Shown: in pieces, positions 1-32,000 of the stretch
How positions within the stretch are numbered: position 1 is the first letter of the stretch
Layout of the letters: the number at the start of each line of letters is the position of its first letter
NCBI RefSeq assembly: GCF_000009965.1
Contig: NC_006624.1
Location: 870,001 to 902,000, forward strand
From: Thermococcus kodakarensis KOD1
GTDB lineage: Archaea; Methanobacteriota_B; Thermococci; Thermococcales; Thermococcaceae
DNA length: 32,000 nucleotides
Direction of reading: 5' to 3'
The notes under the pieces: generated by a model
Told to the model about the DNA's origin: nothing
The model's database searches: none
The model's input: the letters and a program-made list of their open reading frames with translations, nothing else
Translations under genes and position numbers: made by a program

Positions 1-1
1 C

Positions 2-223
2 GGAAAGTGGTCCTGGGCCGTCCTCCTGCCAGCACTGTTCCTCTGGATAACCGTGACTGCAGCACTGATATGGTACATAGCAGTAGTGCCGCTGAGCGGA
101 AGCACCCTCATAGCAGTCAAGGGATCGCTCCTCATCGGCCTGCTCCTGAACTTCCTCCTGGCATGGGACTTCTACATTGCCTGGAAGAGGCCAGAAGAGG
201 AGTACGCTGCAGCTGCGGCCTGA
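2..223 (+). CDS. C-terminal fragment of an integral membrane protein (5' end outside window)
   Basis: The frame starting at nt 2 is open from the window edge. It reads GKWSWAVLLPALFLWITVTAALIWYIAVVPLSGSTLIAVKGSLLIGLLLNFLLAWDFYIAWKRPEEEYAAAAA, ending at TGA 221-223. The sequence is strongly hydrophobic and helical. It is missing from the ORF track because it has no start codon inside the window. It is more protein-like than the overlapping listed ORF 7..363. Confidence 0.5.
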   Translation, partial: GKWSWAVLLPALFLWITVTAALIWYIAVVPLSGSTLIAVKGSLLIGLLLNFLLAWDFYIAWKRPEEEYAAAAA

Positions 224-263
224 AGTTCTTTCATATTTTCAACCTTTTTTTGAGGGACAGGGG

Positions 264-548
264 ATGCGGAAAATCAGAGATATTGTTTCAAAGCTCACTC
301 TCCCGCTTCGCTTCCTCTGGGAGTTTCACAGGGGGTTTGAACTATATTATATCCAGGGGATAAAATGGGAAGAGGAAGAGCTTGAAAACATATTCGCACT
401 CATACTCTTTGGAGATTACGTAGGCCTGCCCCATCCTCCGACCGTGCTTACATACAGGCTCTTTCCATACGTCATTAGGGAGCTGTACGTGATGGAGCAG
501 AAGAGCAAGAAAGAGGTTTCCATGAAAAGCGGATGGATAGGCGTTTGA
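264..548 (+). CDS. Small conserved hypothetical protein, paralogue A of a tandem pair
   Basis: The internal ATG at 264 is preceded by GAGGGACAGGGG. Residues ELENIFALILFGDYVGLPHPPTVLTYRLFPYVIRELYVMEQK align with the next ORF. I recognise no family. Confidence 0.6.
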   Translation: MRKIRDIVSKLTLPLRFLWEFHRGFELYYIQGIKWEEEELENIFALILFGDYVGLPHPPTVLTYRLFPYVIRELYVMEQKSKKEVSMKSGWIGV

Positions 549-559
549 GGGGGATAAAA

Positions 560-841
560 ATGCCTAAAAGAGCCCTTGAAGATATAAAGGCTTTCCTTAA
601 AGGGTTTGCAGAGTCGTTTAAGCACAATTCAACCGAATACCTTGAGTTTGAGCTCAGGGAGCTTGAGAACGTCTTCGCTCTCACCCTCATGGGGGAATTC
701 GTAGGAATACCGAGTCCGCCAACGACTCTGGTTATAAGGCTCCTCCCACACATGACTCGCGAGCTGTACGTGATGCAGAGAAGGGCCGTTGAAATGGACG
801 ACATTCTTGGCGAGCTAGCAGGGATGTTTGAAATCACATGA
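560..841 (+). CDS. Small conserved hypothetical protein, paralogue B of a tandem pair
   Basis: ATG 560 is preceded by GAGGGGG, 11 nt after the stop of paralogue A. ELENVFALTLMGEFVGIPSPPTTLVIRLLPHMTRELYVMQRR matches paralogue A. Its stop codon overlaps the AGGTGG ribosome-binding site of the downstream ATPase. Confidence 0.65.
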   Translation: MPKRALEDIKAFLKGFAESFKHNSTEYLEFELRELENVFALTLMGEFVGIPSPPTTLVIRLLPHMTRELYVMQRRAVEMDDILGELAGMFEIT

Positions 842-851
842 GGTGGTAGCC

Positions 852-1847
852 ATGCGAGAATTCTTCCTGCCGAAGAAAGACTACCGTGTTGTTTTCTTCA
901 TAGGGAAAGGCGGAGTCGGCAAGACGACGAGCTCTGCGGCAGCTGCCGTTGCCCTCGCCGACAAGGGCTACAGAACCCTCATAGTCTCACTCGACCCGGC
1001 GCACAACCTCGGGGACGTTCTGATGGAGAAGCTCTCAGATAAGCCAAAAAAGATAGCGGAGAATCTCTACGCGAGCGAGCTGGACATGGAGAAGCTGATA
1101 AAGAGCTATCTAAAGCACCTAGAGGAGAACCTCAAGCACATGTACCGCTACCTGACTGTCATAAACCTCGAAAAGTACTTCGAGGTTCTCAGCTTTTCAC
1201 CGGGGATAGAGGAGTACGCAACGCTGGAGGCTGTAAAGGAGATACTGATGAAAGGCGACGAATGGGACGTTATAGTGTTCGACACTCCCCCTACGGGACT
1301 GACCCTCAGGGTTCTCGCGCTCCCGAGGATATCACTCATCTGGACGGACAAGCTCATCGAGATACGGCGGGCAATTCTGGAGAGAAGGGCCGCGATAGCC
1401 AACATCCACGGCGAGCAGGAGTTCGTGGTAGAAGGAGAGCGGATAAAGCTCCCCACCAAGGAAGAGGAAGACCCCGTGATGAAGGAGCTGAAGGCCTACA
1501 GGAAAGAAGTAGCATTCGTTGAGAGTGTCCTCACTGACCCCGATAAGACGAGCGTTGTGGCCGTTATGAACCCTGAGATGCTCCCGTTGTATGAAACTGA
1601 GAGGGCCTACGAGAGCCTCAAAAAGTTCAGGATTCCGTTCAACATGATAGTAATGAACAAGGTCTTCGAGCTGAAGGGAGAAGTCCCGGAACTGAAAGCC
1701 AAACTGGAGGCACAGGAGAGAGTGCTAATGGAGGTCTCTGAAAAGTTCAAAGGGGTTGACATCGTGAAGATACCCATCTTTCCCGAAGAGCCCCGCGGCG
1801 TTGAGAGGCTCAGAGAACTTGGAGGGGCGATAATCGGTGAACGCTGA
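852..1847 (+). CDS. ArsA/Get3-family (SIMIBI class) P-loop ATPase, single-domain, cysteine-free
   Basis: It has the deviant Walker A GKGGVGKTT, the motifs SLDPAHNLGD and FDTPPTGLTLR (ArsA/Get3 DTAPTGHT-like), and a length near 330 aa. ATG 852 follows AGGTGGT. The protein contains no Cys, so it has neither the metalloid-binding cysteines nor the Get3 CxxC. Confidence 0.85.
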   Translation: MREFFLPKKDYRVVFFIGKGGVGKTTSSAAAAVALADKGYRTLIVSLDPAHNLGDVLMEKLSDKPKKIAENLYASELDMEKLIKSYLKHLEENLKHMYRYLTVINLEKYFEVLSFSPGIEEYATLEAVKEILMKGDEWDVIVFDTPPTGLTLRVLALPRISLIWTDKLIEIRRAILERRAAIANIHGEQEFVVEGERIKLPTKEEEDPVMKELKAYRKEVAFVESVLTDPDKTSVVAVMNPEMLPLYETERAYESLKKFRIPFNMIVMNKVFELKGEVPELKAKLEAQERVLMEVSEKFKGVDIVKIPIFPEEPRGVERLRELGGAIIGER

Positions 1848-2121
1848 GGAAATATACGACAGACTCCGCAGGGTGAATGAGCCCATAACGGAGATGGACA
1901 TAGTCAGCCTCGGCCTCGTTGAGAGGGTTACCGTTGACGAAGATGGTGTTAAAATTTACCTCAGGCTCGCCGAGGGAATACGGCACCCGTTCCAGAACGC
2001 CCTCAGCTGGCCGGTCAGATGGAGAATTGTTAGGGATGTGGTTAAGGCCCTTGATGATGTGCCAAAACTTGAAATACTCGAAGCCAGAAATCTTACGAGA
2101 TACTATCCGGAGGAGGATTGA
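1837..2121 (+). CDS. DUF59/MIP18-like small protein (putative metallocluster-assembly-related)
   Basis: The N-terminal pattern RVNEPITEMDIVSLGLVERVTVDEDGVKIYL resembles the DUF59 core (D/E-P-x..ivdLGlv..v.v). A GTG start overlaps the ATPase 3' end by 11 nt and follows GGAGGGG. Confidence 0.55.
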   Translation: MNAEEIYDRLRRVNEPITEMDIVSLGLVERVTVDEDGVKIYLRLAEGIRHPFQNALSWPVRWRIVRDVVKALDDVPKLEILEARNLTRYYPEED

Positions 2122-2122
2122 G

Positions 2123-2776
2123 ATGGACAATCAGCTTCTGTTTACGATAATCTTTGTACTGGCTGGGATATCTGTGATCCAGTACTACCGCGGGAGGAAG
2201 ATGAACCTGATCCTCATGGAGCACTACATAAGGATGATCAAGGACGTCGTGAAGCCAGAGGACGAAAACTACACGTGGCTCGGCGGTTACATTGGCTTCC
2301 GCGCGGAGTACAAGGTAAACCGCGACAACATAAGGGAGTTCGAGTACACTCTTACACTCCTTCCAAGGCACAGCATCCTTTACTTCCCGATTTCGCTGGT
2401 CACGAGCAGACACGACAAGCTCTTCATAGTCATCAAACCCTTTGCCCAGATCAAGCGCGAGGCTCACCTCATCCAGAAGGGCTACTACAGGCTCAGGCCC
2501 GACATCGAGAACGCTGAGCTACTGCAGAGGGAGGAAATCGAGATAGCGGGCAAGAAGTACGAAGCATTGTTTGAGAAGAAGCGCGACGTTGAGAAGCTTA
2601 AATCCCTCGTGGAAAGTCTCCCAAAGCCAGAGAACATCAAACACGTAGCACTTACACCGAAGACGAACGTCTTCTACGTCCAGATGAAGCCCGAGCCGGA
2701 CACGATAAGGAAGGACGTTGAGAAAATAGTACGTTTTGTCAACGAGAAGCTCAAAGAAAGCCCGTTCTCCTCTTGA
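2123..2776 (+). CDS. Membrane-anchored hypothetical protein (single N-terminal TM helix)
   Basis: ATG 2123 lies 1 nt after the upstream stop and is preceded by GGAGGAGG. The N-terminus LLFTIIFVLAGISVIQYY is hydrophobic and the rest is soluble and charged. I chose this internal start over the listed 1919 start, which overlaps the DUF59-like gene in a different reading frame on the same strand. Confidence 0.6.
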   Translation: MDNQLLFTIIFVLAGISVIQYYRGRKMNLILMEHYIRMIKDVVKPEDENYTWLGGYIGFRAEYKVNRDNIREFEYTLTLLPRHSILYFPISLVTSRHDKLFIVIKPFAQIKREAHLIQKGYYRLRPDIENAELLQREEIEIAGKKYEALFEKKRDVEKLKSLVESLPKPENIKHVALTPKTNVFYVQMKPEPDTIRKDVEKIVRFVNEKLKESPFSS

Positions 2777-2830
2777 CCTTTTCCCTTCTTCGCGGCGCAA
2801 CCCTTTTATGAGTTAAACTTCAAGTTATAC

Positions 2831-3118
2831 TTGGTGATACCGGTGGTTAGTATCCGCCTGAAAGTCGGCCCAAAGGGCCAGATAGTAATTCCCAAAGTCT
2901 TCAGGGAGGCCTACGGAATTAAGGAGGGCGGGGAGGTTATAGTGGAACCAAGGGAAGATGCACTCGTCATCAGGAGAGTGCCGGACACGGAAGAACTCCT
3001 TAAAAAGCTCAGGGAGTACCACAAAAAGAGGAAAGGCGCGAAACCAGCTAAACTTGGGGAACTCAAAGGAGTGAGCCTTGAAGACGAGTTCGACGAGGTC
3101 TGGGGGATTGAGGAATGA
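2831..3118 (+). CDS. vapB: AbrB/SpoVT-fold antitoxin (VapB-type)
   Basis: LKVGPKGQIVIPKVFREAYGIKEGGEVIVEPREDALVIRRV is a typical SpoVT/AbrB swapped-hairpin motif. Its stop overlaps the PIN gene start (ATGA). The exact start is uncertain (TTG 2831, GTG 2834 or GTG 2843). Confidence 0.75.
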   Translation: MVIPVVSIRLKVGPKGQIVIPKVFREAYGIKEGGEVIVEPREDALVIRRVPDTEELLKKLREYHKKRKGAKPAKLGELKGVSLEDEFDEVWGIEE

Positions 3119-3522
3119 GGCTGCTCATTGACACCAACCTTTTTGTCTATTTAAACGCCAACATAGACGATGAACTCGCCGAGAGGCTCGATCGCTTCTA
3201 TGCAGAGCTGGTTAGAGAGAATGAAGCTTACACGAACGTCCTTGTTTTGGACGAGCTCATTCACGTTTCTAAACGAAAATACGGGGTGAGCTATCCTGAG
3301 ACGATATCGTTCATAGAAGACGTTGTACTGCCTGCCGTTAGGGTGCTTCCCATCACCTTTGAGGATTACCTCACGGCCAAAGAAATAATTCTCAAGTACC
3401 ACCTTCGCCCTTCAGATGCCCTCCACGCCGCGACGATTCAGAACAACGGCCTTCAGGCTATTGTGAGTGAGGATGAGGATTTTGATAAACTTCCCATTAA
3501 GAGGCTCTGGCTGGAGGTGTAA
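3115..3522 (+). CDS. vapC: PIN-domain ribonuclease toxin (VapC-type)
   Basis: It has the N-terminal LLIDTNLFVYL with an acidic residue, a mid-protein LDELIH, and a C-terminal SDALHAA...SEDEDF. This gives the canonical PIN acidic quartet spacing. It is translationally coupled to the upstream antitoxin. Confidence 0.8.
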   Translation: MRLLIDTNLFVYLNANIDDELAERLDRFYAELVRENEAYTNVLVLDELIHVSKRKYGVSYPETISFIEDVVLPAVRVLPITFEDYLTAKEIILKYHLRPSDALHAATIQNNGLQAIVSEDEDFDKLPIKRLWLEV

Positions 3523-3524
3523 TC

Positions 3525-4307
3525 ATGGAAATCTACAAAGCCAAGTTCGGAAATCCTGAGAGGGGTTGGGTAGTCTTGGTTCATGGCCTTGGAGAGCACA
3601 GCGGGAGGTACGGAAAGCTCATCTCGATGCTCAACGAGGCTGGCTTTGCCGTCTATACCTTTGACTGGCCAGGACACGGGAAGAGCCCTGGAAAGAGGGG
3701 GCACACCAGCGTCGAAGAGGCTATGGAAATAATTGATTCCATAATTAAAGAATTAGGTGAAAAGCCCTTCCTCTTCGGACACAGTCTCGGAGGTTTGACC
3801 GTCATCCGCTATGCCGAGACCAGGCCGGATAAGATACGCGGGGTCGTCGCGTCCTCCCCGGCCCTGGCCAAAAGCCCCAAAACACCGGGCTTTATGGTTG
3901 CCCTCGCCAAGGTTCTGGGAAGAATAGCCCCCGGTCTGACACTCTCCAACGGCATTGACCCAAACCTCCTTTCAAGGAATCCGGATGCGGTGAAGCGCTA
4001 CATCGAAGACCCGTTAGTCCACGACAGAATCTCAACAAAGCTCGGAATGAGCATCTTCAAGAACATGGAGCTAGCTCACAGGGAAGCGGACAGAATTGAA
4101 GTACCCATTCTCCTGCTTGTGGGCACAGGTGACGTTATAACACCCCCCGAAGGCTCAAGGAAGCTCTTCGAGGAGCTCAAGGTGAAGGACAAGGAAATCA
4201 GGGAGTTCGAGGGTGCTTACCACGAGATATTTGAGGATCCCGAATGGGGCGAGGAGTTCCACAAGACGATCGTGGAGTGGCTTATAAAGCATTCAGAGAA
4301 GGCTTGA
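3525..4307 (+). CDS. Alpha/beta hydrolase, lysophospholipase/monoacylglycerol-lipase-like
   Basis: It has the HG oxyanion motif (LVHGLGEHSGRY), the nucleophile elbow GHSLGG, late Asp/His candidates (GTGDVI..., AYHEIF) and a length of 260 aa. Confidence 0.85.
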   Translation: MEIYKAKFGNPERGWVVLVHGLGEHSGRYGKLISMLNEAGFAVYTFDWPGHGKSPGKRGHTSVEEAMEIIDSIIKELGEKPFLFGHSLGGLTVIRYAETRPDKIRGVVASSPALAKSPKTPGFMVALAKVLGRIAPGLTLSNGIDPNLLSRNPDAVKRYIEDPLVHDRISTKLGMSIFKNMELAHREADRIEVPILLLVGTGDVITPPEGSRKLFEELKVKDKEIREFEGAYHEIFEDPEWGEEFHKTIVEWLIKHSEKA

Positions 4308-4375
4308 GAATGAAAGTCAATAGGGAACGCCTTTTCCATATTTCCATTTTGATTCCCCTCCTAACACTTCCCTGA

Positions 4376-4941
4376 CTAGGCACCACCTGGCTAATTTTCA
4401 CTGTTCTGGGGTTTGTTCACAAATTCAGAGAAAAAATCTGGGCCGCTTACGAACGCCATAGCGGAGATTTCGGCACATATCTGGTCGTTGGCATGGCTTC
4501 AGCCTATCTTGTTGAGGTTCTTGCCATAATTGACAACCTCAAACTTTCCCCTGAGGAAAAGATACTCCTCAACCCGGATCCACTGACAGACCTGTACCTC
4601 GCTTTCGCCTACTACTTCCCCTTCGTTCTCTATTGGGGACTGGCCATTCGAAGGTACGACTACAGCTGGAAAGATGTGTTCTGGATAGGGGCGCCACTGG
4701 TATACTTATGGAGCAGATGGGGGCGGTCTTTCTCTCTTTCAACCCGGTTGCATGGCTCTACGTTCTGCTGGTTTATGGTTCCTACAAGGCCATTCCAGTT
4801 CTCGTGACGGAGAAATGCTTGAGACAAAGGGAGAGAAAACACATCAAGACATGGAAAAAACTCGTTCTCGGTGCACTGATAGAGTTCCTGGCATTCGTCT
4901 CGGCAGGAGGGTTGCTGTGGATTTTTGAAATTGCTCTGTAG
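4376..4941 (+). pseudogene. Disrupted polytopic membrane-protein gene (frameshift near 4700-4725; no start for the 5' hydrophobic extension)
   Basis: Two overlapping ORFs (4493..4807 and 4633..4941) each look membrane-protein-like on only one side of about nt 4715 (...DVFWIGAPLVYLWS | ...GAVFLSFNPVAWLYVLLVYGSYKAIPVLV). A G5 run sits at 4717-4722. The frame of the first ORF stays open and hydrophobic back to 4376 (LGTTWLIFTVLGFVHKF) without an ATG, GTG or TTG. Confidence 0.45.
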
Positions 4942-5022
4942 GGTAAAGTTAGCGTTTATCATAACCCTTTTATCGAGCAAGGTGGAAGAATCCTGTTGGG
5001 AGACTCGCTTTGAGGTTGATAT

Positions 5023-5841
5023 ATGCACTCTCGGGTGGCCTCTATGCTCGTCGATACTTTTCCCAGGTTCCTTAAGGAGTGGAACGGGACCGTAGACAGC
5101 TGGCTCCGGTATATTCGGGGATACCCTGAGCTATTTGGGAAGGTAAAGTGGGACTATGAGCGCTATGGAATGGACTGGAAGGGGTTTACGAAGTTACTTT
5201 TAAAACGAAACATGGAGGAGCTCATCCTTGCCCACGAAAAGCTGCTTGAAGTTCTCCCAAGGATGGAAACAAAGATTGAGGAGCTTTTTGGAATCAAACC
5301 GAAGGACTACAACGTGGTTCTCTACATAGGCATTGAAAACGGGGCCGGATGGGTGACCGAATTCCTTGGAAAACCCCCGATTCTCTTCGGTCTGGAGGCA
5401 ATAGCCAAGCTTAAGTGGTACAGCAAACTTGAGGGATTAGTTGTCCACGAGTTTGGGCACCTGGTTCACTGGCTTTTAAGGGGAGAAAACATAGAGCGGC
5501 TTGAGGATGAGCAGATGTTCCTGCTGTATACAGAGGGGTTCGCCCAACGGATTGAGGACATAATCATCGGAAGGCCCTGGCACCTAGAGGAGGAGGGATG
5601 GTTCGAGTGGTGTGAAGAAAACGAGGGACTCCTGAAGGCCGAATTCTTGAGAAGGATACAGGAAAAAGAACCCCTGAACCCGTTTTTCGGCTCGTGGTAT
5701 ACCCTCTTTGGGAAGCGGTTCTTAGGCTACTACATTGGCTATAAGTTCATCTGCTGGCTTGAAAAGGACTATTCCCTTGAAGAAATTTCAAAGCTTAAAA
5801 GAGAAGAGATCAAAGGTAAGATCCTGAAGTTTCTCCCCTAA
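5023..5841 (+). CDS. Putative Zn-dependent metalloprotease-like protein (HExxH; DUF2268-like)
   Basis: The motif [11 protein letters not shown] (HExxH) is followed by [12 protein letters not shown], a possible third ligand Glu. GAGGT lies 8 nt upstream of ATG 5023. The family assignment is from memory of the motif pattern only. Confidence 0.6.
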
Positions 5842-6857
5842 ATGTTCTCCCTTCTGTCAATGACGTGCTCCAGCTCTGGCCCGGTCTTTATCAGTCCAAC
5901 CGGAACGCCTACCCTTTCTTCGATTTCCTCAACGAACTCCTTTGCCCTCTTCGGAAGTTTATCGTAGTCAGTGACACCGAAGGCTTCCCCGTCGTACTTG
6001 TCGAGCATCGTGAGGGCAAGCATCGTCGCGCCGTTTATTCTCGCGGAGTAGCGGGCGAACTCGAAGTCAAACCAGCCCACTCTTCTCCTCCTGCCTGTGA
6101 CAGTACCATATTCGACGAGCCCAAGCCTTTCAGCCTCTTCCTGAGGCATCTCAGTCGGAAACGGCCCTGCACCGACCCTCGTTGGGAAGCTCTTGAAGAC
6201 GACGATGACATCGTCAACCCTCGTCGGGCCAATTCCAACGTCGCTCGCAATGGCAGATGCCGTCGTGTCTTTGGAAGTGACGTAGGGATAAGTGCCGTAG
6301 TAGAGGCTCAGTCCGAACCCTTGAGTGCCTTCAATTAGAACGAGCTTTCCATCGTCAAGGGCATCGTTCACTTCAGCAGCAACGTCCGTCAGGTAAGGCT
6401 CAAGCTCCTTAATGTCCTTTGCGAGCTTTGCCCTTCTCATAACTCTGTCGGCGTTTGCCGGCCCGCATCCGCTCCCGGTGGTTCCAATCTCCTCGTGCAG
6501 GTGGTGGTTGCTTCTATCCAGCTGTTTGTGCTTCTCCTCGATTATGGCACAGCGGTAATCTATCCCAACCCTCCCCCGAACGTTGAAGTCCTTCAGGTGT
6601 TCGAGCTCGTGGAAAAAGACTTCTGGATCAACGAGAACGCCAGCCCCGACGAGAAGTCTCGCCTTGGTCTGCATAAAGCCAGTTGGGAGCTGCCTCACCG
6701 CGTACTTCTTGCCGTTGATGAAAACGCTGTGGCCGGCATTAGTTCCAACGCCGCCGCGTGCTATGACTTCAGGCTCGTCTTTGAGGGCCAGATAGGCTAT
6801 AACAGAGCCCTTGCCCTCATCTCCCCATTGACCTCCAACGACGATGTAGCTCGGCAT
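5838..6857 (-). CDS. purA: Adenylosuccinate synthetase
   Basis: It has the N-terminal [11 protein letters not shown]-loop signature, the motifs [14 protein letters not shown] and GTQG, and the short archaeal form of 339 aa. Confidence 0.95.
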
Positions 6858-6966
6858 GGCTCTTACCCATGTCTAAGTCAATAAGGGGTTTATAATGCTT
6901 TCCATGTTGACATCTATTCGTTAATAACGCCTCGAAAGTATTAAATCTCTTTACGCGGATTTTTAT

Positions 6967-7236
6967 ATGGTGATGCCTACGGCCTGCCTGGAGATAAACC
7001 CCGAGCGGAGGAGCGTTATCGTGAGAACAGAGGACGGTAAAAAGCTTGGAGAATTGGACCTCGATGATCTGGCTGAGATCGTGGAATTCCGATACGCTAC
7101 CCCCTGGAACGTTACAAAGGACTCCCTTGAGAAGGTGGCGCTCGTTCTGGAAGACCTTGCGTATCTGGCGCGGAGCGGCAGAGAGCTCCCAGAAAAGGAA
7201 GTTCTCATCGACATGTTGAAGAAAAGAAAGTATTAA
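6967..7236 (+). CDS. Small hypothetical protein
   Basis: This is an 89-aa ORF in an otherwise empty interval, with protein-like composition. A/T-rich TATA-like elements lie just upstream (AGTATTAAAT, TTTTTATAT). I recognise no family. Confidence 0.45.
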   Translation: MVMPTACLEINPERRSVIVRTEDGKKLGELDLDDLAEIVEFRYATPWNVTKDSLEKVALVLEDLAYLARSGRELPEKEVLIDMLKKRKY

Positions 7237-7271
7237 AAGGGCCAGCTGCCTTAAAGCTGAAGGGTCTCACC

Positions 7272-8198
7272 ATGATCAAAAATAAGTTAGTTGTCGTCAC
7301 TGGGGGAGCGGGCTTTATAGGCTCTCATATAGCCTGGGAGCTTATCAAGGACAACGATGTGGTAATCATCGACAATCTATACACTGGAAAAGAAGAAAAC
7401 GTTCCACCAGGGGCGAAGCTCGTCAAAGCCGATATAAGAGACTACGAGGCAATAGCCGAGCTGATAAGCAACGCCGACTACGTTTTTCATGAGGCCGCCC
7501 AGGTGAGCGTCGTCGAGAGCATCAGGGATCCGGTTTTTACTGAGGAGGTCAACGTCCTCGGAACGCTCAACATTATTAAAGCACTTCTCGAAGGGCATGG
7601 GAAGTTGATCTTTGCCTCTTCCGCAGCTGTTTATGGAGACAACCCTAACCTCCCACTAAAGGAGACTGAGAGACCTAGACCACTCTCCCCCTACGGGGTG
7701 ACCAAAGCAACCGCCGAGGAGTACCTCCGCGTCTTCCACGAGCTTTACGGCCTGCCAGTTGTTTCTCTCCGCTACTTCAACGTCTTTGGACCGAGGCAGA
7801 GCACCAACCAGTACGCGGGAGTGATAAGCATCTTCATCAACCGCGCGCTGAAGGGTGAACCCCTCGTTATCTTCGGCGACGGAAAGCAGACGAGGGACTT
7901 CATCTACGTCAAGGACGTGGTTAAGGCTAACCTTCTGGTAGCCGAGAGCAGAAAAGCTAACGGAAGGGTTTTCAACGTCGCGACAGGGAGAGAGACCACG
8001 ATCCTTGAACTCGCTATGAAGATTATAGAAATCACCGGAACGACTAGCTCGGTAGTCTTTGATAAACCGAGGCCTGGTGACATAAGACACAGCAGGGCCG
8101 ACATAAGCGAGATTAGAAAGCTGGGCTTTGAGCCAGAGTGGTCTCTTGAAGAAGGACTGAAAAAAACAGTAGAATGGTACGCCAAAAATAATCCTTAG
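7272..8198 (+). CDS. NAD-dependent epimerase/dehydratase (UDP-glucose 4-epimerase-like SDR)
   Basis: It has the Rossmann motif VTGGAGFIGSH and the catalytic YxxxK (SPYGVTKATAEEY). It has extended-SDR length (308 aa). Confidence 0.9.
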   Translation: MIKNKLVVVTGGAGFIGSHIAWELIKDNDVVIIDNLYTGKEENVPPGAKLVKADIRDYEAIAELISNADYVFHEAAQVSVVESIRDPVFTEEVNVLGTLNIIKALLEGHGKLIFASSAAVYGDNPNLPLKETERPRPLSPYGVTKATAEEYLRVFHELYGLPVVSLRYFNVFGPRQSTNQYAGVISIFINRALKGEPLVIFGDGKQTRDFIYVKDVVKANLLVAESRKANGRVFNVATGRETTILELAMKIIEITGTTSSVVFDKPRPGDIRHSRADISEIRKLGFEPEWSLEEGLKKTVEWYAKNNP

Positions 8199-8209
8199 GG
8201 GCAATTCCT

Positions 8210-8650
8210 TCACTTTTTAACGCTGAAGCCCATCGCCTGCTTCTGCTGGATTTCCTGAGCCTGCCTGGCCAGCTCTCCCAGCTGGGCTTCGAGCTTCTTA
8301 AGGGCCTCCTGTGTCTTTGCTATCGCCTCTTCGTACTCCTTTATGCGCTTTTCGAGGTACTCAATAGAGTCATCAAGGCTCTTCTGGACGGCATAGCCAG
8401 CACCTACGCTGACTATCGCGTTCTTGGCGTCAACGATCTTGCCCTTGAGGAACGATCCAGCCCCTATGGGAACAAGGATCTCGAACTCACCCTCCTCATT
8501 CTTAAGGCCTTCGAGGGTTTCCTTGACCGCCTGGAACTCGTTCCTCCCCAGAGTCAGGAGCTCAAGGTTCTGGGCGAGCAGTTGAGCCTGAGCCTGGAGG
8601 AGCTGGTACTGGTACGCGAGTTCCTCAAGCTTCTTGGTGTCTTCCGCCAT
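8210..8650 (-). CDS. pfdA: Prefoldin alpha subunit
   Basis: N- and C-terminal coiled-coil heptads flank a central double beta-hairpin region ([31 protein letters not shown]). The length is about 146 aa. I preferred ATG 8650, which follows GGTGG, over the listed GTG at 8659. Confidence 0.85.
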
Positions 8651-8967
8651 TTCAACCACCGGAGTAAGTCCGGGGCGGTGCTTTTAAGATTTTAGCTTAA
8701 ACTAGCAACTCAAATCGCATGACAGAGAGCAGTCTAAAATGGCTCCCGTCAACCATCTACTCATGACATTGTTTCCCATCTCATTATTACTGACTGATGT
8801 TGATAGGAATCATTCCTCTCGTTCAGAGACCATATTTTTGCCATAGCAAAGACAATCGAGCTTAAATCCTTCAGAAAGCAAAAGATATGCTGTTAATCAG
8901 CGCAGCAAAGTTTATAAACCCTTTAGCTCCACATCTGACGCCCCTCGTAGGAGGGGAGGTGGTCGGT

Positions 8968-9183
8968 ATGTACTACCCACCCAGGAAGAAGGTCCAGCCC
9001 AAGAAGGTTGAGGAAGAAGAGGAAGAGGACTTCGAGCCCCTCGAAGCAGTCGAAGAAGCCTACGAGAACTGGGACGAAGAAGAGTTTGGCGAGGACTGGG
9101 AAGAAGAGGAAGAGTGGGACGAGGACTGGGAGGACGAAGAAGACTGGGATGAGGACTGGGAAGAAGACGAGGATGACTACTGA
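8968..9183 (+). CDS. Small hyper-acidic Trp/Asp/Glu-repeat protein with short basic N-terminus
   Basis: ATG 8968 is preceded by the strong ribosome-binding site GGAGGGGAGGTGG, and a TATA-like TTTATAAA lies about 50 nt upstream. The product is MYYPPRKKVQPKKVEEEEEEDFEPLEAVEEAYENWDEEEFGEDWEEEEEWDEDWEDEEDWDEDWEEDEDDY. Confidence 0.6.
   Translation: MYYPPRKKVQPKKVEEEEEEDFEPLEAVEEAYENWDEEEFGEDWEEEEEWDEDWEDEEDWDEDWEEDEDDY
9091..9180 (+). repeat. Three tandem 30-bp coding repeats (GAGGACTGGGA... at 9091, 9121, 9151)
   Basis: Direct reading shows GAGGACTGGGA recurring with an exact 30-nt period. The units encode EDWEEEEEWD / EDWEDEEDWD / EDWEEDEDDY. Confidence 0.85.
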
Positions 9184-9211
9184 ATTCTCCCTCCCTTTTT
9201 GAGGTGCTCCC

Positions 9212-10501
9212 ATGAAGGGCCGGCCGGTAAAGAGACAGAAGACCACCCTCAAGACCCTCGAAAAGCGTCGCCAAATGCGGTACCGGCCGGACCCTGGCAG
9301 ATGGTTCTATTCTTTTATCCCGTTTAAGGTCGCCACCGGTGGAGCTGCACCATTGATTCCGCTCCTCACAATGAACGTCGGCGGTGGGCCGGCGGATGTT
9401 GGAATAGTTAACGCGGTGGGCAGTACATTCTCAATGCTCGGCGGCCTTTTCTGGGGAAAGCTCAGCGACAGGCTCAACAGGAGAAAGGCATTCCTGCTTC
9501 TTGGATTTCTCGGGACTGCAATAATGACCATGAGCTTTGCCCTCGCCCGCACAGTCCACCAGGTTATTGCCATAAACGCGGCCTACACGTTCTTCATAGC
9601 CACTACCATACCCATTCCAATCCTCATAATAACAAAGGCTTTCCGCCTTGAGGACTGGGACTACGCGATAGGGAAGTTCAATGAGATCGGCGGCTGGGCC
9701 TGGGTTCTCGGTTTAATAGTAGGACTGCTCTTGACACCCCTGTTCGGGATTAGGGGAACTTTCATTGCCCTTGGAGTCATAGGGCTTCTCTCGTTTCCAT
9801 GGGGCAAAAAGACAATACGGGAAGTCCCACTTCACATCGATAGAAAAATCCTTGGCGTTTACGCTGGCTACGTCGTTGAGAAGTTCAGGTACCTTCCGAA
9901 CATGATAACTCACCTGCCAAGATTCTCGACGAAGGGGTTTGGGAGGCTCTACTTCTCCTCCTTCCTGTTCTGGGTAGGCGCAATGCTCTACTTCACCCAG
10001 TTCCCGGTTCTCCTTAAGTCGAGGGGCTTCGGTGCCACTCACCTCTACCTCATGAGCATAGGGAACTCCACCATATCGGCCTTCATGTACACGCGGGTCG
10101 GTCTGAAACTCAAAAAGAGCGGGGGCTACCTCGCTCTCATTCGTGGGCTTTCAGTTAGGGCATTTGCTTTCTCGCTCCTTGCGGTATCCACGCTAATTGA
10201 GGGCCAAGTTTTTGCGCTCCTTGCCTTCGTCTCGTATTTCCTGGCAGGCTACACCTGGGCATACATAGGAATCTCAACAACCTCGATAATCTCGCGCTTC
10301 GCTCCCCCCAAGAAGAGGGGCGCTCTGATAGGGACGTACAACATGATAAGCTCCCTGGGTGCAATAGCGGGGAACTTCCTCAGCGGTTTTCTGACGGAAG
10401 GGCTAGGTTTTACCGTGAACTTCACGGTTGCAACTGCCCTCCTCCTGGTTTCAATACTTCCGCTCCTCGGCGAGAACGTTAAAAGCAGAAAATCCAACTA
10501 A
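9212..10501 (+). CDS. MFS-type transporter (about 12 TM)
   Basis: It is 429 aa and mostly hydrophobic helices. The loop motif GKLSDRLNRRKA (the MFS G-x-x-x-D-R/K-x-G-R-R/K type) lies between TM2 and TM3. GAGGTG precedes the ATG. Confidence 0.8.
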   Translation: MKGRPVKRQKTTLKTLEKRRQMRYRPDPGRWFYSFIPFKVATGGAAPLIPLLTMNVGGGPADVGIVNAVGSTFSMLGGLFWGKLSDRLNRRKAFLLLGFLGTAIMTMSFALARTVHQVIAINAAYTFFIATTIPIPILIITKAFRLEDWDYAIGKFNEIGGWAWVLGLIVGLLLTPLFGIRGTFIALGVIGLLSFPWGKKTIREVPLHIDRKILGVYAGYVVEKFRYLPNMITHLPRFSTKGFGRLYFSSFLFWVGAMLYFTQFPVLLKSRGFGATHLYLMSIGNSTISAFMYTRVGLKLKKSGGYLALIRGLSVRAFAFSLLAVSTLIEGQVFALLAFVSYFLAGYTWAYIGISTTSIISRFAPPKKRGALIGTYNMISSLGAIAGNFLSGFLTEGLGFTVNFTVATALLLVSILPLLGENVKSRKSN

Positions 10502-10506
10502 CTCCG

Positions 10507-11652
10507 GTGATGACCGTGTTCTGGCTCAAGACGAGGATAAGTGAGGGGGAGGACTCACTAGAGAGCCTCAAGGACGAGGCCAAGGATCACGAACGGGTTC
10601 TCATACTGGCATCTGGTTCTATGAAGAGGCACGGCTTTCTAAGCGAGGCCGAGGACTACGTTAGGGAAGCCGGAGCAGAGGTTATGAGTATATCAGGACT
10701 TCCGGCGGAGCCGAGCGTTGAGGTCATTGAGGAGTTCCTGCCGAAGGTTAGGGAGTTTGGGCCCGATCTCCTCATAGCCATGGGCGGCGGCAGCGTTATC
10801 GACACGACCAAAGCCCTCAAGGTCTTCTACGATGCCCCCGAGCTCGTCTTTGAGGAGATAGCCTTCATCAACCGTTTCTCAAGGCCGAAGCCCGTTCCAA
10901 AACTAAAAACTCCCCTCATCGCGATTCCCTCAACGAGCGGAGCTGGAAGCGAGGTTTCCGCGGCCAGTGTCCTGAAGAAGAACGGGATAAAGTACAACAT
11001 CGTAACGCCGGAGATAGCACCTGAGGTAGCTATTCTCGACCCGAGGCTCCCGAGGACTATGCCAAGGGAAGTTGCGAGGAATTCTGGCCTGGATGTCCTC
11101 GTCCACGGTATAGAGGCTTACACAACTAAGGTCGCTGGGCCCTTCAGCGATGCGATGGCGATAAGGGCGATAAAGACCGTCTTCGAGTGGCTTCCGAAGT
11201 CGGTTGAAGGTGACCCCGAGGCGAGGGCAAGAATGCACTACGCGGCAACGATGGCAGGGATAGCCTTTCTCAATGCCAGGCTTGGTTTGGCCCACGCGAT
11301 GAGCCACAAGGCGGCATGGGTAGGTCCCCATGGCTTACTCAACGCGATATTCATACCCTACGTGATGGAGTTCAACGCCGAGAGGAGTGAGTATGCGAGG
11401 AAGCGCTATGCTGAGATAGCGCGCGAACTTGGGTTGAAGAGTGCTGAAGAGCTGATAAAAGCCGTCAGAGAGCTCAACGAGCGCCTTGGAGTTCCAAAGC
11501 TAAGCGAGCTTGTTGATGAAGAGACTTTTGTTGAAAGGGTTGAGGAGATGGCTGAAAAGGCCTACCGCGACGGGCTGATAGCGTTCAACCCCGTTGAACC
11601 AAAGCCAGAGGAGATAAGAGAGCTTTATCTGAAGGCTTTGAACGCGTTATAG
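10507..11652 (+). CDS. Iron-containing (group III) alcohol dehydrogenase
   Basis: It has GGGSVIDTTKA and the metal-binding His motifs (LVHGIEAY, LAHAMSHK), at 381 aa. The start could be GTG 10507 or ATG 10510. Confidence 0.9.
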   Translation: MMTVFWLKTRISEGEDSLESLKDEAKDHERVLILASGSMKRHGFLSEAEDYVREAGAEVMSISGLPAEPSVEVIEEFLPKVREFGPDLLIAMGGGSVIDTTKALKVFYDAPELVFEEIAFINRFSRPKPVPKLKTPLIAIPSTSGAGSEVSAASVLKKNGIKYNIVTPEIAPEVAILDPRLPRTMPREVARNSGLDVLVHGIEAYTTKVAGPFSDAMAIRAIKTVFEWLPKSVEGDPEARARMHYAATMAGIAFLNARLGLAHAMSHKAAWVGPHGLLNAIFIPYVMEFNAERSEYARKRYAEIARELGLKSAEELIKAVRELNERLGVPKLSELVDEETFVERVEEMAEKAYRDGLIAFNPVEPKPEEIRELYLKALNAL

Positions 11653-11698
11653 ATTCAGATTTAATTTTCTTCAGTTTCGATAACAGGGCAAATCAAGG

Positions 11699-11741
11699 AT
11701 AAATTTTAAATTTTAAATCATATTGAACAGGAATTGGAGGT
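11699..11741 (+). promoter_or_regulatory. Candidate TATA/BRE region and ribosome-binding site for the McrB-like gene
   Basis: GATAAATTTTAAATTTTAAATCA (tandem AAATTTT) lies about 35-50 nt upstream of ATG 11751. GGAGGT at 11736-11741 lies 9 nt upstream of that ATG. Confidence 0.35.
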
Positions 11742-11750
11742 TGATAACAA

Positions 11751-14237
11751 ATGAATCAATCAGTTATAATAGATGGAAAAAGATATGGCGTTGAAGGGCA
11801 CATAAAAAATATTGTAATTTCACCAGATTCGCGATATTTATTAGTAGAGGAAGGAGAACATGAAACTTTTTCTAAGTTGCACTTATACGAGATACACGAT
11901 AATGGGATTAAAAGAGTCTTTGACCCTATACTAAAAAACGAAAAGGGGGTATTTTATTCTTTTGTAGGGGGAGGTAAATTTATAGTCTCATATATTCCAT
12001 CCAACAGATTTTTCATCTATGATTTCATTGACAAAGACTACAATGAGCTGTATTTTACCAATATGGGCAAAATATTCTTTAGGCCAACAGTCCCAGATCA
12101 CAAAATTGTCGTCATATATGCCCCAAGTGGTGCATTATTCCCTCATAGAAATAGGAAATATGTGAATTTAATCCAAGAAATAAATTTCAATCAATATATC
12201 GGTGAGTACAAGTACTATTTGGAAAAAGTCCCAAATACCATTGTCTCACTACGAGATGGAAGCTTTTATCTACCTGTGATAGTAAAAACCCAAGATACTG
12301 GAAAAAAACAACTTATGATTCTAAGATCTACCCAAAATAAACAACAACCTCTTCGGATAATTGATATCAATGATCACGATATAGATTTCAAAGACTGGGA
12401 CATTCAGTATTATCACGAGAATGACAACGAACTGATAATTGGAGCTGTTAATTTATCTTTTAAGAACACACTTCTTGTATATATTATCAATCTTGTTGGA
12501 GAACCTAAAGTATCATCTTTTGATATTGAGTATCAAGGGAAAATTAAGTATGTAAAAATGACAAATAAAAATCTGTATTTAGTCTATGTTGACTCCCAAG
12601 ACGAAAAATATTTGCTACAAATTCCAAATAAGGAACTAGTAGATTATATTAGACATTCTAAAACATCAATTACATTAGATACGAGATTAGAAAAATACAT
12701 AAAAGCGTCCTTAAAAGAATACAATATTACAATCCCTGATGATGAGAAACTTTCAATTTTATGGAGCTGGAATACGCCTAAAATAATAATCACTCCAATT
12801 TCTGAACTTTTAAGTGCTCCAGTAGATTATATAGAAAATTATCAAATAGTAGAGAACAGTGAATTCACAAACTATTCTAGCACCAATCAAACCAATCAAA
12901 ACAGTAGTAGTTCTTATAAACATGACATAAGTAATAAAAATAGTAACGGTGGATATTGCAACGAGGATAAGATAAGCACTATCCAAGTTCTTTTAGATGA
13001 ATACAAGCAAGTTATCTTATATGGACCACCAGGAACAGGAAAAACATTTATGGCCCGAATGTTTTTGAGATGTATTAATGTACCCAATACACACTACTCT
13101 TTTGTTACATTCCATAAGTCATATAGCTACGAGGATTTTGTCGAAGGGTATCGCCCACTCACTCGCGAAGGTAAAATAGAATATGCTGTAAAAGATGGCA
13201 TATTCAAAAAACTCGCAATTAAAGCTATTTATGAACTCATGTCAGACACTATCAAAGAACAATTATTACCCAACTATGAAACACAAATAGAAAATCATGC
13301 TAAAAAGATTGCTTGGGAACGCCTAATTTCAGACTTGAAAGCTAATCGTATAATCCGGAATGATATTCGGGTTGACGACAAAGGAAGAATGTATGTTGCT
13401 GAATATACCATATATGATGGGGACGATCTAATAACAAAAGCAGAGAAGCTTAGAGAGCTTCTTGGTGATTTAGAATCAATTTTCATGACATATAAAGAAG
13501 AAGCTGAATATGAGGGCGTTAAGTTCCTCGTTCAGAGATTTCTTGGAATTCTAGATTCAAAAATTTCAAATGGTGCTCTTAGCACAGAGGACATCAATAA
13601 CTTATTCACTAACAACCCCAAGAAATTTTATTTGGTTATAGACGAAATTAATAGAGCAGATGTTAGTCATGTTTTTGGTGAGTTGATAACTCTTCTTGAA
13701 AAAGATAAGAGAATTAGCGAGGACAACAAAAATCCCATAATAGTCCAACTGCCCTACTCCAGAGAGCTTTTTGCAGTACCCAGCAATCTCTACATAATCG
13801 GAACCATGAATTCCGCGGATAGGGGAATATCCCTATTAGATGTAGCACTAAGACGGAGATTTGCATTTTTGGAAGTACAACCAGACTATAATGTGCTGGA
13901 AGAATTAAATCTCTATGGGATAAGAATCGACAAGTTGCTCAAAGCAATAAATGACAGGATAATTCACTCAAAAGGCAGCAAAGACTATCAAATAGGGCAC
14001 TCTTATTTCCTTGAACTTAAAGAAGCGTTATCAAATGGAAATGAGGATGATGCCCTGCAAAAACTCATACGTATATGGTATAACAGGATACTTCCATTAC
14101 TTCAAGACTATTATTACTCAAGATGGGATGAACTAGATATGCCTGAATTTATAGATGGCACAGGGCAAATAAATTTCGAACTAATGAAATCTCCAGAGAG
14201 GTTCATTGAAGCTCTGAGAGGTATATTGGGAGAATAA
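11751..14237 (+). CDS. McrB-family AAA+ GTPase with a large non-canonical N-terminal domain
   Basis: It has Walker A GPPGTGKT (13023-13046) and the McrB hallmark FHKSYSYEDFVEGYRP. Walker B and the following segment read LVIDEINRADVSHVFGELITLLEKDKR (D at 13641). The McrB signature is IIGTMNSADRGISLLDVALRRRFAF. The N-terminal 370 aa or so is beta-rich with no family I recognise. Confidence 0.85.
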   Translation: MNQSVIIDGKRYGVEGHIKNIVISPDSRYLLVEEGEHETFSKLHLYEIHDNGIKRVFDPILKNEKGVFYSFVGGGKFIVSYIPSNRFFIYDFIDKDYNELYFTNMGKIFFRPTVPDHKIVVIYAPSGALFPHRNRKYVNLIQEINFNQYIGEYKYYLEKVPNTIVSLRDGSFYLPVIVKTQDTGKKQLMILRSTQNKQQPLRIIDINDHDIDFKDWDIQYYHENDNELIIGAVNLSFKNTLLVYIINLVGEPKVSSFDIEYQGKIKYVKMTNKNLYLVYVDSQDEKYLLQIPNKELVDYIRHSKTSITLDTRLEKYIKASLKEYNITIPDDEKLSILWSWNTPKIIITPISELLSAPVDYIENYQIVENSEFTNYSSTNQTNQNSSSSYKHDISNKNSNGGYCNEDKISTIQVLLDEYKQVILYGPPGTGKTFMARMFLRCINVPNTHYSFVTFHKSYSYEDFVEGYRPLTREGKIEYAVKDGIFKKLAIKAIYELMSDTIKEQLLPNYETQIENHAKKIAWERLISDLKANRIIRNDIRVDDKGRMYVAEYTIYDGDDLITKAEKLRELLGDLESIFMTYKEEAEYEGVKFLVQRFLGILDSKISNGALSTEDINNLFTNNPKKFYLVIDEINRADVSHVFGELITLLEKDKRISEDNKNPIIVQLPYSRELFAVPSNLYIIGTMNSADRGISLLDVALRRRFAFLEVQPDYNVLEELNLYGIRIDKLLKAINDRIIHSKGSKDYQIGHSYFLELKEALSNGNEDDALQKLIRIWYNRILPLLQDYYYSRWDELDMPEFIDGTGQINFELMKSPERFIEALRGILGE

Positions 14238-14265
14238 ATATTCATCAAATAATAGGTGGAAGAAC

Positions 14266-15669
14266 ATGGATCACATCTACATCTATGTGCCAGAGCATTC
14301 TATAGACAAGAGGCCATGGAATCTTCCTGAAATACCATCCGAGCTAGTTAATAGCAGAGAATTTCAAAAGTTTGTAGAGCAGATAAACAATTCATATTTC
14401 GATCCAGTATTAGTTATAAAGCACAACAGGCTCGCCGCAGGACCCTATGTTGGGTTCGTTTTATATAAAGACAAAACTTCTGGAAAGATACACCAAATCA
14501 ACATTTATCCAAAAATCTTTCTGGGTGGGCTATCCTCAGAAGATAGCTGGAAAATAGTACTAAAAATCGCAGACTTATACTACAACTTAGGTTTAAGAGA
14601 GTATGATATAAAGACAGCTCTTGCAACTGAAGGGAATTCACCTTTCATTGATATTCTCTTGGATATCTTTTCAAATAGACTACTTAATGAGCTCCGATTT
14701 GGTATTTATGGAGAATTTGTATCTACTGAGGAAACTTCTTCGTCCTTGCGAGGCCAATTATTAGTAGAAAGAGAAATATTGAAATTGCCAACCCAGAAGC
14801 ACAAATTTGATATTAGATATAAAAAATTTACCGTAGACAACTTTCTTAATAGGGTTTTTAAGTATACCTTATACTTAGGGCTACAACATACTAACAGAAG
14901 AGAAACAAAAAGAACATTATCAGAAGCATGGGATATGTTAAAAGAAGTATCCTTAACACCGATATCAGTTGATTCCATAGAAAAATTAACACTAAACTCC
15001 TTAAATCTTAGATTTGAACTTCCCTTGAAGTTAGCAAAAATAATAATATCAGGATTAGATTATCAGAAAGGCCTAATCTCCCCAGGATTTATTATACCTA
15101 TGCCAGATGCCTTCGAGTTTTTTGTATATAAATTGCTCAGAGCCATTCTTGGGAAAGATTATAGAGTACGATATCATCCTCAGAATAGAGAATTCGTTCT
15201 GGAAACACCTAGAAAATTCATTGAGAACCCACCACAGCCAGACATTATTATAGAATCAAGCTCTGGACAGCCTTTAGTCGTGGTAGATGCAAAATACAAA
15301 ACGCTATACTGTCCTAAATGTGGAGAAAAACAGAGATACGTCAAGAATTCCAGTGATTTATATCAAATATATTCTTACACTAAATTATATAATGCTCATG
15401 CAGGTGTTCTCGTATATCCCATGCTGAAAGATTATAGTCAGGGTTCAGGGTATAATCAATATAATCAATGGCTTTGTGATATATCCTCGATATCCACCTG
15501 TAAAAATTCGATATTTCATTTTTTCGATAAAACTAAGTTGGGGATTTTAGGAATAAATCTTGCACACCTTATTAGGGACTCAATAGAAGTCTCTAGTGGT
15601 AATATAACAAAAATTAACCCCAAAATAAAAGAACAGTTAATTTCTTATCTAAATTCGCTAATAAACTAG
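14266..15669 (+). CDS. McrC-like PD-(D/E)xK nuclease subunit
   Basis: It lies immediately downstream of the McrB-like gene, with a GGTGGA ribosome-binding site. It has the nuclease core PDIIIESSSGQPLVVVDAKYK (D 15241, D-A-K 15286-15294) followed by SDLYQIYSY, which matches the McrC D...(D/E)xK...QxxxY arrangement. Confidence 0.75.
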   Translation: MDHIYIYVPEHSIDKRPWNLPEIPSELVNSREFQKFVEQINNSYFDPVLVIKHNRLAAGPYVGFVLYKDKTSGKIHQINIYPKIFLGGLSSEDSWKIVLKIADLYYNLGLREYDIKTALATEGNSPFIDILLDIFSNRLLNELRFGIYGEFVSTEETSSSLRGQLLVEREILKLPTQKHKFDIRYKKFTVDNFLNRVFKYTLYLGLQHTNRRETKRTLSEAWDMLKEVSLTPISVDSIEKLTLNSLNLRFELPLKLAKIIISGLDYQKGLISPGFIIPMPDAFEFFVYKLLRAILGKDYRVRYHPQNREFVLETPRKFIENPPQPDIIIESSSGQPLVVVDAKYKTLYCPKCGEKQRYVKNSSDLYQIYSYTKLYNAHAGVLVYPMLKDYSQGSGYNQYNQWLCDISSISTCKNSIFHFFDKTKLGILGINLAHLIRDSIEVSSGNITKINPKIKEQLISYLNSLIN

Positions 15670-15691
15670 GCTCAGGAAATAAATAAAAACT

Positions 15692-17176
15692 TTAAGAGAC
15701 CATAATTTCCTTTTCTCCCCCCTCCTCCACCTCGCGTATCTTTCCGCCCTTCATGACCTCAACGATGGCAAATGCCAGCAGGGCCAGGAGGAGATAGACC
15801 ACCGACGCTCCCCCAAAGAGCACTTCGTAGGCCTTTTCCGTCGGAATCTTGATCTGAACGAAGGCCGGTGCTCCAGGCGGGTGGAAGAGGACGTAGTAGG
15901 TGCTCATTACCGTTCCAGCTATTGCCGGCCCCCAGGTCGAGCCGAAGTTCCTGAAGAGGCTGTTGGAGCCTGTGGCGACACCCATCATTCTCGGCGGCAC
16001 TGAGAAGACCAGCACGTTGATGAGGGATATGTTCATGAGGTTTATGCCTATTCCAACGACGGTCATCATCGTCACGAACTGCCAGAGAGACATCTTCGTT
16101 GCGTAGAGGGACATTACCGCGAGGGCACCGCTTCCGATGAGGGCACCTGCTATCGCTATCGGCTTCGCCCCGATCTTCGGCATGAACTTTCCGGCGAGAG
16201 GGGCGACGATGAGCATAACGAGGGCCATTGGGGTCATGAGCAAGCCGCTCTGGAGTATCGTCTTTCCGAAGCCGTAGGGTTCCGGCATCTGGAGGAGGTA
16301 AGTGTTCGCCTGGCTCATCATTGAGAGGCCAAAAGCCGCTAACATTATGCCCAGATTGGCTATTGCGGGGTTCCTTGAGGAGATTATCTTAAGCGGCAGC
16401 AACGGGTTTTCCACTCTCCTCTCCCAGAGGACGAGGAGTACCGCGCCAATTACACCAACTCCAAAGAGGATTAAGGTTTCCTTCGCAGTCCAGCCGACGT
16501 TTGGTGCCCTTGTGACTGCCACGAGCATTGGCACCACGAAGAGAGTAAGGAGAACCGCTCCAACTCAGTCAACCTTTCCAGGATTTACATAGCGGCTCTC
16601 CCTGAGTATTTTCCAGGCGAGGAAGAACATCAGCACGGCGAAGGGAGCCGCCGAGTGGTACGTCCAGCGCCACCCGTAGTTCTCTGTGACCCATGCACCC
16701 AGGGGGAGTGCTATGACCATTCCAACCGCGAACATGGCGCTTATCATTCCCTGGACCTGCGGCACCATGCTCGGAGGGAACTCCTCACGGACGAGGGAGA
16801 ACGCCAGCGGGAAGATCGCCATTCCAAAGCCCTGGATTGCTCTCGTAACGAGAAGCCTCTGGAAGCTTGGAGCAAAGCCGTTGAGAATGACGCCAAGAGT
16901 GTAAAAGCCGAGCGCTATGAGGAACATCTTCTTTTTCCCGTACATATCGCCGAGCTTTCCGAAGAGGGCAACGCTGACGGTTCCAACGAGGAGGTAAATG
17001 GTCAGAACCCAGCTGACGTCGTTGGGGTTTATCGCGAACTCCTTCTGGATCGTTGGCAGAGCTGGAGTCAGCATCGCCTCGGTGTACATGACGAGGAGCG
17101 GGAGAAGAACGACAACGAACATCGCCTTCTTTGCATAGGATAAGTCGTAGGTCTCACCCTTCTCGACTACCTGCAT
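15692..17176 (-). pseudogene. MFS drug/H+ antiporter (DHA2/EmrB-QacA-like, 14-TM type) interrupted by one in-frame TGA
   Basis: Listed ORFs 16565..17176 and 15692..16537 are in the same frame, separated by 27 nt. The only interruption is TGA (plus-strand TCA at 16565-16567). Read-through gives ...RYVNPGKVD*VGAVLLTLFVVPMLVAVT..., a continuous transporter of about 494 codons. Confidence 0.8.
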
Positions 17177-17281
17177 TTTTCACCACCGACCTATCGAACG
17201 ATATATCACTTATAAAGCTAGCGGTGGTCTCCAGTAAGGGTTATAATAGGGAGAAGCAATGTTTTACTGAGGGTGTGGAGG

Positions 17282-17485
17282 ATGGAGAAAATAGTCCGCG
17301 GCGTTTATCGCTCGGGTGAGATTATCTTACTTGACGAGACAGAGCTTCATGAGGGCGAGATTATTAAGGTAAAGCTTGTTGGGAGGAAAGAACTCGTGGA
17401 TAAGCTTGCAGGCGTGCTAGGGAAGGGAAAGCCAGAGGACCTCGAAAGATACCTTGAGGAGATGTACTATGAGGGTTCTCCTTGA
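17282..17485 (+). CDS. Small antitoxin-like protein (DUF104/AF2212-like) paired with a PIN toxin
   Basis: MEKIVRGVYRSGEIILLDETELHEGEIIKVKLV resembles the archaeal DUF104 antitoxin-family N-terminus. Its 3' end overlaps the PIN gene start. GGTGTGGAGG precedes ATG 17282. Confidence 0.6.
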   Translation: MEKIVRGVYRSGEIILLDETELHEGEIIKVKLVGRKELVDKLAGVLGKGKPEDLERYLEEMYYEGSP

Positions 17486-17918
17486 CACGAACGTTCTCTA
17501 CAACTTTCTCTTTGAGACGCCCCTCACGGAAAGCTCTAAAAGTCTTCTGTCTGAGCCTTACGAATTCTACGTTAGCACTCTGATTCTTAACGAGCTATCT
17601 TACTCAGTCATCCGGAGAAAGGCGGAAACAGCCTTTGAAATACATTCATACAGAAAACTCAAGGAGTTTCTCAACAAGAACGGTTACAAACCTTTTCAAA
17701 GAGAGTTACGGCTCATGGAATCTGCAATAGAAGGACTTGGGATAATCAAGGTTAATGATTCACAGAACTGGGAGCTTATACGAGAACTCATGTTTAGGTA
17801 TTCTCTCCTTCCGAGTGACGCCACCATTTTGGCAACCGCCATCGAAAACGGGATTGAAGCCCTCGCCACTTTCGATAGGGACTACAGCAAAGTTCAAGAA
17901 CTCAAAATCATTCCTTAA
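17469..17918 (+). CDS. PIN-domain ribonuclease toxin (VapC-type)
   Basis: It has MRVLLDTNVLYNFLF, a mid-protein LNELSY and a C-terminal PSDATILATA...TFDRDY, giving the PIN acidic residues. It overlaps the upstream small gene by 17 nt. Confidence 0.8.
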   Translation: MRVLLDTNVLYNFLFETPLTESSKSLLSEPYEFYVSTLILNELSYSVIRRKAETAFEIHSYRKLKEFLNKNGYKPFQRELRLMESAIEGLGIIKVNDSQNWELIRELMFRYSLLPSDATILATAIENGIEALATFDRDYSKVQELKIIP

Positions 17919-17921
17919 ACC

Positions 17922-20699
17922 ATGCACCCCCTCCTCAAGAAGGTCATCAAAGAACGCTTTGGGAAGCTCAACAGGCTTCAGCAGGACGCGTTTAGAGAGG
18001 TTAGTTCGGGGAAGAGCGTTCTGATCATAGCTCCCACAGGTTCCGGAAAGACCGAAGCCGCTGTTCTGCCCGTTTTCAACGAAATCCTCGAGGAGGGGTT
18101 GAAGCCGATTTCTGCACTCTACATAGCCCCGCTGAAGGCCCTCAACAGGGATCTCCTTGAGAGGCTTGAATGGTGGGGGAAGAAGCTCGGAATAACCGTT
18201 GAGGTGCGTCACGGGGACACCTCGGCTTATAGGAAGGCAAAACAGACGAAGAACCCTCCTCAGATGCTCATCATAACTCCAGAGACGCTCGGCGTGATTT
18301 TGACAGTTAAATCTCTCCGAAAGCACCTGGTGAATGTCAAGTTCGTCATCGTGGACGAGATTGCTGAGCTTGTAGATAACAAGCGTGGCGCCCAGCTCCT
18401 CCTCGGTCTTGAGAGGCTCGCTGAAATAGCAGATTTCAGAAGAATTGGGATGACGGCGACGGTGGGCAACGAGGACGAAGTAAGGGAGTGGCTAAAGGCT
18501 GATACCATAGTCAAGCCAAACTGGAAGAAGGCATACCGCTTTCACGTGCTCTATCCAAAGCCCGAAGAAAAAGATGAAGAGCTCGCCAGGGAACTCAGCG
18601 TTTCCCCCGACATCGCGGCGCGCCTCAGGGTTCTGTGGGAGATCGTCGAGAGGCACGGAAAGGCGCTGATATTCACCAACACTCGCCAGTTCGCTGAAAT
18701 CCTCGCCCACAGGCTAAAGGTCTGGGGGAAACCCGTAGAAGTCCACCACGGTTCCCTTTCAAGAGAAGCAAGGATAAACGCCGAGAGAGCCTTGAAAGAG
18801 GGGAGAATAAAGGCACTTGTTTGCACGTCCTCGATGGAGCTTGGAATAGACATCGGTGACGTTGACGTCGTGATTCAATACATGAGCCCAAGGCAGGTGA
18901 ACAGGCTCGTTCAGAGAGCCGGAAGGGCGAAGCACCGGATAGGAGAGGTCAGCGAAGCCTACATCATAACAACCAACGTTGAGGACTACATCCAGAGCCT
19001 CATAATAGCCAAACACGCCCTAGAAGGCCGCTTTGAACCTGTTGAGCCTATCGGCGGGCTGGACGTTCTGGCTCACTTCGTCGTCGGTCTGCTCGTGGAA
19101 TACAAGCGACTTCCAAGAGAGAGACCCTACGAGATAGCGAGGAGGGCCTACGTTTACAGGGATTTGAGCTGGGAAGACTACTTGGACACTCTCAAGGTGC
19201 TCGAAGACGCCCGGATAATAGGCTACGACGAAGAGACCAACCAGCTCTACCTCAGGAGAGGGGCCTTCCAGTACTACTACGAGAACCTCTCAACGATACC
19301 GGACGAGGTCTCCTGGAGGGTCATAGATGCCAAAAGCGGACACATCGTCGGGAGACTCGACGAGAGCTTCGTGATGGACCTCGAAGAGGGTATGGAGTTT
19401 GTGATGGGTGGAAAGAGCTGGATAGTTCTCAAAATAGACGACGAGGCTAAAATCATCAAGGCGCGCGAGAGCCCGAGCATCGAGAGCGCAATACCGAGCT
19501 GGGAGGGTGAGATGATACCCGTTCCCTTCAGCGTTGCCTTCGCCGTCGGCAGGTTGAAGAGGGAGCTGGCCTTTGACTTCAGGAACGCGCTGTCCCTCAT
19601 TGAGGGTGTTGAGTTCAGAGAAGAGGATCTGAAAAGGGCGTTTGAAGAGATAAGGGGCGAACCCTTCTCGACAGATAGAGACATCTTCGTGGAGAGCACG
19701 CCGAAAGCCCTAATCATCCACGCCGATTTTGGCAACAGGGCGAACGAGGCGATAGGCAGGATCGTTCACTCACTCTTAATCCTCCGCTACGGCAGGGTGT
19801 TCTCGGTAAGGGCGCAGGCCCACGCGGTAGTCTTCAAGACACCGTTCCAGCTGAACCCCGAGGAAGTTAAGCACTACCTCTACCAGGATCCAGAGAGCGT
19901 TGAGTTCATCGTGGCTAGGTCTCTGAGGGATTCCCACGCTTACCGCTGGAGAATGTTAAACGTCGCGAAGCGTTTCGGGGCACTGAGAAGGGACGCGAAG
20001 ATAAGAAGGGTCGAGCGGCTCTTTGAGGGAACGGTCATAGAGAGGGAGACTTTGAACGAGCTCTACCACGACAAGGTTGACGTGAAGACGGCCGAGCTGG
20101 TCATGGAGATGCTTAAAGCCGGGAGCCTCAGGGTCAAAACCGCCCTCAGGAAAGAGCCCTCCACACTTGCCAGGCTGAACATGACCGTTGGCGGGGAGTT
20201 CCTTCTGAGCGGAATCCTTGAGAGGGACGAAGTCCTTGAGCTGTTTAAGAAGAGGCTCCTCGAGCACGAAGTAGTTTTAGTCTGCACCAACTGCGGCTGG
20301 CACTCGAAGACAAAGGTTGCTCGCCTGAGGAGTATCAAAGAGAGGGAATGCCCTCGCTGCGGCTCGAAGATGCTGGCCGTTGCTCACCCGATAGATGCGG
20401 AAGAATTCCTGCCGGTTCTCGACAAGGTCAGGCACGGAAGGCCGCTTGAGAAGAAGGAGGAACGGGTTTACAGGAAGCTGTTGAAGGCCGCTGACCTTGT
20501 TGATTCCTACGGCTTCGATGCCGTTCTGGCCCTTGCCAGCTACGGAACCGGGCCGGACACAGCCGCGAGGATTCTGAGCCAGTACAAAGGGGAGGCCCTG
20601 CTGGTTGCACTGATGGAGCGCGAGAGAGATTTCATCAGGACGAGGCGGTTCTGGGTCGATAAGAAGGATAACAGCAACGAGAATAAGGATAAGAGCTAA
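17922..20699 (+). CDS. Lhr-type superfamily-2 helicase (archaeal aLhr2-like) with C-terminal Zn ribbon
   Basis: The motifs are I APTGSGKTEAA, II VDEIAE, III MTATVGN and VI QRAGRAKHR. A long C-terminal extension contains CTNCGW...CPRCGSKM. The protein is 925 aa. Confidence 0.85.
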   Translation: MHPLLKKVIKERFGKLNRLQQDAFREVSSGKSVLIIAPTGSGKTEAAVLPVFNEILEEGLKPISALYIAPLKALNRDLLERLEWWGKKLGITVEVRHGDTSAYRKAKQTKNPPQMLIITPETLGVILTVKSLRKHLVNVKFVIVDEIAELVDNKRGAQLLLGLERLAEIADFRRIGMTATVGNEDEVREWLKADTIVKPNWKKAYRFHVLYPKPEEKDEELARELSVSPDIAARLRVLWEIVERHGKALIFTNTRQFAEILAHRLKVWGKPVEVHHGSLSREARINAERALKEGRIKALVCTSSMELGIDIGDVDVVIQYMSPRQVNRLVQRAGRAKHRIGEVSEAYIITTNVEDYIQSLIIAKHALEGRFEPVEPIGGLDVLAHFVVGLLVEYKRLPRERPYEIARRAYVYRDLSWEDYLDTLKVLEDARIIGYDEETNQLYLRRGAFQYYYENLSTIPDEVSWRVIDAKSGHIVGRLDESFVMDLEEGMEFVMGGKSWIVLKIDDEAKIIKARESPSIESAIPSWEGEMIPVPFSVAFAVGRLKRELAFDFRNALSLIEGVEFREEDLKRAFEEIRGEPFSTDRDIFVESTPKALIIHADFGNRANEAIGRIVHSLLILRYGRVFSVRAQAHAVVFKTPFQLNPEEVKHYLYQDPESVEFIVARSLRDSHAYRWRMLNVAKRFGALRRDAKIRRVERLFEGTVIERETLNELYHDKVDVKTAELVMEMLKAGSLRVKTALRKEPSTLARLNMTVGGEFLLSGILERDEVLELFKKRLLEHEVVLVCTNCGWHSKTKVARLRSIKERECPRCGSKMLAVAHPIDAEEFLPVLDKVRHGRPLEKKEERVYRKLLKAADLVDSYGFDAVLALASYGTGPDTAARILSQYKGEALLVALMERERDFIRTRRFWVDKKDNSNENKDKS

Positions 20700-20955
20700 A
20701 AAGACTCTCTGACAATGTCACGATCCGTTATTAGTGAGCGTCATCATTTTCAGATTTAAAAGTTCGTCTTGTGATAATGCGGCCAATTGAGTACCGTTTT
20801 TACAACAGCCCCATAAGAGAATCAAATGTAAAACTAAGTTATACACAATGGCCAAAAATGTGGAATGATGTGTTCTATATTCAGATGTATACCTTTGGTT
20901 CGAAGTAAACTTTATAAATAATGAGGGAAACTCCCAATGTACTGAACACCGGGGA

Positions 20956-21396
20956 ATGCCGGTGGTGAAAGTGGCATTAGTATTGAGAAGAAAAACATCT
21001 AATCAGGGCCCCGTTGTAGACTATCGGGAGCTCGACAGGTTGCTTGCTCAAGGGGGCTACAAAAAGCTCCTCATAACGAGGCAACCAATCATAAACAGTG
21101 CCCCCAGCGACGTGGTGCCGATCTGGGTAAGCAAAGCAGAGCACCCCAAGGCCGTGAAGCCTACCGACCTCCATATACTCGAGAGTATCATCTGGAGAGA
21201 ACTCCAAAATGGCACCAAGTCAGTAATTCTGGACGCTCTTGAGTATCTCATGATCGAAAACGGTGTAGAAAGGGCGCTTAGATTCGTTGGAAAGCTGAGG
21301 GACATGGCAATCTTAACGGGGGCTACTTTCTACGTCACGGTCAGTGAGGGGATTGACGAAAAAACCCGAGCCATGCTCCGTAGAATAGTTGAGTGA
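20956..21396 (+). CDS. DUF835-like stand-alone domain protein
   Basis: The pattern KKLLITRQP...PIWVSK...VKPTDLHILESII...VILDALEYLMIENGVERALRFVGKLRDMA resembles the DUF835 domain common in Thermococcales. This is a recollection of the motif pattern, not a search. Confidence 0.5.
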   Translation: MPVVKVALVLRRKTSNQGPVVDYRELDRLLAQGGYKKLLITRQPIINSAPSDVVPIWVSKAEHPKAVKPTDLHILESIIWRELQNGTKSVILDALEYLMIENGVERALRFVGKLRDMAILTGATFYVTVSEGIDEKTRAMLRRIVE

Positions 21397-21440
21397 AGTT
21401 TATATACCGTCGGCTCTTCTCCAAGATTTAGGTGTGGATG

Positions 21441-24400
21441 ATGCCTTACATTGAGAAAATTGAAATGAAAGGTTTCAAATCTTATGGTAACAAAAAGGTT
21501 GTAGTGCCGCTTGCGAGGGGTTTTACAGCTATAGTAGGAGCAAACGGTTCTGGAAAGAGCAACATCGGAGATGCCGTTCTGTTTGTCCTCGGAGGACTTT
21601 CTGCGAAGGCCATGAGGGCCAGCAGGATAAGCGACCTCATTTTCGCGGGTTCGAAAGGAGAACCTCCAGCCAAATACGCCGAGGTTGCCATGTATTTTAA
21701 CAACGAGGACAGGGGCTTTCCGATAGATGAAGACGAAGTCGTGATAAAAAGGCGCGTCTATCCCGACGGAAGGAGTACGTACTGGCTCAATGGGAAGAGA
21801 GCAACGAGGAGTGAAATAATAGACCTCCTCAGCGCTGCCATGATTTCTCCTGAGGGCTACAACCTCGTCCTTCAGGGTGACATAACGAAATTCATTAAAA
21901 TGTCTCCAATCGAGAGAAGGCTCATCATAGACGAAATTTCTGGAATAGCTGAATACGATGCCAAAAAGGAGAAGGCCCTAAAGGAGCTGAAGCAGACGGA
22001 GGAAAACCTCGCGAGGGTTGACCTCCTGATAAGAGAGGTAAAGGCCCAGCTCGACAAGCTTGAAAAAGAGCGCAACGACGCCCTCCGCTACCTCGACCTT
22101 AAGGAGAAGCTGGAAAAAGCGAGGGTTACGCTCCTTCTGGCTGAGATAAAAAGGCTTGAAAAGTTCATTGAGGAAGGTGGATCGCGGGAGGAAGAGATTG
22201 AAGGGCAGATCAAGTCCCTTGAAGACAGGTTGAAGGAGATAGCAAAAGAAATAGTCGCGAAGGAGAAGGAACTCGCCGAAATAGAGCGCCAGCTTGAGGA
22301 GAAGAGCGGCGACGGCATTCTCGAGATAACCAGGAAGATAAGCGAGGTCAAGTCCAAGATAGAGGTCGCGAAGAGGAACATAGAGAACGCGCAGAAGGAA
22401 ATAGAGGAGAGCCAGGCAAGGCTTAGAAAATCCAAAGAGGAGCTGAAGCACGTCTCTGAAGAGATTGAGAAGAGCAAGGGAGCGATAAAGCGCTGGGGGA
22501 AGAGAAGAGAACAGCTCCTCGTTCAGATAAAGGAGAGGGAAACCGTCAGAAACGAGCTTGTCATCAAGCTTGGAGAGATAGACAAGCGCTTCTCCGAGGC
22601 CAGGGAGGAGTTCGATAAGGTAGTCGCGGAGCTTGAAGAGGCCAAAAAGGCGCTCTACATGAAAGAGAGTGAAATATCCAAGTTTGAGGAAGAGATCAGC
22701 AGGGCCAAAGCCAGGATAACCCAGTTCAACGCTAGGAGGAACCTTCTGAAGGAAAAAATAGCGGAGGCAAAGGCTTCTCTCGAAGCCAAGAGGTCGGAGC
22801 TGTCCCAGGTAGAGGGTAAAATCTCCAAAGTGGAATCAAGGCACAGGAAAGCCGAGAAGGAGCTCGAAGAAAAAACAAGGGAGCTCCAGAAGGTGGAGAG
22901 TGAGCTGGCCAAAGCGAGAGAGGAACTGATCAAGGCAGAGGCCCAGAGAGAAGTCAGGGGCAACAGGGCCGTTGAGTTCCTGAAGTCCCAGAGGATAGAG
23001 GGCCTGTATGGCACTCTTGGAGAGCTGATAAGCGTTCCAAAGAGCGAGTATGCTTTAGCTGTTGAAGTCGCACTCGGCGGCAACTACGACAATGTTGTGG
23101 TAGAGGACGATAGGGTCGCCGAGAAGGCAATAAAGCTCCTCAAGGAGAAAAAGCTCGGAAGGCTGACGTTTTTGCCACTCAACAAGATAAAACCGCGCTC
23201 CATGAGGGAGAAGCCGAAGCTTGGCATTCCAGCTATGGACGTCGTCTCCTACGACCCGCGCTTCAGGAATGCAGTTGCCTACGCCCTCGGGGATACCCTC
23301 ATCGTGAACGACATGGACGAGGCGAGGGAAGTAGGAATCGGGAAGGTCAGGATGGTCACACTCGGTGGGGAACTTCTCGAGCGGAGCGGAGCGATAACTG
23401 GAGGTCACTACAAGCCGAGGGGTAAGCTTGGGGTTAACGTTGACGAGATAAGGAAGAGGGTCGAGGCCCTTGAAGGAAGGAAAGAGGCGCTGGAAGCCCA
23501 GGTGAACGCCCTGAAGGTAGAGGTTAAGGGGCTTGAGAACGAGCTTTTCGAGCTCCGCATGAAGAAGAGCGAGCTTTCAAAGGACGTTCAGGTCATCCAG
23601 AAGGAGCTCGACTCCTATCTAGCCGAAGACCGCTCCCTCAAGGAAGAGATTGAAGAAAACGAGCGCCTCATCTCGGAGCTTGAGAAGAGGATAGAGGAAT
23701 CGAAGGGCGAGATGGCAAAGCTCAGGGGAAGAATAGAGAGACTTGAGAAAAAGAGAGAGAAGATAAAGAAAGCCCTTGAGAACCCAGAAGCGAGGGAGCT
23801 GAACTCAAAGATCAGAGAAGTTGAAGCGGAGATATCCAAACTCAAGGAGGAGCTGAGCAGGGTTGAAAGCAAGCTCGAAAGCCTCGACTCGAGGATAAAC
23901 GAAGAGCTCCTCCCGAGGAAGGCCGACCTCGAGGAGGAGATAGAGGGCCTCGTGAACAAGATAAACGCCCTGAACGCCTACATCGAAGAGAATAAAAACG
24001 CCATAACAGAGCTTGAGAAAGAGCTTGAAGAGCTGAAGACGGCCGAAGAGAACGTTAAGGACGAGCTCAAGGAGCTCCGCGAGGGGAGAGAGCAAATAAG
24101 GGTGGAGATAGCGGAGCTTAGAAAGGAGAAGGACGAGCTTACTTCAAAGCTCCAGGAGCTTAGGATAGAGGCTAATACGCTCAAAGTCAGGCTGGCCCAG
24201 GTCGAGACGACCCTTCAGGAGAAGAGGGCCGAGCTCAAGCACTTTGACCCGGCGCTCGTACGCTCGATAAAGGAAATCCCGCTTGAAGTTGAGAAGCTCA
24301 GGCAGGATATTGAGAAGATGGAGGAGGAGATACGCTCGCTTGAGCCGGTTAACATGAAGGCCATCGAGGACTTTGAAGTGGTTGAGCGCAGATATCTTGA

Positions 24401-25007
24401 GCTGAGCAGCAAGCGCGAGCAGGTTCTGGCCGAGAAGGAGAGCATAGAGGAGTTCATACAGGAAATCGAAGGGCAGAAGAGGCAGGTCTTCCTTCAGACC
24501 CTCAATGCAATAGCCAAGAACTTCTCGGAGCTCTTCGCCAAGCTCTCACCTGGAGGAGAAGCGAAGCTCATCCTCGAAAACCCCGAAGACCCGTTCTCAG
24601 GAGGACTTGAGATAGAGGCAAAGCCGGCAGGAAAAGACGTCAAGAGGATAGAGGCCATGAGCGGCGGTGAGAAGGCCATAATAGCGCTCGCCTTCGTCTT
24701 TGCCATCCAGCGCTACAAGCCGGCTCCCTTCTACCTGCTCGACGAGATTGATGCCCACCTTGACGATGCCAACGTCAAGCGCGTCGCCGATCTCATCAAG
24801 GAAGCTTCCCAGAACAGCCAGTTTATTGTCATAACCCACAGGGACGTCATGATGGCGCAGGCGGACAGGATAATAGGTGTCAGCATGAGGAACGGCGTCT
24901 CAAAGGTGGTCTCCCTCAGCCTCGAAAAGGCCAGAAAGATACTGGAGGAGATAAGGAAAAAGGACGAGGCCGAGCACAGAGAGATGTTCGGCCGGCTGGA
25001 GGCGTGA
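21441..25007 (+). CDS. smc: SMC chromosome segregation ATPase
   Basis: It has the N-terminal Walker A GANGSGKSN, two long coiled-coil arms and a central hinge (GLYGTLGELI...GGAITGG). It also has the C-terminal signature MSGGEKAIIALAF and Walker B FYLLDEIDAHLD. ATG 21438 or 21441 is preferred over the listed GTG 21432. Confidence 0.95.
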   Translation: MPYIEKIEMKGFKSYGNKKVVVPLARGFTAIVGANGSGKSNIGDAVLFVLGGLSAKAMRASRISDLIFAGSKGEPPAKYAEVAMYFNNEDRGFPIDEDEVVIKRRVYPDGRSTYWLNGKRATRSEIIDLLSAAMISPEGYNLVLQGDITKFIKMSPIERRLIIDEISGIAEYDAKKEKALKELKQTEENLARVDLLIREVKAQLDKLEKERNDALRYLDLKEKLEKARVTLLLAEIKRLEKFIEEGGSREEEIEGQIKSLEDRLKEIAKEIVAKEKELAEIERQLEEKSGDGILEITRKISEVKSKIEVAKRNIENAQKEIEESQARLRKSKEELKHVSEEIEKSKGAIKRWGKRREQLLVQIKERETVRNELVIKLGEIDKRFSEAREEFDKVVAELEEAKKALYMKESEISKFEEEISRAKARITQFNARRNLLKEKIAEAKASLEAKRSELSQVEGKISKVESRHRKAEKELEEKTRELQKVESELAKAREELIKAEAQREVRGNRAVEFLKSQRIEGLYGTLGELISVPKSEYALAVEVALGGNYDNVVVEDDRVAEKAIKLLKEKKLGRLTFLPLNKIKPRSMREKPKLGIPAMDVVSYDPRFRNAVAYALGDTLIVNDMDEAREVGIGKVRMVTLGGELLERSGAITGGHYKPRGKLGVNVDEIRKRVEALEGRKEALEAQVNALKVEVKGLENELFELRMKKSELSKDVQVIQKELDSYLAEDRSLKEEIEENERLISELEKRIEESKGEMAKLRGRIERLEKKREKIKKALENPEARELNSKIREVEAEISKLKEELSRVESKLESLDSRINEELLPRKADLEEEIEGLVNKINALNAYIEENKNAITELEKELEELKTAEENVKDELKELREGREQIRVEIAELRKEKDELTSKLQELRIEANTLKVRLAQVETTLQEKRAELKHFDPALVRSIKEIPLEVEKLRQDIEKMEEEIRSLEPVNMKAIEDFEVVERRYLELSSKREQVLAEKESIEEFIQEIEGQKRQVFLQTLNAIAKNFSELFAKLSPGGEAKLILENPEDPFSGGLEIEAKPAGKDVKRIEAMSGGEKAIIALAFVFAIQRYKPAPFYLLDEIDAHLDDANVKRVADLIKEASQNSQFIVITHRDVMMAQADRIIGVSMRNGVSKVVSLSLEKARKILEEIRKKDEAEHREMFGRLEA

Positions 25008-25010
25008 TAT

Positions 25011-25676
25011 ATGGAATCCAGATTCGAGCCAGAGATAACGCCCGTTGATATCCTCCTCCAGCTCGTCCAGATGGGGAAGGTTGATCCCTGGAACATCGAC
25101 ATAGTTGACCTAACTGAAAAGTACATAGAGCGCCTTAGGGAGATGAAGGAGCTTGACCTGCGCATCTCAGCGAGGGCAATTCTAGCAGCTTCCATCCTCG
25201 TCAGGATGAAGAGCGAGGCCCTTCTGTACTCCGACGAAGAGCAGGATAAGGGGGATGAAGAAAAGGAGCGCATCCGCGTGGATGTTGAACCGCTGGCACC
25301 GCCCTTGAGAAGGGCAGAGCGCTACTACACCTTCGAAGACCTCATCGAGGCCCTCATGGACGCCCTTGAAGAAGCTGAGAGGAGGAAGCCGAGGAAGAGG
25401 AAGCGCGAGGAAGTCGAGGAGGAAATCTTTGTCGTTGATGACTTCCGCGTTGACATTGAGAAGCACGTGAACAGGCTGTACGAGATAGTCAGAAAACTCT
25501 ACAGCGAGACCAGAGAGCCCATACGCTTCTGGGACCTCGTCTTTGATCCACAGCCGAAAATAATAGCCAGGACTTTCCTCTATCTGCTTTTCCTATCAAA
25601 CATGGGGAAGGTAGACCTCCTCCAGGAGGAGCCCTTTGGAGAAATCCTGGTCGTCCCGCTGGAGGAAAACTCCTAA
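25011..25676 (+). CDS. scpA: Segregation and condensation protein A (kleisin)
   Basis: It starts 3 nt after smc. The ScpA N-terminal pattern is [29 protein letters not shown]. It has an acidic/basic central linker and a C-terminal winged-helix-like segment. Confidence 0.85.
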
Positions 25677-26095
25677 CTCCTCTCCTCCCTTTTTGCTGGG
25701 CGGAGGGTAATAACCAGGAATGGAGGCTCGCTCCCAACGTAGAGGCTTTTCTTTTCCCCGTTCAGGTAGAAGCAGTATTCACCATCAGGGACTGTCTCAA
25801 TGAACTTTTCGGGCCTGGTAACCTTTGCAACCCGCCCATCAAAATACACGCACTCGTAGGAGTCCATTATGCCCCTAACCCGCTCAAGAATCTCGCTCTT
25901 TTGAAGCCTCTCACAGTCTAAGCGAGTGCACACGAGTGCCTTCCTCCCATCTGTAAATATCGTGATTTTCTCATTAACATCGATCCGCTTGGAGCGATCC
26001 AGAAAAACCCACAGCTCGGAGTACATCCTTTCGAGCCTGCCTCTCTTCGCGAGCCTCTTCTTCAGCCTCTCCTTTGCGTGATAGGTGAGCAGCAT
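25673..26095 (-). CDS. Hypothetical protein
   Basis: This 140-aa ORF has protein-like composition. The N-terminal [13 protein letters not shown] weakly recalls the DUF4258-type H-A-x-x-R motif. I do not consider the family call supported. Confidence 0.5.
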
Positions 26096-26138
26096 GGCGG
26101 AATGTATCCTTAGCGAATTTAAAAGTTGTTTGTTATGT

Positions 26139-26166
26139 ACCTACATGTGTAGATATCTATGTAGGT
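26139..26166. promoter_or_regulatory. Nested palindrome (candidate operator) in a divergent promoter region
   Basis: ACCTACAT (26139-26146) and ATGTAGGT (26159-26166) are perfect inverted repeats separated by 12 bp. The interior contains the further palindromes CTACATGTGTAG and TAGATATCTA. It is flanked by two TTTAAAAG TATA-like boxes (about 26118-26125 and 26187-26194). Confidence 0.35.
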
Positions 26167-26216
26167 TGTGACTTCACAAAAAAGTATTTAAAAGATGGCA
26201 CTTAGAGGAGCATGAT

Positions 26217-26621
26217 GTGAAAATGAAGTGGAGAAGAGAAAAAGCCTATGGGGCAGCTTTTTTAGTGTTCTCACTCCTCGACGCGCTTACCACCTGGGTT
26301 GGAGTTCAAAGGGGCTTTTCCGAGGCAAATCCAATAGTTGCGAGCAGGCTTTCCGATCCAGCGCTGTTCTTCGGGAGCTTTGCGCTGTTCACAACTCTTG
26401 GACTTCTGGTGATATTCGCGTCAAGCTACATGAGCCGTTTTTCTAGAGCATTTGGATACTTCCCGCCACTGTTTATCCTGATGAGGGCACTGCCTGTCTT
26501 CAACAACGCATACCTTCTCGCAGGAAGGAACTCTGCGTTCCTATCGCTTCCAGCAGGCTTTCTAATCCTGCCGCTCGCCAAGAACTCAGGAAAGCTTTTA
26601 TCCTCTCCCACTAAGAGTTGA
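26217..26621 (+). CDS. Small polytopic membrane protein (DUF5658-like)
   Basis: It has four predicted hydrophobic helices. The N-terminal FSLLDALTTWVGVQRGFSEANPI resembles the DUF5658 pattern. GAGGAG lies 6 nt upstream of GTG 26217. Confidence 0.55.
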   Translation: MKMKWRREKAYGAAFLVFSLLDALTTWVGVQRGFSEANPIVASRLSDPALFFGSFALFTTLGLLVIFASSYMSRFSRAFGYFPPLFILMRALPVFNNAYLLAGRNSAFLSLPAGFLILPLAKNSGKLLSSPTKS

Positions 26622-26623
26622 GT

Positions 26624-29038
26624 ATGCAGTACCTCAGACGAGACCTCATAGAGCCCCGCGTTTACCAGGAGGTCATTTACGCCAGGTGTAAAGAGGCCAA
26701 CTGCCTCGTTGTCCTGCCTACTGGGTTAGGAAAGACCCTCATAGCCATGCTCATAGCAGACTACCGCCTCTCAAAGTACGGCGGAAAGGTTCTCATGCTC
26801 GCCCCTACGAAACCGCTCGCTGTCCAGCACGCCGAGAGCTTCAAAAAACTGTTCAACATCCCGCCCGAGAAGATAAACGTCCTGACTGGTGAGCTGTCCC
26901 CAAAGCAGAGGGCCGAAGTTTGGAAGAACAGCGTCGTAATAACCGCAACGCCCCAGACGGTCGAGAATGATATTTTAACTGGCAGAATATCTCTCGAAGA
27001 TGTTGTTCTACTTGTCTTTGATGAGGCCCATCGAGCAGTCGGGAACTACTCCTACGTTTTCATAGCTAAGGAGTACCTGAAGACCGCAAAACACCCGCTC
27101 GTTCTGGGCCTTACTGCCTCTCCTGGAAGCGACGAGGAGAAAATAAGGGAAATAGTGAGAAATCTCGGGATAGAGAGGATAGAGATTCGGACCGAAAGCT
27201 CACCGGACGTTAAACCTTATGTCCAAAAAATAGCCTTCGAGTGGGTTAAGGTCGACCTGCCGGGCATCTACAAGGAAGTCCGTTCCATCCTCCGCGAGAT
27301 GCTGAAGGAGAGCCTCAAGCCCCTCGCCCAGTTTAAGCTGGTCTCGACGTATTCCCCAGACATCTCAAAGAAGGAAGTCCTCCAGGCCGGCTCGAAGATC
27401 AACCAGGAAGTAGCGAGGGGGAACTACGAGCTCGGAAGGCTGAGGATGCACCAGGCGAAGGCGGTTAAGCTCCTGCACGCGCTTGAACTTCTTGAAACCC
27501 AGGGGCTAACTGCCCTAAGGGCCTACCTGAAAAAACTCAAAGAAGACAAGAGGACGAAGTCGAGCAAGGAGCTGATGGAAGACCCGCGCATGAGGAAAGT
27601 AATCTACCTACTCGTCCAGGCGAAGGAATCTGGGTTAGACCACCCCAAGATGGAGAAGCTGAAGGAGCTCGTTAAAGAGCAGCTCGGGAAAAAGCCGAGC
27701 TCCAAGATAATAGTCTTCACGAACTACCGCGACACCGGAAAGAAAATCGTTGAGGAACTGCGCTCTATGGGGATCACTGCTGAGAGGTTCATCGGGCAGG
27801 CGAGCAGGAAGGACGACAGGGGAATGAGCCAGAGGGAGCAGAAGGAAGTCCTCGACCGCTTCTCAAGGGGGGAGTTCAACGTCCTCGTGGCTACAAGCGT
27901 CGGGGAGGAGGGATTGGACGTTCCCGAAGTTGACCTAGTGGTGTTTTATGAGCCTGTTCCCTCAGCAATAAGGAGCATCCAGAGGCGCGGAAGAACCGGA
28001 AGACACAGGCCGGGAAGAGTTGTCATTCTCATGGCTAAGGGGACGAGGGATGAAGCCTACTACTGGGCTTCCCGAAGAAAGGAGAAGGGGATGTTCGATG
28101 CGATAAAGAAAATCGCGAGGGAGCTTGAGAAGTTGCAGAGGGCCAGGATAAAAGCCCAAGGGGAGGAAGGTAAAATACACGCGGGTGTTGAAAAGTCGAA
28201 GGGGAGTGTCGATGTGTCCAAGGGGAAGATTGCCCCGCTGGATGCTTTCCTGAAGCCTAAAAAGGTCGAAAATACCGAAATTAGAGAGAGCAAAGCGGTC
28301 GGGAAAGCCGCTCCCCAGGCATCGGAAGAAAAATCAGCCGAAAAGCCGAAAGAAACGACCGAAGAGCTTCCGATAAAGCCCATCTTTGTGAGAAAGCCGA
28401 AGGGCATAGTGGTCTACGTCGATTCCCGCGAGCTGAGGAGCGGTGTTCCGAAGCACCTCAGGGAGCTGGGCGCCGAGGTCGAGGTGAGAACCCTCGACGT
28501 TGCAGACTACGTTGTGAGCGAAGAGGTGGGCATAGAGCGGAAGAGCGCCAACGACTTCATCCAGTCGATAATTGACGGGAGGCTCTTTGACCAGGTTGAG
28601 AGGCTGAAGAGGGCCTACGAGAAGCCGGTAATCATCATTGAGGGGGAGCTGTACGGCATAAGGAACGTCCACCCCAACGCAATACGGGGAGCGATAGCGG
28701 CGGTGACCCTTGACTGGGGAGTTCCAATATTGTTCTCATCAGGGCCGGAAGAGACCGCCCAGTTTATCTACCTCATGGCAAAGCGCGAGCAGGAGGAGAG
28801 GAAGAAGGAAGTCCGGTTGAGGAGCGAGAAGAAGGCGCTGACTCTAGCGGAGAGGCAGAGGCTCATAGTCGAGGGCCTTCCAAACGTCTCGGCGACGCTG
28901 GCTAAGAGGCTTTTAAAGCACTTTGGAAACGTCGAGAGGGTCTTCACGGCAACGGAGGAGGAGCTGAAGGAAGTTGAGGGAATCGGACCAAAGAAGGCGA
29001 GGGAGATAAGGAGGGTCATCACAGGCACCCTACGTTGA
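26624..29038 (+). CDS. hef: Hef: helicase-associated endonuclease for fork-structured DNA (XPF/FANCM homologue)
   Basis: The N-terminal SF2 helicase has PTGLGKT, FDEAH and QRRGRTGR. A charged linker follows. The C-terminal ERCC4 nuclease has VDSRE...GIERKSANDF, plus a tandem helix-hairpin-helix (LPNVSATLAKRLL...GIGPKKAREI). Confidence 0.9.
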   Translation: MQYLRRDLIEPRVYQEVIYARCKEANCLVVLPTGLGKTLIAMLIADYRLSKYGGKVLMLAPTKPLAVQHAESFKKLFNIPPEKINVLTGELSPKQRAEVWKNSVVITATPQTVENDILTGRISLEDVVLLVFDEAHRAVGNYSYVFIAKEYLKTAKHPLVLGLTASPGSDEEKIREIVRNLGIERIEIRTESSPDVKPYVQKIAFEWVKVDLPGIYKEVRSILREMLKESLKPLAQFKLVSTYSPDISKKEVLQAGSKINQEVARGNYELGRLRMHQAKAVKLLHALELLETQGLTALRAYLKKLKEDKRTKSSKELMEDPRMRKVIYLLVQAKESGLDHPKMEKLKELVKEQLGKKPSSKIIVFTNYRDTGKKIVEELRSMGITAERFIGQASRKDDRGMSQREQKEVLDRFSRGEFNVLVATSVGEEGLDVPEVDLVVFYEPVPSAIRSIQRRGRTGRHRPGRVVILMAKGTRDEAYYWASRRKEKGMFDAIKKIARELEKLQRARIKAQGEEGKIHAGVEKSKGSVDVSKGKIAPLDAFLKPKKVENTEIRESKAVGKAAPQASEEKSAEKPKETTEELPIKPIFVRKPKGIVVYVDSRELRSGVPKHLRELGAEVEVRTLDVADYVVSEEVGIERKSANDFIQSIIDGRLFDQVERLKRAYEKPVIIIEGELYGIRNVHPNAIRGAIAAVTLDWGVPILFSSGPEETAQFIYLMAKREQEERKKEVRLRSEKKALTLAERQRLIVEGLPNVSATLAKRLLKHFGNVERVFTATEEELKEVEGIGPKKAREIRRVITGTLR

Positions 29039-29082
29039 GGAAGAGGATAAGGCTTAAGTTTTCAAAAATTGTAGTAGAGACC

Positions 29083-29151
29083 GCCCCCGGGAAACCGCGG
29101 GGGATGAGCGCCTCGGCGAGCCGTGATTCCCCTTCGCTCCCCGGGGGCACA
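29083..29151 (+). ncRNA. Candidate single-hairpin H/ACA box guide sRNA
   Basis: The lower stem GCCCCCGGG (29083-29091) pairs perfectly with CCCGGGGGC (29140-29148) and is followed immediately by ACA (29149-29151). A symmetric internal loop of 7+7 nt forms the pocket (AAACCGC / UUCGCUC). The upper stem is GGGGA/UCCCC. A K-turn/K-loop has AUGA (29104-29107) opposite CGUGAUU (29122-29128), giving tandem G.A pairs and a U.U pair. An A/T-rich TATA-like element (29055-29070) lies about 20 nt upstream. Confidence 0.6.
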
Positions 29152-29153
29152 CT

Positions 29154-29993
29154 TCAGCCGAACACGGCCCTAACGCCAGTTGCGGCAAATATCAGGAGTT
29201 CTATCATCTTGTAGGCCTCTTCCACGCTGTTTGTCTCAAATTCGACAGTCTTGCCGTCTATTCTTCTGACCAAGGGGCAAAGCTCGGCTGCGTCGGCAAA
29301 GCCGCTGTTCAGGAAGCGCACCCCTACTTTAACGGGCTTTTCCACGCTCAGGGGCTTTATAGCTCCTTCTTTCCAGCGCTTTACAGCCTCTTTTGTGCCT
29401 TTTATGAGGAGCTTATTTATTGCTTCCATTGAGGGGCTGATCGCGGAGTACCTTGAGAAGCTCTCCTTGAGGGGAACACCAACGGTCTTCGGAAGTGCAT
29501 CTCTCACGTCACTTTCAAGCAGTGCCCTATCACCAGCGACTAGAATGACGGGGACGCCCCATTCTCCGAGCAGGTAAGCGTTCAGAAGGGTCTCGCTGAC
29601 GGGTCTCCCGTTCACGGTTATCCAGTCTATTGTGGAGCCACTGTAGGTGTGGTCAAAAGTCGCCCTCCCCACTCCACTCCTGGCATGGTAGCCCAAGAAG
29701 AGTGCAACGTCGCTCCCCTTACTCCCTGCCACCATGCTCATCGGCCTCGGGAAGCCTCTAACGAGCTTCACAAAGCCGGGCATCTCCTCGGGGATGATGT
29801 TCACCATGGGGCCGTGACTGTCGGCGACAACGACTTCCTCAAAGCCAAGCTCGTGGAGTGTCATTGCTGTGATCTTAACAACCTCTGTCGCTATTTTCCT
29901 AGCTTCGCCATAGAGCGCCTTCTTTACGCTCAGGTGTTCGGGACTGACGACGTGGGGCAGGCCCTCAAGGTCGAGGGATATGAAAGCTCTCAT
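29154..29993 (-). CDS. M55-family D-aminopeptidase (DppA-like)
   Basis: MRAFISLDLEGLPHVV..., VVVADSHGPMVN and ALFLGYHARSG match the DppA/M55 conserved blocks (DMEG, NDSH, GYHA). ATG 29993 is preferred over the listed GTG 30002. Confidence 0.85.
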   Translation of the reverse strand: MRAFISLDLEGLPHVVSPEHLSVKKALYGEARKIATEVVKITAMTLHELGFEEVVVADSHGPMVNIIPEEMPGFVKLVRGFPRPMSMVAGSKGSDVALFLGYHARSGVGRATFDHTYSGSTIDWITVNGRPVSETLLNAYLLGEWGVPVILVAGDRALLESDVRDALPKTVGVPLKESFSRYSAISPSMEAINKLLIKGTKEAVKRWKEGAIKPLSVEKPVKVGVRFLNSGFADAAELCPLVRRIDGKTVEFETNSVEEAYKMIELLIFAATGVRAVFG

Positions 29994-30143
29994 CGGTACC
30001 ACCTTTTTTCTGCAAGGATCGGGACAATAAATCCCTTTTGATCGAGGGATAACTACCGGGAATATCCCGCGGGCAACCCAACAACTGCCGCTTATGAAAA
30101 AGGTTTTATATGCCTTCCTTCATAAAATAGAGTGGTGATACGT

Positions 30144-30383
30144 ATGCAAATCGTCGAAATAGACATAAAGCTCCCCTACAAGGAGAGGGGGGTCATACTG
30201 TCGAAGATCGTTTCCAAGTTTGGTGGCAGGATAAAGGACATACACTTCCACCCGCCCGATCCAAAGGGCATCGGAGAAGTTAGAGTTGAGCTGGAAGTAG
30301 AAAACGGAAAGAGCATAATCTCAGAGCTTAAGAGGCTCCTGAAAGGTGGTAGATTCTCCTTCAGGATACTCAGCGAGGCTTGA
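30144..30383 (+). CDS. Small hypothetical protein (possible ACT-like beta-alpha-beta fold)
   Basis: ATG 30144 is preceded by GGTGAT, with a TATA-like TTTTATAT about 35 nt upstream. The product is 79 aa. The fold guess comes from the alternating pattern only. Confidence 0.5.
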   Translation: MQIVEIDIKLPYKERGVILSKIVSKFGGRIKDIHFHPPDPKGIGEVRVELEVENGKSIISELKRLLKGGRFSFRILSEA

Positions 30384-30408
30384 TTTCTGCCTTTCTTATC
30401 TCTCCGGT

Positions 30409-31701
30409 TCAAGTTTTCGAGTTCCGGATTTTTGCCACTAAGCTCAACGGCAGCAGTGACAGCAACGCCAGAACTCCAACTCCACATATACCCTCATTCT
30501 TGGACGTTGATGAACTACTGCTTTCAGTCTTCTTGGTCGTGGAGCTGGAGTAATCAGTGTAATTCGTCTCCCTGGGAGTGGAAGTTGTAGAAGATTCAGA
30601 AGATTCCACAGTCCAGTTCTCGTGAACCGCCGGACAGGAACAGCAGTGAACGTCCCGGTATTTGACGGGAGCAGGAATAACCGTTACCCCCTCCTCGGAC
30701 ACGTGAATCAGCGGGAGTTCTCTAAGGGTGTTGTTCTCGTAGAGGTATATTGAAACGTTCATCGGTCTCGGAGGGTATTTTTTAGTAAGGTACGGGGGGC
30801 TAAATATGAATCTATAATCTCCGCTGTGAAACGTGTAGTTATCCTCCACCCACATGCTCCCGTTGAAATAGGCTATCCCTCTCCCAGGAGGCACGATCAA
30901 AAGTCCATCTCCCATGGTTATCGCACAGGAGTCGTTGACCGGCTGAAGTCTTGACTTCAACTCTTCCTCCAAGGGGATTCTGTACTTTGACGAAACGACG
31001 ATCCAGTCACCCTCAATTTTCAGGGGCAGACACTTCCGGTTCCTGAGAGTGAAGAAATCAAACGGTAGCAAGTTATGCAACCAGGCATCGTAAGGGCTGA
31101 ACTTGTCCTCAAGGCTCAAGTTCTTCTCGTTCCCAACGGCCACCAACTTAATGGATTCATCCACCCTGTACAGGCTTCTGTTTCCTATGGGATACTCGTA
31201 AATCAGAACGTAAGGCATTGAAATGTTAAGATCCCCCTGCTGGGGCACTTCTCCAATCTTCTGGATTGCACCGTTGCAGTAGCGGATTACCGTTAAATGA
31301 TCAGCGCAGGGAGGATGCTTCATTGGAAAACTCGTGTTGGTGGAGGCTGGAAGGAAAAGATACAGCCAGCCCTTATAAAAAGCCAGGGGTGGCAGCTCGA
31401 ACCCCGAAAAAGCCATGTAATCAACGTAGTAGGCACCGCTCTCATTGACATAGAAGATGAAATAAGTCCAAAGGTCAATGGGCATGAGAGTTACGGGGTC
31501 GTACTCTGTAGTGAGACCGGCTTCTTCGTAATAATCGTATTCGACTCCCACAAGGGCTCCTTTGGAGTCAGCGTAGATCACGAAGGGCTGGAGCGAAATC
31601 CCCCAGGGATAGTTGGAGTACTCCTGGGCGGATACATTCTGGAGGGACAAGACAAGAAGAAGGAAAATGGAAAGCGCTCCAGCTGGCTTTAGCTTAGACA
31701 T
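30409..31701 (-). CDS. Secreted, heavily N-glycosylation-sequon-rich surface protein with Ser/Thr linker and CGP-CTERM-like anchor
   Basis: The N-terminal signal peptide is MSKLKPAGALSIFLLLVLSLQNVSAQE. More than 10 N-x-S/T sequons are present. The C-terminus has a Ser/Thr-rich tract (SSESSTTSTPRETNYTDYSSSTTKKTESSSSSTSK), then CGVGVLALLSLLPLSLVAKIRNSKT (Cys-Gly, TM helix, basic tail). Confidence 0.7.
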   Translation of the reverse strand: MSKLKPAGALSIFLLLVLSLQNVSAQEYSNYPWGISLQPFVIYADSKGALVGVEYDYYEEAGLTTEYDPVTLMPIDLWTYFIFYVNESGAYYVDYMAFSGFELPPLAFYKGWLYLFLPASTNTSFPMKHPPCADHLTVIRYCNGAIQKIGEVPQQGDLNISMPYVLIYEYPIGNRSLYRVDESIKLVAVGNEKNLSLEDKFSPYDAWLHNLLPFDFFTLRNRKCLPLKIEGDWIVVSSKYRIPLEEELKSRLQPVNDSCAITMGDGLLIVPPGRGIAYFNGSMWVEDNYTFHSGDYRFIFSPPYLTKKYPPRPMNVSIYLYENNTLRELPLIHVSEEGVTVIPAPVKYRDVHCCSCPAVHENWTVESSESSTTSTPRETNYTDYSSSTTKKTESSSSSTSKNEGICGVGVLALLSLLPLSLVAKIRNSKT

Positions 31702-32000
31702 AATCGCACACCCCGTTCAGGTATTCCAGGGCTTCCACCCTTACATCATAATAATAGGCCCTTCTTGGAGGCTTTCCTAGAACCTGGACGTAGTCGCAGG
31801 CCCTCTGGCGGTACACAGGGTTGTTGAGGACTGCCCCATCGCATTCAAACTCGTAATAGATGTTGTCAACGCCTCTGTAATTGCGGAGGTTCTCTTTGGC
31901 ATCGTCAACATACATCTTCCACTGTTTTAGTGTGTCACTGTTGGCTGGGAGAAGCTCTCCCTTGTAGTAATTGGGTTGTAGAAACACCCAATCGAAGTAG
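31694..32000 (-). CDS. 3' part of a hypothetical protein gene (5' end outside window), co-oriented and overlapping the surface-protein gene
   Basis: The reading frame is open to the window edge, upstream of the listed GTG 31987 (..YFDWVFLQPNYYKG..). Its stop at 31694 overlaps the downstream ATG (31701) by 8 nt. The sequence is Tyr/Cys-containing and looks soluble or extracellular. Confidence 0.5.
   Translation of the reverse strand, partial: YFDWVFLQPNYYKGELLPANSDTLKQWKMYVDDAKENLRNYRGVDNIYYEFECDGAVLNNPVYRQRACDYVQVLGKPPRRAYYYDVRVEALEYLNGVCDYV

What the first reader, a model, noticed from the sequence alone, without database searches (positions are those of the whole stretch)
11653..15691. Sharply bounded AT-rich island encoding an atypical McrBC-like module in a GC-rich hyperthermophile-type chromosome
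**Boundaries.** Composition and codon usage switch within a few nucleotides of the adh stop codon. They switch back 22 nt after the McrC-like stop, exactly at the stop of a convergent MFS gene. The insert therefore fills what would otherwise be a convergent intergenic spacer.

**Content.** It holds only two genes: an McrB-family GTPase (hallmarks FHKSYSYEDFVEGYRP, DEINRA, MNSADR) and an McrC-like PD-(D/E)xK nuclease.

**Mobility signals.** I see no integrase, tRNA or obvious flanking direct repeat, so the acquisition mechanism is unclear.

**Why it matters.** Both proteins depart from canonical McrBC architecture (see the separate findings). This may be a functionally distinct NTP-dependent defence or restriction variant rather than a plain modified-cytosine restriction enzyme.
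Basis: partly seen in the sequence, partly recalled or inferred. Interest (0 to 1): 0.75.

Follow-up and report, generated by a model that had tools for sequence, protein, structure and literature searches.

The report
AT-rich McrBC restriction cassette in Thermococcus
A 4-kb AT-rich insert between two ordinary Thermococcus genes carries a two-gene McrBC-type DNA-restriction system. It is an unusual variant of a known defence system, and it occupies a chromosomal slot that is filled in some related strains and empty in most.

Summary
**Observation.** Window 11640-15691 has GC 0.34 and GC3 0.30, against GC 0.52 and GC3 0.64-0.72 in the flanks. It holds only a McrB-like gene (11751-14237) and a McrC gene (14266-15669). 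There is no tRNA, integrase or flanking repeat.

**Slot occupancy.**
- Nine of nine related Thermococcus loci from the genome collection have adh directly convergent with the MFS gene across a 22-66 nt spacer (empty sites).
- Two other lineages, one with T. camini proteins and one from a vent metagenome, carry highly diverged, equally AT-rich alleles of the same cassette in the same slot. The left breakpoint agrees to within a codon or so.
- So this is an old, mosaic presence/absence cassette, not a one-strain insertion.

**Proteins.** Both are true McrB and McrC family members with intact catalytic motifs, but they are atypical:
- The 365-aa N-terminal domain is a predicted seven-bladed beta-propeller with almost no sequence relatives.
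- A 125-aa insert splits the AAA+ domain.
- McrC has Ser where the GTPase-stimulating arginine normally sits.
- McrC has a co-varying set of four cysteines.

**Relatives.** The host-composition McrBC of T. kodakarensis and T. siculi shares the propeller-type N-terminus and the missing arginine. The cassette is therefore a new variant of a known kind. The donor and the target recognised are unknown.

The parts
11640..15691 (.). AT-rich cassette (about 4.05 kb). It replaces the last codons of adh and the ancestral 22-66 nt adh|MFS spacer.
   Evidence: GC and GC3 profiles. blastn homology to empty-site locus L001 ends at 11639 and resumes at 15708; homology to the occupied T. camini-like locus L081 also ends at 11639. 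Junction alignments.
11653..11750 (+). Leader of the cassette: AT-rich, with AAATTTTAAATTTTAAAT (TATA-box-like) at about 11701-11718 and GGAGGT upstream of the ATG.
   Evidence: Direct reading of the sequence. The AAATTTTAAAT element is shared with the L082 allele leader. Promoter function is inferred, not tested.
11751..12845 (+). McrB-like protein, residues 1-365: N-terminal domain, predicted seven-bladed beta-propeller and presumed target-recognition module.
   Evidence: AlphaFold2 model: pLDDT 73, pTM 0.78, 28 strands in 7 groups of 4. All top Foldseek PDB hits are beta-propellers, TM about 0.4-0.46 and 7-13% identity. No Pfam hit. phmmer against 1.84 billion representatives finds only P0002 and two fragments.
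12846..12980 (+). McrB-like residues 366-410: low-complexity Asn/Ser-rich linker.
   Evidence: pLDDT below 50. Only 7-32% identical among alleles.
12981..13235 (+). McrB-like residues 411-495: first part of the AAA+ domain, with Walker A GPPGTGKT, Phe433 and FHKSYSYEDFVEGYRP.
   Evidence: Aligned to T. gammatolerans McrB (6UT3/6UT5). Invariant columns.
13236..13610 (+). McrB-like residues 496-620: 125-aa insert between the FHxSYSYEDF segment and Walker B.
   Evidence: Unmatched by TgMcrB or EcMcrB. The motif-to-Walker-B distance is 177 aa here, against 50-90 aa in most homologues, although several others have 157-230 aa. It is 72% identical to the L082 allele but only 44% to L081.
13611..14237 (+). 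McrB-like residues 621-828 plus stop: Walker B DEINR (N634), consensus loop MNSADR (N687, D690, R691), RRR (701-703), His750 and the lid.
   Evidence: Alignment to TgMcrB residues N359, N410, D413, R414, R425/R426 and H501. NCBIfam McrB. Nucleotide homology to the L081 allele starts exactly at 13611.
14266..15669 (+). McrC: scaffold and finger (DUF2357) plus a C-terminal PD-(D/E)xK nuclease. It follows McrB after 28 nt, with an AGGTGGA ribosome-binding site.
   Evidence: Pfam PF10117 4.4e-85 over residues 58-385. TgMcrC 6UT5_G 5.5e-27. P325-D326, D341 and K343 are invariant in 50/50 homologues and A342 is present in 45/50. Sequence read directly.
14998..15000 (+). McrC Ser245 codon, at the position of the GTPase-stimulating arginine (TgMcrC Arg263 / EcMcrC Lys157).
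   Evidence: Arg occupies this column in 43 of 50 McrC homologues. The four cassette-clade proteins have S, Y, S and H. Three alignment methods agree. The role of Arg263 is from PMC7680126.
15310..15501 (+). McrC Cys349-x-x-Cys352 (insert just after the catalytic DAKYK) together with Cys404 and Cys412: candidate four-cysteine metal site in the nuclease domain.
   Evidence: All four Cys are present in the three adh|MFS alleles. All four are absent in the L085 allele and in the T. kodakarensis, T. siculi and T. gammatolerans McrC. Metal binding is inferred.
10507..11652 (+). Left anchor: iron-containing alcohol dehydrogenase. Its last four codons, including the stop, come from the cassette.
   Evidence: Pfam Fe-ADH and ADH_Fe_C. 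Orthologues are 66-90% identical in nine Thermococcus loci.
15692..17176 (-). Right anchor: convergent MFS transporter, interrupted by an in-frame TGA at 16565-16567.
   Evidence: Pfam MFS_1 on both halves. Relatives have TGG (Trp) at that codon.

Best explanation
**What it is.** The island is a two-gene McrBC-type (Type IV-like) restriction cassette of foreign, AT-rich origin. It occupies a fixed chromosomal slot between adh and a convergent MFS gene in a Thermococcus chromosome.

**How it got there.**
- The empty slot is the ancestral state.
- A single old insertion created the occupied state. It removed the last codons of adh and most of the spacer.
- Since then, diverged and mosaic alleles have been gained and lost among Thermococcus lineages. 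The most likely route is homologous recombination through the conserved flanking genes, because no mobility gene, tRNA or repeat is present. In this it resembles the integrase-less 'immigration control region' of enterobacteria.

**How it most likely works (inferred from the T. gammatolerans and E. coli structures).**
- The AAA+ part of the McrB-like protein forms a hexamer. All catalytic residues are present: Walker A, Walker B, the MNxxDR loop, and the arginine finger/sensor II.
- One McrC inserts its finger domain through the pore. McrC dimerisation couples two hexamers.
- The N-terminal beta-propeller selects the target in place of the usual modified-base reader.
- NTP-driven translocation then licenses double-strand cleavage by the intact PD-D...D-A-K site of McrC.

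**Departures from the canonical mechanism.**
- The stimulatory arginine of McrC is replaced by serine, so any stimulation of hydrolysis must use another residue or be weaker.
- The target feature read by the propeller is unknown.
For: **Family placement and motifs:**

**Operon layout:**

**Foreign composition:**

**Empty site is ancestral.**
- 9/9 related loci have adh|MFS adjacent.
- Their adh C-terminal codons (A-F/Y-Y/R-G-x-stop) and purine-rich spacers are mutually homologous, including in the most distant loci L007-L009.

**Same slot, single origin.**
- L081 (its McrC is the protein a source names Thermococcus camini) and L082/L083 carry homologous cassettes between adh and MFS.
- Their left breakpoints fall within a codon or so of the window's.
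- They share short leader and right-spacer elements: AAATTTTAAAT and CAGGAAATAA.

**Polymorphism between close relatives.**
- Window and empty L001: flank nucleotide identity 88-91%.
- Occupied L081 and empty L002: 90-93%.

**Old, mosaic alleles.**
- Window versus L081: flank dS is 1.0-1.7, but dS for McrC and the McrB AAA+ is saturated (third-position identity 0.41-0.43 against 0.51-0.55).
- L081 versus L082: McrC dS 0.67, close to flank dS 0.55-0.62.
- The N-terminal domain and insert of the window group with L082 (56% and 72%), whereas the AAA+ C-part and McrC of L082 group with L081 (85% and 82%).
- Nucleotide homology to L081 begins exactly at the end of the insert, at 13611.

**Functional precedent.** Deleting either McrBC pair of T. 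kodakarensis raises transformation efficiency (PMC13385129). A T. kodakarensis McrB found here (P0023) has a predicted propeller N-terminus (pLDDT 89), and its McrC also lacks the arginine.
Against: - No recombination tract is visible in the flanks. Next to the cassette, the window's adh and MFS stay L001-like and L081's stay L002-like in 60-nt bins. Recombination-mediated exchange is therefore inferred from the lack of alternatives, not shown.
- No AT-rich donor was found. All four known alleles sit in GC-rich DNA. Scans of viral contigs, plasmids and metagenomes gave nothing closer.
- The missing McrC arginine might mean altered or lost coupling.
- An independent assembly of the same island has a frameshift in a T-run of the McrB gene.
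- Activity, nucleotide preference and target are all untested.
- PADLOC has no hit for McrC and only 'REase_II' hits for McrB.
Confidence: 0.7

Rival explanations
1. Recent, strain-specific horizontal acquisition. The cassette entered this one strain directly from an AT-rich donor (for example Methanococcales, low-GC Thermococcales, a plasmid or a virus) by illegitimate recombination into the adh|MFS spacer.
For: GC3 is 0.30 against about 0.68, with no sign of amelioration. The nearest relative by flanks (L001, 88-91% nucleotide identity) has an empty site. No mobility genes are present.
Against: Homologous cassettes with the same left breakpoint (within a codon or so) sit in the same slot in two other lineages. 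Independent illegitimate insertions would not reuse the same breakpoint. No donor-like copy exists in viral contigs, plasmids, JGI metagenomes or the 5.8-billion-protein set; every known allele is flanked by GC-rich DNA.
Confidence: 0.12
2. Ancient resident. The cassette was present in the common ancestor of these Thermococcus lineages, was inherited vertically and was lost repeatedly. Its AT-richness is maintained by selection or by lack of the forces that keep core genes GC-rich, not by recent transfer.
For: L081 and L082 show McrC dS (0.67) matching flank dS (0.55-0.62). All four alleles keep GC3 at 0.30-0.38 despite residence in GC-rich genomes. The junctions are shared.
Against: Empty sites retain mutually homologous native adh C-terminal codons and spacers, which a deletion of the cassette could not recreate. 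Six or more independent scar-free losses would be needed. Window versus L081 cassette divergence exceeds flank divergence, and the 5' and 3' halves have conflicting relationships. Both observations require exchange between lineages.
Confidence: 0.15
3. The pair is no longer, or never was, a DNA-restriction enzyme. It is either decaying or has another cellular role. The propeller might sense a protein rather than DNA, or the complex might act on something other than invading modified DNA.
For: The McrC stimulatory Arg is missing. The usual modified-base reader is replaced by a propeller of unknown ligand. A frameshift variant exists in an independent assembly. Deletion of McrBC in T. kodakarensis causes growth defects, which those authors read as hinting at additional roles.
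Against: Both ORFs are intact. All NTPase and nuclease catalytic residues are conserved across four alleles separated by saturated synonymous divergence. dN is well below the saturated dS for the AAA+ and McrC, which indicates purifying selection. The T. kodakarensis McrC found here also lacks the Arg, and both T. kodakarensis McrBC pairs restrict transformation when assayed.
Confidence: 0.1

Closest known systems
Thermococcus gammatolerans McrBC (PDB 6UT3-6UT8; Niu et al. 2020, PMC7680126)
   Same: It is the best solved-structure match for both proteins (McrB 3.9e-70, McrC 5.5e-27). The following are all conserved: Walker A and B, the Asn of DEINR (Tg N359), the MNxxDR loop (N410/D413/R414), RRR (R425/R426), His501, an aromatic residue after Walker A (Tg W223, here F433), the McrC scaffold/finger/nuclease order, and the PD...DAK site.
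   Different: The Tg N-terminal domain is about 185 aa and, per Hosford et al. 2020 as I recall it, YTH-like; here it is a 365-aa predicted propeller. The insert before Walker B is about 57 aa in Tg and 125 aa here. Tg Arg263 of McrC is Ser245 here. The four-cysteine set is absent in Tg. Tg Asn193, which reads guanine, aligns to Cys403/Asn404 and is not conserved in the clade.
T. kodakarensis / T. siculi chromosomal McrBC (P0023, P0012; one of the McrBC1/McrBC2 pairs of PMC13385129)
   Same: The N-terminal domain is about 375-400 aa and predicted all-beta propeller (pLDDT 89; PDB hits are all propellers). McrC lacks the stimulatory Arg (His or Pro at that column) and has an insertion after the catalytic Lys. 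McrC is 28% identical over its full length (1e-45) and the McrB AAA+ is 47% identical. There is weak reciprocal profile similarity between the N-terminal domains (hhalign probability 45%, E 2e-4).
   Different: The Tk/Ts genes have host-like composition (GC3 0.60-0.69) and lie in a conserved topoVI-DUF530-DUF1699 neighbourhood. They lack the 125-aa insert (motif-to-Walker-B distance 81-89 aa) and the four cysteines. Their nuclease motif is E-V-K rather than D-A-K. Homology of the N-terminal domains is not statistically established.
E. coli K-12 McrBC and the enterobacterial immigration control region (ICR)
   Same: Both are two-gene GTPase-plus-nuclease Type IV systems (NCBIfam McrB 4.5e-40 and McrC 2.8e-19, both below the equivalog cut-offs). 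The ICR is a hypervariable defence slot between conserved anchor genes. It has an 'empty site' strain (E. coli C), cassette replacement and no resident integrase (PMC12707154). From my own knowledge, the E. coli mcrBC genes are also AT-rich relative to their genome.
   Different: E. coli McrB reads 5-methylcytosine with a DUF3578 domain, and its McrC uses Lys157 as the stimulatory residue. The ICR holds many alternative systems, whereas only alleles of one system have been seen in the adh|MFS slot.
McrB-family diversity census (CoCoNuT paper, PMC10542128)
   Same: It reports that McrB GTPase domains often carry insertions and that N-terminal specificity modules are highly variable.
   Different: No beta-propeller N-terminal module is mentioned in its main text (0 occurrences of 'propeller'). 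CoCoNuTs are nearly absent from archaea and have coiled-coils and tandem nucleases, which are not seen here.

Membership tests
McrB (AAA+ GTPase subunit of McrBC) | AAA+ (AAA_5-type) domain with Walker A and Walker B | tested here: met
   Pfam AAA_5 3.7e-20. GPPGTGKT and DEINR are present and invariant in four alleles.
McrB (AAA+ GTPase subunit of McrBC) | MNxxDR(S) consensus loop replacing sensor I, and the RR sensor II / arginine finger | tested here: met
   MNSADRG (N687, D690, R691) and R701-R703 align to Tg N410/D413/R414 and R424-R426. The final Ser of the consensus is Gly.
McrB (AAA+ GTPase subunit of McrBC) | Full-length match to a curated McrB model | tested here: not met
   NCBIfam PRK11331 scores 137.7 bits against a cut-off of 637. 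Only the AAA+ C-part aligns. This is expected for a divergent archaeal homologue.
McrB (AAA+ GTPase subunit of McrBC) | N-terminal DNA-binding domain that reads a modified base (DUF3578, YTH-like, PUA/EVE and similar) | tested here: not met
   No Pfam or PDB sequence match for residues 1-395. The predicted fold is a seven-bladed beta-propeller. The ligand is unknown.
McrB (AAA+ GTPase subunit of McrBC) | Preference for GTP over ATP | not testable with these tools
   The guanine-stacking aromatic (F433) and H750 are conserved, but the Tg Asn193 equivalent is not. This needs biochemistry.
McrC (PF10117) | DUF2357 finger domain followed by a PD-(D/E)xK nuclease with intact catalytic residues | tested here: met
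   PF10117 4.4e-85 covering profile positions 3-318 of 318. P325-D326, D341 and K343 are invariant in 50/50 homologues and A342 is present in 45/50.
McrC (PF10117) | Conserved basic residue that stimulates McrB hydrolysis (Tg Arg263 / Ec Lys157) | tested here: not met
   Ser245 occupies that column in a pairwise HMMER alignment, a 50-sequence MAFFT alignment and an hmmalign to a non-clade profile. Arg is present in 43/50 homologues.
McrBC Type IV restriction system | Adjacent, co-oriented mcrB-mcrC pair with no cognate methyltransferase | tested here: met
   There is a 28-nt gap with a ribosome-binding site. No other ORF lies in the cassette.
McrBC Type IV restriction system | Modification-dependent cleavage of foreign DNA | not testable with these tools
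   Only genetic evidence from T. kodakarensis relatives is available.
Genomic island acquired by horizontal transfer | Compositional deviation plus presence/absence polymorphism with an identifiable empty site | tested here: met
Genomic island acquired by horizontal transfer | Mobility signature (integrase or transposase, tRNA target, flanking direct repeats) | tested here: not met
   No tRNA. Only chance-level repeats. There are only two ORFs.
Defence hot spot / cassette locus (ICR-like) | Conserved anchor genes with alternative contents, including an empty state | tested here: met
   Among the adh|MFS anchors in the 11 distinct related loci plus the window, nine are empty and three carry occupied, diverged alleles. 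Only one system type has been seen so far.

The most novel reading that the evidence does not exclude
Thermococcales harbour a distinct subclass of McrBC: the mobile AT-rich cassette seen here plus the resident T. kodakarensis-type system. In this subclass a seven-bladed beta-propeller replaces the modified-base reader and McrC has dispensed with the canonical arginine/lysine 'GAP' residue. The complex would then recognise something other than a methylated base (a DNA structure, a bulky hypermodification or a viral protein) and would couple NTP hydrolysis to cleavage by a mechanism different from the one solved for the T. gammatolerans and E. coli enzymes.
Probability: 0.25. Interest if true: 0.7.

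Novelty: new variant of a known kind. Interest (0 to 1): 0.45.

Why it matters
- McrBC is the model motor-driven Type IV restriction enzyme. Its mechanism rests on two structures, in both of which McrC supplies a basic residue to trigger GTP hydrolysis.
- A natural lineage lacks that residue, carries a beta-propeller where the modified-base reader should be, and is very probably active, because T. kodakarensis relatives restrict transformation. Such a lineage would test how general the solved mechanism is and what archaeal McrBCs actually recognise.
- The locus is also a clean archaeal example of an integrase-free defence slot, with empty, occupied and mosaic alleles. This is useful for studying how hyperthermophiles exchange defence genes.
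- It is practically relevant for making Thermococcus strains transformable.

Tried and rejected
- **PADLOC:** no McrC hit, and only generic 'REase_II' or IetA-type P-loop hits for McrB. It was uninformative.
- **Border repeats:** only short, chance-level matches, so no target-site duplication or att-like site.
- **tRNA scan:** none found.
- **Search for a vector or donor:**
  - The viral-contig scan gave only AAA+ cores at 28-51% identity.
  - Plasmid tblastn with McrC gave at most 28% identity, to Bacillus and enterobacterial plasmids.
  - The metagenome scan with the McrC alignment returned only the two alleles already known.
- **Recombination tracts:** sliding-window identity of adh and MFS against empty and occupied relatives showed no clear imported tract.
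- **Homology of the N-terminal domain to the T. kodakarensis-type domain:** hhalign probability is only 45%, and local HMM searches give reciprocal best but weak hits of about 9 bits. I treat this as suggestive only.
- **Rejected idea:** that the AAA+ insert is unique to this protein. The Walker A to Walker B distance ranges from 78 to 298 aa among 120 homologues.

Full report
**1.

Across the 32-kb window, GC is about 0.52. The only stretch below 0.40 is 11.6-15.7 kb.
- In 300-nt windows the island averages 0.339 (maximum 0.397, n=37). Elsewhere the average is 0.519 ± 0.037 (minimum 0.373, n=275).
- GC3 is 0.30 for both island genes. It is 0.60-0.72 for adh, both MFS genes, Lhr and three other host genes tested; the AT-poorer PIN gene has 0.50.
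- The island holds two co-oriented ORFs, 11751-14237 (828 aa) and 14266-15669 (467 aa). They are separated by 28 nt containing AGGTGGA.
- There is no tRNA in the window. No border repeat rises above chance-level short matches.
- The surrounding genes are core chromosome: Lhr helicase, SMC, ScpA, a Hef-like helicase-nuclease and adenylosuccinate synthetase.

**2. Exact boundaries and the empty site**

I searched one genome per species with the adh protein. This returned nine Thermococcus or Thermococcaceae loci with orthologues 66-90% identical.
- In all nine, adh is followed directly by the convergent MFS gene across a 22-66 nt purine-rich spacer. None has mcrBC.
- blastn of the window against the closest of them (L001, 88-91% nucleotide identity in the flanks) loses homology after 11639 and regains it at 15708.
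- The cassette is therefore about 11640-15691. It replaced the spacer and also the last codons of adh. Empty-site genomes end ..A-F/Y-Y/R-G-x-stop, and the window ends ..A-L-N-A-L-stop.
- The native C-terminal codons and spacer are mutually homologous among all empty sites, including the most distant ones (L007-L009). The empty state is therefore ancestral and cannot be a deletion scar.

**3. The cassette is not private to this strain**

The protein search found only three relatives that extend beyond the AAA+ core.
- P0002 is 63% identical over 99% of the protein. P0003 is 47% identical. P0004 is about 54% identical in the AAA+ part and about 20% in the N-terminal domain.
- P0003 lies on a 113-kb contig (L081). 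The order there is Fe-ADH, McrB, McrC, convergent MFS..., Lhr. Its McrC is the protein that a source names as from Thermococcus camini.
- P0002 (L082-L084, vent metagenomes) is likewise flanked by the 3' end of adh and the 3' end of the MFS gene.
- All these alleles are AT-rich, with GC3 of 0.31-0.38, and sit between GC-rich flanks.
- blastn homology of the window to L081 ends at 11639, the same position as for the empty L001. In all three occupied loci the adh reading frame departs from the consensus within a codon or so of the same point. The leader and right spacer share short elements, AAATTTTAAAT and CAGGAAATAA. I read this as a single ancestral insertion.
- P0004 (L085-L087) is a fourth, more distant allele. 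It sits in a different GC-rich context, between a DUF7411 gene and a CRS1/YhbY-domain gene.

**4. Evolutionary pattern**

- *Flank relationships.* By flank similarity, the window pairs with the empty L001. The occupied L081 pairs with the empty L002 (90-93%), and occupied L082 is next closest. Presence/absence is therefore polymorphic within two separate sub-clades.
- *Window versus L081.* Flank dS is 1.0-1.7 with third-position identity 0.51-0.55. McrC and the conserved McrB AAA+ are saturated, with third-position identity 0.41-0.43.
- *L081 versus L082.* McrC dS is 0.67, matching the flanks at 0.55-0.62.
- *Mosaic structure.* The window's N-terminal domain and AAA+ insert are closest to L082 (56% and 72%, against 25% and 44% to L081). 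The AAA+ C-part and McrC of L082 are closest to L081 (85% and 82%). Nucleotide homology between the window and L081 begins exactly at 13611, the first codon after the insert.
- *Conclusion.* The alleles are old, have recombined with each other, and have moved between lineages.
- *What was not found.* I found no imported tract in the flanking genes. I also found no donor, vector or further allele in viral contigs, plasmids or metagenomes. Exchange by homologous recombination in the anchors is the best available inference, not a demonstrated mechanism.
- *Closest described analogue.* This is the integrase-less enterobacterial immigration control region, which also has an 'empty' strain and cassette replacement.

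**5. The McrB-like protein**

*Conserved machinery.*
- Pfam AAA_5 scores 3.7e-20. NCBIfam McrB scores 4.5e-40, well below the equivalog cut-off. The best solved structures are T. gammatolerans McrB at 3.9e-70 and E. coli McrB at about 1e-39.
- The residues shown to matter in TgMcrB are all present:
  - Walker A;
  - an aromatic residue after it (Phe433 for Trp223);
  - DEINR, with the Asn359 equivalent;
  - MNSADR, for Asn410/Asp413/Arg414;
  - the RRR motif, for Arg425/426;
  - His750, for His501.
- The residue TgMcrB uses to read guanine (Asn193) is not conserved, so nucleotide preference cannot be called.

*Two regions with no counterpart.*
- Residues 1-365 hit nothing in Pfam or the PDB by sequence. 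Against 1.84 billion representative proteins they match only P0002 and two fragments.
- An AlphaFold2 model built from the four-allele alignment has pLDDT 73 and pTM 0.78. It has 28 strands in seven groups of four. All top Foldseek PDB hits are beta-propellers, with TM of about 0.4-0.46 and 7-13% identity. This is a generic seven-bladed propeller with no specific relative.
- Residues 496-620 form a 125-aa insert between the FHKSYSYEDF segment and Walker B.
- Such inserts are common. The Walker A to Walker B distance ranges from 78 to 298 aa in 120 homologues, and the published census notes frequent GTPase-domain insertions. The insert is therefore a variant, not a novelty.

**6. McrC**

- PF10117 matches essentially end to end (4.4e-85). 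TgMcrC is the only solved relative (5.5e-27).
- P325-D326, D341 and K343 are invariant in 50 of 50 homologues, and A342 is present in 45 of 50.
- The column of TgMcrC Arg263 is Arg in 43 of 50 homologues. It is Ser245 in the window and S, Y or H in the other three cassette alleles. A pairwise HMMER alignment, a 50-sequence MAFFT alignment and hmmalign to a profile built without the clade all agree. Mutating Arg263 to alanine abolishes McrC stimulation of GTP hydrolysis, and its E. coli counterpart is Lys157.
- Four cysteines co-vary. C349-x-x-C352 lies in a short insert after the catalytic DAKYK, and C404 and C412 lie further on. All four are present in the three adh|MFS alleles. All four are absent in L085 and in the T. 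gammatolerans, T. kodakarensis and T. siculi proteins. This suggests a structural metal site.

**7. Relation to resident Thermococcus systems**

- The McrBs of T. kodakarensis, T. siculi and relatives (P0023, P0012 and others) have N-terminal domains of about 375-400 aa. These also model as all-beta propellers (pLDDT 89; PDB hits are all propellers).
- Profile comparison with the cassette N-terminal domain is only weakly positive. hhalign gives probability 45% and E 2e-4 over blades 1-2, and local HMM searches give reciprocal best but low scores.
- Their McrCs are 28% identical to the window's over the full length. They too lack the arginine (His or Pro) and have an insertion after the catalytic lysine.
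- Those genes have host-like composition (GC3 0.60-0.69). They occupy a conserved topoVI-DUF530-DUF1699 neighbourhood in both species.
- Deleting either McrBC pair of T. kodakarensis markedly raises transformation efficiency. A propeller-type, arginine-less McrBC is therefore probably an active restriction system. I did not establish which TK locus P0023 corresponds to.
- The cassette in the window is best seen as a mobile, AT-rich, diverged sister of this lineage.

**8. Mechanism, with status of each step**

- *Shown by sequence:* family membership, intact NTPase and nuclease sites, operon layout, and absence of a methyltransferase.
- *Inferred from the Tg and Ec structures:* hexameric McrB with McrC threaded through the pore, dimerisation through McrC, and NTP-driven translocation that licenses cleavage.
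- *Inferred from position only:* the propeller is the target-recognition module. DNA-binding propellers exist (DDB2 and E. coli YncE, from my own knowledge), but a protein ligand cannot be excluded.
- *Unknown:* what compensates for the missing arginine, the nucleotide preference, the role of the insert and of the cysteines, the donor, and the mechanics of gain and loss.

**9. Verdict**

The finding is real and correctly placed in the McrBC family. The 'island' is an ordinary kind of thing, a defence cassette in a variable slot, but it is a well-resolved archaeal example with empty, occupied and mosaic alleles. The proteins are a new variant of a known system. Interest is moderate. It would rise if the propeller and arginine-less McrC lineage proves mechanistically distinct.

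Noticed in passing
window 16565-16567 (minus strand), within the MFS gene 15692-17176: An in-frame TGA interrupts the MFS transporter where every relative has TGG (Trp). It is either a nonsense mutation making the right-anchor gene a pseudogene, or a sequencing error. L001 has a frameshift in the same gene.
   Followed up: partly
window 17273-17918: An AF2212-like antitoxin (17273-17485) overlaps a PIN/VapC toxin (17454-17918). GC is about 0.43. Together they fill the MFS-Lhr gap. That gap is only about 85 nt in L003, L004 and L006 and holds different toxin-antitoxin genes in L081. It is therefore a second small variable slot next to the McrBC one.
   Followed up: partly
window 13866-13870 versus L127 (Logan SRR29948419): An independent read assembly identical to window 11270-14723 has T4 instead of T5 here, which frameshifts McrB into 718-aa and 122-aa pieces. 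This is either a homopolymer sequencing error or a genuine on/off variant.
   Followed up: no
L081 5049-7640 (T. camini-like contig), upstream of adh: A HincII-like endonuclease and an Eco57I/N6-methyltransferase gene, with lower GC (0.37-0.46), lie where the window has a second MFS transporter (9212-10501). The region on the other side of adh is therefore also variable and defence-related in that genome.
   Followed up: no
L088 8100-9533 and L089 8142-9536 (T. kodakarensis and T. siculi McrC): These resident McrCs also lack the conserved GTPase-stimulating arginine (His or Pro) and use E-V-K instead of D-A-K in the nuclease motif. The published Arg/Lys 'GAP' mechanism may therefore not apply to a whole Thermococcus McrBC lineage.
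   Followed up: partly
window 8887-9183: A 98-aa ORF has an extremely acidic Glu/Asp/Trp-rich low-complexity tail (..EEEEEEDFEPLE..WDEDWEDEEDWDEDWEEDEDDY). It lies just upstream of the first MFS gene. Its function is unknown.
   Followed up: no
window 30409-31701 (minus strand): A 430-aa ORF has no Pfam match at E <= 0.001, in an otherwise well-annotatable core region.
   Followed up: no

Follow-up and report, generated by a model that had tools for sequence, protein, structure and literature searches.

The McrBC locus analyzed here encodes a McrB-type GTPase whose N-terminal part, residues 1-373, is predicted to form a seven-bladed beta-propeller. McrBC is the archetype of modification-dependent restriction systems, and its target is set entirely by the N-domain of McrB. 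All N-domains examined to date are small readers of nucleic acids, the literature knowing only the DUF3578/ADAM, YTH/EVE and B3 types, and a large beta-propeller in this place would be a new module. Because the propeller sits at the exact position of the DNA target-recognition domain in every characterised McrB, it is likely to determine specificity, and a canonical McrBC nuclease equipped with a new specificity module is overall the best explanation of our data, one that we favor without regarding it as settled. The fusion of such a putative propeller sensor to McrB has not been described previously, yet it is recurrent in Thermococcales; in the McrBC census paper and its available supplements the words "propeller" and "WD40" do not occur.

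The McrBC cassette and its motor

The window, i.e. the whole stretch of 32,000 nucleotides that was analyzed, contains a sharp island of about 4 kb with about 34% GC, compared to about 52% GC of the Thermococcaceae chromosome. The GC profile lies at about 0.52-0.58 outside, drops to 0.26-0.39 in the cassette and is back up at 15700. The same junction between the genes for the alcohol dehydrogenase (ADH) and the MFS transporter is occupied by the cassette in the window and at two other loci (L001 and L002), while the empty site, with ADH directly followed by MFS, was found in nine Thermococcaceae genomes. The 3' end of the ADH gene is rewritten differently in each genome with the cassette, divergence is high in the flanks as well (pS 0.64-0.68), and neither a target-site duplication nor a repeat was found at the insertion junctions. 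The history of the site could be explained either by vertical inheritance and loss or by repeated allele replacement. The view that the genes belong to a larger defence island was rejected, because their neighbours are core genes (ArsA, PurA, epimerase, ADH, MFS, Lhr, SMC/ScpA and Hef). Taken as a whole, the locus constitutes a self-contained McrBC cassette (Type IV-like, GTP-driven) that a Thermococcaceae chromosome acquired horizontally.

Table 1. Positions of the cassette and its elements in the window
Feature	Position	Strand	Basis
Low-GC cassette, two genes exactly	11653..15691		between Fe-alcohol dehydrogenase stop and MFS transporter stop
TATA-like A/T-rich tract, TAAATTT x2.7 (putative promoter)	11700-11718	+	sequence read and tandem-repeat finder
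Putative GGAGGT ribosome-binding site, 9 nt ahead of ATG	11736-11741	+	read from sequence
McrB residues 1-373, predicted seven-bladed beta-propeller, putative target sensor	11751..12869	+	AlphaFold2, Foldseek, homologues
Low-complexity Asn/Ser/Gln/Thr tether, residues 374-401, NYSSTNQTNQNSSSSYKHDISNKNSNGG	12870..12953	+	composition; lineage-specific
McrB AAA+ GTPase, residues 402-828	12954..14237	+	motifs; AAA_5, NCBIfam McrB, PDB 6ut3/6ut5/6hz4
Intra-AAA+ segment, ~125 aa (aa ~495-620), ahead of Walker B	13233..13610	+	alignment to 6ut5
McrC, 467 aa: McrB-activating finger and PD-(D/E)xK nuclease	14266..15669	+	PF10117, NCBIfam, motif

The open reading frame at 11751-14237 on the plus strand encodes an intact McrB-type GTPase of 828 amino acids. 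The McrB homologue announced by the original prediction is thereby borne out, given the matches of its C-terminal half to AAA_5 in Pfam (E 4e-20) and to the T. gammatolerans McrB structures 6ut3/6ut5 (E 4e-70) and the McrC gene next to it. E. coli McrB (EcMcrB, 6hz4) was matched at E 2e-39 and the NCBIfam McrB model at E 4.5e-40, in the latter case with 137.7 bits, which is under the equivalog cut-off of 637 because the N-terminus differs. Walker A (GPPGTGKT, aa 425-432, nt 13023-13046) and Walker B (LVIDE, aa 628-632, nt 13632-13646) are present, as is the MNxxDR signature that stands in place of sensor I (MNSADR with N687-D690; NxxD aa 687-690, nt 13809-13820), followed by the McrB lid. Judged by these motifs the protein is a McrB-family GTPase, for which GTP specificity and McrC-stimulated hydrolysis are putative; the determinants sit in the divergent N-linker. 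The alignment of the motor to 6ut5 joins query positions 9-94 to 200-289 and 220-342 to 346-465, and the intra-AAA+ segment exceeds its 57-aa counterpart in T. gammatolerans McrB by about 70 aa. According to the McrBC census paper, inserts in the GTPase domain are frequent.

The co-oriented mcrC gene begins 28 nt past the mcrB stop. Its product matches PF10117 (DUF2357 finger) at E 4e-85 over positions 3-318 of 318 as well as NCBIfam McrC at E 3e-19, and the nuclease motif ...PD...VVVDAKYK is intact (D341-A-K343, nt 15286-15294).

Predicted fold of the N-terminal domain

Sequence searches did not connect the N-domain to any known family. Residues 1-373 or 1-401 found no match in Pfam, NCBIfam, PADLOC and PHROGs, and none among PDB sequences even in a profile search at E<=10, while Pfam searches at E<=10 with the domain and three homologues returned noise only (Ig_NUP210, Telomerase_RBD, DUF5711, KOW6). 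The PD40/YVTN-type blades expected by the original prediction were not recovered, since repeat profiles for PD40, YVTN and WD40 did not match the domain or its three homologues even at E<=10, and a profile self-alignment revealed no internal repeat signal. By eye, the motif I..ISPDSRY in blade 1 resembles SPDG-type blades, alone among the blades.

The predicted structure agrees with the beta-rich, propeller-like N-terminus of roughly 370 residues that had been proposed. From an alignment of four sequences, AlphaFold2 produced an all-beta model with short helices only (pTM 0.82, mean pLDDT 78; the five models ranged from 62 to 78), in which confidence is uneven, with pLDDT 55-80 at residues ~40-140 and above 85 at residues 150-350. 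The model contains about 28-29 strands of 3-10 residues, consistent with seven blades of four strands, blade number and ring closure being read from the strand list alone. A Foldseek search of the PDB gave 97 matches at E<=1e-3, and among the matches listed (top 50) there were beta-propellers only, at a probability of 1.0 and with E values reaching 5e-7; the matches in the viral BFVD were likewise all beta-propellers. TM-scores to real propellers amount to only 0.4-0.5, the similarity is one of generic fold only, and the structural neighbours comprise Sec12, the clathrin NTD, Cdc20/Cdh1, Nup133 and peptidase propellers. None of the known McrB reader folds (DUF3578, YTH/EVE, B3, SRA) appeared among the Foldseek matches or in the profile results from Pfam, NCBIfam, PADLOC and PDB, in line with the earlier claim that a known DNA-reader domain is missing here. 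A mildly acidic character is common to the domain and its relatives (pI 5.1-6.2, net charge -2 to -13), and in a rough loop assignment no basic face was obvious.

The six peptides quoted in the original prediction were all found at the implied positions, and its coordinates for the linker were exact. This Asn/Ser/Gln linker, which had been singled out as unusual for an extreme thermophile, is real in composition (29% S, 25% N, N/S/Q/T making up 20 of the 28 residues) and has the top N+Q count in the window; the significance attached to it was not borne out. It contains a 9-nt duplication (ACCAATCAA x2) and AGT x3, and it is missing from every homologue (P0001, P0005 and P0006). These signatures identify the linker as a lineage-specific slippage tract in AT-rich acquired DNA, not as a designed feature. 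An adaptive or prion-like role of the Asn/Ser tract was rejected, because the tract is non-conserved and carries the signatures of slippage.

Relatives and evolution of the propeller

The N-domain is very rare. An exhaustive search of 1.84 billion representatives gave three matches, one full-length McrB and two fragments of one gene. The domain is conserved in three other McrB proteins (P0001, P0005 and P0006), in each of which the McrC gene directly follows, and each complete relative that was found is a McrB with an adjoining McrC. Neither a stand-alone N-domain nor a fusion to another effector was found among the 1.84 billion representatives. Word-indexed searches with the N-domain alone or its profile gave no match, although P0004 (100% identical) and P0001 are in the database, and these blanks are hence prefilter false negatives and no sign of absence. 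A genome-contig scan with the N-domain found no match, and scans of metagenomes and viruses with the alignment yielded nothing beyond the known P0001 contig.

Identity to P0001, P0005 and P0006 is 54, 30 and 24% in the N-domain compared to 75, 65 and 55% in the motor, and the propeller has a dN 2.1-2.7 times that of the motor. As dS is saturated and dN/dS not quantifiable, pN and pS are given, which are 0.27 and 0.79, respectively, for the comparison of the propeller with its closest relative. Based on these comparisons, the predicted propeller is a real, constrained domain that diverges faster (2-3 times) than the motor yet under purifying selection, and its family is small, diverges fast and is restricted to McrB proteins.

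A similar architecture exists in McrBC1 of T. kodakarensis (TK0794-TK0795) and its orthologues in T. siculi, T. stetteri, T. peptonophilus and Thermococcus sp. MV11. As in the window, the McrB of the TK0795 type (P0025, BAD84984.1, TK0795/TK0794 locus) has an unannotated all-beta N-region that is predicted to be a propeller, with Walker A near residue 400, and the McrC gene adjoins; it differs by an additional N-terminal helix, another chromosomal locus and the lack of the Asn/Ser tether. The AlphaFold2 model of this N-region reached pLDDT 89 and pTM 0.87 (five models 86-89), and its Foldseek matches were propellers only. The hhalign comparison of the two N-domain families resulted in 297 collinear columns with a score of 38.9 and E 2.4e-4, whereas the controls scored 20.5 (blade-shifted), 15.7 (reversed) and at most 19.8 (20 shuffles); the probability was 35-44% at E 2-4e-4 with about 16% identity. 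Motifs are common to both domains, and an HMM of one family fails to find members of the other at E<=1e-3. From these alignments, the propeller in the window is probably a distant homologue of the TK0795-type N-domain, which is carried by McrBs of cultured Thermococcus species.

In published work the TK0794-TK0795 system was treated as a generic m5C-dependent McrBC, with its N-domain left undescribed (PMC13385129). Its deletion led to higher transformation with autonomous plasmids, a phenotype of the whole operon and hence not specific to the N-domain, and the deletion strain also had a growth defect, hinting at other roles (PMC13385129). The strain trends were "relatively similar" for plasmid from dam+/dcm+ and dam-/dcm- hosts (PMC13385129), which would fit a trigger distinct from Dam/Dcm methylation without proving it. 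In T. kodakarensis DNA, m5C is under detection.

Possible role of the propeller and comparison with known systems

If the propeller is the specificity module, six propellers would be displayed on the McrB hexamer and bind the target, which is most likely some feature of the invading DNA. The McrC finger would stimulate the GTPase ring, the DNA would be reeled in, and the PD-(D/E)xK nuclease of McrC would then cut the reeled-in DNA. In this scheme we infer all three elements, the propeller as target sensor, DNA as target and the feature that is read. The different trigger that the original prediction deduced from the missing DNA reader is putative. The only functional data come from the probably related TK0794-TK0795 system and show restriction of incoming plasmid DNA, so that, by analogy, a DNA target is no less likely than a protein trigger. 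More tentatively, the propeller McrBCs of Thermococcales might not depend on modification and, in place of a methylated base, recognize DNA ends or structures, a non-canonical base typical for archaeal viruses, or a protein of viral or plasmid origin. If this is true, McrBC immunity would have a branch with a distinct mechanism, its trigger being a hypervariable propeller and its effector a conserved GTPase-nuclease.

A role of the propeller as a protein sensor, which binds a viral or plasmid-encoded protein and thereby licenses McrBC to cut DNA indiscriminately and independently of modification, as implied by the original prediction, seems rather unlikely to us. Propellers are mostly platforms for interactions with proteins or ligands, as are all the structural neighbours found here, and the acidic N-domain as well as its fast divergence, as in arms-race sensors, would suit such a function. 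Moreover, the beta-propellers of MoxR conflict systems are reportedly predicted invader sensors. However, in T. kodakarensis the probably related system acts on naked plasmid DNA brought in by transformation, with virus absent (PMC13385129), all characterised McrB N-domains bind DNA, and the domain was never seen alone or on another effector among the representatives searched. Still less probable is that the propeller serves as a structural or regulatory appendage for assembly, auto-inhibition, localisation or recruitment of host factors, with the target being contacted elsewhere, for example by the ~125-aa insert of the GTPase. The AAA+ insert is enlarged, and according to the census paper inserts of this kind might code for specificity domains; the growth defect after deletion of the McrBC systems in T. 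kodakarensis suggests roles beyond defence (PMC13385129). On the other side, the insert shows good conservation across the relatives while the propeller is the fast-evolving part, and the position and tethering of the propeller mirror known specificity domains. That the propeller is a modelling artefact, hiding another or partly disordered beta-rich fold or a divergent known reader (PUA/EVE/SRA-like), is very improbable, since the shallow alignment, the uneven confidence at residues 40-140, the low TM-scores and the lack of internal repeats are outweighed by the good pTM and the confident residues 150-350, the strand number of seven times four, the independent and uniformly confident model of the sister family with its propeller matches, and a length of 370 aa, two to three times that of any PUA, SRA or DUF3578 reader.

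With the propeller as specificity module, its ligand, once known, would explain what these hyperthermophiles restrict, and one propeller McrBC represents a practical transformation barrier in the genetic model T. kodakarensis. Possible uses include help with genetic work in archaea and, for motor-driven nucleases, a recognition scaffold that is thermostable and possibly programmable.

Among known systems, T. gammatolerans McrBC (PDB 6UT3-6UT8) has the closest solved motor, with identical Walker A/B, MNxxDR and RRRF motifs; it has the same two-gene mcrB-mcrC operon and belongs to the same order of archaea. Its McrB differs at the N-terminus, where a YTH domain reads m6A DNA and is followed by a 7-aa linker, and the AAA+ region begins near residue 185-200 of 613; the window protein has a predicted propeller of 373 aa and a flexible tether of which the low-complexity part alone comprises 28 aa. 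E. coli K-12 McrBC belongs to the same family and mechanism class, in which the McrC finger activates a GTP-specific AAA+ hexamer and the nuclease is of the PD-(D/E)xK type, while the N-domain of EcMcrB is a small DUF3578/ADAM reader that flips m5C or 5hmC bases and to which the N-terminus in the window has no similarity. The eukaryotic DDB2 is a DNA-binding beta-propeller. According to PMC13578688, which cites Kagawa 2011, the bacterial propeller YncE of E. coli binds DNA via basic patches. CJ1041C, an acidic propeller, did not bind DNA. YncE and DDB2 illustrate that a seven-bladed propeller can serve as DNA-recognition module; they have no sequence relationship to the window domain, neither is fused to a motor nuclease, and the basic patches of YncE are pronounced whereas our domain is net acidic. 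Finally, MoxR is akin to McrB within the AAA+ ATPases. The MoxR-vWA-beta-propeller ternary conflict systems (Kaur et al. 2020, PMC7159879) likewise combine AAA+ proteins with propellers and are predicted to act against invaders. The comparison of the window McrB with PF20030 (bpMoxR) gave a P-loop match only (E 0.06). The propeller of the MoxR systems stands as a protein of its own, which works with a vWA partner and other effectors, whereas in the window it is fused to McrB and would act with McrC.

The McrB N-terminal domain and its predicted fold

The window system is a canonical McrBC whose McrB carries an undescribed class of N-terminal module, predicted to be a beta-propeller. Searches of Pfam, NCBIfam, PADLOC and PHROGs with the N-terminal 373 residues (the N-domain) gave no match, Pfam at E<=10 returned noise only across all members of the N-domain family, and a profile search of PDB sequences at E<=10 gave zero matches. 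An AlphaFold2 model built on a four-sequence alignment (pTM 0.82, mean pLDDT 78; >85 for residues 150-350 and 55-80 for residues 40-140) contains 29 beta-strands and only short helices, a count that seven four-stranded blades would give, possibly with an N-terminal 'velcro' strand (E5-8). Foldseek against the PDB yielded 97 matches at E<=1e-3, the best 50 of which are all beta-propellers (Sec12, SCAP-WD40, the prolyl-oligopeptidase and DPP-IV propellers, clathrin NTD, Cdh1/Cdc20, Nup133 and sialidases), at TM-scores of 0.4-0.5 and 7-14% identity; a viral structure library likewise returned propellers, and no DUF3578, YTH/EVE, SRA or B3 fold was among the matches listed. The modelled fold class is a propeller of no specific family. 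The original prediction of a beta-rich, propeller-like N-terminus without a known DNA-reader domain agrees with these results, and all six peptides quoted in its support are present in the ORF. The proposed likeness to PD40/YVTN blades holds at the level of the general fold only, because an internal sequence repeat is not detectable in the N-domain, and no family model matches it.

Relatives of the N-domain are rare. HMMER run exhaustively over 1.84 billion representatives found three matches, namely P0001, an 825-aa McrB with 57% identity across the domain, and two short fragments (P0002 and P0003) that are essentially the window's own gene. The fragments match aa 43-136 and 312-364, are near-identical to the window protein and are full of S->F/L, P->L and T->I changes, a C->T pattern that points to sequencing of damaged or bisulfite-treated DNA, from the same strain or one very close to it, and not to real variants. 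The whole-protein query added three relatives. P0004 is the window McrB itself with a frameshifted C-terminus (Logan contig, 3453 nt; 100% identical to residue ~706, then a tail …RRRFAFWKYNQTIMCWKN), so that a public read set contains this strain or gene, with a frameshift that is either real or an assembly error. P0005 shares 28% identity with the N-domain across residues 89-347 (E 2e-13), and P0006 is collinear with it, with the motifs IKxxxISPxxxY and KYYLxKV in common. The N-terminal truncation of P0005 is only apparent, its gene call starting ~80 codons too late: the missing blades are encoded in frame further upstream, where a GTG start codon with a GGAGG ribosome-binding site is found at L001:7761. 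"Truncated" N-domains of this family in databases may be start-codon artefacts. Every complete member is an McrB followed by McrC and no other fusion partner was seen among the members found, which shows the family as restricted to McrB. Two word-indexed searches with the N-domain came back empty from a database that holds identical and 57%-identical proteins; these are false negatives, and such nulls on AT-rich or low-complexity-like queries are not evidence of absence.

The originally predicted low-complexity tract is present exactly where it had been placed. N/S/Q/T make up 20 of its 28 residues, its nine N+Q are the window maximum, and its DNA contains a 9-nt duplication (ACCAATCAA twice, giving TNQTNQ) and three AGT. 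The linkers of three homologues are different, being shorter or acidic. Near aa 372, a host ORF on the minus strand contains a similar S/T-rich run (N/S/Q/T 19/28), therefore such tracts are not unique to the acquired cassette. This ORF (430 aa) has no Pfam match at E<=1e-5. The linker is best read as a slippage product that is tolerated in AT-rich acquired DNA and acts as a flexible tether.

Motor, nuclease and chromosomal site

The McrB motor and the McrC nuclease are complete. The C-terminal half of McrB matches AAA_5 (Pfam, E 4e-20) and the NCBIfam McrB model (E 4.5e-40), and its closest solved structure is T. gammatolerans McrB (TgMcrB; 6ut3/6ut5, E 4e-70), followed by E. coli McrB. McrC covers PF10117 end to end (E 4e-85). 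The system looks functional, judged from sequence, because the McrB motifs, the adjacent McrC and its nuclease motif (...PD...D341-A-K343) are all intact. Directly after the catalytic DAK, McrC has a single CPKC motif (…YKTLYCPKCGEKQRY…), a region with only a weak zinc-finger-like match (E 0.2). Within the GTPase domain, a ~125-aa segment from the first aligned block to Walker B is conserved across four relatives.

Coordinates of features in the window and at related loci
Feature	Position	Strand	Remark
98-aa ORF	8887-9183	+	
ADH 3' end, rewritten	11620-11652; L001 7600-7638; L002 350-390		
Low-GC island	11653-15691		filled exactly by McrB and McrC
TAAATTT repeat	11700-11718		A/T-rich, 5' of McrB ATG
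GGAGGT	11736-11741		upstream of McrB ATG start
McrB ORF	11751-14237	+	828 aa
Low-complexity tract NYSSTNQTNQNSSSSYKHDISNKNSNGG	12870-12953	+	residues 374-401
Walker A GPPGTGKT			aa 425-432
Intra-GTPase segment	13233-13610		aa ~495-620
Walker B LVIDE			aa 628-632
Signature MNSADR			N687-D690
McrC	14266-15669		next gene, starts 28 nt downstream of McrB
CPKC motif	15310-15330		McrC aa 349-356
Broken MFS gene	15692-17176	-	stop near 16538-16567
AF2212-like/PIN pair	17273-17918; L001 13250-14364; L008 ~13870-14040		
Host ORF	30409-31701	-	
P0005 missed start	L001 7761-8000		

The N-domain diverges faster than the motor, with identities to the window protein of 54.5% vs 74.7% in P0001, 29.6% vs 64.5% in P0005 and 24.1% vs 55.2% in P0006, and dN of 0.34/0.83/0.91 vs 0.16/0.31/0.41, respectively. 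The propeller is constrained because pN is well below pS (0.27 vs 0.79 against the cassette locus L002), yet no other part of the cassette evolves as fast, which is the behaviour expected for a specificity or sensor module.

The GC content of the island is 0.26-0.39 compared with 0.52-0.60 on either flank. The flanks are core chromosome, with ArsA, PurA, an epimerase, an MFS transporter and Fe-ADH upstream and an MFS transporter, an AF2212/PIN pair, Lhr, SMC/ScpA and Hef downstream. The closest ADH orthologues (66-90% identical) all come from Thermococcus or Thermococcaceae genomes, which places the host among the Thermococcaceae. Nine such genomes (L008-L016) have an empty site in which ADH is directly followed by the convergent MFS gene, while an McrBC cassette occupies the identical junction in the window, in L001 (ERR2021999) and in L002. 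All cassettes have 34-37% GC against ~50% in the flanks. No target duplication or flanking direct repeats were found at these three junctions. The last few ADH codons are rewritten differently in each cassette genome (KALNAL*, AFLI*, AYKYLET*), and empty sites retain …A(F/Y)(Y/R)G(K/E)*. With dS saturated in the cassette comparisons and strong divergence in the flanks as well (pS 0.64-0.68), the shared site may reflect either an ancient insertion followed by losses or repeated replacement of alleles.

Several neighbouring features were recorded. An in-frame stop (…PGKVD*VGAVLL…) splits the MFS gene downstream of the cassette into two ORFs, one of 203 and one of 281 aa, where L001 has a single 497-aa orthologue; this may reflect a pseudogene, or else a sequencing error, beside the insertion. 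Between the MFS gene and Lhr, the AF2212-like/PIN (VapBC-type) pair varies among otherwise syntenic genomes: PIN is on the opposite strand in L001, the L008 pair is only 42% identical and several genomes are without it, so that it resembles another small variable locus beside the McrBC site. Finally, the 98-aa ORF just 5' of the first MFS gene ends in an extremely acidic tail of Trp/Asp/Glu repeats (…EEEEEEDFEPLE…WDEEEFGEDWEEEEEWDEDWEDEEDWDEDWEEDEDDY).

A probable sister family among cultured Thermococcus

Weak matches to the N-domain HMM, at an identical N-terminal offset, came from seven McrBs of ~700-716 aa, including those of T. kodakarensis, T. siculi and Thermococcus sp. MV11, with Walker A at ~residue 400 and likewise unannotated N-regions. 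AlphaFold2 modelled the sister N-region as all-beta with an N-terminal helix (pLDDT 89, pTM 0.87; all five models 86-89), and Foldseek returned propellers only. A first profile-profile alignment of the two families spanned 81 columns (probability 35%); the refined one is collinear over 297 columns (score 38.9, E 2.4e-4, probability 44%) compared with 20.5 for the best blade-shifted control, 15.7 for the reversed one and <=19.8 in 20 column shuffles. Common motifs are I..ISPxGxY in blade 1, DFxDWD vs EFWDG, and ISxDG in the last blade. Neither family's HMM retrieved the other at E<=1e-3. The two families are likely, although not proven, to be distantly homologous. The predicted propeller module recurs in Thermococcales, one of its carriers being a model organism amenable to genetics.

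The T. kodakarensis-type member P0025 (BAD84984.1 / Q5JH85) lies in the order Topo VI B/A, DUF530, DUF1699, McrB, McrC, which matches TK0795/TK0794 (gene numbers deduced from the accession offset and the order of the genes). In a 2026 study (PMC13385129), deletion of TK0794-TK0795 ('McrBC1') was reported to give increased transformation with autonomous plasmids, 'relatively similar' strain trends with dam+/dcm+ and dam-/dcm- DNA, genomic m5C below detection and a growth defect of the deletion strain. Restriction of plasmid DNA in vivo is shown for this probable relative of the window system. No propeller on McrB is mentioned in that study, in the McrBC census, in a 2025 review or in the Chappie-lab papers.

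Possible role of the propeller

The predicted propeller is tethered at the position of McrB specificity domains, where it would probably serve as the target sensor of the window McrBC and recognize a feature of foreign DNA. Its net acidic charge (pI 5.1-6.2) counts against a simple DNA-binding picture, and so does precedent: the YncE propeller requires basic patches to bind DNA (Kagawa 2011, cited in PMC13578688), whereas an acidic propeller failed to bind it. The main alternative, put forward in the original prediction, is that the propeller senses a protein as trigger, which we regard as rather unlikely. The original observation stands and its interpretation is borne out in part; a propeller reading something other than base modification would, if true, be of greater interest.

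The census paper suggests that GTPase-domain inserts of the kind seen here can be specificity elements, and the equivalent segment of TgMcrB has 57 aa vs ~125 aa in the window McrB. That this enlarged insert is the true reader and the propeller regulatory seems quite improbable. With the propeller as sensor, six copies would surround the McrB hexamer, an arrangement modelled on the TgMcrB N-domains, which are located at the edge of the ring (Chappie-lab papers). The real contrast to TgMcrB, whose linker has 7 aa according to the same papers, is the length of the tether.
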